A DNA stretch of 64,000 bases. Origin: Blastocatellia bacterium. Lineage in GTDB: Bacteria > Acidobacteriota > Blastocatellia > RBC074. The first letter of the stretch is position 1. The number at the start of each line of letters is the position of its first letter. The notes below the pieces were generated by a model that had not been told where the DNA came from, searched no databases, and worked only from the letters and a program-made list of their open reading frames with translations. The translations under genes were made by a program, and so were the position numbers. Below, one piece after another: positions 1 to 64,000 of this stretch. The stretch covers positions 9,386 through 73,385 of the forward strand of contig JAXLQQ010000022.1 in NCBI GenBank assembly GCA_046331525.1, given 5' to 3'.

Positions 1-735
1 TATATCAGGTTTCACTTTGCTGGCTTGCTCAGTCGTGTCTGCCAATTTTTTCAAAGTTTCTTCGATTCCAGCTAATCGCTTTTCTGTTTCGGCTCCGACA
101 TCACGAAAAGCCTTGACCACATCAGCCAATTCTTTTTCCCGCCGTTGCACGATTTCGCGTTCGGCAACCACCACGCGCAAGCGAGCTTCGTGTGCTTCCT
201 TAACTTGGCGAATTGCGTCGCCTTTATTCGCGTAAGGCATGCGACTCACTTGCGCCTCCAATGCTTCGGGCGTCAATAGCAGATTTAAGTTTTGATAATC
301 GGCTTCGAGCAAGGCCAGCCGATCCCGCACGGTTTTTAGTTCACCCTCGTAGCGGTCTATGCGCAAATCCGTGCGCGTCAGACGCAGGATGTCGGTTTGC
401 ACCTGCTGCCGCGCGTTGTTTGCGCGCACTTCGCCCACCAGATTTTTGACTTCGACCGTCAAACTCTCTACTGCCCGCACCAGCGCGTCCGAAGCGAGCG
501 CATCGGTTTTAGGAGGTGCGACCGATGGCGTAGCGGCTTTCTCTTCCGTCGTTGGCTCACCAGCCTTCTTGTCGTCCGCGTCAATGATCTTGTCAAACTG
601 CGTCGGGTATTTCGTCGGACGCTGTTGTTTGGTTGGCTTTTGCTGCCGGGACGTTTCCTGCGCCTGCACTAGCGCCCAACCATTGAGCATTAACACGAAC
701 GTAAGCAAAATAGAGTTCAATTTAGGGTACTGCAT
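1..735 (-). CDS. Secreted coiled-coil protein. The N-terminus is in the window and the C-terminus runs off the left edge.
   Basis: Not in the ORF track because there is no stop. The reverse complement from the ATG at 735 reads MQYPKLNSILLTFVLMLNGWALVQAQE... (a signal-peptide-like start). It stays open for 245 codons down to base 1, with heptad-like, charged sequence. It starts 7 nt after the stop of the upstream M28 gene. Confidence 0.55.
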   Translation of the reverse strand, partial: MQYPKLNSILLTFVLMLNGWALVQAQETSRQQKPTKQQRPTKYPTQFDKIIDADDKKAGEPTTEEKAATPSVAPPKTDALASDALVRAVESLTVEVKNLVGEVRANNARQQVQTDILRLTRTDLRIDRYEGELKTVRDRLALLEADYQNLNLLLTPEALEAQVSRMPYANKGDAIRQVKEAHEARLRVVVAEREIVQRREKELADVVKAFRDVGAETEKRLAGIEETLKKLADTTEQASKVKPDI

Positions 736-741
736 AAAATT

Positions 742-2139
742 TTACTGCGGTCTGGTTCTGGGAACCGTTTTGGGAAACACCGGGACGCTTGGATTGCCAT
801 CTTTATCAATCGCCTGCACTGCAAAAAAGTAATCATCCTTCGATAACCCTTTCAGGGTGTATTCCGTCACGTTGCCCACGTCAACACTGCCCGTCCAGAA
901 CGGTTGATACGTCTGCCGCCAGACGATGCGATAGCCTGCCACGTCTGGTTCTTTGTTTGCCTGCCAACTGAGCAAGGTATCGTATTCCTGCCGCGCGGAT
1001 TTGAACATCACACCAGCCGGAGCCGCCGGAGCCAGCGCCATACTCGCTAGCGAAGCCGCATTTACGCGCGCGACCTGTGCGATGTAAGCAAAGTCTACCA
1101 TCTCAACTACGTCTCCATATTTGATGCCGTTTTCCTCGCGCACCTTCTGATGCTGGCGCGTGAAGGCTTCGTTGGGTTCCGTAAAGCGGACTGCCGTAAA
1201 TCCCTGTTGCAGGAACGCATTGTGATCGCCGCCGCGTCCATAACGGTCGCGCCGAAAGATCAGGGTCACTTCAAAATTTGGCAAATAACGTTCGCCGACT
1301 TCTTTGATGTATCGGGCAAGTTGTCGCGAAGGGCCGTCATTCTCGCCGCCAACGGATTGACGATTGCGGGCTTCGGCTTCGGTTTCGGTGGTTGGCACGC
1401 CTTCCGAAAACACGCGAACGCGACGATTCTCTCTCACGCCGTTGCCCCCGATGGTGTTCCCGATAATGTCGTTCGTGAACATCGCGGCGATGTTGAGCGA
1501 TTTCTTTTTCGCTTCCGCCGCGTAGTGGGCCGCGCCAAGCAAGCCTTGTTCTTCGCCCGGCACGGTCATAAACACAATCGTTGCGTCGAATTCGTATTTT
1601 GACATCACGCGCGCCATTTCCATCACCGCCGCTGTGCCTGAAGCGTCATCGCTCGCGCCCGGCGCATCGCTTTCGGCATCGGTCATTCCTTGCGAACAGA
1701 CACAGGAGTCATAATGCCCGCTGACCACGTACATACGGTCTTTGGAGGCGTCCTGTTTGCCCGGCAGCGTGCCGATGATGCTGACAAGCCGTGTTGGCTG
1801 CGGCACGCGATTGGCGGCGGGTTGGATGAAATCATCTTCGCTGACAATTAAGCGCCCACCGGATTCTTTGCTGTAGCGCTCAAATTCCGACTTAATCCAT
1901 GCTCGCGCCGCACCAATGCCACGCGTCGGGTTATCCTGACTGGAAAGCGTGTGGCGCGTGCCGAAGCTGGCGAGCTTGCGAATATTGGTTTCGATATTTG
2001 CGGGCGAGATTTCCGCGAGGATTTTTTCGATCTGCGGATTCGGTTTCGGGGAAAGCTGCACTTGCTGAGCCTGTCCTGAAACCAAACCAACAACTGCAAA
2101 CAAGAGGGCAAACGTAAGTAGTTTTCGATGGAGTTTCAT
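742..2139 (-). CDS. M28-family aminopeptidase with a signal peptide and a C-terminal FN3-like domain
   Basis: The ORF 742..2214 contains M28 hallmarks (VVSGHYDS, DDASGTAAVMEMARV, FMTVPGEEQGLLGAAHY). I chose the internal start MKLHRKLLTFALLFAVVGLVSGQAQ at 2139. It gives a signal peptide and an ATGA overlap with the glcF stop. Confidence 0.85.
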   Translation of the reverse strand: MKLHRKLLTFALLFAVVGLVSGQAQQVQLSPKPNPQIEKILAEISPANIETNIRKLASFGTRHTLSSQDNPTRGIGAARAWIKSEFERYSKESGGRLIVSEDDFIQPAANRVPQPTRLVSIIGTLPGKQDASKDRMYVVSGHYDSCVCSQGMTDAESDAPGASDDASGTAAVMEMARVMSKYEFDATIVFMTVPGEEQGLLGAAHYAAEAKKKSLNIAAMFTNDIIGNTIGGNGVRENRRVRVFSEGVPTTETEAEARNRQSVGGENDGPSRQLARYIKEVGERYLPNFEVTLIFRRDRYGRGGDHNAFLQQGFTAVRFTEPNEAFTRQHQKVREENGIKYGDVVEMVDFAYIAQVARVNAASLASMALAPAAPAGVMFKSARQEYDTLLSWQANKEPDVAGYRIVWRQTYQPFWTGSVDVGNVTEYTLKGLSKDDYFFAVQAIDKDGNPSVPVFPKTVPRTRPQ

Positions 2140-3512
2140 ACGGGTGATTGATCGTAATAACCGGCTTTGCGATAGGATTCGTCGAGCACTTCGACGACGT
2201 GAACAACTTTGCAATCGGCACCTTTCGTGCGACAGCCCGCACCGAGTTGCATGTGACAGCCCGGATTGGCTGTCATCAGCAGTTGTGCGCCTGTCGCCTT
2301 CACCTTGTCAATCTTGTCGGTGAGAATTTTGTCGGACATTTCCGGCTCACTCAGATTGTAAATGCCTGCGCCGCCGCAGCAATCCTGCATGCCGTTGAGC
2401 GGCTTGAAATCCAGATTTGGAATCGCGGCTTTCAGCACTTCCTGCGGGGCAGCGGTGATGCGTTGCGCGTGATACAAATGGCACGGCGCATCGTAGGTAA
2501 CCGATTCGTCAATTGGCGCGCCCTCGCGCACACCCATTTTGTGCAGGTATTCTGACACATCGCGCACGCGGCTGCTGAATTCGTGCGCGAGCGCTGCGTA
2601 GTTTTCATCGTCCTTCAACAATTCGCCGTATTCTTTCAGCATCGCGCCACAGCCGGCTGAATTGATGATAATCAGCGATTTGTAATTATTCTCGAATGCC
2701 TCGATATTCTTGCGCGCCAGCTCTCGCGCCAATTCGATTTCGCCTGCATGTGCGTGCAGCGCGCCACAGCAAACCTGCGTTTTCACTGGCACCAGAAACG
2801 CACCGTTCGCCACCAGGACACGCGATGTGGCATCATTCGTGTGCTTGAACAAGCCTTCCATCACGCAGCCCGTGAAAACCGACACCTCGCGCTTTTCGTT
2901 GAGCGGTTTGTCTTCGACCGCCACCGATTCCAACACCTTGCGTTGTTTACGACGACTGAGCTTTGAACCCAGTACCGGCTTGGTCGAAAGCAACAGCGAC
3001 AGCGCAAATTCGGCTTGCGGCGAGATTTTATTCATCAACTGACGCAATGGCTTAAACCACAACGCAAATGACAGCAGGCCGCTGTCACGGAAGAAACGAT
3101 TCAGCGACATCACCTGCGCGAATTTTTTAGGGAAAGGAAAGAGTTCTTTTAGCGCCCGCGCGAGCATTTTCTGCGGCATCGTCTCCGGCTTCTTCACACC
3201 GGTACGCACAAGCGAAGCACGCGTTGTTTCCAGCAAATGACCATATTCCACCCCTGCGGGACAGGCTGTCTCGCAAGCCCGACAGCCCAAACACAAATCA
3301 ATATGCTTGCCAAAACGTTCATTATCGAGATCAAGCCGCCCCTCTACCACCGAACGCATTAGCAAAATGCGCCCACGCGGGCTGTCGTTTTCGTTACCGA
3401 GTTGTAAATAAGTGGGACACGCCTGCAAACAAAGGCCACAATGAATGCAGCCGAGGAGTTTATCGGTTTCCGCATCAACAGCGGATTTTAATTGCGTCAG
3501 TTGAATAGTCAT
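2136..3512 (-). CDS. glcF: Glycolate oxidase iron-sulfur subunit, an (Fe-S)-binding protein with CCG domains
   Basis: It has two ferredoxin-type clusters (CIHCGLCLQACP, CLGCRACETACP). The C-terminal cysteine-rich CCG repeats are CCGA..H and CCGGAG. Confidence 0.85.
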   Translation of the reverse strand: MTIQLTQLKSAVDAETDKLLGCIHCGLCLQACPTYLQLGNENDSPRGRILLMRSVVEGRLDLDNERFGKHIDLCLGCRACETACPAGVEYGHLLETTRASLVRTGVKKPETMPQKMLARALKELFPFPKKFAQVMSLNRFFRDSGLLSFALWFKPLRQLMNKISPQAEFALSLLLSTKPVLGSKLSRRKQRKVLESVAVEDKPLNEKREVSVFTGCVMEGLFKHTNDATSRVLVANGAFLVPVKTQVCCGALHAHAGEIELARELARKNIEAFENNYKSLIIINSAGCGAMLKEYGELLKDDENYAALAHEFSSRVRDVSEYLHKMGVREGAPIDESVTYDAPCHLYHAQRITAAPQEVLKAAIPNLDFKPLNGMQDCCGGAGIYNLSEPEMSDKILTDKIDKVKATGAQLLMTANPGCHMQLGAGCRTKGADCKVVHVVEVLDESYRKAGYYDQSPV

Positions 3513-3613
3513 TGTCAGTTGTCAGTTGTCAGAAGTCAGTTGCCCGCTGCCCGTCGTTTATTGCCAAAGTCTCCCGCAACCAACAACAGCCAACTGGCAA
3601 CGGCCAACTGACT
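3513..3613. repeat. Tandem-heptamer hairpin element of the TGTCAGT family between glcE and glcF
   Basis: TGTCAGT occurs 3 times (3513-3533), followed later by the complementary CAAC-type units GGCAACGGCCAACTGAC. A hand fold gives a 17-bp stem with 1 mismatch. The element abuts the glcF ATG. Confidence 0.6.
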
Positions 3614-3616
3614 ATT

Positions 3617-4984
3617 TTAAATTCCCGCGACAAATCGGCCGGGGTTGAGCAGATTTTGCGGGTCGAATTTTTCTTTCAGCGCGTGCATCAAAACGGCGGT
3701 TGGCCCAACTTCGCCCCACACGTCAATGTGCGATTTCAGTTCAAGCGGTGCACGCAGAATCACCATATTTCCGCCGTGTGCCTGTGCACGGCTGCGCAAT
3801 TCGGCAATACGTTTTGGACGCTCTTTGGTGCGAAACCAGGCTAATGCATCGTTGCTGGCATGCACGCGAATCACGCCATTGCCCGCATGTACGCGCAACA
3901 TCGAAAGCGGCGATTCGGGCAAATACTTTTGCAGGTCGGCAATCATTGCGGGCAGGTCGGCGGGCTTCACGCTCAGCTTGAAAATCAAATCCCATTCCTG
4001 CGAAATTTCAGTTTCGCGGTATCGTTCCCAGAACTGTGCTGCCGCGTCCGAGCTGAGCTGCAGCGATCTGCAACCGACTGCAAGGCGCAAGGCTTCAGCG
4101 ATTTGCCAGCGAATCGTTTCTTCCTCCCCAATGAACTGTAACGCCAGAGCGTAATTGCCGTCGCTGCTTGTCGTGATTTCAATGTCGGCGTCCGTCACAT
4201 TGGCCGACAGCAATTCCAGCATGGTCGGTTTGACATCTGAGAGCCGCAACCGCGCGGCCAGTTCGCATGCCTGATTGACATCGGTTGCGGCCAGAATCAA
4301 GGTGCGTTCCAGCGGCGGCAACGCGAACAGCTTGAAACTGATTTCCGTGATGATGCCAAGCGTGCCATAGCTGCCCGTGTACATTTTGCACAAATCATAC
4401 CCGGCCACATTCTTCACTACCTTGCCGCCCGCGCGGGTCGTTAACCCGTAGGCATGTACCACCTGCATCCCAATCACCCAATCGCGTGGCGTACCATACG
4501 CACAACGCAGCGGACCGGAACTGGCCGTCGCGACTGTCGCGCCAAGGGTGGAATCTTCGTGCCCGAAAGGATCAAGCGGAATCCATTGCCGATGTTGTGC
4601 CGCCTGTTGATTGAAGCCCTGCAAGGTGCAACCGGCTTCGACAGTTGCCGTTAAATCTGCTGGTTCATATTCCAGCACACGATCCATTTTGGCCGTCGAA
4701 AGGATCAGATGTGCACGCACGGGCGGGTTGCCCATATTTAGCCACGTCCCCGCTCCGGCGGGAATCACCGTCAAACCTTCACTCGTCGCAAAGCTGAGCA
4801 TTTCGCTCAACTCAGTCACCGTTTGCGGCAAAGCAATCGCGCGGCTCGGTTCGCCCACGATGCGGTAATGTTCCCCGATGGCGAGCAAAGCACGGTCGGC
4901 ACCAAACGATTCGGTCAAGCGCCGATGAATGGCTTCGGGAGCTTTTTCTTTAGAGTTAACTTCTGCGCGTAAATGTTCCTGCAT
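3617..4984 (-). CDS. glcE: Glycolate oxidase FAD-binding subunit (GlcE-like, PCMH-type FAD-binding domain)
   Basis: The ORF is 455 aa. It contains VIPAGAGTW, and GGKVVKNVAGYDLCKMYTGSYGTLGIITE is typical of FAD-linked oxidases. It lies directly upstream of glcF. Confidence 0.8.
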   Translation of the reverse strand: MQEHLRAEVNSKEKAPEAIHRRLTESFGADRALLAIGEHYRIVGEPSRAIALPQTVTELSEMLSFATSEGLTVIPAGAGTWLNMGNPPVRAHLILSTAKMDRVLEYEPADLTATVEAGCTLQGFNQQAAQHRQWIPLDPFGHEDSTLGATVATASSGPLRCAYGTPRDWVIGMQVVHAYGLTTRAGGKVVKNVAGYDLCKMYTGSYGTLGIITEISFKLFALPPLERTLILAATDVNQACELAARLRLSDVKPTMLELLSANVTDADIEITTSSDGNYALALQFIGEEETIRWQIAEALRLAVGCRSLQLSSDAAAQFWERYRETEISQEWDLIFKLSVKPADLPAMIADLQKYLPESPLSMLRVHAGNGVIRVHASNDALAWFRTKERPKRIAELRSRAQAHGGNMVILRAPLELKSHIDVWGEVGPTAVLMHALKEKFDPQNLLNPGRFVAGI

Positions 4985-5132
4985 GAATTTACTTCACTAG
5001 CGAGTTTTTGTATGGTGTCGAGTTAGAATCGCCGTTGTCTGCAAGGTTGCCCTTTGGCGCTGCAATTTTCCTGTAGAATACCGCAAAGGATGCAGCTTAG
5101 CATCCGAGAAAGAACCTGTGCAAACAAAAGAA

Positions 5133-5162
5133 TTGACACTGCTTGCCCGCGTAGCCTAAATT
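5133..5162 (+). promoter_or_regulatory. Candidate sigma70-type promoter (TTGACA-N18-TAAATT)
   Basis: TTGACA lies at 5133-5138 and TAAATT at 5157-5162, about 90 nt upstream of the 5252 ORF. Confidence 0.3.
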
Positions 5163-5251
5163 TTAAGCGACCGTACAAAAATACAACAGGATTGACCGGA
5201 ACACGCGCAGTCAACAACATTGCGTGACACTTCCGCGTCCTGGAAAGGACA

Positions 5252-5506
5252 TTGAGGATGCTTCCCTCATCTGCATCCACTGAATTGCCAATTCACGCTC
5301 CCCATTCCGATTCCCTCACGGCGGATCGGCAACTCCATTTCATCTGTGAAGGCTGGAAAAAGGGCTTGGATTTTGCGGGGCTGCGCCGTTTGGTGGCACG
5401 CTTTTACGGCGCAGAGCGCAAGCCGTACCAATTGCATTGGACAGAAGTTGACCGCCTGATTATTGAAATCTGGTTGCAGGATATTCGCAAAGAGATAAGC
5501 CGCTAA
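5252..5506 (+). CDS. Small hypothetical protein (84 aa)
   Basis: This is the only ORF in the 4985-5578 gap with protein-like composition. AAGGA lies 9 nt upstream of the ATG, and the candidate promoter is at 5133. I recognise no family. Confidence 0.35.
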   Translation: MRMLPSSASTELPIHAPHSDSLTADRQLHFICEGWKKGLDFAGLRRLVARFYGAERKPYQLHWTEVDRLIIEIWLQDIRKEISR

Positions 5507-5516
5507 CAACGCGCCA

Positions 5517-5556
5517 AACAAAAAAGCCAGCACAGCCTTGCCGACTGTCCTGGCTC
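5517..5556 (-). terminator. Rho-independent terminator after atpE
   Basis: On the minus strand, GCCAGGACAG..(9-nt loop)..CUGUGCUGGC forms a 10-bp stem with 1 mismatch. It is followed by a UUUUUU(G)UUU run. Confidence 0.55.
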
Positions 5557-5578
5557 TTGTACCAAGCAAACATTTCGC

Positions 5579-5881
5579 TTACGCGCCGACTTTCAAGAAG
5601 ACGATCACGAACGCAAAGATGATCGCGGTTTCGACGAATGCAAGACCGAGCAACATCAGCGTTTGAATACGTCCCGCCGCACCGGGATTGCGCGCCGCGC
5701 CTTCGCACGCGGAGGAAGCGATTTTGCCGTGACCAAGCGCGGCCAGACCAGCCGCGATACCAAAGCCGATGCCCGCACCCAGGTAGCCATATCCTTTGTC
5801 GGAAACACCGCCACCCGTTTGTGCCAGCGCCGGAAGCGCAGCGAACATCATTCCCATCAGGGCCAATACGATTCTTTTCAT
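5579..5881 (-). CDS. atpE: F-type ATP synthase Fo subunit c with an N-terminal signal-peptide-like extension
   Basis: It has the glycine-zipper helix GAGIGFGIAAGLAALGHG, the loop ARNPGA, and the carboxylate helix LAFVETAIIFAF. The first 21 aa (MKRIVLALMGMMFAALPALAQ) look like a signal peptide. AAGGAG lies upstream. Confidence 0.9.
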   Translation of the reverse strand: MKRIVLALMGMMFAALPALAQTGGGVSDKGYGYLGAGIGFGIAAGLAALGHGKIASSACEGAARNPGAAGRIQTLMLLGLAFVETAIIFAFVIVFLKVGA

Positions 5882-6133
5882 GTCAATTTTCTCCTTTGTC
5901 TACGAGTTAAATGTACGAAACACATCGTTTCGTGTCGCAAAGGACGTCAGCAGCAAAATCACTATCGACTGATTCAGGGTATAAGTTCGACGTCAGGGAT
6001 TCAGTTGCACTTTTGGGAAAGGCAAGGCTCCATGCAACGTTTACGGTACTGCAATGCGAATCAACAGAAAGCTATTTCGCTTTTGACATCCTAATTATCA
6101 AAAAGCTGTTCTGAGACTAAATCGCCAATCCTT

Positions 6134-7069
6134 CTAGTGTGCATGCGCCGCTTCGCCGTGTCCGCCGTGATCGTCTTCGTGATGGGACATTTCGGCGATG
6201 TACAGCATTGAAAGCACAATAAAAATAAACGTTTGCAGGAATGTCGCCAGCAACGCGAGCGGCAAGAGCAAAATCGGCACGCCCCACGGCGCAAGGCCGG
6301 CAATCACGCCGCTGACCTGCTCCTCGCCGTAGATATTTCCGAACAGACGCAAGCTCAAGCTCAGAATGCGCGCGAGATGGCTGACGATTTCAATCAAAAA
6401 CATCAGCGGTGCCAGAATCGCTACCGGCCCCATAAAATGCTTCAGATAGCCGACGATTCCGTTTTCCCTAATGCCGATGGCGTTGTAGTACAGAAACGAA
6501 GTCAGCGCGAGCGCGAGCGTCACGTTCAAATTTGCCGTCGGCGAAATTAGACCGGGAATAAAGCCAATAAAGTTCGACAGGAAAATTAACAACGCAAATG
6601 TCGCAATCACCGGGAAATGCTTGAGGCCGTGCGGGCCAACCAAATCTTTCAGCATATCGCGGATCGCTTCGACGCCGACTTCAAACGTTTGTTGCTTGTG
6701 CGACGGCGAATCGGTCGAAAGCTTGCCGCGCAGAATCGTCAGTACTACAACGGCAATAAATACCACGATCAGAAACATCACGATTTGCGTCGGAATCGGC
6801 AAATTACCAGCGGCCATGTACTGCTCCGCTGTCATTCCCTGCCCCGGCCAATGCGAACCGAACAGGCCGTAAATCGGCGGCATAATTTTTTCTTCCAACG
6901 CGAACGCAGCCGAACCAAATAAATGATTTACCTGCTCGACCAGCCACGGAACGTGTTCGCCGCTATGGCCGTGTTCTGCCGCCGTCGCCCCCTCGCCCGC
7001 TGCTTCTAACGCGCCCTCGGCGGGCTTGATGCCGTGTTCCTGTAAGAAAGCCAAAAATGCTAAGAGCAT
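6134..7069 (-). CDS. atpB: F-type ATP synthase Fo subunit a
   Basis: It has the conserved arginine helix [15 protein letters not shown] and multiple transmembrane segments. The C-terminal tail is unusually His-rich ([16 protein letters not shown]). Confidence 0.9.
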
Positions 7070-7073
7070 AAAA

Positions 7074-7493
7074 TCAGTTCTTAAAAGTGATTAGTTGATA
7101 GAACGCTTCGACCATACTGGCCAGCACAAATGTCGTGAAGCCCAAACCAATGCCGAGCAAATGAAAATAGCCGCTCTGCATCGCGAACATCATTACCATC
7201 GCAATAATCAAAAAACGAAAAACAAATTTGGAAGCGCGCGGCACCGATGGCGTTCCCGTCGCGCTGGCAATCTCAATCATTGCCTTTGTGCTGGAACTGA
7301 GCCAACGTTCATTGAATAAGCTTAGCGCGCCACCCAGCGCGAAGCCCAGCGCCATTTTCAATCCCGCCAACGCAGCAGCGAGAACAACGCCAACAACAAT
7401 CAGCGCCACCGTGATGCGGCGCAATCGCCGCTCCAAGACAACTGGATCAGGAGCCACATCAGGAATCATTTCGTTGTGCTGAACATTGTCCAT
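7074..7493 (-). CDS. atpI: AtpI-like small membrane protein (ATP synthase protein I family)
   Basis: It is 139 aa with hydrophobic helices. Its stop lies 5 nt before the atpB start, the classical atpI position. Confidence 0.55.
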
Positions 7494-7564
7494 AGCTGCC
7501 TCATCCCAGGCTTCTGAAATCGTGCATCTTAGCTTGCACGCGGCAAGCTGGCAAGCGCCTTCCT

Positions 7565-9091
7565 TTAATGGCGCAAAAACAAGCTCTCAATCTCATCCGT
7601 TAGTTCCTGCCCACGCCCCAGCATTTCCTCAACTTCTGTGCGCCGCGCCTGCGCGTAATCGTCATCATTGATCGCATCTACATTCGCGCAGACGTTGTAG
7701 TACGCGCCCCGCATTGCGGCCAGCGCCATTTGCGCACCAGTCGGCAATTCAGGAAAAAACTCCGCATCACCAAACTCCGCCAGTTCGCTCAGCAACTCCA
7801 GGATTTGCAACGCCGCTTCCGTCACGCGCAGCGGAATTGCCAGCGCGCCTTTCGTCGCTTGTTCAATCGCATTCTGCCGCGCGATTTTCTCTGCCTCGGT
7901 CGTGTCCGGCAGCGCCTGCGCATCCAGCACACGAGCAAAACTATCCGCGTCGTCGGCAACCGCATGGCGCAAATCCACGCCGATTTCTTCCAACTCCGCC
8001 AGGACTTCCTCAATTTCCGGTTCCGCCGAATCCGCCAGCTTGCACACCATTGCGCCGAGCGAAGCCGCGAGCACGCCCGCGTATGCCGCGACGCTGCCGC
8101 TGGCCGGAATCTGTGTTCCGGCTGCCACATCTTCGGCTAACGAACCAAGTTGTGATTCGTTGAAAACAGAAACCGCCTGCGATTCGTTCAGCTTCAGCTG
8201 CAAGCGATTTTCCAGCACCAACGAGTCGTTGAAGTTTTCGATCTGTAAATAAAAATCCGCGCAAGCATTGAGCGCGGCTTGTGGAATCAAGCCGATAATT
8301 TCGCTGCCCGCGATGCGTACGCCGTAGCGTTCGGCTTCGCGCCTGACCATTTCAAACACGCGAAAAATCGGCGTCGCTTCGTAATTCACCAGATTCATCG
8401 AAACCTGTACCTGCCGCCGCCCCGCGAGTTCAAAGCCGAGCGCCTTCACATACTGCAACCCACCATCACGCCCGCGAATCGCCTTGGCAACCTTGCGCGC
8501 AATCGTCAAATCATCGGTTGCCAGATTGATGTTGTAGGCAATGAGCGGTGCCCGCGCTCCCACTGCTACTGCGCCCGCCGTCGGATGAATTTTTGCTTCG
8601 CCAAAATCCGGCGCACGTTCGTGACTGACAGCAATCACATCACGCAATCCTTCAAATTCGCCGCGCCGCACATTCGCCAGATCAATCCGTTCCGGTCGCG
8701 TCGCCGCGTGTTCGTAAAGGTACACCGGCACGCGCAGTTCCCGTGTAATCCGCTCGCCCGCACGTCGTGCCAGCGCCACACACTCGCTCATCGTCACGCC
8801 CTTGATCGGCACAAACGGGATGACATCTACCGCGCCCAGACGTGGATGCTCGCCCGTGTGATGGTTCAAATCAATCAACTCCACCGCCCGCGCCGCAGCG
8901 AGTACCGCCGCCTCTAATGCGGCCTCTGGCTCGCCCGCAAACGTAATCACCGAACGATGATGATCCGCGTCCATCGTTTGATCAAGCACAACAACATTCG
9001 GCACAGAAGCGATTGCCGACGCGATGGCATTCACAACACTGACATCACGGCCTTCGCTGAAGTTGGGGATGCATTCAACGATCTTGTTCAT
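7565..9091 (-). CDS. ftcD: Bifunctional glutamate formimidoyltransferase / formimidoyltetrahydrofolate cyclodeaminase
   Basis: The N-terminus MNKIVECIPNFSEGRD is the formiminotransferase signature. The C-terminal 190 aa or so are helical and cyclodeaminase-like. At 508 aa it is a fused architecture. Confidence 0.85.
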   Translation of the reverse strand: MNKIVECIPNFSEGRDVSVVNAIASAIASVPNVVVLDQTMDADHHRSVITFAGEPEAALEAAVLAAARAVELIDLNHHTGEHPRLGAVDVIPFVPIKGVTMSECVALARRAGERITRELRVPVYLYEHAATRPERIDLANVRRGEFEGLRDVIAVSHERAPDFGEAKIHPTAGAVAVGARAPLIAYNINLATDDLTIARKVAKAIRGRDGGLQYVKALGFELAGRRQVQVSMNLVNYEATPIFRVFEMVRREAERYGVRIAGSEIIGLIPQAALNACADFYLQIENFNDSLVLENRLQLKLNESQAVSVFNESQLGSLAEDVAAGTQIPASGSVAAYAGVLAASLGAMVCKLADSAEPEIEEVLAELEEIGVDLRHAVADDADSFARVLDAQALPDTTEAEKIARQNAIEQATKGALAIPLRVTEAALQILELLSELAEFGDAEFFPELPTGAQMALAAMRGAYYNVCANVDAINDDDYAQARRTEVEEMLGRGQELTDEIESLFLRH

Positions 9092-10581
9092 TGTGGTGGG
9101 GAACCTTTTCGTTTCCTGTATTTGTTGTAGCAGAGAGCGCAGAATTTGCCTGGCGAAGAGAGCATTAACTTGATTCCATTAATGTCGCCATTCATTGAGA
9201 ATTCCAATGGCTCTGAGTGTAGATACTTGCCTTTGATATTGACGACCGCGCTCACCCAAGATTTCAGGTCATTGTATGCGGATATTGAAAATCGCCCGTA
9301 TTCATCCGTTTTTGCAAGTTCACCAAATGTGACTGAGTCACCATCTACAACCATCAGAGAAATCTCAGCATTTACGACAGGCTTGCCATCTGGAAAAACT
9401 GCAACTCCTGAAATTGTTCGTTTTGAAAAGGGTGAGGGTAAGCGAAGGTCAAAATCTTTTCGCTGTTCGCCCTCGGTTAAGTCAATAAGTGTTGCCTGTG
9501 AAATTTCAGAAACGTTTGGGTAGTAAAGGCGGGGCCGACAAGTCACTTCCCAAGACGAGATCCTGCCATGTTGCGCCTGTTGATGGCACAGTTTACTCAG
9601 ATTTACGCCCAACAAATACTGAGCGGGAGGAATGTTTTTAAATTCAAATTTGCCTGATTGCCAATCCGCGCTGACAATGAATTTGCGAGGGTTGGGAGTG
9701 TTTATTTCCGTAGCAACTATAAGCTCAACCTCAACTGCTTTTGGTCTGCCCTCGTGACTAAAAACTGTCCCGCTGATTTGCCCTGTCGTGAGCGCTTCCA
9801 TGTCGTACTGCCGACAAGGCTGTGCCGAAAGATTTAGTTTCTTGCTATTGCCCTCTGCCTCTAATCCTTCTGGCACATCATATCGGATCACATATTCACC
9901 AGGGGGAATGTCAGAAAACAGATAATTCCCTGTCTCATCGGTAGTGGTTGTGAAGCGCTGCGTATCACTTTGGATTTCGACTTTGACATTTCTAATAGGG
10001 CGCTTGGGCATATTGCCTAAATCGTAGTCCAGCGGCCTGATTTTTCGCACAACACGCCCATAAAGCATCGCATTTAGATTTCCTGTTTTGCGATTGTGTA
10101 GATATGTAATTGCACTATCCGCTTCGCTAACTATTACTGCGTGGTCAGCGAAGAGAGCGAGTCCCGGCGTCGATGAATTATGCTTGGCATAGACAAGGTA
10201 CGTTTCGTCTTGCACAAACTCGTCAAAGGGGCAATCCGCATCTACATATTTTAAAAATACCAGTTCCCCAGAAGAAGCACGCCGTTGTATTTGAGTTGTC
10301 GTAAGAGTTATTTCCGTCTGTTTTTCTGCGTTGCCTTTGAATGCTTCTTTGACCGTTAGCAGGATTTCCTTGTTACGCAGGATTTTTTTACTGATGCCTG
10401 AGCCTTCAGCCATAGGTGCTGAATAATTGATCGCCTTCACTGTTCCAATGAATGCTACATCTGCGGTTTCGTACAATTTGCAGGGCGCGAAAGGCTTGTT
10501 TGTACATTGAGCAACCACACTGCCAGCGAGACTAATCAACAAAGTGCCAATGAGCAGAATATGAGGTTGGGTGCTTAGCAT
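9088..10581 (-). CDS. Secreted multi-domain protein with carboxypeptidase-regulatory-like beta-sandwich repeats and a possible TIMP/NTR-like N-terminal module
   Basis: It has a signal peptide. The mature N-terminus CTNKPFAPCKLYETADVAFIGTV is NTR/TIMP-like, which is inference. Repeats such as TDETGNYLFSDIPPGEYVI are typical of CarboxypepD_reg. There is a 4-nt ATGA overlap with ftcD. By eye it is more AT-rich than its flanks. Confidence 0.7.
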   Translation of the reverse strand: MLSTQPHILLIGTLLISLAGSVVAQCTNKPFAPCKLYETADVAFIGTVKAINYSAPMAEGSGISKKILRNKEILLTVKEAFKGNAEKQTEITLTTTQIQRRASSGELVFLKYVDADCPFDEFVQDETYLVYAKHNSSTPGLALFADHAVIVSEADSAITYLHNRKTGNLNAMLYGRVVRKIRPLDYDLGNMPKRPIRNVKVEIQSDTQRFTTTTDETGNYLFSDIPPGEYVIRYDVPEGLEAEGNSKKLNLSAQPCRQYDMEALTTGQISGTVFSHEGRPKAVEVELIVATEINTPNPRKFIVSADWQSGKFEFKNIPPAQYLLGVNLSKLCHQQAQHGRISSWEVTCRPRLYYPNVSEISQATLIDLTEGEQRKDFDLRLPSPFSKRTISGVAVFPDGKPVVNAEISLMVVDGDSVTFGELAKTDEYGRFSISAYNDLKSWVSAVVNIKGKYLHSEPLEFSMNGDINGIKLMLSSPGKFCALCYNKYRKRKGSPPQ

Positions 10582-10602
10582 TTAGCCTCCTCAAACTATC
10601 AA

Positions 10603-11457
10603 TCATCTGGCTTCTGTCCAAACAAATGTGCCGCGCTGCAAATCGCGGATGGCTTGTCGCAATTCGTCTTCCGTGTTCATCACAAACGGGCCGTACCGCG
10701 CAACTGGTTCATTTAATGGTTGGCCGGAAACCAGAATGAAGCGGGCAGTTTCCGCGCCCGCTTTAATGTGCACAAAATCGCCATTGTGAAACACGACGAG
10801 CATCGGCGCGGCGATCACTTCGCCACTGTCGTCAAAAGTGGCGGCACCAGCGAACAAATACGCGAATGCGGTATGCCCTGCTGGAATCGTGTGCGTAAAT
10901 TCGTGGTTGGTATTAAGCGTTACGTCCAGATAATTTGGCTCGGCATAAATTTCGGTGACTGCACCTTTGACGCCTTCAACTTCACCCGCAATCACCAGCA
11001 CTTTCGCGCCGTATTTTTCGACAACGGGAATATTTTTTGCGGCGACTTCCTGATAGCGGGGCTTGGTCATTTTCAGCTTGGCGGGCAGGTTGACCCAAAG
11101 CTGAAAACCAGCCATACCATCGGCGCTCGCGTGTGGCATTTCCTCGTGCATGATACCGCCGCCAGCGGTCATCCATTGAATGTCGCCCGTGTTGATCGTG
11201 CCTTCGTTACCCATCGAATCGCGGTGCGTGACACTGCCTTTTAGCATATAAGTCACGGTTTCAATGCCGCGATGCGGGTGCATCGGGAAGCCTGCGATGT
11301 AATCGTCCGCATCGTCCGAACCGAAGTGATCCAGCAACAAAAACGGGTCTAAATAATCCAGCACGCGCGTGGCAATCACCCGTTGGATTTTCACGCCTGC
11401 GCCATCGGATGTCGCTTGTGGCAGATAAAGCCGATCTACTTTTCTGAGTTCGCTCAT
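10603..11457 (-). CDS. Pirin-family protein
   Basis: It has the pirin bicupin motifs HPHRGIETVTYML and WMTAGGGIMHEE. Confidence 0.9.
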   Translation of the reverse strand: MSELRKVDRLYLPQATSDGAGVKIQRVIATRVLDYLDPFLLLDHFGSDDADDYIAGFPMHPHRGIETVTYMLKGSVTHRDSMGNEGTINTGDIQWMTAGGGIMHEEMPHASADGMAGFQLWVNLPAKLKMTKPRYQEVAAKNIPVVEKYGAKVLVIAGEVEGVKGAVTEIYAEPNYLDVTLNTNHEFTHTIPAGHTAFAYLFAGAATFDDSGEVIAAPMLVVFHNGDFVHIKAGAETARFILVSGQPLNEPVARYGPFVMNTEDELRQAIRDLQRGTFVWTEAR

Positions 11458-11460
11458 AGC

Positions 11461-11751
11461 TTACCTCGTAGCAAATTCCTGATACTCAGGATGTCGGCGC
11501 ACGTATGCAGCAATGAAAGGGCACATCGGAATAAACTGTTTCCCTTCCGCTTTGATTTGTTCCAGTGCGCCTTTTACCAACTGGCTGCCATAGCCGTGCC
11601 CTTCAAACTCCGGCGGCACCTCGGCGTGGTATAGGTTGTAAATATCCTCGCCACGTTTCTGATAGTTAATTACCGCCTGCTTGCCCTGAAGCTCCATTTC
11701 AAAGCGGCTCGCCGCCGCATTGTGTACAACTTGCAAATTTTCCTTGTCCAT
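11461..11751 (-). CDS. Small GNAT-fold N-acetyltransferase (YjdJ-like)
   Basis: It is 96 aa. SRFEMEL...YHAEVPPEFEGHGYGSQLV...CPFI matches the short GNAT family. Confidence 0.8.
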   Translation of the reverse strand: MDKENLQVVHNAAASRFEMELQGKQAVINYQKRGEDIYNLYHAEVPPEFEGHGYGSQLVKGALEQIKAEGKQFIPMCPFIAAYVRRHPEYQEFATR

Positions 11752-11757
11752 ACTTCT

Positions 11758-12186
11758 TTACCCCTCCTCTGCCAAAGCGATTTTCAAAGCTTCTTCGTGG
11801 CTCGCGTTGGCCTCTGCGCTTCGCTTCAAAACGCGCTGCAACCGCTCGACGAACGTCTGATCTTCACTTTTGAAGCTCAGCAAAATTACCGCTTCATCCA
11901 GCAATCCTTGCGCGGTGGTTTCCGTCGCCGGACGGCGCACAGAAGCGGCTTCGTCAATCAAGGCTACCAGCGAGGAAATTTTGCCGAGCCAATTAAACTG
12001 TGGATGATTGATGACCAGATGAAACATTTCGTGCGGTGAGGCTACGGGGCCATTCACCATTTCATAAATGACACGTTCGTCATCCATCAGCGATTTGTGC
12101 AGCCGTAGCAAAGCGCGGCTGACCTGATCCAGTTTGGCGCGCGTGGCGTCTTGTAATTTGTCGGTGTCGTTACTCATTTCATTCAT
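11758..12186 (-). CDS. Hypothetical protein
   Basis: The ORF is clean. I chose the start MNEMSNDTDK at 12186, which overlaps the pfk stop by 8 nt. I recognise no family. Confidence 0.6.
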   Translation of the reverse strand: MNEMSNDTDKLQDATRAKLDQVSRALLRLHKSLMDDERVIYEMVNGPVASPHEMFHLVINHPQFNWLGKISSLVALIDEAASVRRPATETTAQGLLDEAVILLSFKSEDQTFVERLQRVLKRSAEANASHEEALKIALAEEG

Positions 12187-13295
12187 CTCCAAAAGAAAGT
12201 CCCAGGTCACGCGCGGAAAGCATAATGTCGGAATCCAGCGGCACGAATTTCGTTTCTTTAATCGCCTGTTCCAGGGGCACGCAAACGATTCTGGACGATT
12301 GCAGCGCCAGCATCACATTCGCTTCGCCCTGGGCAATCGCGCGCACGGCAGCTCCACCAAAGCGTGTTGCCAACAAACGATCCCACGTTGTCGGTTGGCC
12401 ACCGCGCTGCAAATGCCCCAGTTACTCAGTGACCGCGTTTCGCGCTTCGTCAGACGGTGCAATTCCTTTGCCACAAATTCTCCGACGCCGCCTAATCGCT
12501 CGTGGCCAGTTTCGCGCAAGGTCTTAAAATGCTCGCCGCCCGCAGGTCGCGCGCCTTCGCCGCCACGACGATGGCGAAGCGGCGTTGTTGTGCCGTTAAC
12601 GATCCTGAATCTTGCGCGCAATCGTTTTCAAATCGAACGGCACTTCGGGAATCAAAATCACATCTGCGCCACCCGCAATCCCGGCATACAGCGCAATCCA
12701 GCCGGAGTAATGCCCCATCAATTCGACGACGAAAACGCGCTCGTGCGATTGTGCCGTCGCGTGCAATTTATCAATTGCTTCGGTCGCGGTCGTCACTGCG
12801 GTATTGAAGCCGAAAGAAACTCGTCGCCGCCAAATCATTATCAATCGTTTTCGGCACGCCGATGATCGAATTCCCAGAGCAGTAAGTTGACTAGTAATCC
12901 GGTAGCGTTCAATGCCGCCAATCGTCACGAGCGTCAAGTCCTGAAGTCAAAAACCGATCCACAATTTGCGTGGGCAAACGGCAGTGACGCTATTCCTGTT
13001 TTTTTCGTCGTGAATTGAAAGGGATTACTGCGATTCGTCGTGCCCAGAATCGTTCCCCCCAAATGCGCAATGCCACGCACATCGGCAGCATCCAGCTTAC
13101 GCACGCGATCCTTGTGCAAAAGCCCTTCAAAACCGCGCTCAATCCCGTACACTTCCCAGCCGTGATTGAGCGAGCCTTTCACGACTGCGCGAATCAGCAG
13201 CGTTCAGCCCAGGGCAATCGCCCCCGCCCGTGACAAGGGCAATGTGTTTTTGTTCCGACCGATCCTTAGGCAAAAGCAACCTTTTTCTCAGCCAT
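12179..13295 (-). pseudogene. pfk: 6-phosphofructokinase with the frame interrupted at least 4 times (possibly sequence error)
   Basis: PFK segments appear in three frames: [36 protein letters not shown]-like followed by [35 protein letters not shown], and a C-terminal piece at 12179-12412. Confidence 0.8.
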
Positions 13296-13389
13296 TGTTT
13301 GCATCGCTAAGTAAGCGAGAGATGTGTGCAAGAAAGTTCCGAGAACGTGCTTGCTCCAACGGTAATTTTCCGTTAGGATGCTCCTTCCG

Positions 13390-13407
13390 AATGAATGCTC
13401 ATTCATT
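13390..13407. promoter_or_regulatory. Perfect 8+8 palindrome AATGAATG-CT-CATTCATT, a candidate FadR(TetR)-type operator
   Basis: The palindrome overlaps the ATG of the TetR gene, in the divergent pfk/tetR region at the head of the fad cluster. From memory it resembles the TGAATGA..TCATTCA box bound by Bacillus FadR(YsiA). Confidence 0.5.
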
Positions 13408-14118
13408 TTCACGGAGTTCACGAATCGAAAAGCAACTGGCCGGCGAAAGCGCCCAAAAAAGTCTGATGCTCGCGCTGCGCGTCGGCAAGGCTGCCAATCG
13501 GACGGTCAGCAAAATTGCTGCTGCACCTGAGGATAAAGCGACGGACAAATTTTCCGCGATTCTGCGCGGGGTGATCCGGTTTTGCGCGAGCTGGGTATTT
13601 CAATGCCAAAGCTGCCGAGGTCGCGGGCCGCTGGCGTCGCTGATGGCACGGTGTACTTGTATTTTAAGAACAAAGACGATTTGCCTGCTCGATCTTCAAC
13701 ACGACGATGGCGGATTTTAATGCCCGCGCGCAGCGGGAATTGGCCGCTATTGAAGATCCACACGAGCAGCTTCGGCATTTCGCGCAACTGCATTTTGAAT
13801 CGCTCAGCGGATCGTGATCTGGCTGTTTGTCTTCCGTTGAGTTCCGGCACTCAACCAAATTTATGGAGCAGTTTTCGGAAACGATGCTCGCTGATTATTT
13901 GAAAATGCTCCGCGAGATTTTAGAGCGCGTCAGTCACCAACAAGGCGTCTTTCACGCCAGGCTGAATACGAAAGTGCTGGCCAAAGTCATTTTCGGTGCG
14001 CTCGATGAGATGGTGACGAATTGGGTGCTGAGTCATCACAATTTCTGGGTTAACGCCGCTGGTTGATCCCGTGTTGGATGTGTTTCTGCACGGCATCAAT
14101 GCAGATGGCACAGTGTAG
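13391..14118 (+). pseudogene. TetR-family regulator (fatty-acid-degradation FadR type) with the frame interrupted
   Basis: The HTH segment AGVADGTVYLYFKNKDDL and the C-terminal ligand-domain segments (FMEQFSETMLADYLKMLREIL..., KVIFGALDEMVTNWVL) lie in different frames. Confidence 0.7.
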
Positions 14119-14135
14119 GCTGTCAGCTTGCCACA

Positions 14136-14159
14136 GAATCTTTGCTGGATTCTTTGCTG
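14136..14159. repeat. Tandem 12-mer (GAATCTTTGCTG / GATTCTTTGCTG) between tetR and fadD
   Basis: Two adjacent copies differ at one position. GAATC and GATTC also form a small inverted repeat. Confidence 0.4.
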
Positions 14160-14204
14160 AACGATGAACAACGAACGCAAGCTGGCAGCCTACTTTCCGT
14201 TGCT

Positions 14205-16069
14205 ATGGCACAAGTCAAAACCACCCTTGCGACACAAGCAACGCCAACAACACAGCCCGCCACGATTGTGGCGCTGTTGGATGATGTGGTGGCGCGGCAC
14301 AGCCCAACATTCTCAACTACAAAAGACGGGACGTGGCAAGCAATTTCCAGCCAGGATTTTCTGGCGGCTCGTAAAGGCGCGATGACGCTCGGACTGTATT
14401 CGATTGGCGTGCGTCCTGATCAACACGTCGGATTACTCGAAAATCGCCCGGAATGGACGATTGCCGATTTGGGCATTCTGCATTGCGCCTGCGCTGATGT
14501 ACCGATTTACGCGACACAAGCGCCGAAGCAGGTTTCCTACATTCTCAACGATGCACAGGTCAGCGTGCTGTTTATTTCAACCGCACAGCAATTCGCGCGC
14601 GTCAGAGAATGCCTGAATGATGTGCCCGGCCTGACTAGAATCATCACCTTTGATCATTTCGAGACGGATGATCCGCGTGTGATGTACTGGGCGGATTTGC
14701 AGGCCTACGGCAGACAGCTTTATCGCCTGCAACCTGACCTTTACGACCGCCTGCGCGAGCAGGTCACGCCGGAACAGTTGGCGACGTTGATTTACACTTC
14801 TGGTACGACGGGCGAGCTAAAAGGCGTGATACTCACGCATCGTAACATTATGTCGAACGTGCAAAGCGTCGCCGCAACAATGAACATCAATCCCGGCGAT
14901 ACGGCGCTTAGCTTCCTGCCGTTTTCACACATCTTCGAGCGCGTGACGATTTACCTTGATTTGTTCATGCGCGTGAAAATTTATCTGGCCAGCAGCATTG
15001 ATACCGTCGCGCAAAACCTAACCGAAGTGCGTCCACATTTTATGACCAGCGTGCCGCGCCTGTACGAAAAGATTTACGGCGCACGCTCGAAAAGGCCGAA
15101 GCGGCGGGAGCGGCGCAGGCACGCATTGCGAACTGGGCGATTGAAGTGGCGAAAGAAATGGGCGGTGCTGGAAAACAGCGGTCAGCCGATTCCGTTTCGT
15201 TGCAAGCCAACGGCGCGTTTGCGATGAAGTTGGTTTTCTCAAAAATGGCACGCCGCGTTTGGCGGACGGCATCGTACCCTCGCCTCTGGCGGCGCATCGC
15301 TCGCGCTCGAACTCGCACAGGTCTTTACGGCGCAGGGATGCCGATTTGCAGGGCTACGGCTTAACCGAAAGCTCGCCCGTTATCACCGCCAACACTGCAC
15401 AAGTGCATCGCCTCGGTTCGTGCGGCAAAGCGATTCCCGGTGTCAAAGTAAAAGATTGCCGAAGACGGCGAAATTCTGCCAGTGGCCCGAACATTGGCGT
15501 GCTGGGCTATTACAACAAACTGGAGGCGACGCTGGAAACCCTCTCTCCCGATGACGAAGGCAACACCTGGTTGCACACGGGCGACATCGGGCATTTGGAC
15601 GCCGACGGATTTTTGTACATCACCGACCGCAAGAAAGATTTGATCAAAACCAGTGTAAATACATTGCTCCTCAACCGATTGAAAACGCCCTGAAGCAAAG
15701 CCGCTTCATCAATCAAGCCGTTGTCATTGGCGAGCATCGCAAGTTTCCCTCGGCGTTGATCGTGCCGCATTTCGACGCGCTCAAGAGCTACGCGCAACTC
15801 AAAAGCATCACGTATCAAGACCTTCACGATTTGCTGCGGCATCCGAAAATCATTGATCTCATCGAACGCCAAATAGACAAGCTGACGCCCGACCTGGGGC
15901 ATTTTGAAAAGCTCAAAGGTGTTGTCTTGTTGATCGTGAATTGACCGTCGAAGGCGGCGAGTTGACGCCAACGCTAAAAATCAAACGGCGCGTTGTGATG
16001 GAAAAATATTAAAAAGAACACATTGATCGGATGTATGCCGAGAAAGAACAATTGCACGAGAAAAAATAG
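14205..16069 (+). pseudogene. fadD: Long-chain fatty-acid-CoA ligase with the frame interrupted several times plus one in-frame TAA
   Basis: It has the AMP-binding motif YTSGTTGELKGVILTHRN, then GYGLTESSPV, WLHTGDIGHLDADGFLYITDRKKDLIKTS and ELTPTLKIKRR in other frames. EKY-TAA-KEHIDRMYAE carries an in-frame stop near 16008. Confidence 0.8.
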
Positions 16070-16748
16070 TGACGAAGTTACGAGTTACCCGCATCTATAA
16101 ACATACACCGACGGTTTGGAGCCATGCTGCCGCATACAGCGGAGAAAATGCCGTTTCTGCCCGGACAAGTCGCCGTGCTGGAAATGCCTGGAACGCCAGT
16201 CAGCCTACGTCGCGTTCGCCTCTGCGCCGGAAGATGAGGAATACGAATTCCCGGTCAAATACAGCGACTACGAAGCCAGCATCTCCTACGCGCTGTTTCA
16301 AGCCGGAACCGCAGCGGAAATCACCCTAAACCAAATTGTGGGGAAAGGCTTTGCCGTCGAGAACTATCAAACGCACGACCTGGTGTTCGTGGCAATGGGA
16401 ACCGGCTTAGCACCGCTGCGCGCGACGCTACGGGCATATTTTTCAGCGGCGCAATGAATACGACGCTTGATCGTACTGCACGGCGAACGCACGAAAGAGG
16501 CGTTTTACTTTGAAGACGAAATTGAGATGGAATGGCGCGCGCATGATGTCACGCTACGTCAGGTCATCAGCCCAGATGAAGAATGGAGCGGCCACACGGG
16601 CTACGTCCAAAGTTTGTTGTATCACATCGTCCCCGGAATTGCATGACCCGTCGCACTCATCTGCGGCTCGAACGAAATGATGCGGCAAACCAAAGCACGA
16701 CTGAAAGAGCTAGGCTTTGCCGACGAAAAAATCCTGACGAATTATTAG
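16069..16748 (+). pseudogene. FNR-like oxidoreductase (FAD/NAD(P)-binding domain) with the frame interrupted
   Basis: The segment LVFVAMGTGLAPLRA is an NAD-binding GTGxAP motif. The C-terminal ALICGSNEMMRQTKARLKELGF lies in another frame. The GTG start overlaps the fadD stop. Confidence 0.6.
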
Positions 16749-16793
16749 CTTTGCTGGATCGTTTTTAGTTCATCAACTGAAGAGAGGTTATCA

Positions 16794-19187
16794 ATGCAAA
16801 TCAAAAAAAGTGGCTGTTTTAGGCGCGGGCGTAATGGGCGCTAGATCGCCGCGCACGTCGCTAATGCTGGAATTCCGTGTTTACTGCTCGACATCGCGCC
16901 GCGCGAATTAACGCCCGGAAGAACAGGCCAAAGGATTAACGCTGGAATCGCGCGCGGTACGCAACGCATATGGCTGCTGCTGGACTGGAAGGCGCGAGGA
17001 AAAGCCAAGCCTGCCGCGTTTATGTCGCCTGAATTGGCGGAGCTAGTATCCATCGGCACCCCGATGGATGATTTGCCGAACTCAAGGATTGCGACTGGAT
17101 CGTTGAAGCCATCGTCGAAAACCTCGACATCAAACGCAGCCTCTATGAGCGCGTCGAACCGGCATTTGCACCCTGATGCAATCATCACTTCTAACACCTC
17201 TGGCATCCTGATCAAATCGTTAGCTGAAGGTCGTTCCGGAAAATTCCGCCAGCGTTTTCTCGGCACCCACTTTTTCAATCCGCCGCGTTATTTGCACTTG
17301 ATGGAAATCATCACGACGCCTGACACATCGCCCGAAGTCGCGTGTTTTATGGCCGGTTTCTCGATCGCGTGTTGGCAAAGGCGTCGTGTACGTGAAGGAC
17401 ACGCCGGGTTTTGGTGGCAAATCGGCTGGCGAATTTTCTGATGTTGAATGGCTTAAGCTATATGCTCGAAAAAGGCTACACGCCGGAAGAGATTGATTCG
17501 TTGACCGGCACGTTGATTGGACACGCGAAGAGCGCGAGTTTTCGCACGTTGGACGTTGGGGCTTGACACGGCATACAACGTTGCGCGCACTTAAGCACGG
17601 CTGACCAACGACGAGAAGCGCGAATCGTTCAAGGTTCCTCGCCATCCTCGACCAAGTCGGTCGAGCGCAAAATGCTCGGCGACAAAACCAAAGGCGGCTT
17701 TTACAAAAAGAAAGGTCGGCAAGGATATTTTGACGCTGGATTTTGCGACACTCGAATATCGCCCGCAGCAAAAAGCAAACTTCCCCTCCGTCGGTGCAGC
17801 AAAACAAATCGAAGACCTCGGCGCACGCTTGAAAACATTGACTTACGCGAAAGACCGTGCCGGTGAATACATTTGGCATACGTTCGCCGATGCAGCCATT
17901 TATGCGGCGAATCGCATCCCGGAAATCGCTGACAACATCGTTGAAATTGACAACGCGATGAGATGGGGCTTTGCGCACGAAATGGGCATCTTTGAAAAAT
18001 GGGATGCGATTGGCGTTGAGAAATCCGTCGCCAAAATGCGCGAAGAAGGTCGTGCGATTCCCACCAATGTCGAAGCGATGCTCGCCGCTGGCAACACCAG
18101 TTTTTACAAAGTCGAAAACGGCGTGAAGCAGTTTTATGACTTCGCTAGTTCGTCGTATCAATCCGTGCGCGTTCCGGCTGGCGTGACGATTCTGAAATCG
18201 CTGAAAGACCAGAGTAAAGTTATCAAGAAAAACTCTGGCGCGAGCTTGATTGACCTCGGCGATGGCGTCGCGTGCGTTGAATTCCACGCGAAGATGAACG
18301 CGCTCGGCGGCGATCAAATCGCAATGGTCGCAGCGGCACTGAAAGAAGTCGAAAAGAATTTCGTCGGCCTCGTTGTCGGCAATCAAGGCCCGAATTTTTC
18401 GGCAGGTGCCAACATCATGCTCATCCTGATGGGCGCGCAGGAAGGCGATTGGGACGAACTCGCCTTTGCTGTGAAGCAGTTCCAAACGATGACGACAAGC
18501 CTGCGTTATTCGTCCAAGCCGGTTGTCGTAGCACCATTCGGTTTATCGCTCGGTGGCGGCTGCGAATTGACGCTGCATTCCGACCGCGCGGTTGCGGCAG
18601 CCGAAACTTACATCGGAATGGTCGAAGTTGGTGTTGGTTTATTGCCCGGCGGTGGCGGCACAAAAGAGATGGCACTGCGCGCCTCCGATGCCGTAGCCGA
18701 TACGCCGAACCTTGATCAATTTGAAGTCCTGCGCAAAAACTTTGAATTGATCGCGATGGGCAAAGTTGCCACCAGCGCAATCGAAGCCCGTCATTGGGGC
18801 ATCTTGCGCAACACTGACCGCATTGTGATGAATAATGACCGCTTGATCGAAGAAGCCAAACAAACTGTGCTAACAATGACGCGTGAAGGCTATGTCGCCC
18901 CGCAACCACGTCAGGACATTTTGGTTTTAGGCGAATCGGCACTCACGAAATTCAAACTCGGCATGCACATGATGAAACGCGGCGGCTACATTTCCGATCA
19001 CGATGCGTTGATAGGAATCAAGATTGCTGAGGTTTTATCCGGCGGCAATCTGACGCATCCGACGCGCGTGACGGAGCAGTATTTGCTTGATCTGGAGCGT
19101 GAGGCGTTTGTCAGTTTGTGCGGAACCAAGGCCACGCAAGAGCGTTTGGCCGCGATGCTCAAAACGGGCAAGCCGCTCAGAAATTAA
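16794..19187 (+). pseudogene. fadN: 3-hydroxyacyl-CoA dehydrogenase / enoyl-CoA hydratase (FadN/FadB type). The first ~900 nt have many frame breaks and the last 485 codons are intact.
   Basis: MQIKK(V)AVLGAGVMGA is broken at an A7 run (16803-16809). FLGTHFFNPPRYLHLMEII is the 3HCDH signature. The intact ORF 17730..19187 carries the crotonase-like half. Confidence 0.8.
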
Positions 19188-19191
19188 TGGC

Positions 19192-19233
19192 CCGCCTGTC
19201 ACCGCTGGGCAATGAGAAGAAGACCTGACAGGC
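19192..19233 (+). other. Intercistronic stem-loop between fadN and fadA
   Basis: CGCCTGTCA and TGACAGGCG form a 9-bp stem with a 24-nt loop, just after the fadN stop. There is no T-run. Confidence 0.4.
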
Positions 19234-19270
19234 GAGCCGCCTGTTGTACAGCCTTAAAGGAGACAAATTC

Positions 19271-20488
19271 ATGCGTGAAGTAGTTATCGTAAACGCACTC
19301 AGAACCGCGATTGGCAAAGCGCCGCGCGGCACGCTCAAAGACACGCGGCCTGACGATTTGGCGGGCGCAGTCGTCAAGGAATTATTGGCGCGTACGCCCG
19401 AACTCGAAGCCAAAGAAGTGGACGATGTTGTCATCGGCTGCGCTACGCCAGAAGCGCAACAAGGCGCGAATATGGCGCGGCAAATCGCGCTGCTTGGCGG
19501 TTTGCCCGTAACGACTTCGGCGCTGACCATCAATCGCTTTTGCTCGTCCGGTTTGCAAGCTATCGCACAAGCTGCCGAACATATTATGGTCGGCTCGTCG
19601 GAAATTGCGATTGGCGGCGGCGCGGAGTCTATGTCTATGTTGCCAATGGGCGGCTACAACTTGTCGCCGAATCCAACGCTGACTGACGTTTATCCTGATG
19701 TCTATCTAAATATGGGATTGACGGCTGAGAATGTCGCGCAGAAGTATGAAATCTCGCGCGAAGAGGCAGAAGCATTTGCCGTGCGTTCACACAGCCGGGC
19801 AGGCGCAGCGATTGACGCAGGCAAATTTAAAGATGAAATCGTCCCGATCACCGTCGTCACCCGCGAAGTCAATGTCGCCTCAGCCGCCGCAGGCAAGCCA
19901 CTCAATGCTAAGAATCGCATCGCCACGAAAGAGTTGGTTTTCGACACGGACGAAGGCGTGCGCCGCGACACTTCGGCGGAAGGCTTGGCGAAACTGAAAC
20001 CTGTTTTCCACGCACGCGGCACAGTGACTGCCGGAACCTCTTCGCAAATGTCTGATGGCGCAGCCGCAGCATTATTGATGACGCGCGAACGTGCAGAAGC
20101 ATTAGGACTTAAGCCAATGGCACGATTTGTGTGCTACGCCGTTGCCGGCGTGCCGCCCGAAATTATGGGCATCGGCCCGGTCGAAGCGATTCCGAAAGCC
20201 TTGAAAATCGCGGGTCTCAAACTCGACGACATCGGCGTCATTGAACTCAACGAAGCGTTCGCCGCGCAGGCGCTCGCCGTGATCAAGCATCTGAACATTG
20301 ATCCCAAACGAGTCAACGTCAACGGCGGCGCGCTCGCGCTCGGTCATCCGCTTGGCTGCACGGGCGCGAAACTCACGGCCACGATTTTGCAGGAAATGAA
20401 GCGCACCGGGGCCAAATACGGCATGGTCACGATGTGTGTCGGTGGCGGCATGGGCGCTGCTGGAATTTTTGAAAATTTAATGAATTGA
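19271..20488 (+). CDS. fadA: Acetyl-CoA C-acyltransferase (thiolase)
   Basis: The start [17 protein letters not shown] is preceded by AAAGGAG. It has the active-site regions [10 protein letters not shown] and [17 protein letters not shown]. Confidence 0.9.
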
Positions 20489-20491
20489 ATT

Positions 20492-20554
20492 TTGTCCGTT
20501 GTCCGTTGTCCGTTGTTCTTTGTTGCAACGGACAACTGACAACGGACAACTGAC
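20492..20554. repeat. Tandem-heptamer hairpin (TGTCCGT x3, loop, CAACGGA/CAACTGA x4) between fadA and fadE
   Basis: A hand fold gives a 21-bp stem with one mismatch. The unit is related to the element at 3513 (GTCAGTTG / GTCCGTTG). Confidence 0.65.
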
Positions 20555-20569
20555 GAAAGGAACGTTGTT

Positions 20570-22354
20570 ATGTCAGCTACAGCACAAGGAAAAACAGTCG
20601 TCAAAGGCGGCGGCTTTTTACTCGCGGAAACCACGCCGTCGCAGGTGTACTCGCCCGAAGATTTCACCGAAGAACATCGGATGATTCGGGACACGACAAA
20701 CGAGTTCATGGACAAGGAAGTGATTCCGCAACACGAAGCGCTCGAATCCAAAGATTATGAAGTACAGCGCAGCCTGATTCGCAAAGGCGCGGAGCTAGGA
20801 TTAATCAACGCGGCAATTCCCGAAAAATACGAAGGATTGGAACTTGATCACATTTCAAACATGCTGGTGGCCGAACATCTTTCCGGCCAGGCTTCGTTTG
20901 CCACAGGCTTCGGCGCAACCAGCAGCATCGGGCTTTTACCCATCGTCTTCTTTGGCAATGAAGAGCAAAAGGCGCATTACCTCCCAAAGATTGGTTCGGC
21001 GGAATGGATCAGTTCGTATTGCCTGAGCGAATCTACTTCCGGTTCCGACGCTCTCAGCGCCAAGACGGTCGCACGACTCAGCGAGGACGGCGAGCATTGG
21101 ATTCTGAACGGCGAAAAAATGTGGATCACGAACGGCGGGTTTGCTGACCTGTTTATCGTATTTGCCAAAGTGGACGGCGACAAGTTTTCCGCCTTCATCG
21201 TCGAAAAAGACGATCCCGGCGTAACGCCCGGCAAAGAGGAACACAAGCTCGGTCAACGCGGCTCTTCGACAACGCCCGTGTTGTTGCAAGACGCGAAAAT
21301 TCCGAAAGATCGTTTGCTCGGCGAAATCGGCAAAGGCCACGTGATCGCCTTCAACGTGCTGAATTTTGGGCGTATCAAGATGGGCGCTGGCTCGATTGGT
21401 GGCGCAAAACGTGTGCTTGGCCTGTCCGCCAACTACGCGAAAGAACGGCATCAATTCGGACGCGCGATTGCAACCTTCGGCGCAATAAAATACAAGCTGG
21501 CGGAAATGCTCGCCAGGATTTACGCCGTCGAATCCGCCGTTTATCGCACTGCCGGCATGATCGAAGACCGCGAGCACGGCATTGATAAAAGTCAGCCCGC
21601 CGAAATCCTGAAAGCCGTCGAAGAGTATGCTATCGAATGTGCAATGATTAAGGTCGCAGGCACGGAAGCATTGTTTTACTGCGCCGACGAAGGCGTGCAA
21701 ATTTACGGCGGCAACGGTTTCACCGAAGACTATCCGGTCGAAGGCGTGTACCGCGATTGCCGCGTCAACCGCATCTTTGAAGGCACGAACGAAATTAACC
21801 GTCTGCTGATTCCCGGCCAACTGCTGAAGCGCGCGATGAAAGGCGAATTGCCGCTGCTCGCCGCCGCCAAACAATTGCAGGAAGAATTGCTCGCTGGCCC
21901 ATCATTCGAGGACGTGGACGACGCGCCGATGGCCGAAGAGCGCAAGATCGCCGCCAACGCCAAGAAGGTCGCGTTGATGGTGCTCGGTTCCGCCGCGCAG
22001 AAATTCATGGCTGCCTTATCCGAGCAGCAAATGATTCTCTGCTGGGCCGCCGACATCATCACCGAAACCTTTCTGATAGACAGCGCCATCGCTCGCACCG
22101 CCAAGCTGATCGAACGCGACGGCGCAGAGAAACATCAGGCGGCGATTGATGCGACGAAGCTGTACACGAACGACGCACTCGGACGCATCGAAACCGCCGC
22201 GAAAAATGCGCTGGCCGCAATTGCGGAAGGTGATGATTTGCGGATGCTGCTGGCCGCGCTACGCCGCTTTACAAAGTACACGCCCGTGAATACGTCGGCG
22301 ATTCGGGAAAGCCTGGCAGATAAGGTTGTCGCGGCGGGTGGGTATTTATTCTAA
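20570..22354 (+). CDS. fadE: Acyl-CoA dehydrogenase (long FadE type)
   Basis: The ORF is 594 aa and carries YCLSESTSGSDA, WITNGGFADLF and QIYGGNGFTEDYPVEGVYRDCRVNRIFEGTNEI. Confidence 0.9.
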   Translation: MSATAQGKTVVKGGGFLLAETTPSQVYSPEDFTEEHRMIRDTTNEFMDKEVIPQHEALESKDYEVQRSLIRKGAELGLINAAIPEKYEGLELDHISNMLVAEHLSGQASFATGFGATSSIGLLPIVFFGNEEQKAHYLPKIGSAEWISSYCLSESTSGSDALSAKTVARLSEDGEHWILNGEKMWITNGGFADLFIVFAKVDGDKFSAFIVEKDDPGVTPGKEEHKLGQRGSSTTPVLLQDAKIPKDRLLGEIGKGHVIAFNVLNFGRIKMGAGSIGGAKRVLGLSANYAKERHQFGRAIATFGAIKYKLAEMLARIYAVESAVYRTAGMIEDREHGIDKSQPAEILKAVEEYAIECAMIKVAGTEALFYCADEGVQIYGGNGFTEDYPVEGVYRDCRVNRIFEGTNEINRLLIPGQLLKRAMKGELPLLAAAKQLQEELLAGPSFEDVDDAPMAEERKIAANAKKVALMVLGSAAQKFMAALSEQQMILCWAADIITETFLIDSAIARTAKLIERDGAEKHQAAIDATKLYTNDALGRIETAAKNALAAIAEGDDLRMLLAALRRFTKYTPVNTSAIRESLADKVVAAGGYLF

Positions 22355-22390
22355 CGATGAGGCGCAAACAAGATGTTTGCGGTACATTGG

Positions 22391-22418
22391 AAGGCGAGAA
22401 TTTCTTCTCGCCTTTTTC
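22391..22418 (+). terminator. Rho-independent terminator after fadE
   Basis: AAGGCGAGAA-TTTC-TTCTCGCCTT forms a 10-bp stem followed by a T-run. Confidence 0.6.
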
Positions 22419-22438
22419 ATATTCACATCATCGCACCT

Positions 22439-24778
<2,340 letters not shown>

Positions 24779-24876
24779 GCAATAACGACCAAAAACGTAT
24801 TGCGCATTGTGGTGCTTTCTGTGCGACAAAGCAACGCCTCTGGCCATTCAGAAACAGCCGCGTTATCTTTGCCGCT

Positions 24877-25822
24877 ATGCAGATTGAAAAACTCGTGATC
24901 CCCACGCCATTCCCGGTTGGCCCCATCAACATTTACCTGCTGGTTGACGACCCGCTCACGCTCGTAGACACCGGGCCGAAAACCGATGCGGCCAAGGAAG
25001 CCTTGACCACGCAACTACACAACCTCGGCTTTCGCATTACCGACATCCAGCGCATCATCCTCACGCACACGCACGAAGATCATTGCGGGTTGGCGAGTTG
25101 GTTGCAGCAGCAATGCGGCGCGCCCGTGTACGTGCACGAATGGGAGCAGGAAAACCTGACCGATCACGGCAGAGTGCGCGCAGATCGTGGGCTGCTGAAA
25201 AGCAGCTCGGCGTGCCGGATGAGCAGTTGGAACAAATGGTCGGGCATTACGCGCGCGTCAAAGCTTTGCCGATGCGGTGGAAAAGGTGGTGGCCTATCGC
25301 GACGAACATGAGTTTGTTTTTGCCAGCGGCACCTGGCGCGTCGTGCATACGCCGGGGCACACGCCGGGCAGTTGTTGTTTGCTGCGCGAGGCAACGCGCA
25401 CGCTGCTTGCGGGCGATACGATCCTCAAACACATCACGCCGAATCCGGTGATGAATCCTGACCCGCGTCAACCAGCGCGCCGCTTCCCTGCCCTAAAAAA
25501 TTATCTGGCTTCGCTCTCGCGTGTACGCGGCTTAGCGCCGACGCTGATTCACACGGCGCATGGCGAGGTTGTGACAGATTATGAAGAGTATCTGGCGCGC
25601 CTGCTGCGGCACACCTACGAACGGCAAAGCAAAGTGTTGAATTTAGTTCCAGCAACCGGCATCACGGCGCACGAACTCGCGAATTTGTTGTTTCCGAAGG
25701 TCAAAGACATCACACGTTTTTTGGCGGTGTCGGAAGCGGCAGCGCATTTGGATTTAGCAGCAGCAGAAGCAAAGCTAACGGCGGAGAAGCGTGATGACGT
25801 AGATGTATTTCTCAAAAATTGA
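24877..25822 (+). pseudogene. MBL-fold metallo-hydrolase with two frame breaks near 25190-25270
   Basis: THTHEDHCG (the HxHxDH motif) is in the first frame and VVHTPGHTPGS in the last. The middle segment QLGVPDEQLEQMVGHYARVKAL is in the third frame. Confidence 0.75.
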
Positions 25823-25880
25823 GAATCACAGAAAGCGCCAGCGGCGCAAAGCATTCTTGTGCTTTTTGCGCTTTTTGCGG

Positions 25881-27452
25881 TTAGTCCCTCAGCCGCTCTC
25901 GCGTATGCACTTTCACACCCACACGCCAGTTTGTATTCAGGCCAATGCGATACGCCTCGATGTCTGGCGCAATACAGTTTGCCACCGAGCGGAAACTGCG
26001 ATGAAAGCGGAGGCGTGGTGCGACCAAATATAACAGCGGCGGTTCGTCCGCTAGCGTAATTCCGGCAAATAAACCGCGCCGCGCGAAATCGCCCCGGATG
26101 CGAGCTTGCTCGACGCGCAGCCAATAATCCAAGCTTTGCAGCGGGAGCTGTGCATCTTCGGCGGCTTTGAGTTCGATGACGACCAACCGACCTTGATGAT
26201 TCACCGTTAATAAATCCAACACCGAACGCTCATCGCCCTGCCACGCCGGAACCTGGGCGTAAACAAAGCGTGCATTCAGCGTCGCATCCAGCGCGCGAAT
26301 GTCGCGTTGCAGCAGCGATTCCAACCACGCTTCGGTGCGTAGGCGATAGAAGGGGTGGCGCAGGTCAGGCGACGCTGGGGAGCGATAGGTGAGGATTTCC
26401 TGCACGAGGTTTTGCAGTTGCGCGAAGTTGCGGTCGGTCAATAGACGCCGTGCGGCATCAGCATTGAAATCGAGCTTAGCGGCGATGTCGTCCGGGTAAT
26501 GCGACACGCCAAACAAGACGCGCGTGCGCGTTTCGCCTTTGGTGCGGGCAAATTCGAGGCCGTGCAGACAATAACTTTCAAACCGTTGCTCAGCATCTTC
26601 GCGCACTTCGATCCAGGCGGGAGCCAATTGCACAATACGGGTGCGCCAGGGGCTGGCGGCAACGGGTTTGTTTGCGGGCCAGTGCATGCCGCGCGGATGC
26701 AGGCTCAGCAATTCGGTTTGCGAAAAGGGGCGCTGTGCAGTGAGTGAACGTGCTTTTTCATCCACGGCCAGGCATTCGACAGAGAGCGGCGAGCAATCCA
26801 GCAAGGTCAGGCGTTCGAGGACAGTTTGGCTGCGGTCGGCGGGAATGCAAAGCCAGAGTTTTTGCGCAGGCGTTTTCGAGGCAGCACACCACACCAAGCC
26901 TGCGGTAATGATGCCGTCAAGATCGCTTTGCGCCTCGGCTTCGTTGATGCCGATGGCGCAGATGGTTTCCTTGTTTCGCCGGAGTAAAAGCCGCACGTAT
27001 TGGCTCGGTTGGGCAAGTGAGAATTTGCTGCGCACGTTGCTGCGTTGCACTTGCACATCGCTGAAATGCTCGTGGAGCAGTTGCGACAGCAAAGTGGCGA
27101 AGGCGGCGCGGCGTTCGGCAACCGTCACGTCTTCCGGTTTGTCGGCTCGCCAGCGCAAGGCATCGCGCAAAGTGAACGTAACGGTGTCACGCCCCATTCC
27201 GCGCGTTGCTTTGAGGTGCAATTCGGCTTCCGCAATTTCATAGTCCGTCACGCGCCAGCTTTGCGAGCTTTCGTCCGTCCACCACGCGAAAATCAACTTG
27301 CCCCATTCGACGCTGAATTCTGAAGTCGGGCGCGCGAGGGTCGTAAGTAACGCTTCGCCCTCCCATAGTTGCCAGTCGTGGGCGGCAAGTAAAGCCTGCT
27401 CAATTTCGTATTTAGCCTGAGCGGCAGTCGTGCTATCAGAGATTTGATTCAT
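25881..27452 (-). CDS. Large hypothetical protein with a C-terminal PD-(D/E)xK (NucS/DUF91-like) nuclease-fold motif
   Basis: The clean ORF is 524 aa from MNQISD at 27452. The C-terminal ERSVLDLLTVNHQGRLVVIELKAAEDAQLPLQSLDYW has the D...ExK...Q..Y pattern of NucS-type nucleases. Confidence 0.7.
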   Translation of the reverse strand: MNQISDSTTAAQAKYEIEQALLAAHDWQLWEGEALLTTLARPTSEFSVEWGKLIFAWWTDESSQSWRVTDYEIAEAELHLKATRGMGRDTVTFTLRDALRWRADKPEDVTVAERRAAFATLLSQLLHEHFSDVQVQRSNVRSKFSLAQPSQYVRLLLRRNKETICAIGINEAEAQSDLDGIITAGLVWCAASKTPAQKLWLCIPADRSQTVLERLTLLDCSPLSVECLAVDEKARSLTAQRPFSQTELLSLHPRGMHWPANKPVAASPWRTRIVQLAPAWIEVREDAEQRFESYCLHGLEFARTKGETRTRVLFGVSHYPDDIAAKLDFNADAARRLLTDRNFAQLQNLVQEILTYRSPASPDLRHPFYRLRTEAWLESLLQRDIRALDATLNARFVYAQVPAWQGDERSVLDLLTVNHQGRLVVIELKAAEDAQLPLQSLDYWLRVEQARIRGDFARRGLFAGITLADEPPLLYLVAPRLRFHRSFRSVANCIAPDIEAYRIGLNTNWRVGVKVHTRERLRD

Positions 27453-27480
27453 TGCGGATAAATTTGCTATCTTCTCGCGT

Positions 27481-27780
27481 ATGGTTTGCCATAGCTGTGG
27501 ACGCGAAATCAAGCTCATCGGTGCTTTGCGGCGCAAGGATGAATGTCCGCATTGCAAAGCCGATGCCTATTGCTGCAAAAATTGCCGCTTTTTCGATCCC
27601 GGCAGAAGTAATCAATGCGCGGAATCGCAGGCGGATTACGTGCAGGATAAAAGCCGCGCGAATTTTTGCGATTACTTCCAACCGAACAATCGAGTACCGC
27701 TCAATACGCGCAGCAGCAGTTCGAGCGCTGCGCAGGATGATGTCAAAAAAGCGTTCGATGCGCTGTTCAAGAAAAAGTGA
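27481..27780 (+). CDS. Cysteine-rich zinc-ribbon-like small protein
   Basis: It is 99 aa with CHSC...CPHC...CCKNC and C..FC. It is divergent from 25881..27452 and 35 nt upstream of the M50 protease gene. Confidence 0.6.
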   Translation: MVCHSCGREIKLIGALRRKDECPHCKADAYCCKNCRFFDPGRSNQCAESQADYVQDKSRANFCDYFQPNNRVPLNTRSSSSSAAQDDVKKAFDALFKKK

Positions 27781-27815
27781 TGTGACAGCGGTCATATCGC
27801 TGGATTCCATCACTT

Positions 27816-28736
27816 ATGCACCAGCCGTATTTATCTCCTTTCAATCCGCACGACTTTGAACGCCCGACGCCGATTTATCTGGCACCAGAAACCTACGAAG
27901 AACCGCCACGCGACATCACAGTGGGAAAAGTGCTGTGGCATTTGTTTTTATTGGCGATGACAGCGCTGACAACGACGATTTTAGGCGCGTTGTTTTTGGG
28001 TTCGCTGACGTACGGCATCTTCTTTTCCTTCACGCTGCTCTCGATTCTGGGCGCGCATGAAATGGGACATTACCTGGCTTGTCGTCTATATCAGGTGCGC
28101 GCGACGTTGCCTTATTTCATTCCGGCACCGCTCGGTGTTGGCACGTTTGGCGCGTTCATCAAAATCAAGTCGCCCACTCCAAACAAGCGCGCGTTGTTTG
28201 ATATTGGCATCGCTGGGCCGTTGGCTGGATTTGTTTTCCTGATTCCAGCAGCGATGGCGGGGCTGTATTTTGCGACACCCGCAACCGGAGGAGGTGGCGG
28301 CGAAGGAATGGTCTTTCACGATCCGCTGCTGTTTCGGGCGCTGGCAACCCTCTTGCGCGTGCCCCGCGATATTCAGATCAACCCGTACTGGTTTGCGGCG
28401 TGGGTCGGCTGTTTAGTAACGAGCCTGAATTTATTGCCGGTCGGACAACTTGATGGTGGGCATGTCGTGTATGCCGTGTTAGGCGCGCGTTGGCATTGGC
28501 TGATTGCGCGGCTCATTTATGTCGGCGTGATTGCGCTGACCGTGGCTTCGTATTTTTACAACGGCTGGATGGGCTGGATTCTGTATGTCGTGATTCTGAC
28601 GATTATGCTGCGCGTTGGTCATCCGCGCGTCGTGGATGAAGATGAGCCGCTGGGAGTGGGCCGACGTGTGGTGGCGGCAATTGGATTGGTGGTGTTTTTG
28701 CTGTGCTTTATGCCAGCACCAGTGACGTTTGGGTAA
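27816..28736 (+). CDS. Site-2 protease family (peptidase M50) membrane metalloprotease
   Basis: It has the HExxH motif in HEMGHYLACRLY, a second motif NLLPVGQLDGGHV, and multiple transmembrane helices. Confidence 0.85.
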   Translation: MHQPYLSPFNPHDFERPTPIYLAPETYEEPPRDITVGKVLWHLFLLAMTALTTTILGALFLGSLTYGIFFSFTLLSILGAHEMGHYLACRLYQVRATLPYFIPAPLGVGTFGAFIKIKSPTPNKRALFDIGIAGPLAGFVFLIPAAMAGLYFATPATGGGGGEGMVFHDPLLFRALATLLRVPRDIQINPYWFAAWVGCLVTSLNLLPVGQLDGGHVVYAVLGARWHWLIARLIYVGVIALTVASYFYNGWMGWILYVVILTIMLRVGHPRVVDEDEPLGVGRRVVAAIGLVVFLLCFMPAPVTFG

Positions 28737-28769
28737 TGGGAATTGATGGGAGTGAGGCTAATGGGAGGT

Positions 28770-28816
28770 ATAAGAGTATTCTTTCTCAGCTCTTATACCT
28801 CCCATTCCTCCTCCCT
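28770..28816. terminator. Perfect 17-bp hairpin between the convergent M50 and glcD genes, a likely bidirectional terminator
   Basis: AATGGGAGGTATAAGAG pairs with CTCTTATACCTCCCATT across a 13-nt loop. GGGAG/CTCCC-type low-complexity flanks extend the pairing. Confidence 0.6.
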
Positions 28817-28837
28817 CAGCAACACGGAAATCACTCG

Positions 28838-30217
28838 TCAAAAGTTCATTTCCTCTGCCGCGAAAGCCGCATCCAGCACTTTGCCAGGATTCAAAATGCC
28901 ATTGGGATCGAGCGCCTGTTTGAGTGTGCGCATCAGCGCAATCGTCGGTTCATTCAACGCCACATCTAAAAACGGCGCTTTGGCGTAGCCGATGCCGTGC
29001 TCGCCGGAAAGTGTTCCGCCTAATTCCACGGCTTTCTCAAAAATTTCTCGCACCGCTTTTGCCGCAATATGTTTCGTTTCCGGCTCATTGTTGGGCAGCA
29101 TCACATTTGTATGCAGATTGCCATCACCCGCGTGCCCGAAGGTCGGAATCGGATAACCGTAGCGGCGGCTAACGTCTTCAATAAAGGCGAGCATCGCGGG
29201 AATGCGCGAGCGCGGCACGACAATGTCGTGATTGATTTTTACGGCTCCGGTACGCTTAACCGCTGGCGACATTTTGCGGCGCACTTCCCAGATGTTGTCA
29301 GCTTCGGCTTCGTTGGCGGCCTCACGGTATTCGATGGCGTGATGCTGTTGGCATAAGGCGCGCACGATTTCCGCTTCGCGCACGACGGCTTCTTTCAGCC
29401 CGTCTACCTCGATAATCAACAGTGCGCCCGCCGCGCGCGGCAGGCCGGAAGGCTCGTAGTTTTCGATGGCATTGATCGAAGCGCGATCCAGCATTTCCAG
29501 CGCAACGGGTAGGAAACCAGCCTCGGTAAATCCGGCCACGCAGTTACAGGCGTCTTCGGCAGAAGCAAAAATTGCCAGGGCAGTTTTGCGCGTTTCGGGC
29601 AAGGGCAACAGGCGCAGCGTCGCGCGCGTGATGATGCCGAGCATGCCTTCGCTGCAAATCATCAGGCTTTCCAAATTGAAACCGGTCGCGTTTTTCGGCG
29701 TGCGCCCGCCAGCTTTGATAAGTTCGCCTGTTGGCGTCACAAAATCCAGGCCTAAGACAAACTGCTTGGTGTTGCCATACTTCACACAATGCGGTCCGCC
29801 CGCGTTCAGCGCGATGTTGCCGCCGATGAAAGATTCCTTCCAACTCGACGGATCAGGCGGATAAAACAAGCCTTGGGCCTCCACGGCTTTTTGCAATTCG
29901 TAGTTGGTAACGGCGGGTTCGACAACGGCGAGTAAATCATCTTTGCGAATTTCCAGAATCTGATTCATGCGCTTCGTCGCCAGCACCAAGCCGCCTCGCA
30001 ACGGTACAGCGCTGCCGACATAGCCAACACCGCCACCGCGCACCGTGACATAAAATTTATGCTCATTCGCCAGCCGCATAATCGCCGCGATTTCTTCGGC
30101 AGTGCGCGGGAAAACGACAGCTTCGGCAGGAAAGACCTGTTTCAGCGCGTCCTGCGAATTTTCGGTGATGATGTCGGACGCGGTGGAAAGGAATTCAGAA
30201 CCAACAATCGTAGCCAA
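28838..30217 (-). CDS. glcD: FAD-linked oxidase, glycolate oxidase subunit GlcD-like
   Basis: It is 459 aa with the GlcD/D-lactate dehydrogenase family motifs VTVRGGGVGYVGSAVP, FGHAGDGNLH and GTLSGEHGIG. Confidence 0.85.
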   Translation of the reverse strand: MATIVGSEFLSTASDIITENSQDALKQVFPAEAVVFPRTAEEIAAIMRLANEHKFYVTVRGGGVGYVGSAVPLRGGLVLATKRMNQILEIRKDDLLAVVEPAVTNYELQKAVEAQGLFYPPDPSSWKESFIGGNIALNAGGPHCVKYGNTKQFVLGLDFVTPTGELIKAGGRTPKNATGFNLESLMICSEGMLGIITRATLRLLPLPETRKTALAIFASAEDACNCVAGFTEAGFLPVALEMLDRASINAIENYEPSGLPRAAGALLIIEVDGLKEAVVREAEIVRALCQQHHAIEYREAANEAEADNIWEVRRKMSPAVKRTGAVKINHDIVVPRSRIPAMLAFIEDVSRRYGYPIPTFGHAGDGNLHTNVMLPNNEPETKHIAAKAVREIFEKAVELGGTLSGEHGIGYAKAPFLDVALNEPTIALMRTLKQALDPNGILNPGKVLDAAFAAEEMNF

Positions 30218-30277
30218 GTGATGAAGAATTTCGCGGTAATCATAGCCTTAGCAAAGCAAATCAAAAGACAAAGGCAA

Positions 30278-30360
30278 CCCTTTGAAGATTGAGATTGGAG
30301 AAGCGTTGGCAACACGCGCCCTCTCAAATTTCTAATCTCCAATCCCTGCTTTTCAAAAGG
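30278..30360. repeat. Imperfect long palindrome built on GATTGGAG-type units
   Basis: CCCTTTGAAGATTGAGATTGGAGA pairs with TCTAATCTCCAATCC...TTTCAAAAGG, including the 9-bp core GATTGGAGA/TCTCCAATC. Confidence 0.45.
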
Positions 30361-30380
30361 CACTGATGCCGCTGACTTGG

Positions 30381-31284
30381 TTAAAGCCGCACGATAGAGG
30401 CCATTGAATTCGCTGATGCTTTTTGCGAGTGCTTGCGGCAGCATCTCCAGAGATCGTTTGAGTGGAGAATCAAATTAACGCCGTGCATAAAGGCGGCCTG
30501 CATATCCATTGTGCGGTACGTGCGGGAAGTAACGACGACAAACACGCGGCGGCGACGCGCTGACGGAGATAAGTTCAGGTAGCGCAGAGGATCGTCGCGC
30601 CGCCCTGTTGTCCGGCGTGAAAATTGGGGTCGAGCAGCAGGATGTCGAGATGATGGCTGGTTTGCAGCATGGAGGTAACCTGTTCTGGCGAAGCGGCGAG
30701 CGTAAGTTCGTAATCCTGCTCGCCTAAGATTTCCTGTACGCGCCGCATCTCTTCCGTATTTGCCAGGCAGGCCACCACGCTCCGCCAGGCTTGCGTTGTT
30801 CGATGCGCGCGGTTTGCTGTGTCATGCCATTCGCCGTCAGTAAGGCCGTCAACGCTTGCAGTAAATCGTGATTCGCACCTTGCCCGGTAAAAAGCGTTTT
30901 GCTGTCCTCCGACACCGTCGGCGAGGGCATGGAATTTGTCCAGCCCATCGCAGCATTCGTTTCCGCTGCGGGCAAATCACTGGACGGACGCGGCGCAGGC
31001 AGTGGCGGTGGCGTTTCCAACACAGATTCCAGCAGTGATGATTCTGGCGGCGGCGGTGGCAGCGGGGCGGACGGTGCCGGGAACGGTTCACTGTGATGAT
31101 GAACCTCTGGCGCAGTCACAGGCGGCGGCATCATTTCTGGCGCGTTCGGTTGCGGGCCATTTGCCGCAGGGGTGACCGTGATGCCCTGCGCGCATTTAGG
31201 GCATTTGATGGTGAAGGGATGATTAGGGAGTTTGGGCGCACTCAACTGCAATCGCGTGGCACATTGTGGACAGGTGACTTGCAT
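30381..31284 (-). pseudogene. MJ0042-type zinc-ribbon protein with a Pro-rich linker and a receiver-like C-terminal domain. The frame is interrupted and the 3' end is uncertain.
   Basis: The N-terminus is MQVTCPQCATRLQL...IKCPKCAQ. The receiver-like pieces VACLANTEEMRRVQEILGEQDYELTL...DILLLD, RRVFVVVTS and HGVNLIL lie in other frames. Confidence 0.6.
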
Positions 31285-31293
31285 AGGGAGGAA

Positions 31294-31367
31294 TTAAGAT
31301 TTGGGATGTATGATTTAGGAAAAGGCGTTGGCGGAAGCCCCACATCCCAAATCTTAATCCCTAAATC
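31294..31367. repeat. Hairpin built from two GATTTRGGA units and their complements
   Basis: TTAAGATTTGGGATGT (31294-31309) pairs perfectly over 16 bp with ACATCCCAAATCTTAA (31342-31357). A second unit GATTTAGG (31312) pairs with CCTAAATC (31360). Confidence 0.55.
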
Positions 31368-31374
31368 CTGCCTT

Positions 31375-32574
31375 TCAATATTTGCTGATAACAGAGGCAA
31401 CCGGTGTCGCAGCAGAAATCGCGGGCGCGGCCTCCGGTGTCGCCGCCTGGCGGGCCTGCATTTCATCGCTCACGCTGCCGCCACCGAAGCCGGACAAACG
31501 CAACGCCAAATTATGCGGATTGGTGGAATAGGCTAAGCCATCATCCTTCGTCACGACTTGTTCCTGAATCAATCGCTCAATCACCATATCGAATGATTGC
31601 ATGCCTTCCAACACGCCGTCCGTCATTGCCGCCACGAGCGAGCGACCTTCGCCTTCGCCGCGTTCGATGTATTCGCGGGTACGCGGCGTGGATTTCAGAA
31701 TCTCCACCGCCGCCACGCGCCCCAAGCTGTCAGCGCGCGGAATCAAACGCTGCGAAATCACGTAGCGGAAAGATTGCGCGAGGCGTGTGCGAATCACGCT
31801 CTCTTCGTTTTTCGGAAACATCCCGATGATGCGATCAATCGTCTTGGCTGCGTCAATCGTGTGCAACGTCGAAAGCACGAGGTGGCCGGTTTCAGCGGCT
31901 TCGAGCGCGATTTCGGTCGTTTCGATGTCGCGCATTTCGCCGACCAGAATGACTTTTGGCGCTTGTCTGAGCGCGGCGCGCAGGGCCATCGCAAAATTCG
32001 GCGTGTCGCTGCCGAGTTCGCGTTGATTGATTGTGGCCACGCGATGCAAATGCAAAAATTCAATCGGGTCTTCAATCGTGATGATGTGGTACGGCTTTTC
32101 CAGGTTGAATTTGTTGATGATCGCCGCGAGCGTCGAGGATTTGCCGGAACCTGTTGGCCCCGTTACCAGCACCAACCCGTTTTTGAGTGCCGTGATGTCG
32201 CCAAGCGTCGTGGGCAATTGCAGCGAAGACAGCGACGGCACCTGCGGCGGAATGACGCGCATCACAATGCCGAGCGTGCCGCGTTGGCGAAAGATGTTGA
32301 CGCGAAAGCGCGAGCGCATCGGCAGGCTGTAGCTAATATCGGTCGAACCGGTCTTAATCAGCTTTTCGACGGCTTCGGCATTGTCGCCAAGCAGCGCCAT
32401 GGCCATGACTTCGGTGTGATACGGCGTGATGGTTTTCAGCCCAACGTCCACGGGAACGAGTTTCCCGTTCACTTCCACTTGCGGCGCGCGTCCGACCGAG
32501 AAATTCAGGTCGCTCACCATCTCCGAAACGTTCAGCATCTTCTCGATAATAGGCGGAAGGTCAATGTAACTCAT
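31375..32574 (-). CDS. pilT: Type IV pilus retraction (twitching motility) ATPase of the PilT family
   Basis: It has Walker A GPTGSGKSSTLAA, the Asp box/Walker B VILVGEMRD, and the His box LVLSTLHT. I chose the start MSYIDLPP at 32574. Confidence 0.85.
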   Translation of the reverse strand: MSYIDLPPIIEKMLNVSEMVSDLNFSVGRAPQVEVNGKLVPVDVGLKTITPYHTEVMAMALLGDNAEAVEKLIKTGSTDISYSLPMRSRFRVNIFRQRGTLGIVMRVIPPQVPSLSSLQLPTTLGDITALKNGLVLVTGPTGSGKSSTLAAIINKFNLEKPYHIITIEDPIEFLHLHRVATINQRELGSDTPNFAMALRAALRQAPKVILVGEMRDIETTEIALEAAETGHLVLSTLHTIDAAKTIDRIIGMFPKNEESVIRTRLAQSFRYVISQRLIPRADSLGRVAAVEILKSTPRTREYIERGEGEGRSLVAAMTDGVLEGMQSFDMVIERLIQEQVVTKDDGLAYSTNPHNLALRLSGFGGGSVSDEMQARQAATPEAAPAISAATPVASVISKY

Positions 32575-32736
32575 AACCTCGTGCGGCGTCTGGGAATCAA
32601 CGGAGAGGGCTGTTTGAAGGGACTGACCGGGGAGGTCAAGTGCTGGTTCGCAGTGTGGCATGAAAGCGCAAAAGCGCGCAAGAAAAATCTGCGCCGCAAG
32701 AACGACAAAACGTAAAGAACAACAGTGAGTTTCAGG

Positions 32737-33405
32737 CTAAGTAGCAAGAGTGGCAAGCCAGCGTTTCGTTTGTCCTTCGATGTCCGGTTTTGCAAGCATT
32801 GCCCGTGCAAAATCATCGGCAAGGGAAAGCAGGGGCGGCGGGTATAACGCAGAAATGACGGCAAGGCTGTTAGCGCCTGCGGCAATCACCTCCGGCGCGG
32901 CGGCCAACGTGATGCCCCCAATGGCGACCAGCGGCAAGGACGTTAACGCCCGCGCCTGTCGCAGTAATTCCAACCCAACCACTGGATCAGGGTTCGCCTT
33001 AGTCGTCGTCGAAAAAATTGGGCCAATCGCAATGTAATTCGCCGATGTCGTCAACGCCGCTTCGACCTGTGCAAGCGAATGAGTGGAAATGCCGATGAGT
33101 TTTTCCGGCCCCAGCAGGGCACGCGCTTCGGCAACAGTCAAATCCTCCTGCCCCAAATGCACGCCATCGGCACCGGTCGCCAGCACAACATCTACGCGGT
33201 CATTGATGATGAGCGTGGCCCCTGCGGCGCGCGTCAGGGTCAAACATTCACGCGCCGCATCCAGCAGATCTTTCGCGCTGGCCTCTTTGTCGCGCAGTTG
33301 AATAAGTTTTGCCCCGCCAGCCAGCAGGCGCGACACGATTTCAGCGTGCGAGCAGTTCGAGAGTTGCGTATCTGTAATGGCGTAGAGTTTGGAGGGCAGC
33401 ATCAT
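32737..33405 (-). CDS. thiE: Thiamine-phosphate synthase
   Basis: LYAITD, IQLRDK, VHLGQEDL, IAIGPIF.T.TK and VAIGGI are typical ThiE segments. It has a 4-nt overlap with the upstream LOG gene. Confidence 0.85.
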   Translation of the reverse strand: MMLPSKLYAITDTQLSNCSHAEIVSRLLAGGAKLIQLRDKEASAKDLLDAARECLTLTRAAGATLIINDRVDVVLATGADGVHLGQEDLTVAEARALLGPEKLIGISTHSLAQVEAALTTSANYIAIGPIFSTTTKANPDPVVGLELLRQARALTSLPLVAIGGITLAAAPEVIAAGANSLAVISALYPPPLLSLADDFARAMLAKPDIEGQTKRWLATLAT

Positions 33406-34106
33406 TTTTCCTGCGTGCGAATCACAGCCTGCACGGCTTCTTCGGGGGAATCGGTGAGGACAAGCAGATCAATATCTTCGGGCGAAATCGTTCCCTGAGC
33501 AATCATTGTTTCTTTGATCCACTTGACCAACCCGCCCCAATAATCGCTGCCAAACAGCACGACGGGAAAGTTGCGAATCTTTTTCGTTTGAATCAGCGTC
33601 AAAGCTTCAAATAGCTCGTCCATTGTGCCGAAGCCGCCGGGGAAGATGATAAAAGCGATGGCATATTTGACGAACATCACTTTGCGCACGAAGAAATAAT
33701 TGAACGTCAGCGAAATGCTTTGGTATGGGTTCGGTGCCTGCTCAAACGGCAATTCAATATTACAGCCTATGGACATGCCGCCCGCTTCGGACGCCCCTTT
33801 GTTGCCCGCTTCCATAATGCCAGGGCCACCGCCCGTGATGACGGCATAGCCGGCTTTTGCCAGTAGGCGACCCGTTTCGACAGCGGCCTGATAATATTCG
33901 CTGTCCGGCTCAATGCGTGCTGAACCAAAGATCGAAACACCGGGCGGAATCCGCGCCAGATCATCGAAGCCGTCCACAAATTCGCCCATGATTTTGAAAA
34001 TGCGCCAGGGATCGGTTTGGGTGAAATCCTGTTCCGCCTGTGTCGGGATTTCCAGCAACTGCTGGTCAGCCGTCACATCATTGCGCCGCCGTTTATGTTT
34101 CGCCAT
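33402..34106 (-). CDS. LOG-family (TIGR00730) nucleotide phosphoribohydrolase
   Basis: It has the LOG hallmarks GGGPGIMEAGNKGA and PGGFGTMDELFEALTLIQT. Confidence 0.85.
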   Translation of the reverse strand: MAKHKRRRNDVTADQQLLEIPTQAEQDFTQTDPWRIFKIMGEFVDGFDDLARIPPGVSIFGSARIEPDSEYYQAAVETGRLLAKAGYAVITGGGPGIMEAGNKGASEAGGMSIGCNIELPFEQAPNPYQSISLTFNYFFVRKVMFVKYAIAFIIFPGGFGTMDELFEALTLIQTKKIRNFPVVLFGSDYWGGLVKWIKETMIAQGTISPEDIDLLVLTDSPEEAVQAVIRTQEK

Positions 34107-34169
34107 TCATTGTGCCTCTCTTGAAAAAAAATGCGAGACAATCGGGGAGCCGCGATTATCCACAATCAG

Positions 34170-34312
34170 AGAGGAAGTGGCAAAGGGGATTTTGGGGGAA
34201 GCGGACGGAGAGAAGGAGGGAAGAAGCGACAGAGAGAAGGAGGGAAGAGAGAGGGAGCGTTCTTGTTATCTCTCCGTTTCTTCGCCCCTCTTTCTCTCCA
34301 TCGCTCCCTCTC
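34170..34312. repeat. Purine-tract / pyrimidine-tract inverted repeat containing a 17-nt direct repeat
   Basis: GAGAGAAGGAGGGAAGA is present twice (34208-34224 and 34232-34248). Complementary CT-rich arms follow (TCTCTCCGTTTCTTCGCCCCTCTTTCTCTCC, CGCTCCCTCTC). Confidence 0.55.
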
Positions 34313-34314
34313 AG

Positions 34315-34659
34315 CTAGACTTGCGCCTGCGGGCGGGCGTGAATCTTGATAGTGTCGTAATCCTCCGCTTCAACCTTGAATTCGTAGCCGCGTGCAGGTT
34401 GATAACGACCAAGCATTTCATTCACTTTCGTCACCATCGGCTCGACGAAATCCAGCATAAAGCTGCTTTCTTCGACCACCTTATGTTGTTCGTGCGCGAT
34501 TTCTTCCTTGGAAATGCCGATGTGATGCAACAGGCGTAAAGGCAGGTTTTTCACTTCCATTATGCCGGTGTCCAGATCATATTCTTCGTGACGGGATTCG
34601 AGTTCGAGTAACTGTTTGTAAAAGCTCTCCTGATCAGCGAAGTTCAATTTGCTACCCAT
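34315..34659 (-). CDS. Hypothetical protein (114 aa)
   Basis: The ORF is clean with protein-like composition. I recognise no family. Confidence 0.55.
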   Translation of the reverse strand: MGSKLNFADQESFYKQLLELESRHEEYDLDTGIMEVKNLPLRLLHHIGISKEEIAHEQHKVVEESSFMLDFVEPMVTKVNEMLGRYQPARGYEFKVEAEDYDTIKIHARPQAQV

Positions 34660-34886
34660 AGTTCCTCCATTTTGGCTTTGTCCTTGGGATTAAATGAGCG
34701 GCTTTGCAGCCTTCATTTTTTATATGAGAGCGACCCATATATTGAACTAAAAAAGAGCTAGAAATCGTGTGCAGGGATAAACGCAAGTTACGGCAGGCCC
34801 ACAGAAAAGTCAAACCGGAAAAAGGCCGCAGAATCGCTGCTTGCGAGGGTTTTAGGGAGAGTGATATAGTCGTCGTGGCGAAGGAT

Positions 34887-35300
34887 ATGACCAGGCAATT
34901 CCTTACAATACTGTTGTTACTCGTTTTCGGTGGCTTGCCCATTGCAGCGCAGGTCTATCAAGTATCCGCAGGCATTAATGAAGCATTGGTGCAGGCCAGC
35001 GAAGAAGGCGAGACGATGGCGTGCTGCCAACAAGCCGGGCACTGCCAGATGTCAATGCCCGTACCAACTGCCAGCCCAACAACAGACTGCCCTACCCAGT
35101 GCGCCTGTGCACCCAGTGAGCCGATATTGCCCGCGAATTTGGCAACATCTACTCTACAAGCGCCGTTCAGCGAAGAAGCCCCGCTACCGCCTGCGCCGTC
35201 GCAACGATGGGGAACAATCGGCTCACCCGGAGTACTACGCCAACCGCCGATTCTCTCTTCCCGCAGAACCTACTTACGCCATACCTGCTTACGAATTTAA
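34887..35300 (+). CDS. Secreted Cys/His/Met-rich small protein, a putative metal-binding accessory protein
   Basis: The start MTRQFLTILLLLVFGGLPIAAQ looks like a signal peptide. It carries MACCQQAGHCQMSMP and DCPTQCAC. It heads the copper-type efflux cluster. Confidence 0.5.
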   Translation: MTRQFLTILLLLVFGGLPIAAQVYQVSAGINEALVQASEEGETMACCQQAGHCQMSMPVPTASPTTDCPTQCACAPSEPILPANLATSTLQAPFSEEAPLPPAPSQRWGTIGSPGVLRQPPILSSRRTYLRHTCLRI

Positions 35301-35366
35301 TCCCGCCGTAGCAGTCGTAGTGTCACTAAAAATCAACTTTACTCTAACTTTCTGAAGTATTCACTT

Positions 35367-35708
35367 ATGAAGAGCCGCATCGCGCTATGCTGTGCAGGGC
35401 TGCTGTTGTTGACGGGGCTAAGCGCCGCGCCCAGCCGCAAGCCTGGCAAAACCATTACGGTCAAAATCACGAAAAAAGGCTTTGAACCAAAGGAATTATC
35501 GTTGCCGCGTGGCGTGCCTGTGCGCCTGATTTTCATTCGTCAAACCGCCCAGACGTGCGGCACCGAAGTAACCTTCCCCACCTATCACATCACCAAACCA
35601 TTGCCGCTGCATAAACCTGTGAGCATTGAATTCACGCCGACTGAAGAAGGCACGCTGAACTTCACCTGCGGGATGGACATGCTGCGCGGCAAGGTCGTCG
35701 TGCAATAA
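35367..35708 (+). CDS. Cupredoxin-like domain protein
   Basis: It has a signal peptide. ITVKITKKGFEP...TCG...FTCGMDMLRGKVVV matches the cupredoxin_1 pattern. Confidence 0.75.
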   Translation: MKSRIALCCAGLLLLTGLSAAPSRKPGKTITVKITKKGFEPKELSLPRGVPVRLIFIRQTAQTCGTEVTFPTYHITKPLPLHKPVSIEFTPTEEGTLNFTCGMDMLRGKVVVQ

Positions 35709-35723
35709 CCAAACAAGGACTTT

Positions 35724-36194
35724 ATGAAAACTAAATTCTTGCTGCTCTCCTCTTTCGCTTTCCTGCTTACCGTTTTTACAGCCTGCAATGAACCTGCCGC
35801 CAGCAACGGCGCGAGTCCTGGGGCTTCCACCGCAACGAGCAACACCGCCAGTACCGGCAAAACCATCGCGTCAGGCAAATCCGGCGACATCACCGCTACA
35901 CTGCTTAACGCACAAGGCCAGTTGAAAGACGGCGACAACGACTTCACCGTCGAATTCCGCAATGCCGCTGGGCAGCCCGTAGATGTAGGGGCCATCACGA
36001 TGTTCATTGACATGCCCGCGATGCCGCCCACGATGCCGTATATGAAAAATAACGTGAAGCTGCTGACCACTAACACGCCCGGCATTTACCAGGCTACGGT
36101 ACATTTGGAAATGGCGGGCACCTGGACAGCACATATCGCGTACAAAAACAGCGCAACCGAAGGAAAAATGGAGTTTCCGCTTCGCTTGAAATAG
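35724..36194 (+). CDS. FixH/YtkA-like lipoprotein
   Basis: It has a lipobox (LLTVFTAC). The beta-sandwich-like C-terminus (VHLEMAGTWTAHIAY) is of the type seen next to metal efflux genes. Confidence 0.65.
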   Translation: MKTKFLLLSSFAFLLTVFTACNEPAASNGASPGASTATSNTASTGKTIASGKSGDITATLLNAQGQLKDGDNDFTVEFRNAAGQPVDVGAITMFIDMPAMPPTMPYMKNNVKLLTTNTPGIYQATVHLEMAGTWTAHIAYKNSATEGKMEFPLRLK

Positions 36195-36208
36195 CAAGGC
36201 GGTCTTTA

Positions 36209-36256
36209 GTCTTTGGCTTTTGGTCTTTGGTAAAACAAAGACCAAAAGCCAAAGAC
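36209..36256. repeat. Perfect 21-bp hairpin (GTCTTTGGCTTTTGGTCTTTG / 6-nt loop / complement), 10 nt upstream of the cusA ATG
   Basis: The arms at 36209-36229 and 36236-36256 are exact reverse complements. They are built from TGGTCTTTGG-type units. Confidence 0.75.
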
Positions 36257-36266
36257 CAAAAACCCA

Positions 36267-39510
<3,244 letters not shown>

Positions 39511-39520
39511 CAGATGATTT

Positions 39521-40072
39521 ATGCAGATTGTTGACCTCCAAACTAACAACCAAACCGCGCTACAACAGTGCGCACAAATCCTCTACGATTCGTTTCAGGA
39601 ACACGCGCCGAAAGCCTGGCCGACACTGAAGGCAGCGCTAGAGGAAGTGCAGGAATCGCTGGCCGCAGATCGCGTCAGCCGCATTGCCATTGATGAAACG
39701 GGCAATGTGCTGGGCTGGATTGGCGGCATTTGCGAGTACAGCGGACACGCCTGGGAATTGCATCCGTTAGTAGTCAAAGCGACTGAACGACGGAAAGGCA
39801 TTGCGCGGGCGTTGGTGCAAGATTTGGAAGGGATCATCAAAGCGCGAGGCGCAACCACGCTTTACCTCGGCACCGATGATGAGGACAATCGCACTTCATT
39901 ATCCAATGCTGATTTGTATCCGGATGTTTTCGCGCACATCAAGCAAATCCAAAACCTGCGGCAGCATCCCTATGCGTTTTATCAAAAGCTCGGCTTTGTC
40001 ATCGTCGGCGTTTTGCCAGATGCGAATGGGCCGGGCAAACCAGATATTTTTATGGCGAAACGAATCGCATAA
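39521..40072 (+). CDS. GNAT-family N-acetyltransferase (AAC(6')-like by pattern)
   Basis: The acetyl-CoA-binding segment is LHPLVVKATERRKGIARALVQDLE, and YQKLGF lies at the C-terminus. Confidence 0.8.
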   Translation: MQIVDLQTNNQTALQQCAQILYDSFQEHAPKAWPTLKAALEEVQESLAADRVSRIAIDETGNVLGWIGGICEYSGHAWELHPLVVKATERRKGIARALVQDLEGIIKARGATTLYLGTDDEDNRTSLSNADLYPDVFAHIKQIQNLRQHPYAFYQKLGFVIVGVLPDANGPGKPDIFMAKRIA

Positions 40073-40102
40073 TTTTACACAACAACCCCTGGAGACAACC
40101 CA

Positions 40103-40432
40103 ATGAAGCTTATGAAATCACTCGTAATTTTACTTGCCCTGTTCGCCGCCGCCTGTGGGCAAACTTCGTCCGGCGAAATTGCCGTGAAGGACGTAGCCGC
40201 CACGCGCGCATTATTCGCGAGCCAACAATGTGCCACCTGTCACGGCAACAATGGCGAGGGCGGTGTGGGCGCGAAACTCACCACTGGTTTGCCAATGCAA
40301 CGTTCGCTCGCGCAGATCGAAACGCAAATCAAAAACGGTTCCGGCGTGATGCCTGCATTTCAAGACAAGTTAAGTGAAGAACAAATTCAGGAATTGGCAA
40401 AATTCGTATACAAAGAAATACAAAAACGCTAA
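40103..40432 (+). CDS. Class I c-type cytochrome lipoprotein
   Basis: It has a signal/lipobox LFAAACG, the heme motif CATCHG, and a distal Met in GSGVMPAF. Confidence 0.8.
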   Translation: MKLMKSLVILLALFAAACGQTSSGEIAVKDVAATRALFASQQCATCHGNNGEGGVGAKLTTGLPMQRSLAQIETQIKNGSGVMPAFQDKLSEEQIQELAKFVYKEIQKR

Positions 40433-40588
40433 TCGAGGCAACGCGACGATGCACAAGCAGTGCGCGTTGGTTTGACGATGAAGTATCAAATGGCAGCGAA
40501 AACCCAAGTCCCAAGGGGGCGAAATCCGGGAGTCCGGGGCGGAGCGGTAGCGCAACCTCAGGAAAACCGTGCCCTGTTGGGGCTGAAA

Positions 40589-41863
40589 ATGCTGTTTTTG
40601 TTGCGCAACATTCTTGCCCTGTTCTTTTCCCTGGCAACCGTTGCCTTGGCCCAACTCAATGAAATCGGGTTGAAAGATGCGATCAAATACGCGCTGGCGA
40701 ATAACAAGAACCTGCAAGCGGATCGTAAACAACTCGACATCGCTGCCGGGCGATTGAAACAGGCGGGACTGCGCGCGAATCCGATGCTGGAAACTTCGGG
40801 CTTGTCGGGCCTGATGGATAGCAGCATGCAATCAGGTTCGGTAATGATGACATTGCCGCTCGAAGCAGGCGGGCGGCGCGCGCGGCGGATCGAAGTGGCC
40901 GAACGCGAATTACAACGCTTGCGCTACGAAGTCGCCGAACGCGAACGCCGACTCACGGCTGACGTGCGCATCAAGTACGGCGAGGCCGTCGAAGCGCAGC
41001 GCAATCTTGATCTGAGCAATCGTCTGCTCGAATTAAATCAAAACACCTATCGCATCATTCAGGCGCGCGTCACCGAAGGCGCAAGCGCACCGCTCGAACA
41101 AAACCAACTACAGGTCGAAGTCAGCAAGCTCGACGCGCAAAAACAAACTTACATTGCCCGCGTGGCCGTGTTGCGCGAAGAATTAAAAGCGCTGCTCGGC
41201 ACCGAAGAAGACCTGCGCTGGCGTGATGAATTTGTCGCTTTGCCGGTTGCGCTTGGCAAAGAGGAATTGCTGCAAGCGGCCTTCAACTCACGCCCGGATT
41301 TACAGGCGGCACGCGCAGCGGAAGCGGTTGCGGCAGCGATGATCGAACAGGCAAAAACCGAAGGGAAATATGATTTGAGCTTGTTTGCCGAACTCGGTTT
41401 TCAACGATGGCGCTTCGATCAATTCGGCTTCGCGCACGATGGCGCGTTGGAACAGGTCGGAATGCGGACGGGAATGGTGCGGGCGGGCGTCAGCCTGACG
41501 TTGCCGCTGCGCAACAAAAATCAAGGCAACATCGAAGCGGCTGTCGCGGCCAGCGAAGAGGCGCGGTTGCGGCGTGAATTCGTCGAAACCATGATTCGGC
41601 GCGAAGTCACGGCGGCCTATGTGCGATGGGAAGGCGCAGCGCGTGTGCTGAAAACCTACGATACGGAACTACTGGCGGCAGCTCAAAACAATCTGCGCGT
41701 CGTGCGCTCCAGCTTCGACCTCGGCTATTCGCGTATCACCGAAGTGCTGGCCGAGCAGCGGCGGTTGGTGGAAGTGCAGATGAGTTACACGGCAGCACTG
41801 AAGGAATACTACGTCGCACGGACTGAATTGGAAACCGTGACAGGCGCGGAACTGGGCAAATGA
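40589..41863 (+). CDS. cusC: TolC-family outer-membrane efflux protein (CusC-like)
   Basis: The start MLFLLRNILALFFSLATVALAQ looks like a signal peptide. Two OEP repeats have coiled-coil sequence. The track ORF starts earlier, at 40460. Confidence 0.8.
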   Translation: MLFLLRNILALFFSLATVALAQLNEIGLKDAIKYALANNKNLQADRKQLDIAAGRLKQAGLRANPMLETSGLSGLMDSSMQSGSVMMTLPLEAGGRRARRIEVAERELQRLRYEVAERERRLTADVRIKYGEAVEAQRNLDLSNRLLELNQNTYRIIQARVTEGASAPLEQNQLQVEVSKLDAQKQTYIARVAVLREELKALLGTEEDLRWRDEFVALPVALGKEELLQAAFNSRPDLQAARAAEAVAAAMIEQAKTEGKYDLSLFAELGFQRWRFDQFGFAHDGALEQVGMRTGMVRAGVSLTLPLRNKNQGNIEAAVAASEEARLRREFVETMIRREVTAAYVRWEGAARVLKTYDTELLAAAQNNLRVVRSSFDLGYSRITEVLAEQRRLVEVQMSYTAALKEYYVARTELETVTGAELGK

Positions 41864-41866
41864 GTT

Positions 41867-43165
41867 ATGACTGAAAATGACCAGGAACAAGAACTGCGCG
41901 CACCCACAAAACGCCGCTGGATATTGGCTATCGCGGCGCTGGCGCTCGTGGTCGTATTGGCGCTGGCTGTTGCGTTGTGGCGTCGTCCAGTACCGACGGC
42001 TGGCACCGCAGGTCGCGAAGTTCCTACCGTCGAAAGCCTCGGCGGGCAAACCGCTGGCCGCGAAGTCCCCAGCGTTGAATCGGTTTCCGGCAGCGAAATG
42101 CCTATGCCTACAGGCAAAGGCGACTTGACTTTACCGCCGGAAATGATTGAGCGCATCAAACTGCAAGTGGCCGAAGTCAAAACCCAGGCAGTCGCCAACC
42201 AATTGCGCACGACGGGCACGGTGCAGGCCAACGCTTACAAAGAAACGCGCGTGACGCCGCTGGTCGGGGGGCGCGTAACCGCAGTCAATGCGCAGCTGGG
42301 CGATGCCGTAAAAAAAGGCCAAACGCTGGCCACGATTTTCAGTACTGATCTGGCGCAGGAGCAGATGGAATATTTGAAGGTCGAAGCCAATTTGAATCTG
42401 CACATTGCGCAATCCGAGCGCTATCGCAAGCTCGCCGAAATCGGCGCGATCAGCGTGCAGGAAAAACAGGAAGTGGACGCCCGATTACAGGAACATCACG
42501 CTGAACACGCCAGCCACCGGCAAAAGCTCAAATTGCTCGGCCTGAGCGATGCGCAAATTGACAACTTGAAAAACGCAGCGACGGTGACTTCAGAGGTTGC
42601 CGTGCCTGCGCCGTCGTCCGGCATTATCACGACACGCAGCATCAACGTCGGGCAGGTCGTCACAATAGCCGACAGTTTGTTTTCTGTAACGGATTTGACG
42701 ACAGTGTGGGTAATGGCGAACGTCTACGAAAAAGACTTCAACACAATGCGCATCGGCGCGCGCGTCACGGTCACTGCGCCCGCATATCCGGGTCGGCAAT
42801 TCAGCGGCACGATTTCTTACATTGATCCGCGCGTTGACCCGAACACGCGCACCGCGCAGGCGCGTATCGAAGTGCCAAACCCCAATCAAGCCTTAAAAAT
42901 CGGGATGTTCGTGGATGTTGCCTTAAATACCGCGGGCACGCAGGGAGCCGTTTTGGTGCCGAAGGCCGCGCTGCAAATCATCAGCAATGAGCAGGCCGTG
43001 TTTGTCGCGCTGGGCGGCGGGCAGTTTCAAATGCGCAAGCTCCAACTGGGCGAGGAGGTCGGTGATGCTGTGCGGGTCGTGAGTGGCGTGAGTGCAGGAG
43101 AAAAAGTCGTAACGGAAGGCAGCTTCTTTTTGCGCGCCGAAATCGGCAGGCGCGGAAATCAATAA
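41867..43165 (+). CDS. cusB: RND efflux periplasmic adaptor (CusB/HlyD-like)
   Basis: It has a transmembrane anchor and lipoyl/beta-barrel segments (TGTVQANAYKETRVTPLVGGRV, VWVMANVYEKD). Confidence 0.8.
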   Translation: MTENDQEQELRAPTKRRWILAIAALALVVVLALAVALWRRPVPTAGTAGREVPTVESLGGQTAGREVPSVESVSGSEMPMPTGKGDLTLPPEMIERIKLQVAEVKTQAVANQLRTTGTVQANAYKETRVTPLVGGRVTAVNAQLGDAVKKGQTLATIFSTDLAQEQMEYLKVEANLNLHIAQSERYRKLAEIGAISVQEKQEVDARLQEHHAEHASHRQKLKLLGLSDAQIDNLKNAATVTSEVAVPAPSSGIITTRSINVGQVVTIADSLFSVTDLTTVWVMANVYEKDFNTMRIGARVTVTAPAYPGRQFSGTISYIDPRVDPNTRTAQARIEVPNPNQALKIGMFVDVALNTAGTQGAVLVPKAALQIISNEQAVFVALGGGQFQMRKLQLGEEVGDAVRVVSGVSAGEKVVTEGSFFLRAEIGRRGNQ

Positions 43166-43168
43166 GGA

Positions 43169-44228
43169 CTAGGGCACTGGCGGCGTCAACTCCGCTTTCT
43201 TTTGCTCAATCAGTTCCCGCACCGCTGCAATTGAATACTGCCCCGGCGGCGTATGCTGCGCGGCCATTCGTTCCACCAGATCGAGCAAGGCGAAATTATA
43301 CGGCGTCGGAAGGTTGTATTTTTCGCCGAGCAACAGGATTTCGCCGTTCAGATAACTGGCCTCGCATTCGCCGTGCTGCCGCTGTAAATCCACCCAAGTC
43401 GAGACGTACGTGCGGTGTTCTTCGGGCAAATTTTCTGCCGCGCGAATCGCTTCTTCATTCGGTGCGCTTTCGCCGACTTCGCGCGCGCGGCGCGTCATCG
43501 CGTACACATCCAGTGGGCTATTGCCTTCGTTGAGCGGAATGCCGGAGGCTTCGACCACGCGCAAGCCTTCTTCCTGCACTTCTGCCATCAGCAAACTAGC
43601 TTCGGGCAGATTCCACGCAAGCTGTAAATGATGCCCGGTTGCCGCGAGCAACGCATTCGTCAAATTCAACACCAGCTTGCCCCACTTCGCCGCCATTACG
43701 TGCGCTGATAGCACCGCATTGAAACCGGCCTTCGCCAAATCCTGCGCAACCTTTGTAGCGATTTCGTCGCAGCCGAGCGGGTAATTCCCAATTGCCAAAT
43801 CCTGTTTCAGCGTATGCGCCGCTACGCCTGCCTCCAGATAATTCACGCACGCCGCAATCATCACACCGTAGACGTGCAGGAACCGTTCGGCAGCCGTCGT
43901 TTCATTGCGCACGCCGTTTTGCAGGCAAAAGAGCGGCGTGTCCTGCGGGAAGACTTCGTGCAATTCGTGAATGCATTGATTCGTCTGCGAAGCAACGCCG
44001 GCATCGCATATCGCCCGACTGCGGCGTCGGTTCGCGCGGCGATGTGACGGCATTGACATTCGTGACGTGTTTGGTCGGATGAAAGACGGAATGAATCGTC
44101 AGCCCATGCTGATTAATGGCTTCGGCCTGCGCGGGACGTGCGATCAGCACAACGTCCGCGCCCGTGTCGGCCAACGAGCCGCCAACAAGGCAACCAATCG
44201 CTCCGGCACCTTGAACGATGTAGCGCAT
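43169..44228 (-). pseudogene. panE: 2-dehydropantoate 2-reductase (PanE/ApbA family) with one frame break near 44000-44060
   Basis: The N-terminal Rossmann segment MRYIVQGAGAIGCLVGGSLA (43902..44228) and the C-terminal ApbA_C part (43169..44059) lie in different frames. Confidence 0.7.
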
Positions 44229-44302
44229 AAAAAATAAAGAGGAGAATTATTGAGAAAAACTGGTGCTCCCGGCACGACTCGAACGTGCGACCCTCTGCTT
44301 AG

Positions 44303-44957
44303 CCTACCACCCTGGATTTCCCCAGGCTCAGAATCGAGTTGTGGTCTGGGCCATATCTTAGGCATTGCAGCTGGATGCGTGGCCTCTACGGAACCCTCGT
44401 GTAATCATCAGCGAAACGAACGTTCTTAGCCTGATTATTTAGGAGACTTCAATCTAAGCGTCATACAAATATTCACCTCATCTGCTTTGGAAATGATAAC
44501 ATTGTCTGTCTCTGGGCAATAAACACAGAAGGCGTAGCTTGACACTTATCAACTGGCTTACCATAAAGAGAACCGTTTTTGTCTGCCCACCCGGTTAATC
44601 AAATTAACCTGTAGGGCACCGTTTACCATGTCACGATACTTGACTTGCACTCTCGTGGGAATCTTTCTCCATCGTAAGCAACAAGGTCAAAAGGCGCAGC
44701 ATGTTCAGTCGAGGGAAATAAAACCAGATGGCCTTTCTCGACTAAATCATTAGCTTTCGCAACTCCTAAATCACCTTTGTTTTCGTAGTGCGAAACGCCA
44801 TTCATCATCGCACTTAACATACACACCTTTCACAAAAGTAATCGCGAGGTTTTACTCCGGTGTTGTCATATAGAATCCCGTAGGCTTCCTTAGAGATTCA
44901 CCGATATAGCACACCCTCCACTGTACAAATTACGATTCTCTGTGCAGGCTCTATTTG
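44303..44957 (-). ncRNA. Group-I-like intron in the anticodon loop, between nt 34 and 35
   Basis: The 5' exon ends in U and the insert ends in G. A hand-folded P1 pairs CCUU|CA with UGGAGG (44915-44920), placing a U-G at the splice site. Near the 3' end lie ACCAC (44341-44345), the hairpin CCUGG-GGAAAU-CCAGG (44311-44326) and GUGGU (44306-44310). The full core is not assigned. Confidence 0.6.
44386..44826 (-). pseudogene. Intron-encoded PD-(D/E)XK homing-endonuclease-like ORF (I-Ssp6803I / PDDEXK_5-like) with the frame interrupted about 3-4 times
   Basis: The listed 67-aa ORF reads NKGDLGVAKANDLVEKGHLVLFPSTEHAAPFDLVAYDGERF. It continues after a shift as TRVQVKYRDM..., giving the D...QVK motif. 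Further pieces are CVYCPETDNVIISKADE and NNQAKNVRFADDYTRVP-stop. Confidence 0.6.
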
Positions 44958-45146
44958 AAGGCAGATGCTCTATCCACCTGAGCTACAGGAGCACAGCGCG
45001 GTAATTGCAGGATTGCGCGGCTGGTGGCGATTGCCATTACCGATTTTTAACGGTCGGTTTTTCTGGCGGGATAGCGCGTCTTGTTCAGCCTCGTTTCAGC
45101 GTGATTGCCAGCCCCGTCAGGGCGCGCAACTGTTGCTCTATCGCCG

Positions 45147-45875
45147 TTAGTTTTTCAAGAACTCGGCACGCGTAATTTTGCGGCGTTCTCAAAAGTCGCC
45201 TGATGATTGCCACGGGATTCAAAAATCCATTCGCGCGGGACAGGACGAGAAGGTGTATTCAGTTGCACTTCGTCTGGTCGGGATTTCATTTAAGCAGGGC
45301 GGCGAGCGGTGATTTCGTTTTCGTTCACAGGCAGCAACATCGTCTGAATAGCCAAATGCCCACGATATTCCTGCCGCAACGCTTTGATCCTTCGATAATA
45401 CTGCGTACGGTAACGCCCGCGACAGGACGATCCACGAGTTGCAGCGTGTGATCTGTGGCCGCGTCGAGTTGCAAAGATTTTATTTGGCTGCCTGCGATCG
45501 TTTCTGACTGCTGGATCGTTCAGCAGCGTAGCGTTCGTCAGCACAATAATTGGTTCGCCGGTGAAGGCTTTGATTTGTTGAATAGCCTCGCCCAGATTTG
45601 CGGCCAGTGTGGGTTCGCCGTTGCCAGAAAAGGTAATGACATCAGCTTCGTGCCAGGCGCTGGCTTGCAAATCGGTCATCACCTTTTCCGTCGGCACGTA
45701 AATTTTCCGCACTGCTGCCATTGTGTTCGTTAATTTTCCCCGGTTGGCAATAGACGCAACGAAACGAGCAAATTGAATTCGTAAACAACAAATCAATGCC
45801 GAGCGATTTCCCGACGCGCCAGGAATTTACCGGGCCATAGACGGTGGAAGTGGGGAGATTTTGGCTTTCTGTCAT
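45147..45875 (-). pseudogene. Radical SAM protein with the frame interrupted several times
   Basis: It carries the CxxxCxxC cluster motif in TNSICSFRCVYCQ. ITFSGNGEPTLAANLGEAIQQIK and DEVQLNTPSRPVP lie in other frames. Confidence 0.65.
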
Positions 45876-45995
45876 AAAATAGTCTTGTGGCAAGTCATGT
45901 GCCGGGACACAAAGCGGAATAACGATTGCCTGCAAGGGGGCTTGTTGCGCAGTATTCCCCAATCGGATTTTTATTTCACGAGGTTATCCAAATTT

Positions 45996-48332
45996 ATGAC
46001 GTCAGCTACACTCACAGCGAAAACCCAACTCAGTCTCAACGCACAAAAAGTCGTGGCCAAACGCTACGCGCTGAAAGATCAAAATGGCGCCGGAAATCCC
46101 ACTGAGACCTGGGACGACATTGTCGAGCGAGTCGTGACCTTTGTCGCACGCGCCGAAACCGAAGCGCGCCGCCGCGATGAATTTACCGAAACCATGCGTG
46201 AGATTCTGCGCGCCCGCCTGTTTGTCCCCAACACGCCCTGTCTCGTCAACATGGCAAACCGAAGGCGATGCTCGCCGCCTGCTTCGTACTGCCGGTGCCT
46301 ACGCTCCGAAGAAATTATGGATCACGCCAAATACTGCGCGCTCGTGCATCAGCAAGGCGGCGGAACCGGGATGACGTACGAACGTTTGCGCCCGGCGGGT
46401 TCGTCTGTGAGCGATTCGCGCGGTGCGGCGTCCGGCCCGGTTTCGTTTATGCAAATCGTGAACACCATGCCGAAAGTCGTGAAGCAGGGCGGCGTGCGGC
46501 ACGCGGTGCGAATATGGGCATTTTATCCGTCGCACATCCTGACATCCTGCGCTTCATTCATGCCAGAACGATCAGAAAAGCCTGACGAATTTCAATATTT
46601 CCGTCACGGTCACAGATAAGTTTTTAGAAGCCGTCGAAAACAATGAATGGTTCCCAACTGAATTTAATGGCCAGCCCTGGACACGCGCGGTCTTCGATCC
46701 CAGAGCGAATAACAACGCGGGCGGCCAATATACTTACAACGGACAGGAACCGCCGCAGCCTGGAATGGTTTTCGCGCCTGATGTGTGGCGACGCATTATC
46801 GCCTCGACACATCAATGGGCCGAGCCAGGAATTATTTTCATAGACAACGTCAATCGTAACAATCCGCTGATGAATTCGATGGGGCCAAAGCGCGCGTCGA
46901 ATCCATGCGCCGAACAGCTTTTGCACGATTACAATGCGTGCAACCTCGGTTCGTTAGACGTGGCGAAGTATTTTGATCGCAAGCGCAATGATCTCGATTG
47001 GGAGCGGTTGCAACGCGATATTTATTGGTGCGTGCGCTTTCTCGATAATGTCGTAGACGTGTGCGATTGGCCGCTTGCGCAAATTCATGAAGTCGTCCAT
47101 CGCACGCGCCCCATTGGCTTAGGCATTATGGGCTTTGCCGATTTACTGCTGCACAAACAGATGAAATATGGGAACGAAGAGGCGGCCAATTTTGCGGAAG
47201 AGCTGATGCAATTTATTCGGCGTGAATCCTGGCAGGCATCGCTCGCCCTCGGCGCAGAAAAAGGCGTGATGCCGGAATTTGCTCCGAACCGGGAAGCGTA
47301 TGAACAATTGCTCTACGAAGAAATCGGCATAGATCGCAGCACACCGCTCACGCCGCGCAATTACGAAGTCACCACGATTGCGCCGACCGGCACAATTTCA
47401 CTTGTCGCGGAAACCAGTTCCGGCTGCGAGCCGAATTTTTCATATGCCTACGTGCGTAAAGATACACTCGGCAAACGAGTCTACGCGCATCCGCTGGCGG
47501 CGCAGGCGCTCGGCATCGCGCTTGATCCGTTGAATGAAACTTCAGTCGAAGCAGCGGCAGAACAAATTGAAAAACGGCGCGCCGAATTGCCCGACTATTT
47601 CGTAGATGCGCATTCCCTTACGCCCGATGAACATTTGCTGATGCTCAAGGCCTTTCAGCACCACGTCGACAATAGTATCTCTAAGACGGTCAACGCGCCT
47701 GCCAGTTACACGCTAGATGATACAGATCGCGTGCATCGGCTGGCGTGGAAGTTTGGCGTGAAAGCCGTGAGTTATTACCGCGACGGCTCGCGCGAGGAAC
47801 AAGTATTGACGACGATGCAAACAACGCAACCGACGCCGCAACCAACGCCAGCGCCACAATTGTCCCTCGCATCATTGCCTGCCGCAACGCGCGTCAATCG
47901 TCCGCGGGAATTGACAGGATTCACGTGGCAGATTCCGTTTGATGGGCAAAACCTATATGTGACAACGAACCGACGGGCAACAAATCCTCGAAGTGTTTGC
48001 TGGGCCGCTGTCTTCGAGCGTCGGGATGCTCGCGTCCAAGATGTTGCGCGGCGGTTCAGCGTGAACAAGTCGCGCAAATCCTCAATAAAATTACGGGGAC
48101 GCACGCGCTCTTTTTCAATCAGCGGTTGATTACTTCGCCCGAACAAGCGGTAGCGGAATGCCTGTTGATTACGCAGCGGCGGTTGAGTGGTTTGCAGGAT
48201 GCAGTGGCAAAATCAGAGGGGACAGCGCAACGGCTGACCGGCAAGAGTTGCCCTGAATGTGGTTCGACGAATCTGTTTCGCAATGGTGGATGTGACACGT
48301 GCCCGGATTGCTCGTGGTCGAAGTGTTCTTGA
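45996..48332 (+). pseudogene. nrdJ: Class II (adenosylcobalamin-dependent) ribonucleotide reductase with the frame interrupted at both ends
   Basis: Segments include FVPNTPCLVN, GGGTGMTYERLRPAGS, SNPCAEQLL and IAPTGTISL. The C-terminal Cys tail is [26 protein letters not shown]. The central 454-aa piece is intact. Confidence 0.85.
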
Positions 48333-48338
48333 TTTGCT

Positions 48339-48416
48339 ACGAAACAGACGGAAATAACGGAAGACACGAAATGGTTCTGCCTTTTTCGTACCTTTCGTTA
48401 TTTCCGTCTGTTTCGT
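48339..48416 (+). terminator. Perfect 21-bp hairpin (ACGAAACAGACGGAAATAACG / complement) after nrdJ, followed by a T-run. It belongs to a repeat family.
   Basis: The arms at 48339-48359 and 48396-48416 are exact complements, followed by CGTTTTT. The arm recurs at 58620-58750. Confidence 0.7.
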
Positions 48417-48511
48417 CGTTTTTCTGCCGTCTGCCTTCCTTGACGATTTCTCACGCCAGCCCTTACACTCGCTCTTTTCGATTGAGACCCCAATTTTCAC
48501 CACGAGGAACT

Positions 48512-51398
48512 ATGTCACCCCAATCTTTTCAATTCACGCCAATCATTCACGACCAGGAAACGGAGAATCCGCCCTTTTTATTACTCCCGCAACTCGAAAA
48601 AGAAGGCATCGCCGCGATTTCCAAATTGCCCGTCAGCATTCGCATCGTGCTGGAATCGGTGCTGCGCAATTTTGACGGCCTCAAGATCAGCGAAGGCGAT
48701 GTGCGCGTGCTGGCGAATTGGAAGCCGAGCGAAACGCGCACCGCAGAAATCCCCTTCGTCGTCTGCGCATCGTATTGCAAGGATTTTACGGGCGTGCCGT
48801 TGCTCGTGGATTTGGCGGCGATGCGTTCAACCGTCGCGGGGCTGGGCAAAATCCCAAAGTCGTCGAACCGCTCGTACCCGTTGATTTAGTTGTGGATCAC
48901 TCTGTCCAAGTGGATTTCTTCGGCACGTCGGACGCGCTGACGAAAAACATGGAAATCGAATTCAAGCGCAATCGCCAACGCTACGAATTTTTTGAAGTGG
49001 GGATGCAGGCGTTCGATACCTTCAAAGTCGTGCCGCCCGGCATTGGCATTGTGCATCAGGTCAACCTCGAATATCTGGCAAAAGGCGTGCTCGAAAAAGA
49101 CGGCGTTTATTATCCCGACACGCTCGTCGGCACCGACTCGCACACGACGATGATTAACGGCCTCGGTATCGTGGGCTGGGGCGTCGGCAGCATTGAAGCA
49201 GAAGCGGGGAATGCTCGGCCAGCCTGTCTATTTCCTGACACCGGATGTTGTCGGCTTCCACCTGCACGGCGAACTGCGCGAAGGTGTGACGGCGACTGAC
49301 CTCGTGCTGACCTGCACCGAAATGCTGCGTAAGGCAAAAGTCGTCGGCAAGTTTGTCGAATACTTCGGCGAAGGCGCGGCGTCGCTGTCCCTCGTGGATC
49401 GTGCGACGATTGCGAATATGGCTCCTGAATACGGCGCGACGATGGGCTTTTTCCCGATTGACGAAGAAACCTGCAATTACCTGCTGGCTACAGGCCGCAG
49501 CGAAGAACAGGTCGCAACGTTTAGAAATTATTTTCAGGCGCAAGGTTTGTTCGGCATGCCGAAGGCGGGCGACATTGAATACAGCCAAACGCTGGAATTG
49601 AATCTGGCTGATGTTGTACCGAGCGTCGCGGGGCCAAAGCGCCCGCAGGATCGCATTGAATTACAGCAACTCAAGGTCAAATTCACCGAACTCTTTCACA
49701 AGCCGATCAACGAAAGCGGATACAACAAACCGATTGCAGAATTGACGCAACGCTTCGGCGCGACCGTCGGCATTCGTCCGCACGAAGTCAAACGTGCGTT
49801 GACGGGCGGCGGCTCGCAGGATTCGGAAACCGTGCCGAAAACCAAAACCGATAAAACCACCAAAGAGAACACCAGCGCGTGGACGGAAACCGAGATGATG
49901 AACAATCGTCCGACGCCGGATCGCGTCTACGAAGCGCCGACCGAGCAGGCGCGAATGTCGGTGAACGTGGGACACGGTGACGTGTTGATTGCGGCGATTA
50001 CATCCTGCACGAACACTTCTAATCCTGGTGTGATGCTTGCCGCAGGATTGGTGGCGAAAAAAGCGGTAGAGAAAGGGTTGACCGTACGTCCAGCGGTGAA
50101 AACTTCGCTCGGCCCTGGCTCGCGCGTTGTGACGGAATACCTCAATAAAACCGGGCTGCAAAGCTATCTGGATCAACTCGGTTTCAATACCGTCGGCTAT
50201 GGTTGTACGACCTGCATCGGCAATTCCGGCCCGCTCGACGCAGGCATTGAGGAAGCGGTGGTGAAAAACGATCTCGTTGCCGCGTCAGTACTGTCAGGAA
50301 ATCGCAATTTTGAAGCGCGCGTGCATCAAAACATCAAAGCGAACTTCTTGATGTCGCCGCCGCTCGTCGTCGCCTTTGCGCTCGCAGGTCGCGTAGATAC
50401 GAACCTTACGCAAGATCCAATTGGCAAAGGTGAGAACGGCGAAGACGTATTTCTGAAGACATCTGGCCGACACTCGACGAAGTCAAAGCCGTGATGAGCG
50501 CGGCAATGGATGCTGAAACCTATCGTCGCCTCTACAGCGATTTTACGTCAGAGGAAAATCCGTTGTGGAATGAAATTCCGAGTTCGACGGGCGATGTGTA
50601 CAAGTGGGATGAAAACTCGACCACAATTCCCGGCAACCGCCCTTCTTTGAAAACTTCGGCATGAACGCGGGCACGGCGGCCAGCATCACAGGCGCGCGGG
50701 CGCACTGGCGATCTTCGGCGATTCGGTCACGACCGACCGCATTTCGCCTGCGGGTTCGATCAAAGCCACTTCGCCCGCTGGCGTATTCCTGGGAACACGG
50801 CGTCACGCCAGCGAATTTCAATTCCTACGGTTCACGGCGCGGTAATGATCGCGTGATGACGCGCGGCACCTTCGCCAATGTCCGCATTAAAAACCTGATG
50901 GTGCCCGGCGTCGAAGGCGGCGTGGCCAGTGCTGCAACCGAGCTTGGCGAACAACTCAGCATTTACGATGCGGCGATGAAATATCAGGAAGCGGGCACGC
51001 CGCGAGTCGTCGTCGCCGGGCAGGGGCATACGGCACCGGCAGTTCCGCGCGAGCTGGGCCGCCAAAGGCACGCGGTTGCTCGGCGTGAATGCCGTTATCG
51101 CGCAAAGCTTCGAGCGCATTCACCGTTCCAACTTAGTCGGCATGGGCTGCTGCCGTGCCAGTTTAAAAGGCACGAGCGCGCAAAGCCTGAAACTGGACGG
51201 CACTGAAAGCTTCGACCTGAGTGGGTTGGAAGCAGGACTGCGACCAATGATGGATGTGACGCTGGTAATTCATCGCGCGAGCGGTGACGGGAAGAGGTTC
51301 CGGTCACGCTGCGCATTGATACGCCGATTGAAGTCGAATACTACCTGCACGGCGGCATCCTGCCGTATGTGCTGCGGCAGTTGGTAGCGAAAGCGTAG
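48512..51398 (+). pseudogene. acnA: Aconitate hydratase A with the frame interrupted several times
   Basis: Segments include [16 protein letters not shown]-like sequence, [38 protein letters not shown] and CTTCIGNSG. The C-terminal swivel-domain pieces lie in shifted frames. Confidence 0.85.
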
Positions 51399-51423
51399 GC
51401 AAAAGTTTCGCCTTACATTACGC

Positions 51424-51475
51424 AAAAAAGGACAGGTTCACGCAGATTTGATCGGTGTGAATCTGTCCTTTTTCT
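51424..51475. terminator. Rho-independent terminator after acnA, with an A-run upstream and a T-run downstream (bidirectional form)
   Basis: AGGACAGGTTCAC and GTGAATCTGTCCT form a 13-bp stem that includes one G-U pair. It is flanked by AAAAAA and TTTTT. Confidence 0.65.
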
Positions 51476-51602
51476 GCATCATCTGTGGCGGCTTTTTCCT
51501 GCCCAGGCGCAGCATAAAACAGTAGCGCACGGGCGGGCATTCCGATTAGTATTTCGTCTGCCTGTTCGTAATGAAAAGTCCCGCGCACAACTGGGGAGAG
51601 GA

Positions 51603-52968
51603 ATGTCCATGGATTACAAAAACAATATTCTTGAAACGGTCGGTCATACGCCGCTAGTCAAACTTAATAAGCTAACCAAAGGGCTAAAACCGCTGGTGCT
51701 GGCCAAAATGGAATCGCATAATCCCGGCGGCAGCGTCAAAGACCGCATTGGCATCGCAATGGTCGAACGCGCCGAGCGGTTAGGCGAACTAAAACCCGGC
51801 GGCACTGTCGTTGAAGCGACCAGCGGCAATACGGGCATCGGCCTCGCGCTCGCCTGCGCGATCAAAGGCTATCGCAGTGTGTTTGTGATGACGGATAAAT
51901 GCAGTCAGGAAAAAGTGCGTTACTTAAAAGCCCTAGGCGCTGATGTTGTCGTCGTTCCTGCCGCCGCCAAACACGAATCACCTGACCACTATCTGAACGT
52001 GGCAGAAACGCATTGCGCACGAAACGCCGAACGCGATTTTGACCTTTCAATACGGCAATCCTGCCAACCCGGAAGCGCACTATCATTCAACAGGCCCCGA
52101 ACTGTGGGAGCAAACGGAAGGGCGCATTACGCGCTTGTCTCCGGCATCGGCACAGGCGGCACGATCAGCGGCAGCAGGCGATATTTGAAAGAAAAAATCC
52201 GCGTCAAATTATTGGCGCTGACCCTTATGGCTCGATTTTCAAAACCTACAAAGAAAGCGGCCACGTCACCGACTCTGCGCCGTATCTGGTTGAAGGCATT
52301 GGGCAGGATGTGATTCACGAGAACGTGCATTTCAAATACATTGACGACATCATCAACATAACTGAAACCGCGATTCGTTCAATACCGCTCGGCGGTTAGG
52401 GCGCGAAGAGGGCATCTTCTGCGGCAGCAGCACCGGCACACTCGCGGCAGCGGCCTTGAAAGTTGCCGAGAACGCGAGCGAAGAAGATGTGATTGTCTTC
52501 ATCGTCTGCGACACGGGCGAACGCTATTTGTCGAAGTTTTTGTCGGATGAATGGATGAAGGAAAAACGTCTGCTCGGCTTTGAGCGGTTGACCGTCGGAT
52601 TGCTCAATGAAATGAAAGCGACAGACGTGATGCCGCGCCTGATTTATGCGAGTTCCGAGCATCGCGTTGCCGATGTGATGCAGTTAATGAATACGCACGG
52701 CCTCTCGCAAATCCCGATTCTCGACGATGGCAACAGCGTCGGCAGTGTGCGAGAAGGCCGCTTGATGGCGAAGCTGCTGAACAATCGAGAGTTATTGCAA
52801 GCCTCGGTTAGCGAAGTGATGGATGCGCCTTTCCCCGTCGTAAATGAAACGGTCGAAGCCGAACGTGCGATCAAATACCTGAAGCATTCGCCTGCGATTC
52901 TGGTCGAAGAATACGGACGCATCGTCGGCATTATCACTCGCCACGATGTTATTGATGTGCAAGGATAA
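51603..52968 (+). pseudogene. Cystathionine beta-synthase-like protein (PLP cysteine-synthase fold plus a tandem CBS pair) with the frame interrupted in the middle
   Basis: It has the N-terminal PLP-lysine region NPGGSVKDR, then [12 protein letters not shown] and [11 protein letters not shown]. The intact C-terminal ORF 52456..52968 holds two CBS domains. Confidence 0.75.
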
Positions 52969-53034
52969 GATTTGGTCTTGGGCCTTTGCTGCAACTTGCA
53001 GGGCGAAGTCCAAGACCGAAGACCGAAGACCAAT
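52969..53034. repeat. Imperfect hairpin with GAAGACC x3 on one arm (AAGACC family), ending at the Nudix gene ATG
   Basis: TTGGTCTTGG...CTGCA-ACT-TGCAG...CCAAGACCGAAGACCGAAGACCAA. The unit is related to the 36209 hairpin. Confidence 0.5.
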
Positions 53035-53674
53035 GACTAAAGACTATCCCCGCCCCGCTGTGACCGTTGATTTGGTAATCTTCACAATTGCCGCGAACGA
53101 TCTGCAAGTGTTACTAATTCGGCGTGACGGGGAACCGTTCAAAGGACATTGGGCGTTGCCTGGCGGGTTTGTCGGCATTGATGAATCGCTGGAAGCAGCG
53201 GCAGCGCGCGAGTTGCAGGAAGAAGCTGGCGTCAAGCAAGTCTATCTCGAACAATTGTTCACCTTTGGCGAACCGCACCGCGATCCGCGCGGGCGCGTTA
53301 TTAGCGTAGCTTATTTTGCGCTCATGGATAGTGAACAGCAGCAGGTCGTAGCCGGTTCCGATGCGGCAGCCGCCGAATGGCATTCAGTTTTCAATCCGCC
53401 GCCGCTCGCCTTCGATCATCGGCAGATTTTGGACTATGCCGTGTGGCGGTTGCGCAATAAGTTGGAATGGACGACGGTGGGATATGAATTATTGCCGCAG
53501 AAATTCACGCTGTCGGAATTGCAGCGCGTTTACGAAATCATCCTGCAAAAGCCGGTAGACAAGCGCAACTTTCGCAAGAAAATCCTGGCGCAGGGGCAGA
53601 TCAAAGAATTGAATGAGATTCGCACCGAGGGCGCGCATCGTCCGGCGCGTTTGTATTCCTTCCGAGAGCGGTGA
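53033..53674 (+). CDS. Nudix hydrolase fused to a C-terminal winged-helix domain (NrtR-like)
   Basis: It has the Nudix box GGFVGIDESLEAAAARELQEEAG. The C-terminal ...FTLSELQRVYEIILQKPVDKRNFRKK... is typical of NrtR DNA-binding domains. Confidence 0.75.
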   Translation: MTKDYPRPAVTVDLVIFTIAANDLQVLLIRRDGEPFKGHWALPGGFVGIDESLEAAAARELQEEAGVKQVYLEQLFTFGEPHRDPRGRVISVAYFALMDSEQQQVVAGSDAAAAEWHSVFNPPPLAFDHRQILDYAVWRLRNKLEWTTVGYELLPQKFTLSELQRVYEIILQKPVDKRNFRKKILAQGQIKELNEIRTEGAHRPARLYSFRER

Positions 53675-53677
53675 AGC

Positions 53678-54538
53678 CTACGCTGCAACACGCCCGCTAA
53701 AGACCAGCCACAGAATCAGCACGCCAACCAACAGCCGATACGCCACAAAAATCAGCGTGGAGTTTTTGCGCAAAAAGCTCAGCAAAAATGCGATGCTCAA
53801 ATAGCCAACAACGGCGGAAATTAAGGTGGCGACAATCAGGTTCGTCATCCCAATGCCCTGCAACCCGCCGACTTTGAGCAATTCTTTCATCTCTAAAATC
53901 CCGCTGCCTGCAATAGCCGGAATCGAAAGCAAAAACGAAAAGCGTGCCGCACTTTCGCGCGTCAGCCCCGTCACCAATGCACCGGTAATCGTCGTGCCGG
54001 AACGCGAGGAGCCAGGAATCAACGAGAAGCATTGCGCAAAGCCAACAATCAGCGCATCGCCCCAGCGCAATTCATTCATGCCACGCCGTCGCGTGCCAAA
54101 CATTTCAGCCAGCATCAAAAACACCGCCCAAACCACGACGCTTACGCCGATGACATACAGATTTTTAGTAAACGCGCCTTCAATCAGTTTCTTCGCTGAC
54201 AACCCAATGATGACCACAGGCAACGTCCCCAGAATAATCAGCCAGCCAAGCTTCGCGCCGTTGTGCGTGCCGCGCTGTTGCCGCGATTGCAGCATCGCCA
54301 GATTCCCGCCAATGAACCCGACAATGATGCTCATAATGTCATTGAAGAAATAGATAATCACCGCTGCCAGCGTGCCGAGTTGAATCACTGCTGTAAAGGC
54401 CGTGATCTGTTCGGGTGTCATCACGTTTCCCAGCCCCATAATTCGTTCCGCCAGAATCAAATGGGCGCTGCTGCTGACAGGAATAAATTCGGTGAGTCCC
54501 TGTACGATGCCGAGGAGGATTGCTTGAAAGAGATTCAT
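53678..54538 (-). CDS. uppP: Undecaprenyl-diphosphate phosphatase
   Basis: The start is MNLFQAILLGIVQGLTEFIPVSSSAHL. PGSSRSGTTI is the BacA signature. The track ORF is extended upstream into glyQS. Confidence 0.85.
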   Translation of the reverse strand: MNLFQAILLGIVQGLTEFIPVSSSAHLILAERIMGLGNVMTPEQITAFTAVIQLGTLAAVIIYFFNDIMSIIVGFIGGNLAMLQSRQQRGTHNGAKLGWLIILGTLPVVIIGLSAKKLIEGAFTKNLYVIGVSVVVWAVFLMLAEMFGTRRRGMNELRWGDALIVGFAQCFSLIPGSSRSGTTITGALVTGLTRESAARFSFLLSIPAIAGSGILEMKELLKVGGLQGIGMTNLIVATLISAVVGYLSIAFLLSFLRKNSTLIFVAYRLLVGVLILWLVFSGRVAA

Positions 54539-54606
54539 TAGAAACATCCGGGGGATGAAACAAGGGCAGAGAAGCGCTGGAGCAAGCAGGGCTTCTCTGC
54601 TAATCG

Positions 54607-56322
54607 TTATTTCAATCTTTTCGAGAGATACGCCACAAGTTCGCCAATGTTGACGCGCTCCTGTTGCATCGAATCGCGCTCGCGTACTGTCACAGTGTCT
54701 TGCAACTCTGCTGAGTTCTCGCCTTTGCCTTCGCCCAGCGTATCGAAATCCACCGTGATGCAAAACGGCGTGCCGATTTCGTCCTGCCGCCGGTAGAGTT
54801 TGCCGATGCCCGCACTATCGTCATACACGGTGCGAAACAGCGGCTGCAAATCGTTTTTGATTTGCTTGGCAACAGAAACAATGCGCGGCTCGTTTTTCTT
54901 GAGCGGGAAGACAGCAACTTTGATTGGCGCAAGCTGCGGATGCAGTTTCAGAACAACGCGCGTGTATTCATCACAAAGCTTCGCCGCAATCGGGCGAACT
55001 TTCTTGAGCAGCTCCACACGATCTGCACCGGGCAGGCTGCACGCTTCTTCAACGTCCAGCAACGTGTTCGGCAAACCTGTTTCGGCTTGTTCGAGCGCGG
55101 CGTTGATTGCTTTTAATTGCTCAGCAGTTGGATTGCCAATCTCGCCTTTCGCGGCGGCTCTTTCCGCTTCGCCGATTTTCTTCTCAAGGTTTTTGCGCGC
55201 AGCAGCGATGGCTTCACGCAGCGGCGCGAGCACGTCGGCAGGCGCTTCTTTGACGACTTCTTCGTTGTACGCTTCGCACAAAAACGCGAGCGTCGCACGG
55301 TCAGCGCCCGCTGAAGGTTCGATCACATACGGCACATAGCGTACGCCTTTTTTGCCCGTCGCCGGATCAGTCGCGGCATCGTCGAAGTAATCCAGCTTCG
55401 CCGTTGTGTCCGTATTCGCGTTCAATTTCAGCCGCGTCAAATCGGCTTCGGGAATGTCGCGGCTGTGCGCGGACAAGTCATAATCCTGCCGGTTCGCAAT
55501 GCCTTCGAGTTCACTGAAGCCAAGCGAGCCAGGGAAGCGATATTCCAAATCCACGGTCGCTTTGGCGTAGTGCGCGAGTTCTTCTTTGGCCTGTTCGCGC
55601 TTGAGAATTTTCTCTGCCGGGATGCCGAGGTTCACGTACCAATTGAATCGCTGCTCGACCCATTCGGCGTGCAATTCGACATCGTTCTTTTCGCCTTCCT
55701 GCAAGAACTGCGGCGGCTTGCAGAAGTATTCGATTTCCATCTGCTCAAACTCGCGCGTGCGGAACGTGAAGTTGCCGGGCGTGATTTCGTTGCGAAAGGC
55801 TTTGCCGACTTGCGCGATGCCGAACGGCAGTTTGCGCCGCATCGCCTGCTGCACATTGGCAAAATTGGCGAAGATGCCCTGCGCCGTTTCAGGCCGCAAA
55901 TACGCGATGTTGTCGTCGCTTTCGACCGGGCCAACGGTCGTCTTGAACATCAGATTGAAGTTGCGCGGTTCCGTCAAATTCGTCGAACCGCAGTTGCCGC
56001 ATTTGCCGTCAATCAAGTGATCGGCGCGCGAACGTTTGCCGCATTCTTTGCAATCCACCAGCGGATCAGAAAACGTCGCTTCGTGGCCGGAGTAGCGCCA
56101 CACCAGGCGGTTCATAATAATCGCGGCGTCCTGCCCTTCCATATCTTCGCGGTCATAGACGACGCTACGCCACCACGCGCGTTTGACGTTATTTTTCAAC
56201 TCGACGCCGAGCGGCCCATAATCCCACGTCGAACCGAGGCCACCATAGATTTCGGAATTCGGAAAGATGAAGCCGCGCCGCTTACACAAACTAACAATTT
56301 TCTCCAGACTGGATGCTGCCAT
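54607..56322 (-). CDS. glyQS: Glycine-tRNA ligase (dimeric class II type, long form)
   Basis: [30 protein letters not shown] is diagnostic. It has class II motifs and a C-terminal anticodon-binding domain. Confidence 0.9.
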
Positions 56323-56478
56323 TACATTTTGCCTCTTAAAAATAGAACTTGTCGGGGCGAGACGGAACGCGGGATGTTAGCACAAGCTCGGCAAATGATG
56401 AATGCGTGACGGAAACCTTGCCACGATTCATCGGAAGTCGCGACTTTGCTTTGGGAGAAAATCTCCCTCCTCTTTGCC

Positions 56479-56518
56479 AATGTCACGGTTGAAAAAGTGT
56501 GACATTGCTTTGTAAAAC
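56479..56518 (+). promoter_or_regulatory. Inverted repeat AATGTCAC-N12-GTGACATT overlapping a weak TTGAAA-N18-TAAAAC promoter-like pair
   Basis: It lies in the divergent glyQS / FGE-domain gene region. The motifs were read by eye only. Confidence 0.25.
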
Positions 56519-56572
56519 TGGCAGAAATCCTTTGTAGAGTGCCGCTATTCTTCTTTCAGGAGCAATTACGTT

Positions 56573-58156
56573 ATGCCAAATGCCCGGATTCTGTGCCCAC
56601 GTCAGCCTGCCTTTCTACTCATCAACCTTTGCGCCATACTGTGGCCGACTCTTAGCTTGGGGCAAGCCACAAATGCGCCTGCGCCCTTTGGCAAACACAC
56701 AGAAAATATCAATGGCGTCACGTTAGAGTTAGTCCGCATTCCTAAAGGCATCTTCATTATGGGCAATGACCGCAGCCCGAATCCCGAAGAAAAGCCCGCG
56801 CATCAAGTGAGTCTCAAATCGTTTTATATGGGGCAGTACGAAGTGACCAGAGGGCAGTGGAATATCGTGGCAGACACCTTGCCAAGGGTAAATCGAGTTT
56901 TGGCACACAAGAAAATCTTCACAGATTTTGAAGAAACGAAACCTGTAGATTTTATGTTTTGGGATGACGCCGTAGAGTTTTGCGACCGATTGACCAAATT
57001 CACAGGAAGAAGGTACAGATTGCCATCGGAAGCTGAGTGGGAGTATGCCTGTCGCGCTGGCACAATTACTGAGTATTCATTTGGCGATCAGGTGGATTAC
57101 AAGCTGGCACACTTTAAAGACATAACTGCTGCCTATTCGCCCTCCTACTGGCTCCTTGACGTTGGAAAGACCGGGTACTCCAATGCCTGGGGGCTTTTTG
57201 ATATGCACGGAAATGTTGCGGAGTGGTGTTTAGATGATGAGCATCCAAATTACATTGGCGCGCCGACAGACGGCAGCGCCTGGGGCTTAGGTGGTGGTTG
57301 CCAAAGAGGCGGAGCATATGATTGGAAAGAGGAATGGGGCAGATCGTCGGCAAGGCTTTTCTGGACAAGAAATTTGCGCATAGGAGAATTTGGCTTTCGT
57401 GTAGTTGCCGAAATCACACCTGAGATGGGCGCTGATTCAGTAACTGCGACATCCGCCGCACACTATCAGCCACAAAATTTAGCTCCCGAATCGCTCGGTA
57501 GTTTATTTGGCAGCAAACTCGCTGCCGAAACAAAGGCGGCCACGTCGTTGCCTTTGCCTACGACCCTAGCCGGGAGTAGCGTTTTTATCAAAGACTTCCT
57601 CGGCAATGAACATTTGGCCAATTTGTTGTACGTGTCGCCGACACAAATCAATTTTCAGATGCCAACGTATATCCCAGTAGGAATCGGGCAAATTTTTGTC
57701 GTCACCAATGGAAATATCCTGGCATCAGGCGCAATTAACATCGTCAACACCAGCCCCGGTTTATTTTCTGCTGACTCTACAGGAATGGGTTTAGCCGCAG
57801 CAGTTGTGCAGCGTGTCAAAAGTAATGGCGAGCAAAGGTATGAACCCGTTGCGCAATTCGATGCGGCAACGAATCAGTTTGTGGCGCTCCCGATTACGAT
57901 AAGCAGCGATAGCGAAAATGTATTTCTGCTGCTGTTTGGTACGGGCATTCGTGGGCGTGACAGCAAAAACAATGTCACGGCAAAAATCGGTGAGAGAACG
58001 CTCCCCGTAATATACGCTGGAGCGCAGGGCTTTTACGCAGGCGTAGATCAACTTAACATTTTCCTGCCACGAACCCTTCCCGAAAGCGGTGTTGTTCCGA
58101 TTGAAGTTTATGTGGATGGGCTGTCAACGAATCAAGTGAATGTACTGATCAAGTAA
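56573..58156 (+). CDS. Secreted formylglycine-generating-enzyme (SUMF1/EgtB-type) domain protein with a Soli_cterm-like C-terminal domain
   Basis: It has a signal peptide. FGE-sulfatase motifs are YRLPSEAEWEYACRAGT and WGLFDMHGNVAEW. The C-terminal ~230 aa (LAPESLGSLFG..., YVSPTQINFQMP, VIYAGAQGFYAGVDQLNIFLP) match the TIGR03437-like pattern. Confidence 0.75.
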   Translation: MPNARILCPRQPAFLLINLCAILWPTLSLGQATNAPAPFGKHTENINGVTLELVRIPKGIFIMGNDRSPNPEEKPAHQVSLKSFYMGQYEVTRGQWNIVADTLPRVNRVLAHKKIFTDFEETKPVDFMFWDDAVEFCDRLTKFTGRRYRLPSEAEWEYACRAGTITEYSFGDQVDYKLAHFKDITAAYSPSYWLLDVGKTGYSNAWGLFDMHGNVAEWCLDDEHPNYIGAPTDGSAWGLGGGCQRGGAYDWKEEWGRSSARLFWTRNLRIGEFGFRVVAEITPEMGADSVTATSAAHYQPQNLAPESLGSLFGSKLAAETKAATSLPLPTTLAGSSVFIKDFLGNEHLANLLYVSPTQINFQMPTYIPVGIGQIFVVTNGNILASGAINIVNTSPGLFSADSTGMGLAAAVVQRVKSNGEQRYEPVAQFDAATNQFVALPITISSDSENVFLLLFGTGIRGRDSKNNVTAKIGERTLPVIYAGAQGFYAGVDQLNIFLPRTLPESGVVPIEVYVDGLSTNQVNVLIK

Positions 58157-58162
58157 GCAGTC

Positions 58163-58603
58163 TTATTTCCCACTCAACTGTTTTTTCAGTTCCGCAAGGG
58201 CGGGATTTTTCGGATCGGCTTTTTCGAGTTGTTTGAGAGTCGTTTCAGCCTCAGCTTTATTGCCAGTTTCGAGCAACGCACTTGTCAGGTTTTGCAGTGC
58301 TTCGACATTCGTTGGTTTGAGCTTCACGGCGCGTTTCAGAAATTCGATCATTTTTTCGGGACGCCCGATTTGCTGATAAAGTGCGGCGACCTGCATCTGC
58401 GCGTCAAAGTTGTCTGGCTCATCATTAGCCTTCTTGAGCATCTCCAACACGACCGGTGGCATTTGCGGTTGCGCGCCCATCGGTGCAGCCGCCTCATTGC
58501 TGGCTGTCGCCGTGTTTTTGTTGATAGACTGCGTAGCGAAGTAGCCGACGGCGACTCCTAAAATAATTCCGACGAGGCCAAAAAGTAGATTCTGTTTTTG
58601 CAT
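58163..58603 (-). CDS. Membrane-anchored TPR-like protein
   Basis: The start MQKQNLLFGLVGIILGVAVGYFA (58603) is a transmembrane helix, followed by helical repeat sequence. The longer track ORF translates the repeat element and was trimmed. Confidence 0.6.
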   Translation of the reverse strand: MQKQNLLFGLVGIILGVAVGYFATQSINKNTATASNEAAAPMGAQPQMPPVVLEMLKKANDEPDNFDAQMQVAALYQQIGRPEKMIEFLKRAVKLKPTNVEALQNLTSALLETGNKAEAETTLKQLEKADPKNPALAELKKQLSGK

Positions 58604-58619
58604 TATTGGAGAGAGAAGG

Positions 58620-58750
58620 AAACTACGAAACAAACGGAAATAAGAAAACAGACAGACGAGCCATCGAAAGCTTCTCTGTGCAACGCGACTTACAGGCAAC
58701 GATCACGCGCTTTTCGTTTGTTTCGTTACTTCCGTCTGTTTCGTAGTTTG
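58620..58750. repeat. Long imperfect inverted repeat of the ACGAAACAGACGGAA family with a ~50-nt spacer
   Basis: AAACTACGAAACA (58620-58632) pairs perfectly with TGTTTCGTAGTTT (58737-58749), and imperfect pairing continues inward. The right-arm complement shares CTACGAAACAGACGGAA with the 48339 arm. Confidence 0.6.
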
Positions 58751-58761
58751 TTTTCAAATTT

Positions 58762-61700
58762 CTATTTGATGCCCAGGGCATCTTTCACCAATTTCGCCTG
58801 TTCTAAGCCGTGAATAATATAATTCCCGGTCGAAGGACTTGCGCTCGCGCTTCGTCCGGCGTAACGAACTTTGCGGCGTCCCGTCAATGCCTCCAAACGT
58901 GGTTGCATGAACGTCCAGCCGCCCATATTTTGCGGTTCTTCCTGTGCCCAGACGACTTCTGTCGCGTTCGCAAATTGTGCGAACCAATCTTCGAGCGCCT
59001 GTTTCGGGAACGGGTAGAACTGCTCAACACGCAGGAGCGCCACGTGATCGGAGCCTTGTTGCGTGGCTTCAGCTTTGAGATCGTAATAAACCTTGCCGCT
59101 GCATAGGACGAGGCGTTTGACGTTTTCGGCATTCGCAACCGGATCAGGCAGCACAGCGCGGAAACCGCCTGTGGTAAATTCGTCAATCGTCGAAACCGCA
59201 TTCGGCGAGCGCAGCAAACTCTTCGGCGTCATCACGACCAAGGGCTTTTGCGCTTCCTGCCGCATCTGGCGGCGCAGCAGGTGAAAATACTGTGCGGGTG
59301 TGGTGGGATAGCACACCTGAATGTTGTTCTCGGCGCAGAGTTGCAGGAAGCGTTCGAGCCGCGCACTGGAATGCTCCGGCCCTTGTCCTTCATAGCCGTG
59401 CGGCAAGAGCATCGTTAGCCGTGAAGGCTGTTTCCATTTGTCTTCGGCGGCGACGATGAATTGATCAATGTGGACTTGCGCGCCATTGGCAAAATCGCCG
59501 AACTGGGCTTCCCAGAGCGTCAACGTGTTGGGCGCGACGACCGAATAGCCATATTCATAACCAAGCACGCCAGCCTCAGACAGCGAACTGTCGAAAACCT
59601 CAAAGCGCACTTTGTCTTTCGCCAAGGCTTCGAGCGGCGTCCACGCTTTGCCGTTGTGCGTGTCGTACAAAATCGCATGCCGTTGGCTGAATGTGCCGCG
59701 TCCGCTATCCTGCCCTGACAGGCGAACGGAAGTGCCTTCAAGAACCAGTGAACCAAAGGCCAAGCCTTCGGCAAACCCCCAATCAATCGGCGCTTCGCCC
59801 GCGCCCATTTTGGCGCGACGTGCCAATTGGCTGACCATCTTCGGATTGACGTTGAAATCCTGCGGCACGAGGCTCAACGCTTTCGATACCTCGTCGAGCG
59901 ATTCGCGCGCAACACCGGAAGCAAATACTTCTGAGCCGTCATCTTCCGGCGGCACGGGTTTGAGCTTCGTGGGCTTGTTGCGCTTGGCTACGGTAGCTTT
60001 GGCGCTGGCGTGAATTTCTTCGTAACCTTGCACGCGTTTGGCAATCAGTTCGTCGGCCTCTTCGCGCGTCAGCACGCCTTCGCGGATGAGCTTCTGCGTG
60101 TAAAGTTCGCGCACGCCAGGATGGTCTTTGACCTTCTGATACATCAGCGGCTGCGTGTAGCTCGGTTCGTCGCCTTCGTTGTGACCGTGACGGCGGAACC
60201 CCACCAAATCAATCACAACATCGCGGCGGAACTCTTTACGGAATTCAAGCGCAAGTTGCAAGGTGCGATACGCCGCATCGGGATCATCCGCGTTGACGTG
60301 GAAAATCGGGCAGCGCGTCATCTTGGCTACGTCAGTTGAGTAGAGCGATGAGCGGCTGGATTCGGGCGTGGTCGTGAAGCCGATTTGATTGTTGATAACA
60401 AGGTGAACTGTGCCGCCTGTGCGATAGCCTTTCAGGTCAGCAAGGTTCAGCGTTTCCATCACCACGCCTTGCCCCGGAAACGCGGCGTCGCCATGAATCA
60501 GAACGGCAAGACCTGATCGCGCGCGGCTTCTTTTTTCCACTCATTGGCGCATCCTGTTTTGCGCGCACCATGCCTTCGACAACGGGGTCAACGAATTCCA
60601 GGTGGCTCGGATTGACGCGCAATAGTGACGGTCACTTCGCGTCCTGCAGCCTGGCGAGTTCCGGCTGCGCCCCGATGGTATTTCACGTCGCCTTCGTCAC
60701 CCGGAAATTTTGGATGTACGGTTCCTTCAAAGGCGGTGAAAATGCGTTCGGCGAAACGTCCAATGTTTGCCATCACAGTCAAACGTCCGCGATGCGCCAT
60801 GCCGATCACGAATTTCGTTCACACCACGCGCCGCTGCGCTCTTCAATCAATTGATCCAGCACGGGAATCGCTGCATCACAGCCTTCAATCGAGAAGCGTT
60901 TTTGCCCGACGTATTTTGTGTGCAGGAACCGCTCGAATTGCTCGGACGAAATCAGCTTCCACAAGATGCGTTTGCGCACTTCAGCAGGAATGGGGGCGGG
61001 GTCGGTTTCGATGCGTTTTTGCAACCACGTTTTCGGTGCGGTGCTGGAGATGTGGCGATATTCATAGCCGAATGTGTCGCAGTAATAGCGATGCAGCATA
61101 TCAAGAATCTGCCGCAGCGTGGCGCGTTCCGTGCCGCCTCAATCCATCCGTAAAAACTCCCGATCCAAATCCCAAATCGTCAAACCATACGTGGCAATAT
61201 TGAGTTCGGGATGGTCAGGAATCGGCATCAGGTTCAGGGATCAATGTCAGCGATGACGTGGCCGCGAATGCGATGCGCGTAAATCAACTGGAACAGATGT
61301 ACCTGCTTCTTAATCTCTTCCTGCGCGCGGTCGCCGCCGAGCAACATCGGGTTCAAATCCACCGACCAGCGGAACGGCTTATACGGAATGTTGAGTTCCG
61401 CAAAAATCTCATCGTAGAAGTTATTTTTGCCGAGCAGCAATTCATGAATTTCAGCGAGAAACGCGCCCGATTCCGCGCCCTGAATAATGCGATATCATAC
61501 GTGCTGGTCAGCGTGAACGCTTTGCTAATGCCGTTGCGACAACGCTTTCGGCGTGTCATCGCGGAATATTCCGGCGATAATCAATCGCGCCCGTTGCAAT
61601 AATTGCGCCCTGTCCTCGCATCAAGCGTGGATTAGCCGTCGTCCCAATCGTACCGGGATTGGTGAGCGAAATCGTCGTGTCCTGAAAATCGGCGACGGTT

Positions 61701-62410
61701 AATTTGTTGTCGCGCGCACGAATGACGACATCCTGATACGCCTCCAGAAATTGCAGGAACGTCATCTTGTTCGCGGCTTTGATATTCGGCACCAGCAGCG
61801 AACGCGAGCCATCTTTTTTCTGCATATCCACGGCAATGCCGATGTTCACATCTTCGCGTTTGATGCGATATGCAACGTTATCAATTTCATCAAAGCCATC
61901 GTTGAGCTGCGGGAATTTGCCAATCGCTTTGACAATCGCCCACGCGACCAGATGCGTGTACGAAGCTTTGCGATTACGTTGTGCCAAGTAGCGATTGAGC
62001 AAAGTGCGATTTTCGTCGAGGACTTTGAGTTGCACTTGCCGCTGCGAAGTCGCGGTCGGCACCGTCAAGCTCGCATCCATATTCTCGACAATCTTTAAGG
62101 CTGGTCCGCGAATCTGTAGGCGATTCGGAGGGATTTCCGTCGTCGCGGCGGTCGCTTTGGCGGCAGGCTCTGCGGCAGGGGCTGGAGCCGCAGCCGAAGG
62201 GCTACCGGAAGAAACTGTCGTTGCCGGTTGTGTGGCTGTTATTCCGCTCGCGCCATTGTTCGTCAACTGGAGCAGCGAGGCAAAATATGTGCCCCAGGCG
62301 TCATCTACCGCACTGGGATTTTGCTGATATTGGCGGAACAGTTCGGTGACATACGTGGCATTCGCGCCAAATTCCGTCTCGAAGATCGTGGAAATATCGG
62401 ATGATTGCAT
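58762..62410 (-). pseudogene. kgd: Kgd/OdhA-type multifunctional 2-oxoglutarate decarboxylase/dehydrogenase (N-terminal E2-like acyltransferase domain fused to E1o) with about 5 frame breaks between 60540 and 61600
   Basis: The intact 592-aa C-terminal E1 piece spans 58762..60540. The 284-aa N-terminal piece (61556..62410) carries E2 catalytic-domain sequence (VPTATSQRQV..., SLLVPNIK..., ISLTNPGTIGT). The total span is about 1216 codons. Confidence 0.85.
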
Positions 62411-62582
62411 ACGTGGTTGAATTCAGCCTTTCGTGGTCGCTTAGTTGATTTTTACAGGGCGAACAAGCGTTGTATCGTAACAACAACGCCCAGCTTTTTC
62501 CACCTCTAAAGCCGAATGAGTTTCGCTCCCGCCGCACGCACAGGCTATAATCGCCGCTCATTTTGAGGAGAAAGAATCACCC

Positions 62583-63704
62583 ATGAAAATCGAACGCATT
62601 GAATTACGCGAAATCCAATTGCCCCTTGTCGCTCCCTTTGAAACCAGCTTCGGCCAAACGACCGAACGCCGCATCATCCTGGTCAAAGTCTTCAGCGAGG
62701 GCGTGGTCGGCTGGGGCGAATGTACGGTCGGCGAGAATCCCTTTTACAACCACGAATCCGCCGAAAGCGCGTGGTCGACCATCCGCGATTACGTTGCCCC
62801 AATGGTACTTGGCCAAGAAATCGAAGCGCCGAGCCAGGTTACCGGAATGACCAGCCGCATTCGTGGCAACAAGATGGCACGCGGCGCAGTCGAAGCCGCG
62901 ATCTGGGAACTGGAAGCGCGACGCCAAAACCTCCCGCTCTGGCAACTGCTCGGCGGCACGCAAACCGAAATCGCCTGCGGCGTGTCCATCGGCTTGCAAG
63001 AAACCGACACCGCGTTGCTCAAGAAAATCGAAACCGAAGTCACCGCTGGCTATCAGCGCATCAAGATCAAAATCAAACCCGGGCGCGATTACGAAATGAC
63101 CAAAGCCGTGCGCAAAGAGTTTCCTCATATTCGCCTGACGGTAGACGCCAATTCCGCCTACACGCTGAACGATGTCGAGTTGCTGAAAAAGCTGGACGAA
63201 TTCAATCTGCTGCTGATCGAACAACCGCTTGCCTACGACGACATCATTGACCACGCTGAATTGCAGGCGCAGCTCAAGACCGCGATCTGCTTAGACGAAT
63301 CCATCCTGAGCGTAGACGACGCCCGCAAAGCCCTGAAGCTGAACGCCTGCCGCATCATCAACATCAAACTCGGTCGCGTCGCCGGCCACGCCGAAGCCCA
63401 ACGCATCGAAGCCTACTGCCGCGAGCGACAGATTCCCGTCTGGTGCGGCGGGATGCTCGAAGCAGGCATCGGACGCGCGCACAACATTGCGATGTCAACC
63501 CTGGCGGGATTCACCTTGCCGGGTGATGTGTCCGCCTCGAAACGATACTGGGCAGAAGACATCATCGTGCCGCCGGTTGAAGTGAGCGCACAGGGAACAA
63601 TCACGCCGCCGACGGGTGCGGGCATTGGGTTTGAGATCAATGAAAAACCCATTGAATCGCTGACCGTACGTAAAGAGAGTATTCTTGCTGAACAAGAGCC
63701 TTGA
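62583..63704 (+). CDS. menC: o-Succinylbenzoate synthase / N-acylamino-acid racemase family (enolase superfamily)
   Basis: [24 protein letters not shown], then [22 protein letters not shown] and CLDES are the metal and acid-base motifs of the OSBS/NAAAR subgroup. Confidence 0.8.
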
Positions 63705-63706
63705 AA

Positions 63707-64000
63707 TGATACCAAAACAATTACTCATCCCTGGCTGGGAGCCGCCGAATCGTAAAAACGGCCAAGTTAATCGCCTTGATCCGCAAGATCGGATGTTTCA
63801 CGATTGGTATCGGTTTGTCTTGTCATTCCCGCCACATTTGGTGCGTGGGTATTGCAAAGACTTTGGATTAAATGAACAGCACACGTTGCTTGATCCATTT
63901 TGTGGAACCGGAACAACGTTGGTCGAAGCACGGTTGCAGGGGATTTCCGCCTATGGAATCGAAGCCAATCCGTTCGCGCATTTTGCCAGCACGGTAAAAA
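63707..64000 (+). CDS. SAM-dependent DNA methyltransferase, N-terminal 98 codons only (runs off the right edge)
   Basis: Not in the ORF track because there is no stop. The frame stays open from the ATG at 63707. It has the motif I-like LLDPFCGTGTTLVEA followed by GIEANP. It starts 2 nt after the menC stop. Confidence 0.6.

Follow-up and report, generated by a model that had tools for sequence, protein, structure and literature searches.

A putative group I intron with a decayed endonuclease gene splits the anticodon of a bacterial tRNA-Arg(UCU) gene

We analysed a 64-kb stretch of DNA from a Blastocatellia bacterium (the window) and found a tRNA-Arg(UCU) gene whose anticodon is split by a 655-nt insert. 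By comparison with related copies from other genomes, we identify this insert (44957-44303) as a group I intron (Table 1). It is very probably a mobile intron of the bacterial tRNA-intron (IC3-like) kind and of the type Arg.3Ug, inserted between U34 and C35, with an endonuclease that has decayed. The intron type at this site is present in >100 bacterial species and has already been catalogued, and the findings leave the existing knowledge of group I introns unchanged.

Table 1. Features of the split tRNA-Arg(UCU) gene and its predicted intron (window coordinates)
Feature	Position	Strand	Basis
tRNA-Arg(UCU) 5' exon, nt 1-34; last nucleotide U34 is U-1 of the splice site	44958..44992	-	ARAGORN; junction common to 116 copies
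tRNA-Arg(UCU) 3' exon, C35 to encoded CCA, 42 nt	44261..44302	-	ARAGORN
Predicted group I intron, 655 nt	44303..44957	-	homologue alignments, covariation, covariance models
Internal guide (3' strand of P1)	44949..44951	-	alignments, P1 columns in covariation
P2 hairpin (CUGCACAGA / UUUGUACAG), one C.A mismatch	44921..44947	-	family covariation, window alignment
J2/3 (GUGGA), then P3 5' strand (GGGUGUG)	44910..44921	-	P3 covariation
P4 (UCGGUG / CACCGG), enclosing P5	44857..44904	-	alignments, covariation
P6 (GGAGUAAAACCUCG / CGAGGGUUCC), bulged	44390..44858	-	alignment with ORF-less relatives
Putative PD-(D/E)XK homing endonuclease pseudogene (PF11645)	44386..44820	-	ATG at 44820 to TAG at 44388-44386; five pieces
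P7 5' strand, G[A]GGCCA	44380..44386	-	P7 compensatory changes GGCCA/UGGCC vs GACUA/UAGUC
P3 3' strand (CGCAUCC) and P8 hairpin (AGC-UGCAAU-GCCU)	44360..44379	-	alignment, covariation
J8/7 (AAGAUA) and P7 3' strand (UGGCCC)	44348..44359	-	invariant columns, Rfam alignment
3' domain: P9 (ACCAC/GUGGU) enclosing P9a and P9b	44303..44345	-	covariation

The joined halves (35 nt and 42 nt) are called by ARAGORN as a 77-nt tRNA-Arg(tct), and the positions given for the two minus-strand halves and the 655-nt insert in an earlier, sequence-only reading of the window proved exact. The cloverleaf, there described as flawless, is complete and has its CCA encoded, but its acceptor stem contains one G.U pair. 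The same reading held that a single junction was possible. However, a duplicated C at the boundary allows two placements (CUU/C...G/CUAA and CUUC/...GC/UAA, slashes marking the splice sites), of which only the first gives both U-1 and a terminal G (44303 here). The insertion between nt 34 and 35 inferred from these two nucleotides holds up. The junction ...CCUU/...G is identical in all 116 related copies that we extracted, each with G as the last intron nucleotide. The G+C content of the intron is 40-46%, compared to 55-60% in the flanks. Default ARAGORN did not detect the split gene in the window; its intron mode called the same span, but with the intron in the wrong place, as this mode presupposes insertion at the canonical 37/38 site. 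A promoter scan upstream of the tRNA gene found no sigma-70-like site, a consensus that may not suit this phylum.

The identification as a group I intron is based on the relatives of the insert. We built two covariance models from the relatives alone, leaving the window out, and each has a single match in the 64-kb window. The two matches lie on opposite sides of the ORF and are both full length: model R2 matches 44963-44850 (60.7 bits, E 2.6e-13) and model R1 matches 44397-44297 (83.2 bits, E 1.2e-21). In an alignment of 45 copies, 97.7% of the cells in the P1-P9 fold, including the P3/P7 pseudoknot, are paired, whereas only 30-39% are paired with slid partners. Double (compensatory) changes occur in 27 of the 49 pairs, and both partners are changed in 320 cells compared to 14-48 in the slid controls; the observed covariation values were reached by none of 500 shuffles. 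The pairs with double changes are found in P2 (8/9), P3 (5/6), P7 (2/6), P8 (3/4), P9 (2/5) and P9b (5/5). P5, distal P6 and distal P9a were excluded from this count because their alignment is inconsistent across clades. The earlier assignment of a group I intron to tRNA-Arg(UCU) is thus backed by both the relatives-only models and the covariation.

A search with the Rfam model Intron_gpI (RF00028), to which the sequence-only reading had pointed for confirmation, gave no match on the window, neither at the gathering threshold nor at E<=10. We do not take the missing match as a refutation, because the 445-nt insertion in L6 breaks the model. At the gathering threshold (50 bits), none of 18 ORF-less relatives matched either; in permissive mode, three of them gave matches of 34.7, 33.1 and 24.2 bits (E 3.8e-5, 1.2e-4 and 0.056) that are full length and lie exactly on the inserts. 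[quoted passage not shown] The missing match on the window and the different, canonical-site intron given by the intron mode of ARAGORN would also fit another mobile element, or a protein-spliced tRNA intron of the archaeal/eukaryal type. We consider this extremely unlikely: the insertion site is 34/35 and not 37/38, inverted repeats and a transposase are absent, the core motif AAGAUAUAGUCC is common to the 116 copies together with U-1 and the terminal G, and ORF-less homologues match RF00028 over its full length. The covariation support for the complete group I fold, with its pseudoknot, and the relatives-only models effectively refute an insert of such a kind.

Within the predicted group I core, the most conserved motif is the J8/7-P7 stretch AAGAUAU(A/G)G(U/C)CC, which is invariant or nearly so. 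The bulged A and the following G-C pair in P7 are expected to form the guanosine-binding site; the G[A]G...C-C pairs are GC in 45/45 copies. The sequence-only reading had drawn a P7(5')-hairpin-P7(3')-like arrangement near the 3' end, and P7, a P3'-P8 hairpin and P7' do follow one another there. P9b is a hairpin with a GAAA tetraloop (CCUGGG-GAAA-UCCAGG) whose loop is invariant, and it is followed by A-G-G up to the terminal G. For P5, which is inconsistently aligned across clades, we recognize sequence motifs only (CCUUAAC...GAUGG or UCUAAG...UAUGA); the window copy has the receptor-like UCUAAG...UAUGA and an 8-nt lineage-specific insertion. Several elements of the window copy deviate from those of its relatives: the P3 5' strand is two nt longer, J7/3 is 2 nt shorter (1 nt instead of 3), and P8 is missing one 5'-strand base relative to AGGC/GCCU.

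The pairing at the 5' splice site differs from what had been proposed. We find a conserved guide, GGAG, 4-60 nt past the splice site (CUU/C with GGAG), as in the curated seed of Williams. The guide is GGAG in 44/44 aligned relatives and GAG in the window copy. GAG pairs with the exon C-U-U and keeps the U-1.G wobble, which is present at the splice site of 45/45 aligned copies, whereas it no longer pairs with intron C+1. The sequence-only reading had instead built P1 from CCUU/CA and a distal UGGAGG. This motif is indeed present at intron nt 38-43, in the J2/3-P3 stretch, but the conserved J2/3 of this stretch is GUGGA, and the two G's that follow it form the first two pairs of P3. These two G's covary with P3' (GC 24, CG 19, UA 2 for the first pair; GC 34, AU 9 for the second). 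Furthermore, GUGCA replaces GUGGA in three aligned relatives (L009, L080, L124) and in the divergent Vibrio copy L056, and the U.G pair that the distal P1 requires is therefore lost in these copies. The conserved J2/3 and the P3 covariation thus rule out the distal P1 on comparative grounds.

The loop L6 of P6 contains a 445-nt ORF block, in which an endonuclease ORF had been noted from the sequence alone. The block does encode an endonuclease: the stitched ORF matches PF11645 with 80.3 bits (E 1.8e-22, cut-off 26.1), and the N-terminal fragment alone reaches 27.7 bits. However, the ORF is not intact, as reading it takes four frame changes and in-frame stops occur. In addition, the nearly invariant residues H10/T12/K13, D97 and C109-Y111 are replaced in the stitched protein (HHTK to HYEN, CYYF to VIIS). 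We read the endonuclease gene in L6 as a pseudogene. Its stop codon lies across J6/7 and extends one nucleotide into P7. A search for homologues gave 272 intact ones, at most 68% identical. NCBI names homologues 'group I intron-associated PD-(D/E)XK endonuclease', among them those of Acidobacteria MAGs; all six homologues that we checked sit inside a split tRNA-Arg(UCU). No NCBIfam model matched the endonuclease, and a PDB search with the single stitched sequence gave no match; the best match in a profile search of the PDB was 2OST (E 0.037, profile positions 6-103 of 137). An exact look-up of the broken N-terminal ORF with GTG and ATG starts found no record, which is uninformative.

The window copy has more small core indels than any other copy examined. 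We counted eight deletion events in its core, the most among the 116 copies (median 3), and small indels are found in the P1 guide, P3, P5, P6, J7/3 and P8. Both halves score lowest among the 14 ORF-bearing copies (60.7 vs 89-101 bits and 83.2 vs 94-110 bits). As a result of the lesions, the guide is one G short, a possible 3-bp P10 is lost and P8 has 3 bp with a bulge. These indels and the frameshifts could be consensus errors that stem from long reads or from a mixture of strains in the metagenome, in which case the true copy would have an intact ORF and a canonical core. Several lesions are of the slippage type (GG to G in the guide and P8, A's lost from an A-run, +GU and +UA in dinucleotide repeats), and the neighbouring apbA has four deletions crowded into ~25 nt relative to the independent short-read contig L001, resembling a local consensus problem. 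Yet over 5.4 kb the flanks match L001 with indels in this one 25-nt patch only, which rules out a generally indel-prone assembly as the cause of the frameshifts. The replacement of nearly invariant residues also counts against errors in the consensus, because indel errors do not explain substitutions. Furthermore, no intact close orthologue (>70% identity) of the window endonuclease was found among 5.8 billion proteins, which included the sample of a 99.7%-identical strain with reads in SRR26348421, and the ORF, intact in most long copies, is broken in 7/45 long copies from other genomes. An assembly artefact is therefore quite unlikely in our view. We place the window copy late in the homing cycle, with an apparently dead endonuclease and indels in the core.

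We know of no member of this intron lineage for which self-splicing has been shown experimentally. If splicing follows group I chemistry, the precursor tRNA would fold and the exon C-U-U would pair with the guide (G)GAG, forming the U-1.G wobble. The attack after U34 would then come from a free guanosine bound to the G-C pair beside the bulged A in P7, the terminal G would subsequently fill the same P7 site, and ligation of the exons would yield a tRNA with the anticodon UCU. With its ORF intact, the endonuclease would be expected to cleave tRNA-Arg(UCU) genes that have no intron and thereby promote homing.

The lesions in the guide, P8 and J7/3 weaken the core, and the intron may therefore not splice. 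It could be a dead relic, a group I intron by descent in what is now a tRNA pseudogene, with AGA decoded via a tRNA-Arg(UCU) elsewhere. Such a relic would fit the low model scores, the many core deletions, the putative endonuclease pseudogene and the frameshifted adjoining apbA, which hints at local gene decay. However, the window copy keeps all helices, with P3, P4, P7, P9 and P9b intact, and P7 carries lineage-specific compensatory changes (GGCCA/UGGCC), which imply selection for pairing. The exons still give a complete cloverleaf with its CCA. ARAGORN found no further tRNA at all within the 64-kb window, and an uninterrupted tRNA-Arg(UCU) is absent both there and from all of 127 loci; AGA is used in ~2.5 per 1000 codons. 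Furthermore, the interrupted gene is reported as the sole tRNA-Arg-TCT in other genomes (PMC4853749). Given intact exons, the use of AGA codons and the lack of a visible second gene nearby, we lean towards an intron that still splices, perhaps inefficiently, and consider a dead relic unlikely. If this is the sole tRNA-Arg(UCU) gene, the cell relies on an intron with these lesions in the guide, P8 and J7/3, and splicing might have shifted to the 6-bp pairing of CCUU/CA with UGGAGG or come to depend on a host factor. We regard this as very unlikely; if true, an essential gene would here hold a natural example of a re-wired guide, or of a ribozyme that is coming to rely on protein.

The same split gene was found in 107-116 of the 120 pattern-matched loci listed. 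Among these matches, the hosts include Acidobacteriota, Bacillaceae, Bacteroidota, Chloroflexota, Gammaproteobacteria and others, and the inserts are either 201-370 nt or ~600-668 nt long. The intron family, spread over at least seven phyla, gives many snapshots of the homing-endonuclease cycle at a single target site, with ORF-bearing copies, broken-ORF copies such as that in the window, ORF-less copies with an ORF stub, and minimal 201-nt ribozymes. Default ARAGORN and Rfam at its curated threshold both miss these split genes, and tRNA-Arg(UCU) therefore looks 'missing' from many genomes. The apparent absence affects strains of the Bacillus cereus group and many Acidobacteria MAGs, and it can distort estimates of tRNA complement and completeness.

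When comparing the window intron to known systems, we find the same insertion position after U34, in a different tRNA, in the cyanobacterial/plastid tRNA-Leu(UAA) intron (Leu.3Ug). That intron follows the same rules for U-1 and the terminal G and has an IC3-type compact core like that of the window intron; it self-splices experimentally and is usually without an ORF. The IC3 intron in Azoarcus tRNA-Ile(CAU), which lacks an ORF and has its insertion site after nt 36, presumably resembles the window intron at the level of sequence motifs, in its compact P2-P9, its L9 GAAA and, in P5, a receptor motif like CCUAAG/UAUGG. The Synechocystis tRNA-fMet intron (I-Ssp6803I, PDB 2OST) is likewise a tRNA group I intron with a PF11645 PD-(D/E)XK endonuclease; it differs in tRNA and site (fMet.2Ug), the gene in the window is apparently a pseudogene, and the similarity is remote.

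The closest counterparts are in tRNA-Arg itself. A tRNA-Arg(UCU) host with an endonuclease ORF in an Acidobacteria-like genome was not one that the sequence-only reading knew to be described, yet the type is widespread and is listed in Williams (2020, bioRxiv 10.1101/2020.01.27.920355) as the tRNA/site type 'Arg.3Ug' with the seed Rba190.Arg.3Ug. The window intron has the properties of this type, namely an insertion site (34/35) behind the third nucleotide of the tRNA-Arg anticodon loop, U-1 and a terminal G. Interrupted tRNA-Arg-TCT genes are also reported in Beggiatoaceae, for BOGUAY (MacGregor 2013a) and Thiomargarita nelsonii (Flood 2016, PMC4853749). These genes were missed by automatic annotation and reportedly contain a putative group I intron with no Rfam match, as in the window; they differ in their gammaproteobacterial hosts and in an insert length of ~320 bp, and the reports assign neither a structure nor a subgroup to the introns. 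Arg.3Ug, as given in Williams (2020), shares with the window intron the host isotype, the site CUU/C..., U-1, the terminal G and a short P1 (CUUC/GGAG), and its seed also shares the GUAGAGACUA...AAG-AUAGUCCAG core and the ACCA...UGGU closing helix. In contrast, the seed has the usual J3/4-P4 sequence (AAAUUCGGGG) where the window lineage has UAUAUCGGUG. On the basis of this different J3/4-P4 sequence, the window lineage therefore probably belongs to a different sub-lineage from the Arg.3Ug seed.

The two halves of a tRNA-Arg(UCU) gene lie on the minus strand and are separated by an insert of 655 nt, exactly where the sequence-only reading had placed them. When the halves are joined, ARAGORN detects a tRNA-Arg(tct) of 77 nt, whose cloverleaf is regular; it had been called flawless, but its acceptor stem contains one G.U pair. 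On the whole window, ARAGORN found no tRNA with default settings; in intron mode it returned the same span, but the intron was placed at the canonical 37/38 site and the anticodon was miscalled. Since a C is duplicated at the exon/insert boundary, two junctions are formally possible and not only one, as had been claimed; however, only the junction CUU↓C...G↓CUAA (arrows mark splice sites) yields both a U at -1 and a G as the final insert base. The G+C content is 40-46% in the insert versus 55-60% in the flanks.

Features of the split tRNA gene and its insert (window coordinates; R2 and R1 are covariance models of the intron parts 5' and 3' of the ORF-bearing loop L6)
Feature	Position	Strand	Remark
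tRNA-Arg(UCU), 5' half	44992-44958 (35 nt)	minus	ARAGORN on joined halves
R2 match	44963-44850	minus	60.7 bits, E 2.6e-13
Insert	44957-44303 (655 nt)	minus	between tRNA halves
Endonuclease ORF	ATG 44820 to TAG 44388-44386	minus	four frame changes needed
R1 match	44397-44297	minus	83.2 bits, E 1.2e-21
tRNA-Arg(UCU), 3' half, ending in CCA	44302-44261 (42 nt)	minus	ARAGORN on joined halves

The insert had been interpreted as a group I intron, with the Rfam model Intron_gpI (RF00028) proposed as a check. This model has no match on the window at the gathering threshold and none at E<=10 on the 951-nt region. Rfam silence alone is half of what had been named as grounds for refutation, the other half being the lack of a foldable P3-P7 core, and we therefore searched for relatives. 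Each of the six loci reached via endonuclease homologues carries a tRNA-Arg(UCU) gene interrupted at the position seen in the window, and in three of them (L002-L004) apbA follows downstream as it does in the window. Furthermore, species-representative genomes were scanned for a pattern of the core motif and the 3' exon start (AAGATATRGYCCAGAC-N30-60-GCTAAG), which resulted in at least 120 loci. Among the matches listed, at least 107 by a strict test, and about 110 when the extraction tolerates G.U pairs, are split tRNA-Arg(UCU) genes whose junction is ...CCUU↓...G. Together with the window and the six loci, the scan copies make up the 116 copies of our working set.

Of eight ORF-less relatives, three have full-length RF00028 matches (model 1-253) on the correct strand of the insert, with 34.7, 33.1 and 24.2 bits (E 3.8e-5, 1.2e-4 and 0.056, computed for 64 kb against 4227 families), all under the 50-bit cut-off. 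The Rfam alignment, the curated structure line of Williams (2020; bioRxiv 10.1101/2020.01.27.920355) and our own alignments agree on one layout: P1 (CUU↓C/GGAG) with a short L1; a 'CC' linker and P2; J2/3 (GUGGA) and P3; J3/4 (UAUA), P4 and P5; P6 with the ORF in L6; J6/7 and P7 (G[A]GNCNA); J7/3, the P3 3' strand and P8; J8/7 (AAGAUA) and the P7 3' strand; a helix (ACCAC/GUGGU) that encloses two hairpins, the latter capped by an invariant GAAA loop; and the 3' end A/U-A/G-G. Across 45 distinct copies (2202 pair cells), 97.7% of the cells hold standard pairs, compared to 30-39% in controls whose partners were slid 1-3 columns. Both sides have changed in 27 of 49 pairs and in 320 cells (14-48 in the slid controls), and none of 500 shuffles attained any of the observed values. 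Covariation is heavy in P2, P3, P8 and P9b, whereas P7 covaries at two positions; there, the window has GGCCA/UGGCC instead of the common GACUA/UAGUC, an example of a double change.

Because the L6 insertion defeats a single model, two covariance models were trained on 44 relatives alone, R2 with 108 positions and R1 with 107 positions and P7 nested. Each has one full-length match on the 64-kb window (see table); 13 other ORF-bearing copies, none of them in the training set, score 89.2-100.6 bits with R2 and 93.6-109.6 bits with R1. The insert thus has a significant covariance-model match as well as a foldable, covarying P3-P7 core. We conclude that the feature is real and was largely correctly interpreted from the sequence alone, with corrections needed for P1 and for the integrity of the ORF.

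For P1, a pairing of CCUU↓CA with UGGAGG at intron nt 38-43 had been proposed. This sequence exists and can pair, but it belongs to J2/3 and P3: GUGGA is a conserved joiner across the family, and the two bases after it are the outermost P3 pairs, which covary with P3'. In addition, three aligned relatives (L009, L080, L124) and a divergent Vibrio copy (L056) have GUGCA, which would abolish the U-1.G pair. The GGAG adjoining P2 is invariant in 44/44 aligned relatives, and the seed of Williams (2020) has it as the P1 strand. Because of this invariance and the conflict of UGGAGG with the joiner and P3, the predicted guide of the window copy is at 44951-44949. Eight gammaproteobacterial copies (L010, L023, L049, L066, L068, L075, L080, L105) carry a hairpin-like insertion of 20-60 nt in L1, between the splice site and GGAG.

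The window copy deviates from its relatives at several sites. Its guide is GAG instead of GGAG, so that the C+1-G pair is lost, as is any P10 pairing to the 3' exon. P2 has a C.A mismatch, the P3 5' strand has two additional nt (7 bp are still possible in a shifted register), P5 has an 8-nt insertion, the P4/P6 junction has three extra nt, J7/3 is 1 nt instead of 3 nt long, and P8 is AGC/GCCU instead of AGGC/GCCU. When threaded onto a profile of the intron family, the window copy has the most core deletion events of all 116 copies (8 versus a median of 3) and 7 unpaired positions (median 1); most of the few worse-scoring copies are truncated or mis-threaded. Nevertheless, we lean towards continued splicing, which appears somewhat likelier than its loss, because both exons are intact, pairing is kept in P3, P4, P7, P9 and P9b, AGA is in use (30/801 Arg codons in long ORFs) and no uninterrupted tRNA-Arg(UCU) was seen in the window or in 127 fetched neighbourhoods.

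The endonuclease ORF noticed in the intron is present but not intact. In the insert, a single gene is broken up into pieces that alternate between two frames; when stitched, they match the PD-(D/E)XK endonuclease family PF11645 (Pfam; 80.3 bits, E 1.8e-22). In a protein database search, 272 homologues were intact, 135-150 aa long and at most 68% identical; several of these, from Pyrinomonadaceae MAGs, are named 'group I intron-associated PD-(D/E)XK endonuclease' by NCBI. In an alignment with 19 homologues, the window protein has lost near-invariant residues (HHTK to HYEN, D97, the CYYF block to VIIS). The best PDB match of a profile of this endonuclease family is weak (2OST, E 0.037, profile positions 6-103 of 137); 2OST is I-Ssp6803I, which the tRNA-fMet intron of Synechocystis encodes.

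The frameshifts could stem from consensus error. A Logan short-read contig from another sample (L001, SRR26348421) matches window 38867-44294 at 99.74%, with indels confined to one ~25-nt patch within apbA and none across the remaining 5.4 kb; the window is therefore not generally indel-prone. The protein collection, L001's sample included, contains no intact orthologue more than 70% identical to the window endonuclease, and an ORF of at least 125 aa is present in 38 of 45 long intron copies and lacking in seven, including the window copy. From these three observations, the endonuclease gene is most likely a true pseudogene, and consensus error is a residual possibility.

The patch itself lies in the apbA/panE-like gene (43169-44228, minus), which is an intact 354-aa ApbA in L001. 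At 43992-44010, the window differs from L001 (99.7% identical) by two substitutions and four deletions (5 nt net) within ~25 nt. As a result, the gene is read as two ORFs that overlap (43169-44059 and 43902-44228). Either apbA is a true pseudogene here or the consensus is wrong at this spot. L001 ends on the right at window 44294, within the tRNA 3' exon and 8 nt away from the intron, which could mean that its sample contains alleles with and without the intron, or more than one intron variant.

Hosts among the matches listed include Pyrinomonadaceae, Blastocatellia and other Acidobacteriota; Bacillus cereus, B. thuringiensis, B. pacificus, Lysinibacillus, Exiguobacterium, Neobacillus and Thermoactinomycetaceae; Chitinophagales, Saprospiraceae and Cytophagales; Anaerolineae and Caldilineales; Arenicellales, Vibrio floridensis and other Gammaproteobacteria; and Nitrospiraceae and Elusimicrobia bins. 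Inserts are either 201-370 nt long without ORF or about 600-668 nt with ORF. The genome of the window itself is absent from the loci; closest to it among them is L002 (77% over intron and apbA), which places the host in Acidobacteriota, in the vicinity of Blastocatellia/Pyrinomonadaceae. Two copies from bins named Clostridia (L017) and Elusimicrobia (L120) resemble the acidobacterial sub-type in exons and introns, and may be mis-binned contigs or recent horizontal transfers. In B. cereus-group genomes, the intron resides in the tRNA-Arg(UCU) gene. The ~285-nt 'ORF-less' introns of Bacillaceae (e.g. L011:6375-6670, L033:87-385 and L036 from B. cereus) have, instead of an ORF, a conserved structured L6 extension of ~90 nt with recurring ...GAAGG...GGUAG... 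motifs. Among the 127 fetched loci, the split gene is often adjoined by tRNA-His(GTG) (41 loci) and tRNA-Pro(TGG) (31 loci); the 64-kb window contains no other tRNA gene.

Following established group I chemistry, the precursor tRNA would form P1 with a U.G wobble at the splice site, and exogenous guanosine bound in P7 would cleave after U34. The terminal G (44303) would then take the place of the guanosine and the exons would be ligated. An intact endonuclease would cut intron-less alleles, leading to homing, and all stages of this homing cycle are represented in the family. Two ORF-less copies, L029:1956-2226 (259 nt) and L047:7689-7957 (257 nt), keep ~30 nt of the ORF 3' end (...GCGGCTGATTACACAGGGG) in L6, which look like footprints of ORF loss by deletion. 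In the window, a direct repeat GATTAC flanks the ORF block at the L6 ends, 44838-44844 (CGCGATTAC...) and 44400-44406 (...GATGATTACACG), with a GATGAT repeat as its counterpart in L002; microhomology of this kind could offer a route to precise ORF deletion.

We found no report in the literature of experimental splicing for this intron lineage. Williams (2020) extends the intron-bearing bacterial tRNA types from the four classical ones to 21, and the curated seed alignment includes 'Rba190.Arg.3Ug' with P1 CUUC/GGAG. A tRNA-Arg(UCU) host with an endonuclease ORF in an Acidobacteria-like genome had seemed undescribed from the sequence alone. However, host tRNA, site and endonuclease family are all known, from the catalogued Arg.3Ug type, from the interrupted tRNA-Arg-TCT of Thiomargarita nelsonii (Flood et al., PMC4853749) and from the NCBI naming in Acidobacteria MAGs. 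The window locus is thus a further, degraded member of a known intron type.

What the first reader, a model, noticed from the sequence alone, without database searches (positions are those of the whole stretch)
44386..44826. Intron-borne PD-(D/E)XK homing-endonuclease gene, apparently degraded
Inside the tRNA insert, the listed 67-aa ORF begins NKGDLGVAKANDLVEKGHLVLFPSTEHAAPFDLVAYDGERF. After a -1/+1 shift it continues as TRVQVKYRD.... Together these give the G-(D/E)..(A/E)...L...G......(P/S).D(L/I)(V/I)......(R)VQVK pattern that I associate with the group-I-intron-associated PD-(D/E)XK endonuclease family (PDDEXK_5, prototype I-Ssp6803I of the Synechocystis tRNA-fMet intron).

Further fragments in other frames (CVYCPETDNVIISKADE, NNQAKNVRFADDYTRVP-stop) add up to about 146 codons, close to that family's size.

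The segment is visibly more AT-rich than its surroundings. The frame breaks may mean a decaying homing-endonuclease gene, as expected in the homing cycle. They may equally be the sequence-error problem seen across this contig.
Basis: partly seen in the sequence, partly recalled or inferred. Interest (0 to 1): 0.6.

Follow-up and report, generated by a model that had tools for sequence, protein, structure and literature searches.

The report
Intact intron homing endonuclease, misassembled
The sequence is a real mobile group I intron in a tRNA-Arg gene that carries a restriction-enzyme-like homing endonuclease gene, but the gene's "decay" is almost certainly a sequencing and assembly artefact, because short-read data from the same organism give an intact 144-codon gene.

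Summary
The minus strand at 44820..44386 carries pieces of a PD-(D/E)XK (Pfam PF11645, I-Ssp6803I-type) endonuclease gene in two alternating frames. It sits inside a 655-nt group I intron that splits the only detected tRNA-Arg(UCU) gene (44992..44261).

The "degraded" reading is not supported. Short-read contigs from three independent wastewater or activated-sludge studies differ from the window by 12 indel events and 12 substitutions here. Applying those changes gives one open 144-aa frame that matches PF11645 end to end (129.8 bits).

The same test repairs frameshifts in the flanking panE-like and class II ribonucleotide reductase genes. The window's ribozyme core is also garbled: 13 of 60 pairs are broken, against 0-4 in relatives. 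The assembly therefore carries indel errors.

Relatives in the same family carry four forms of this locus: the intron with an intact endonuclease gene (dN/dS about 0.06), the intron without an ORF, the intron with a LAGLIDADG gene in the same P6 loop, or no intron at all.

This is a new member of a known kind of element, in a host gene and phylum I did not find described. ARAGORN and Rfam both miss it.

The parts
44958..44992 (-). tRNA-Arg(UCU) 5' exon. It ends ...GCCUU, with U34 as the last exon base.
   Evidence: Joins with the 3' exon to give the intronless tRNA-Arg(TCT) of congener G006 (L009). The intronless joint is seen in contigs of X2 and X4.
44303..44957 (-). Group I intron, 655 nt as written in the window, inserted between anticodon positions 34 and 35. 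It ends in G (omega-G) at 44303.
   Evidence: A P1-P9 model on 9 related sequences gives 94.4% paired cells against 32-42% for slid controls, and 19 pairs change on both sides. The same intron occurs in relatives with and without an ORF.
44846..44957 (-). 5' half of the ribozyme: L1, the guide GAG of P1, P2, P3 5', P4, P5/P5a with a receptor-like UCUAAG...UAUGA motif, and P6 5'. The window has private indels here: one missing G, an extra TG and an extra AT.
   Evidence: Alignment A3, pair counts.
44386..44820 (-). PD-(D/E)XK (PF11645) homing endonuclease gene in the terminal loop of P6. It runs from the ATG at 44820 to the TAG at 44388..44386. In the window it is broken by six frame-changing indels and four in-frame ones.
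   Evidence: The corrected 144-aa product scores 129.8 bits over profile positions 1-136 of 138.
44303..44399 (-). 3' half of the ribozyme: P6 3', J6/7 GUAGAG, P7, P3 3', P8, P7 3', and P9 with two hairpins including a GGAAAU loop. The last codons of the endonuclease gene (..RVP, TAG) are the P6 3' strand and J6/7.
   Evidence: The X1 contig restores the missing TA in P7 and the missing G in P8.
44261..44302 (-). tRNA-Arg(UCU) 3' exon: CUAAGCAGA..., the T arm, the acceptor stem and an encoded CCA.

Best explanation
The locus is a mobile group I intron in the anticodon loop of the organism's only detected tRNA-Arg(UCU) gene. The organism is a wastewater or activated-sludge acidobacterium (names on the homologues: Pyrinomonadaceae / Acidobacteria).

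The intron carries, in the loop of helix P6, a 144-codon gene for a PD-(D/E)XK homing endonuclease of the I-Ssp6803I family (PF11645). In the real organism this gene is intact. The frame breaks in the window are indel errors of the assembly.

Inferred mechanism:
- The pre-tRNA is transcribed and the endonuclease is translated from the intron RNA. An AAAGG sequence lies 5-6 nt before the ATG.
- The ribozyme splices itself out. P1 pairs exon CUU with guide GAG, with a U.G pair at the splice site, and the intron ends in omega-G. Splicing yields the mature tRNA.
- The protein, by analogy with I-Ssp6803I, cuts intronless tRNA-Arg(UCU) alleles at the naturally pseudo-palindromic anticodon stem-loop DNA.
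- Double-strand-break repair then copies the intron and the gene into the cut allele.

Shown here: the sequence anatomy, RNA covariation, family membership and fold, purifying selection, and co-occurring empty, ORF-less and ORF-bearing alleles. Inferred: self-splicing, cleavage specificity and homing.
For: Evidence that the frame breaks are errors:
1. Contigs of X1 (2024), X2/X3 (2016/2019) and X4 (2025) agree with each other against the window at nearly every position they share. Over 44380-44820 they show 12 indel events and 12 substitutions.
2. Applying those changes gives one open 144-aa frame. It matches PF11645 at E 9e-38, 129.8 bits, profile positions 1-136 of 138.
3. X1 holds 97% of the left flank's words, so the same organism is present in it. 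No contig with the window's broken version is seen in X1.
4. Eleven of the 12 substitutions sit within 3 nt of an indel or are consecutive. That is an error-type pattern, not a point-mutation pattern.
5. As controls, the same procedure restores single ORFs in the panE-like gene, which is shifted at 43992-44005, and in the class II RNR gene, which has 8 indel events in 681 nt.
6. The window has 13 of 60 ribozyme pairs broken, against 0-4 in eight relatives, and 7 private indel columns. Yet this is the only tRNA-Arg(TCT) gene found in the genome.

Evidence that this is a working homing endonuclease family:
1. There are 1565 homologues. The best are 81-83% identical, and some are named 'group I intron-associated PD-(D/E)XK endonuclease'.
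2. Thirteen examined loci of strong matches all have the same tRNA-Arg, intron and ORF layout: L032-L035 and L036-L044. L033 and L034 carry the same protein (P0039). L044 has a single frameshift.
3. Ten sequences (the X1-corrected sequence plus nine distinct intact copies) all have exactly 402 nt from HHTK to the stop. Median dN/dS is 0.063, with synonymous sites saturated.
4. E41, D46, Q59 and K61 are invariant.
5. An AlphaFold model of a homologue 81% identical to the corrected product finds I-Ssp6803I (2OST) first, with E 8e-7 and TM 0.64.
Against: 1. The difference density in the endonuclease gene is higher than in either flank. It is 32 letters in 441 (7.3%), against 0.4% in the left flank and 2.1% in the right flank.
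2. The short-read HEG contig has about half the depth of the flanks in X1 (6.1 against 11-12.7). A co-occurring sister strain with an intact copy therefore cannot be fully excluded.
3. Some other parts of the window differ from X1 by true strain divergence. At 60885-61849 there are period-3 substitutions, so X1 is not everywhere the identical strain.
4. I could not see the raw reads from which the window was assembled.
5. No activity of the ribozyme or the enzyme was tested.
Confidence: 0.86

Rival explanations
1. This strain really carries a decaying endonuclease pseudogene, the late stage of the homing cycle. The intact version seen in short reads belongs to a co-occurring sister strain.
For: The HEG region differs from the short-read contigs more than the flanks do. 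The HEG contig depth in X1 is about half the flank depth. The window and X1 show true strain divergence elsewhere. A related single-contig genome (G353) has one frameshift in its copy, so decay does occur in this family, or that copy carries an error too.
Against: The indel-to-substitution ratio is about 1:1, and the differences form mixed micro-clusters. The same pattern occurs in the essential RNR gene and in panE, where the breaks cannot be real.

The ribozyme core of the sole tRNA-Arg(UCU) gene would also be destroyed.

No short-read contig shows the broken version in a sample that holds 97% of the flank words.

The flanks are 99.6-100% identical to those contigs, which leaves no time for 7% divergence.

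The nine distinct intact copies and the X1-corrected sequence show no indel over 402 nt.
Confidence: 0.08
2. The gene is intact but is no longer, or not only, a homing endonuclease. It would be kept by the host or the intron for another role, for example helping the intron fold (maturase-like) or acting as a nuclease in defence.
For: Purifying selection is very strong and long-lasting: dN/dS is about 0.06 with saturated synonymous sites. That is more than the simple gain-decay-loss cycle predicts. Foldseek also finds the SPARDA nuclease domain and Hjc resolvases. Free-standing PF11645-like paralogues exist in the same family.
Against: The catalytic E/D...D...QxK residues are invariant. The gene is always found in the same intron at the same site. 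Intronless, ORF-less and ORF-bearing alleles coexist within one genus and within the same metagenomes. That is the population state in which ongoing homing itself maintains selection. No maturase activity is known for this family, as far as I know.
Confidence: 0.06

Closest known systems
I-Ssp6803I and the tRNA-fMet group I intron of Synechocystis PCC 6803 (PDB 2OST; Pfam PF11645)
   Same: It belongs to the same Pfam family (129.8 bits for the corrected product). 2OST is the top structural match (E 8e-7, TM 0.64). The D...QVK motif is aligned. The gene is encoded in a group I intron in the anticodon loop of a bacterial tRNA gene. The sizes are similar: the Synechocystis intron is 655 nt with a 150-aa ORF (PMC1995217), and this one is 655 nt as written with 144 aa.
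   Different: Identity to I-Ssp6803I is only about 18%, and phmmer and profile searches of PDB sequences are not significant. The host gene is tRNA-Arg(UCU), not tRNA-fMet. The host phylum is Acidobacteriota, not Cyanobacteria. The subfamily has its own invariant blocks (HHTK, NWWAD.NGSH, CVYCP..D.CYYF). Target sequence, oligomeric state and cut sites are untested.
Small bacterial tRNA group I introns of subgroup IC3 (Azoarcus tRNA-Ile(CAU), Agrobacterium tRNA-Arg(CCU), cyanobacterial tRNA-Leu(UAA))
   Same: It is inserted in the anticodon loop. P1 is 3 bp with a U.G pair at the splice site. It has P2 to P9 with a P3/P7 pseudoknot, a receptor-like motif in P5 and a GAAA-type loop in P9. The ORF-less form is about 217 nt. 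The comparison of architecture rests on my own knowledge of the Azoarcus intron.
   Different: The host tRNA is different. tRNA-Arg(UCU) is not among the four bacterial tRNA genes listed as intron hosts in PMC1995217. Rfam RF00028 does not detect it, even in ORF-less form. Different lineages of this intron carry an endonuclease gene of two unrelated families.
LAGLIDADG endonuclease genes in bacterial group I introns
   Same: A relative (G018, L008) has this same intron with an intact 148-aa LAGLIDADG ORF (PF00961). It lies in the same P6 loop and ends at the same TAG in J6/7.
   Different: The window's gene has a different fold and a different catalytic motif. This shows independent invasion of one intron by two endonuclease families.

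Membership tests
PF11645 PDDEXK_5 (I-Ssp6803I-type homing endonucleases) | Match to the family profile above the curated cut-off (26.1 bits) | tested here: met
   The raw 67-aa ORF scores 27.5 bits, and 48.4 bits after one frame fix. The short-read-corrected 144-aa product scores 129.8 bits over profile positions 1-136 of 138.
PF11645 PDDEXK_5 (I-Ssp6803I-type homing endonucleases) | PD-(D/E)XK-type catalytic residues (acidic residue, D, then Q/E-x-K) | tested here: met
   E41, D46, Q59 and K61 are invariant in 19 and 33 homologues. D46 and QVK align with YDL...QVK of 2OST. All four are also encoded in the window's broken copy, but in two different frames.
PF11645 PDDEXK_5 (I-Ssp6803I-type homing endonucleases) | Restriction-endonuclease-like fold resembling I-Ssp6803I | tested here: met
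   The AlphaFold2 model of homologue P0001, which is 81% identical to the corrected product, has pLDDT 68 and pTM 0.62. The Foldseek top four hits are 2OST chains, with E 8e-7 and TM 0.64. The model is of moderate confidence only.
PF11645 PDDEXK_5 (I-Ssp6803I-type homing endonucleases) | [quoted passage not shown] | tested here: met
   The ORF lies in the P6 loop of an intron supported by covariation. The 13 examined loci of strong matches have the same layout.
PF11645 PDDEXK_5 (I-Ssp6803I-type homing endonucleases) | Site-specific cleavage of the intronless allele; tetramer on a long pseudo-palindromic target (PMC3384342) | not testable with these tools
   This needs protein expression and a cleavage assay.
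Group I intron (tRNA-type, IC3-like) | Conserved P1-P9 helices including the P3/P7 pseudoknot, supported by covariation | tested here: met
   Of 60 pairs, 94.4% of cells are paired against 32-42% when slid. Nineteen pairs change on both sides, which 0 of 500 shuffles reached.
Group I intron (tRNA-type, IC3-like) | U at the end of the 5' exon paired to G in P1; G as the last intron base | tested here: met
   The exon ends ...CUU and pairs with the guide GAG. All three pairs are invariant in 9 sequences. The intron ends ...GGUAGG before CUAAG.
Group I intron (tRNA-type, IC3-like) | Match to the Rfam Intron_gpI model (RF00028) | tested here: not met
   No match at E<=1 in the window or in ORF-less relatives. 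A different intron in G056 does match. The model does not reach this lineage, so membership rests on the structure test.
Group I intron (tRNA-type, IC3-like) | Self-splicing with guanosine | not testable with these tools
   This needs in vitro transcription and a splicing assay, or RNA evidence from this organism.
Decaying homing-endonuclease pseudogene (homing cycle) | Frame breaks present in the organism's DNA, not only in the assembly | tested here: not met
   Short-read contigs of three studies give an open frame. The same correction repairs panE and RNR. The source reads themselves were not available.

The most novel reading that the evidence does not exclude
The tRNA-Arg(UCU) intron of Pyrinomonadaceae-type acidobacteria may be an undescribed lineage of bacterial tRNA group I introns, in a new host gene and a new phylum. 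It is invisible to ARAGORN and to Rfam RF00028, so these genomes appear to lack tRNA-Arg(UCU). It has been invaded independently by two endonuclease families (PD-(D/E)XK and LAGLIDADG) at the same P6 loop, and both use the same stop codon in J6/7. Its PD-(D/E)XK gene is held under unusually strong, long-term purifying selection rather than cycling through decay.
Probability: 0.5. Interest if true: 0.45.

Novelty: new member of a known kind. Interest (0 to 1): 0.3.

Why it matters
For this scan, the result shows that frame breaks on this contig cannot be read as biology. The assembly carries clustered indel errors, and these also break essential genes.

Biologically, the locus adds a host gene, tRNA-Arg(UCU), and a host phylum to the short list of bacterial tRNA genes that carry self-splicing introns. 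Standard tRNA and Rfam scans miss both the tRNA and the intron. Such genomes will therefore be annotated as lacking the AGA-decoding tRNA.

The family offers a natural comparison. One ribozyme is found empty, with a PD-(D/E)XK endonuclease gene, or with a LAGLIDADG gene. Intronless alleles coexist in the same genus and the same samples. This is useful for studying homing dynamics, and it is a source of new long-target PD-(D/E)XK endonucleases, of which only one has been characterised in the literature I could search.

Tried and rejected
- ARAGORN finds no tRNA in the window.
- Rfam at E<=1 finds nothing in 43500-45800 and nothing in the ORF-less relatives.
- NCBIfam has no model hit for either endonuclease, although NCBI names on homologues say 'group I intron-associated PD-(D/E)XK endonuclease'.
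- phmmer of the corrected protein against PDB sequences does not reach 2OST. A 19-sequence profile reaches it only at E 0.62. Only the fold search is significant.
- The conserved core pattern GTAGAGRCYAYACGCAYYCAGRCTGMAA, with up to 2 mismatches, was not found in 401 genomes sampled across the phylum. That sample held only two other members of the family, so it shows only that the intron is not widespread outside the family.
- RNA runs hold only about 4% of the words. I did not lay them, because a spliced joint could not be told from the intronless genes of relatives.
- Literature searches for a group I intron in tRNA-Arg of Acidobacteria returned nothing. PMC1864971, the I-Ssp6803I structure paper, is not held.
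- I rejected programmed frameshifting or an alternative genetic code as explanations for the breaks. There are six frame-changing events of both signs, and none is present in the short reads.

Full report
**What is at the coordinates.** On the minus strand, a tRNA gene runs from 44992 to 44261. Its 5' exon (44992..44958) ends ...GCAUCUGCCUU. Its 3' exon (44302..44261) starts CUAAGCAGA and ends in an encoded CCA. Joined, the exons give a tRNA with the anticodon loop CUUCUAA, which is tRNA-Arg(UCU). This matches the intronless gene that ARAGORN and Rfam both recognise in a genome of the same genus (L009). Short-read contigs of relatives skip exactly the 655 nt in between. ARAGORN and Rfam see neither a tRNA nor an intron in the window itself.

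The raw 67-aa ORF already passes the Pfam cut-off for PF11645 (27.5 bits), and one frame fix raises it to 48.4 bits. G+C drops to 0.40-0.46 against 0.55-0.61 in the flanks.

**Are the frame breaks real?** The window is G000:C22. The genome has 5.78 Mb in 157 contigs and scores only 67% complete. Public short-read metagenomes from wastewater and activated sludge hold this organism. X1 holds 97% of the sampled words of the left flank. X2 pieces are 100% identical to the window over several hundred bases.

Over 44380-44820, the contigs of X1, X2/X3 and X4 come from three separate studies between 2016 and 2025. They agree with each other and differ from the window by 12 indel events (20 letters) and 12 substitutions. 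Applying these differences gives one open frame of 144 codons:

MLSAMMNGVSHHTKNKGDLGVAKAYCDLVEKGHLVLFPSTEHAPFDLVAYDGERFTRVQVKYRSMVNGALQVNLINWWADKNGSHGKPVDKCQVDVFCVYCPETDKCYYFKADEVNICMTLRLKSPKNNQAKNVRFADDYTRVP

It matches PF11645 from end to end (129.8 bits, E 9e-38). Every place where the window deviates hits a column that is invariant in the family: AKAYCDL, TEHAPFDL, NWWAD, GSHG and DKCYYF.

The differences are not of the point-mutation kind. Eleven of the 12 substitutions lie within 3 nt of an indel or are consecutive, and several indels are in short homopolymers.

**Controls.** The same procedure was applied to the neighbours.
- The panE/ApbA-like gene is split in the window at 43992-44005. 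The X1 contig differs there by 5 inserted letters and 3 substitutions within 14 nt, and applying them gives one 354-aa ORF.
- The N-terminal part of the class II ribonucleotide reductase gene has 8 indel events and 7 substitutions in 681 nt. Correction gives one continuous frame where the window changes frame at least four times.

The difference density along the window is patchy. Some stretches show zero differences over 1.1-1.8 kb. Others show 1.9-6.6%. One stretch (60885-61849) has period-3 substitutions, which is real strain divergence.

The intron RNA itself is garbled in the window. In an alignment with eight related introns, the window has 13 of 60 helix pairs broken, against 0-4 in the others. 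It also has 7 private indel columns at positions invariant elsewhere. The X1 contig restores the ones it covers, namely the TA in P7 and the G in P8. No other tRNA-Arg(TCT) gene is found in the genome, so a dead ribozyme is implausible.

I conclude, with about 86% confidence, that the "decay" is an assembly artefact. The remaining doubt has three sources:
- The endonuclease region is the densest patch (7.3% of letters).
- Its contig depth in X1 is about half that of the flanks.
- I could not see the source reads.

**The intron.** I cut out the ORFs and aligned nine sequences. They were the window, three ORF-bearing relatives, one LAGLIDADG-bearing relative and four ORF-less ones (alignment A3). 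A hand-built group I model covers these elements:
- P1, pairing exon CUU with guide GAG, with a U.G pair at the splice site.
- P2.
- P3 and P7 as a pseudoknot.
- P4.
- P5/P5a, with a UCUAAG...UAUGA receptor-like motif.
- P6.
- P8.
- P9, with two hairpins, one closed by GGAAAU.

The model gives 94.4% paired cells against 32-42% for slid controls. Nineteen pairs change on both sides, which 0 of 500 shuffles reached. The intron ends in G. From my own knowledge, the architecture is that of the small bacterial tRNA introns such as Azoarcus tRNA-Ile. Even so, Rfam's Intron_gpI model detects neither this intron nor its ORF-less relatives.

The ORF occupies the terminal loop of P6. Its last codons (..RVP) and the TAG are the 3' strand of P6 and the conserved J6/7 GUAGAG.

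**Relatives.** Among the relatives and family members searched, four states of the locus occur:
- Intronless tRNA-Arg(UCU), for example in G006, G002 and G011.
- The intron without an ORF, about 217 nt, in G012, G005, G008, G010 and G015.
- The intron with an intact 148-aa LAGLIDADG gene in the same loop, ending at the same TAG (G018; PF00961).
- The intron with the PD-(D/E)XK gene, in 10 of the 87 genomes searched in the family, counting the window's own genome. Eight copies are intact, one in a single-contig genome has a single frameshift (G353), and one is the window's own.

Thirteen examined loci with a strong match are collinear with the window over the tRNA, intron and ORF. Two of them (L033 and L034) carry the same protein. 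Three of the four loci from the protein collection are followed by the same ApbA gene.

The protein collection holds 1565 homologues. The best are 81-83% identical, and some are named 'group I intron-associated PD-(D/E)XK endonuclease [Pyrinomonadaceae bacterium]'. So the protein family is already recognised by annotators.

**Is it a working gene family?** I compared the X1-corrected sequence with ten intact copies from other loci. Two of those (L033 and L036) are identical, which leaves ten distinct sequences. All have exactly 402 nt from HHTK to the stop. Pairwise dN/dS has a median of 0.063 (range 0.03-0.14), with synonymous sites saturated. E41, D46, Q59 and K61 are invariant, and D46 and QVK align with the D...QVK of I-Ssp6803I.

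An AlphaFold2 model of P0001, which is 81% identical to the corrected product, has pLDDT 68 and pTM 0.62. It finds the four chains of 2OST (I-Ssp6803I) as its best matches (E 8e-7, TM 0.64). The SPARDA nuclease domain and archaeal Hjc resolvases follow. These are the same neighbours reported for I-Ssp6803I (PMC3384342).

**How it most likely works.** The tRNA-Arg precursor is transcribed, and the endonuclease is translated from the intron. The ribozyme then splices itself out to give the mature tRNA. By analogy with I-Ssp6803I, a tetramer that reads a long pseudo-palindromic target (PMC3384342), the enzyme should cut intronless tRNA-Arg(UCU) genes in the DNA that encodes the anticodon stem-loop. 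That DNA is an inverted repeat by nature: TCTGC-CTTCTAA-GCAGA. Repair from an intron-bearing copy then spreads the intron.

Empty, ORF-less and ORF-bearing alleles coexist within one genus and within single metagenomes. This is the population state in which homing keeps the gene under selection. Splicing, cleavage and homing are inferred and were not shown.

**Novelty.** The element is a new member of a known kind. A 2007 compilation lists four bacterial tRNA genes with group I introns, and one PD-(D/E)XK homing endonuclease, I-Ssp6803I in tRNA-fMet (PMC1995217). Later reviews name cyanobacteria and alpha- and beta-proteobacteria as hosts (PMC4033280). I found no paper describing a tRNA-Arg(UCU) intron or an acidobacterial tRNA intron, but the searchable library is incomplete.

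The specific claim of the finding, a degraded gene, is an artefact, so I score the interest low to moderate.

Noticed in passing
window 43992-44005; 45290-45962; 46089-46564: Frame breaks in the panE/ApbA-like, radical-SAM-like and class II ribonucleotide reductase genes. For panE and RNR, short-read contigs of the same organism restore single ORFs, so these are assembly errors. Any pseudogene call on this contig needs the same check.
   Followed up: yes
G000 contig C51:29591-35063 (outside the window): An array of 27 tRNA genes packed into 5.5 kb, covering most amino acids. It holds no tRNA-Arg(TCT).
   Followed up: no
L008 (G018:C101) 1501-2216: The same tRNA-Arg(UCU) intron carries an intact 148-aa LAGLIDADG endonuclease gene instead. 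It lies in the same P6 loop and ends at the same TAG in J6/7.
   Followed up: partly
L012 (G056:C3) 1245-1959: An I-Ssp6803I-like PF11645 gene (170 bits) lies next to an Rfam-detectable group I intron (RF00028, 50.6 bits) and a tRNA- or tmRNA-like 3' end. This is a different endonuclease-bearing intron in the same bacterial family. Its host gene was not identified.
   Followed up: no
L044 (G353:C1) 1328-2050: In a single-contig genome, the same intron and endonuclease gene has one +1 frameshift (..QVDVF|MCLLS*) and no obvious start codon. This could be a genuine early decay or a long-read error.
   Followed up: partly
window 60885-61849: This stretch differs from the X1 contig by 52 substitutions, many spaced by 3 nt, and 12 gap letters. 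Neighbouring stretches are identical. It looks like real strain divergence or a recombined segment rather than error.
   Followed up: no
G005:C39:12066-12452, G002:C220:101550-101936, G012:C150:18895-19299 and others: More distant PF11645-like genes (about 60-79 bits to the subfamily profile, ORFs of 150-190 aa) occur in many genomes of the family. The two I checked (L046, L047) have no match to the tRNA-Arg intron and may be free-standing paralogues.
   Followed up: no
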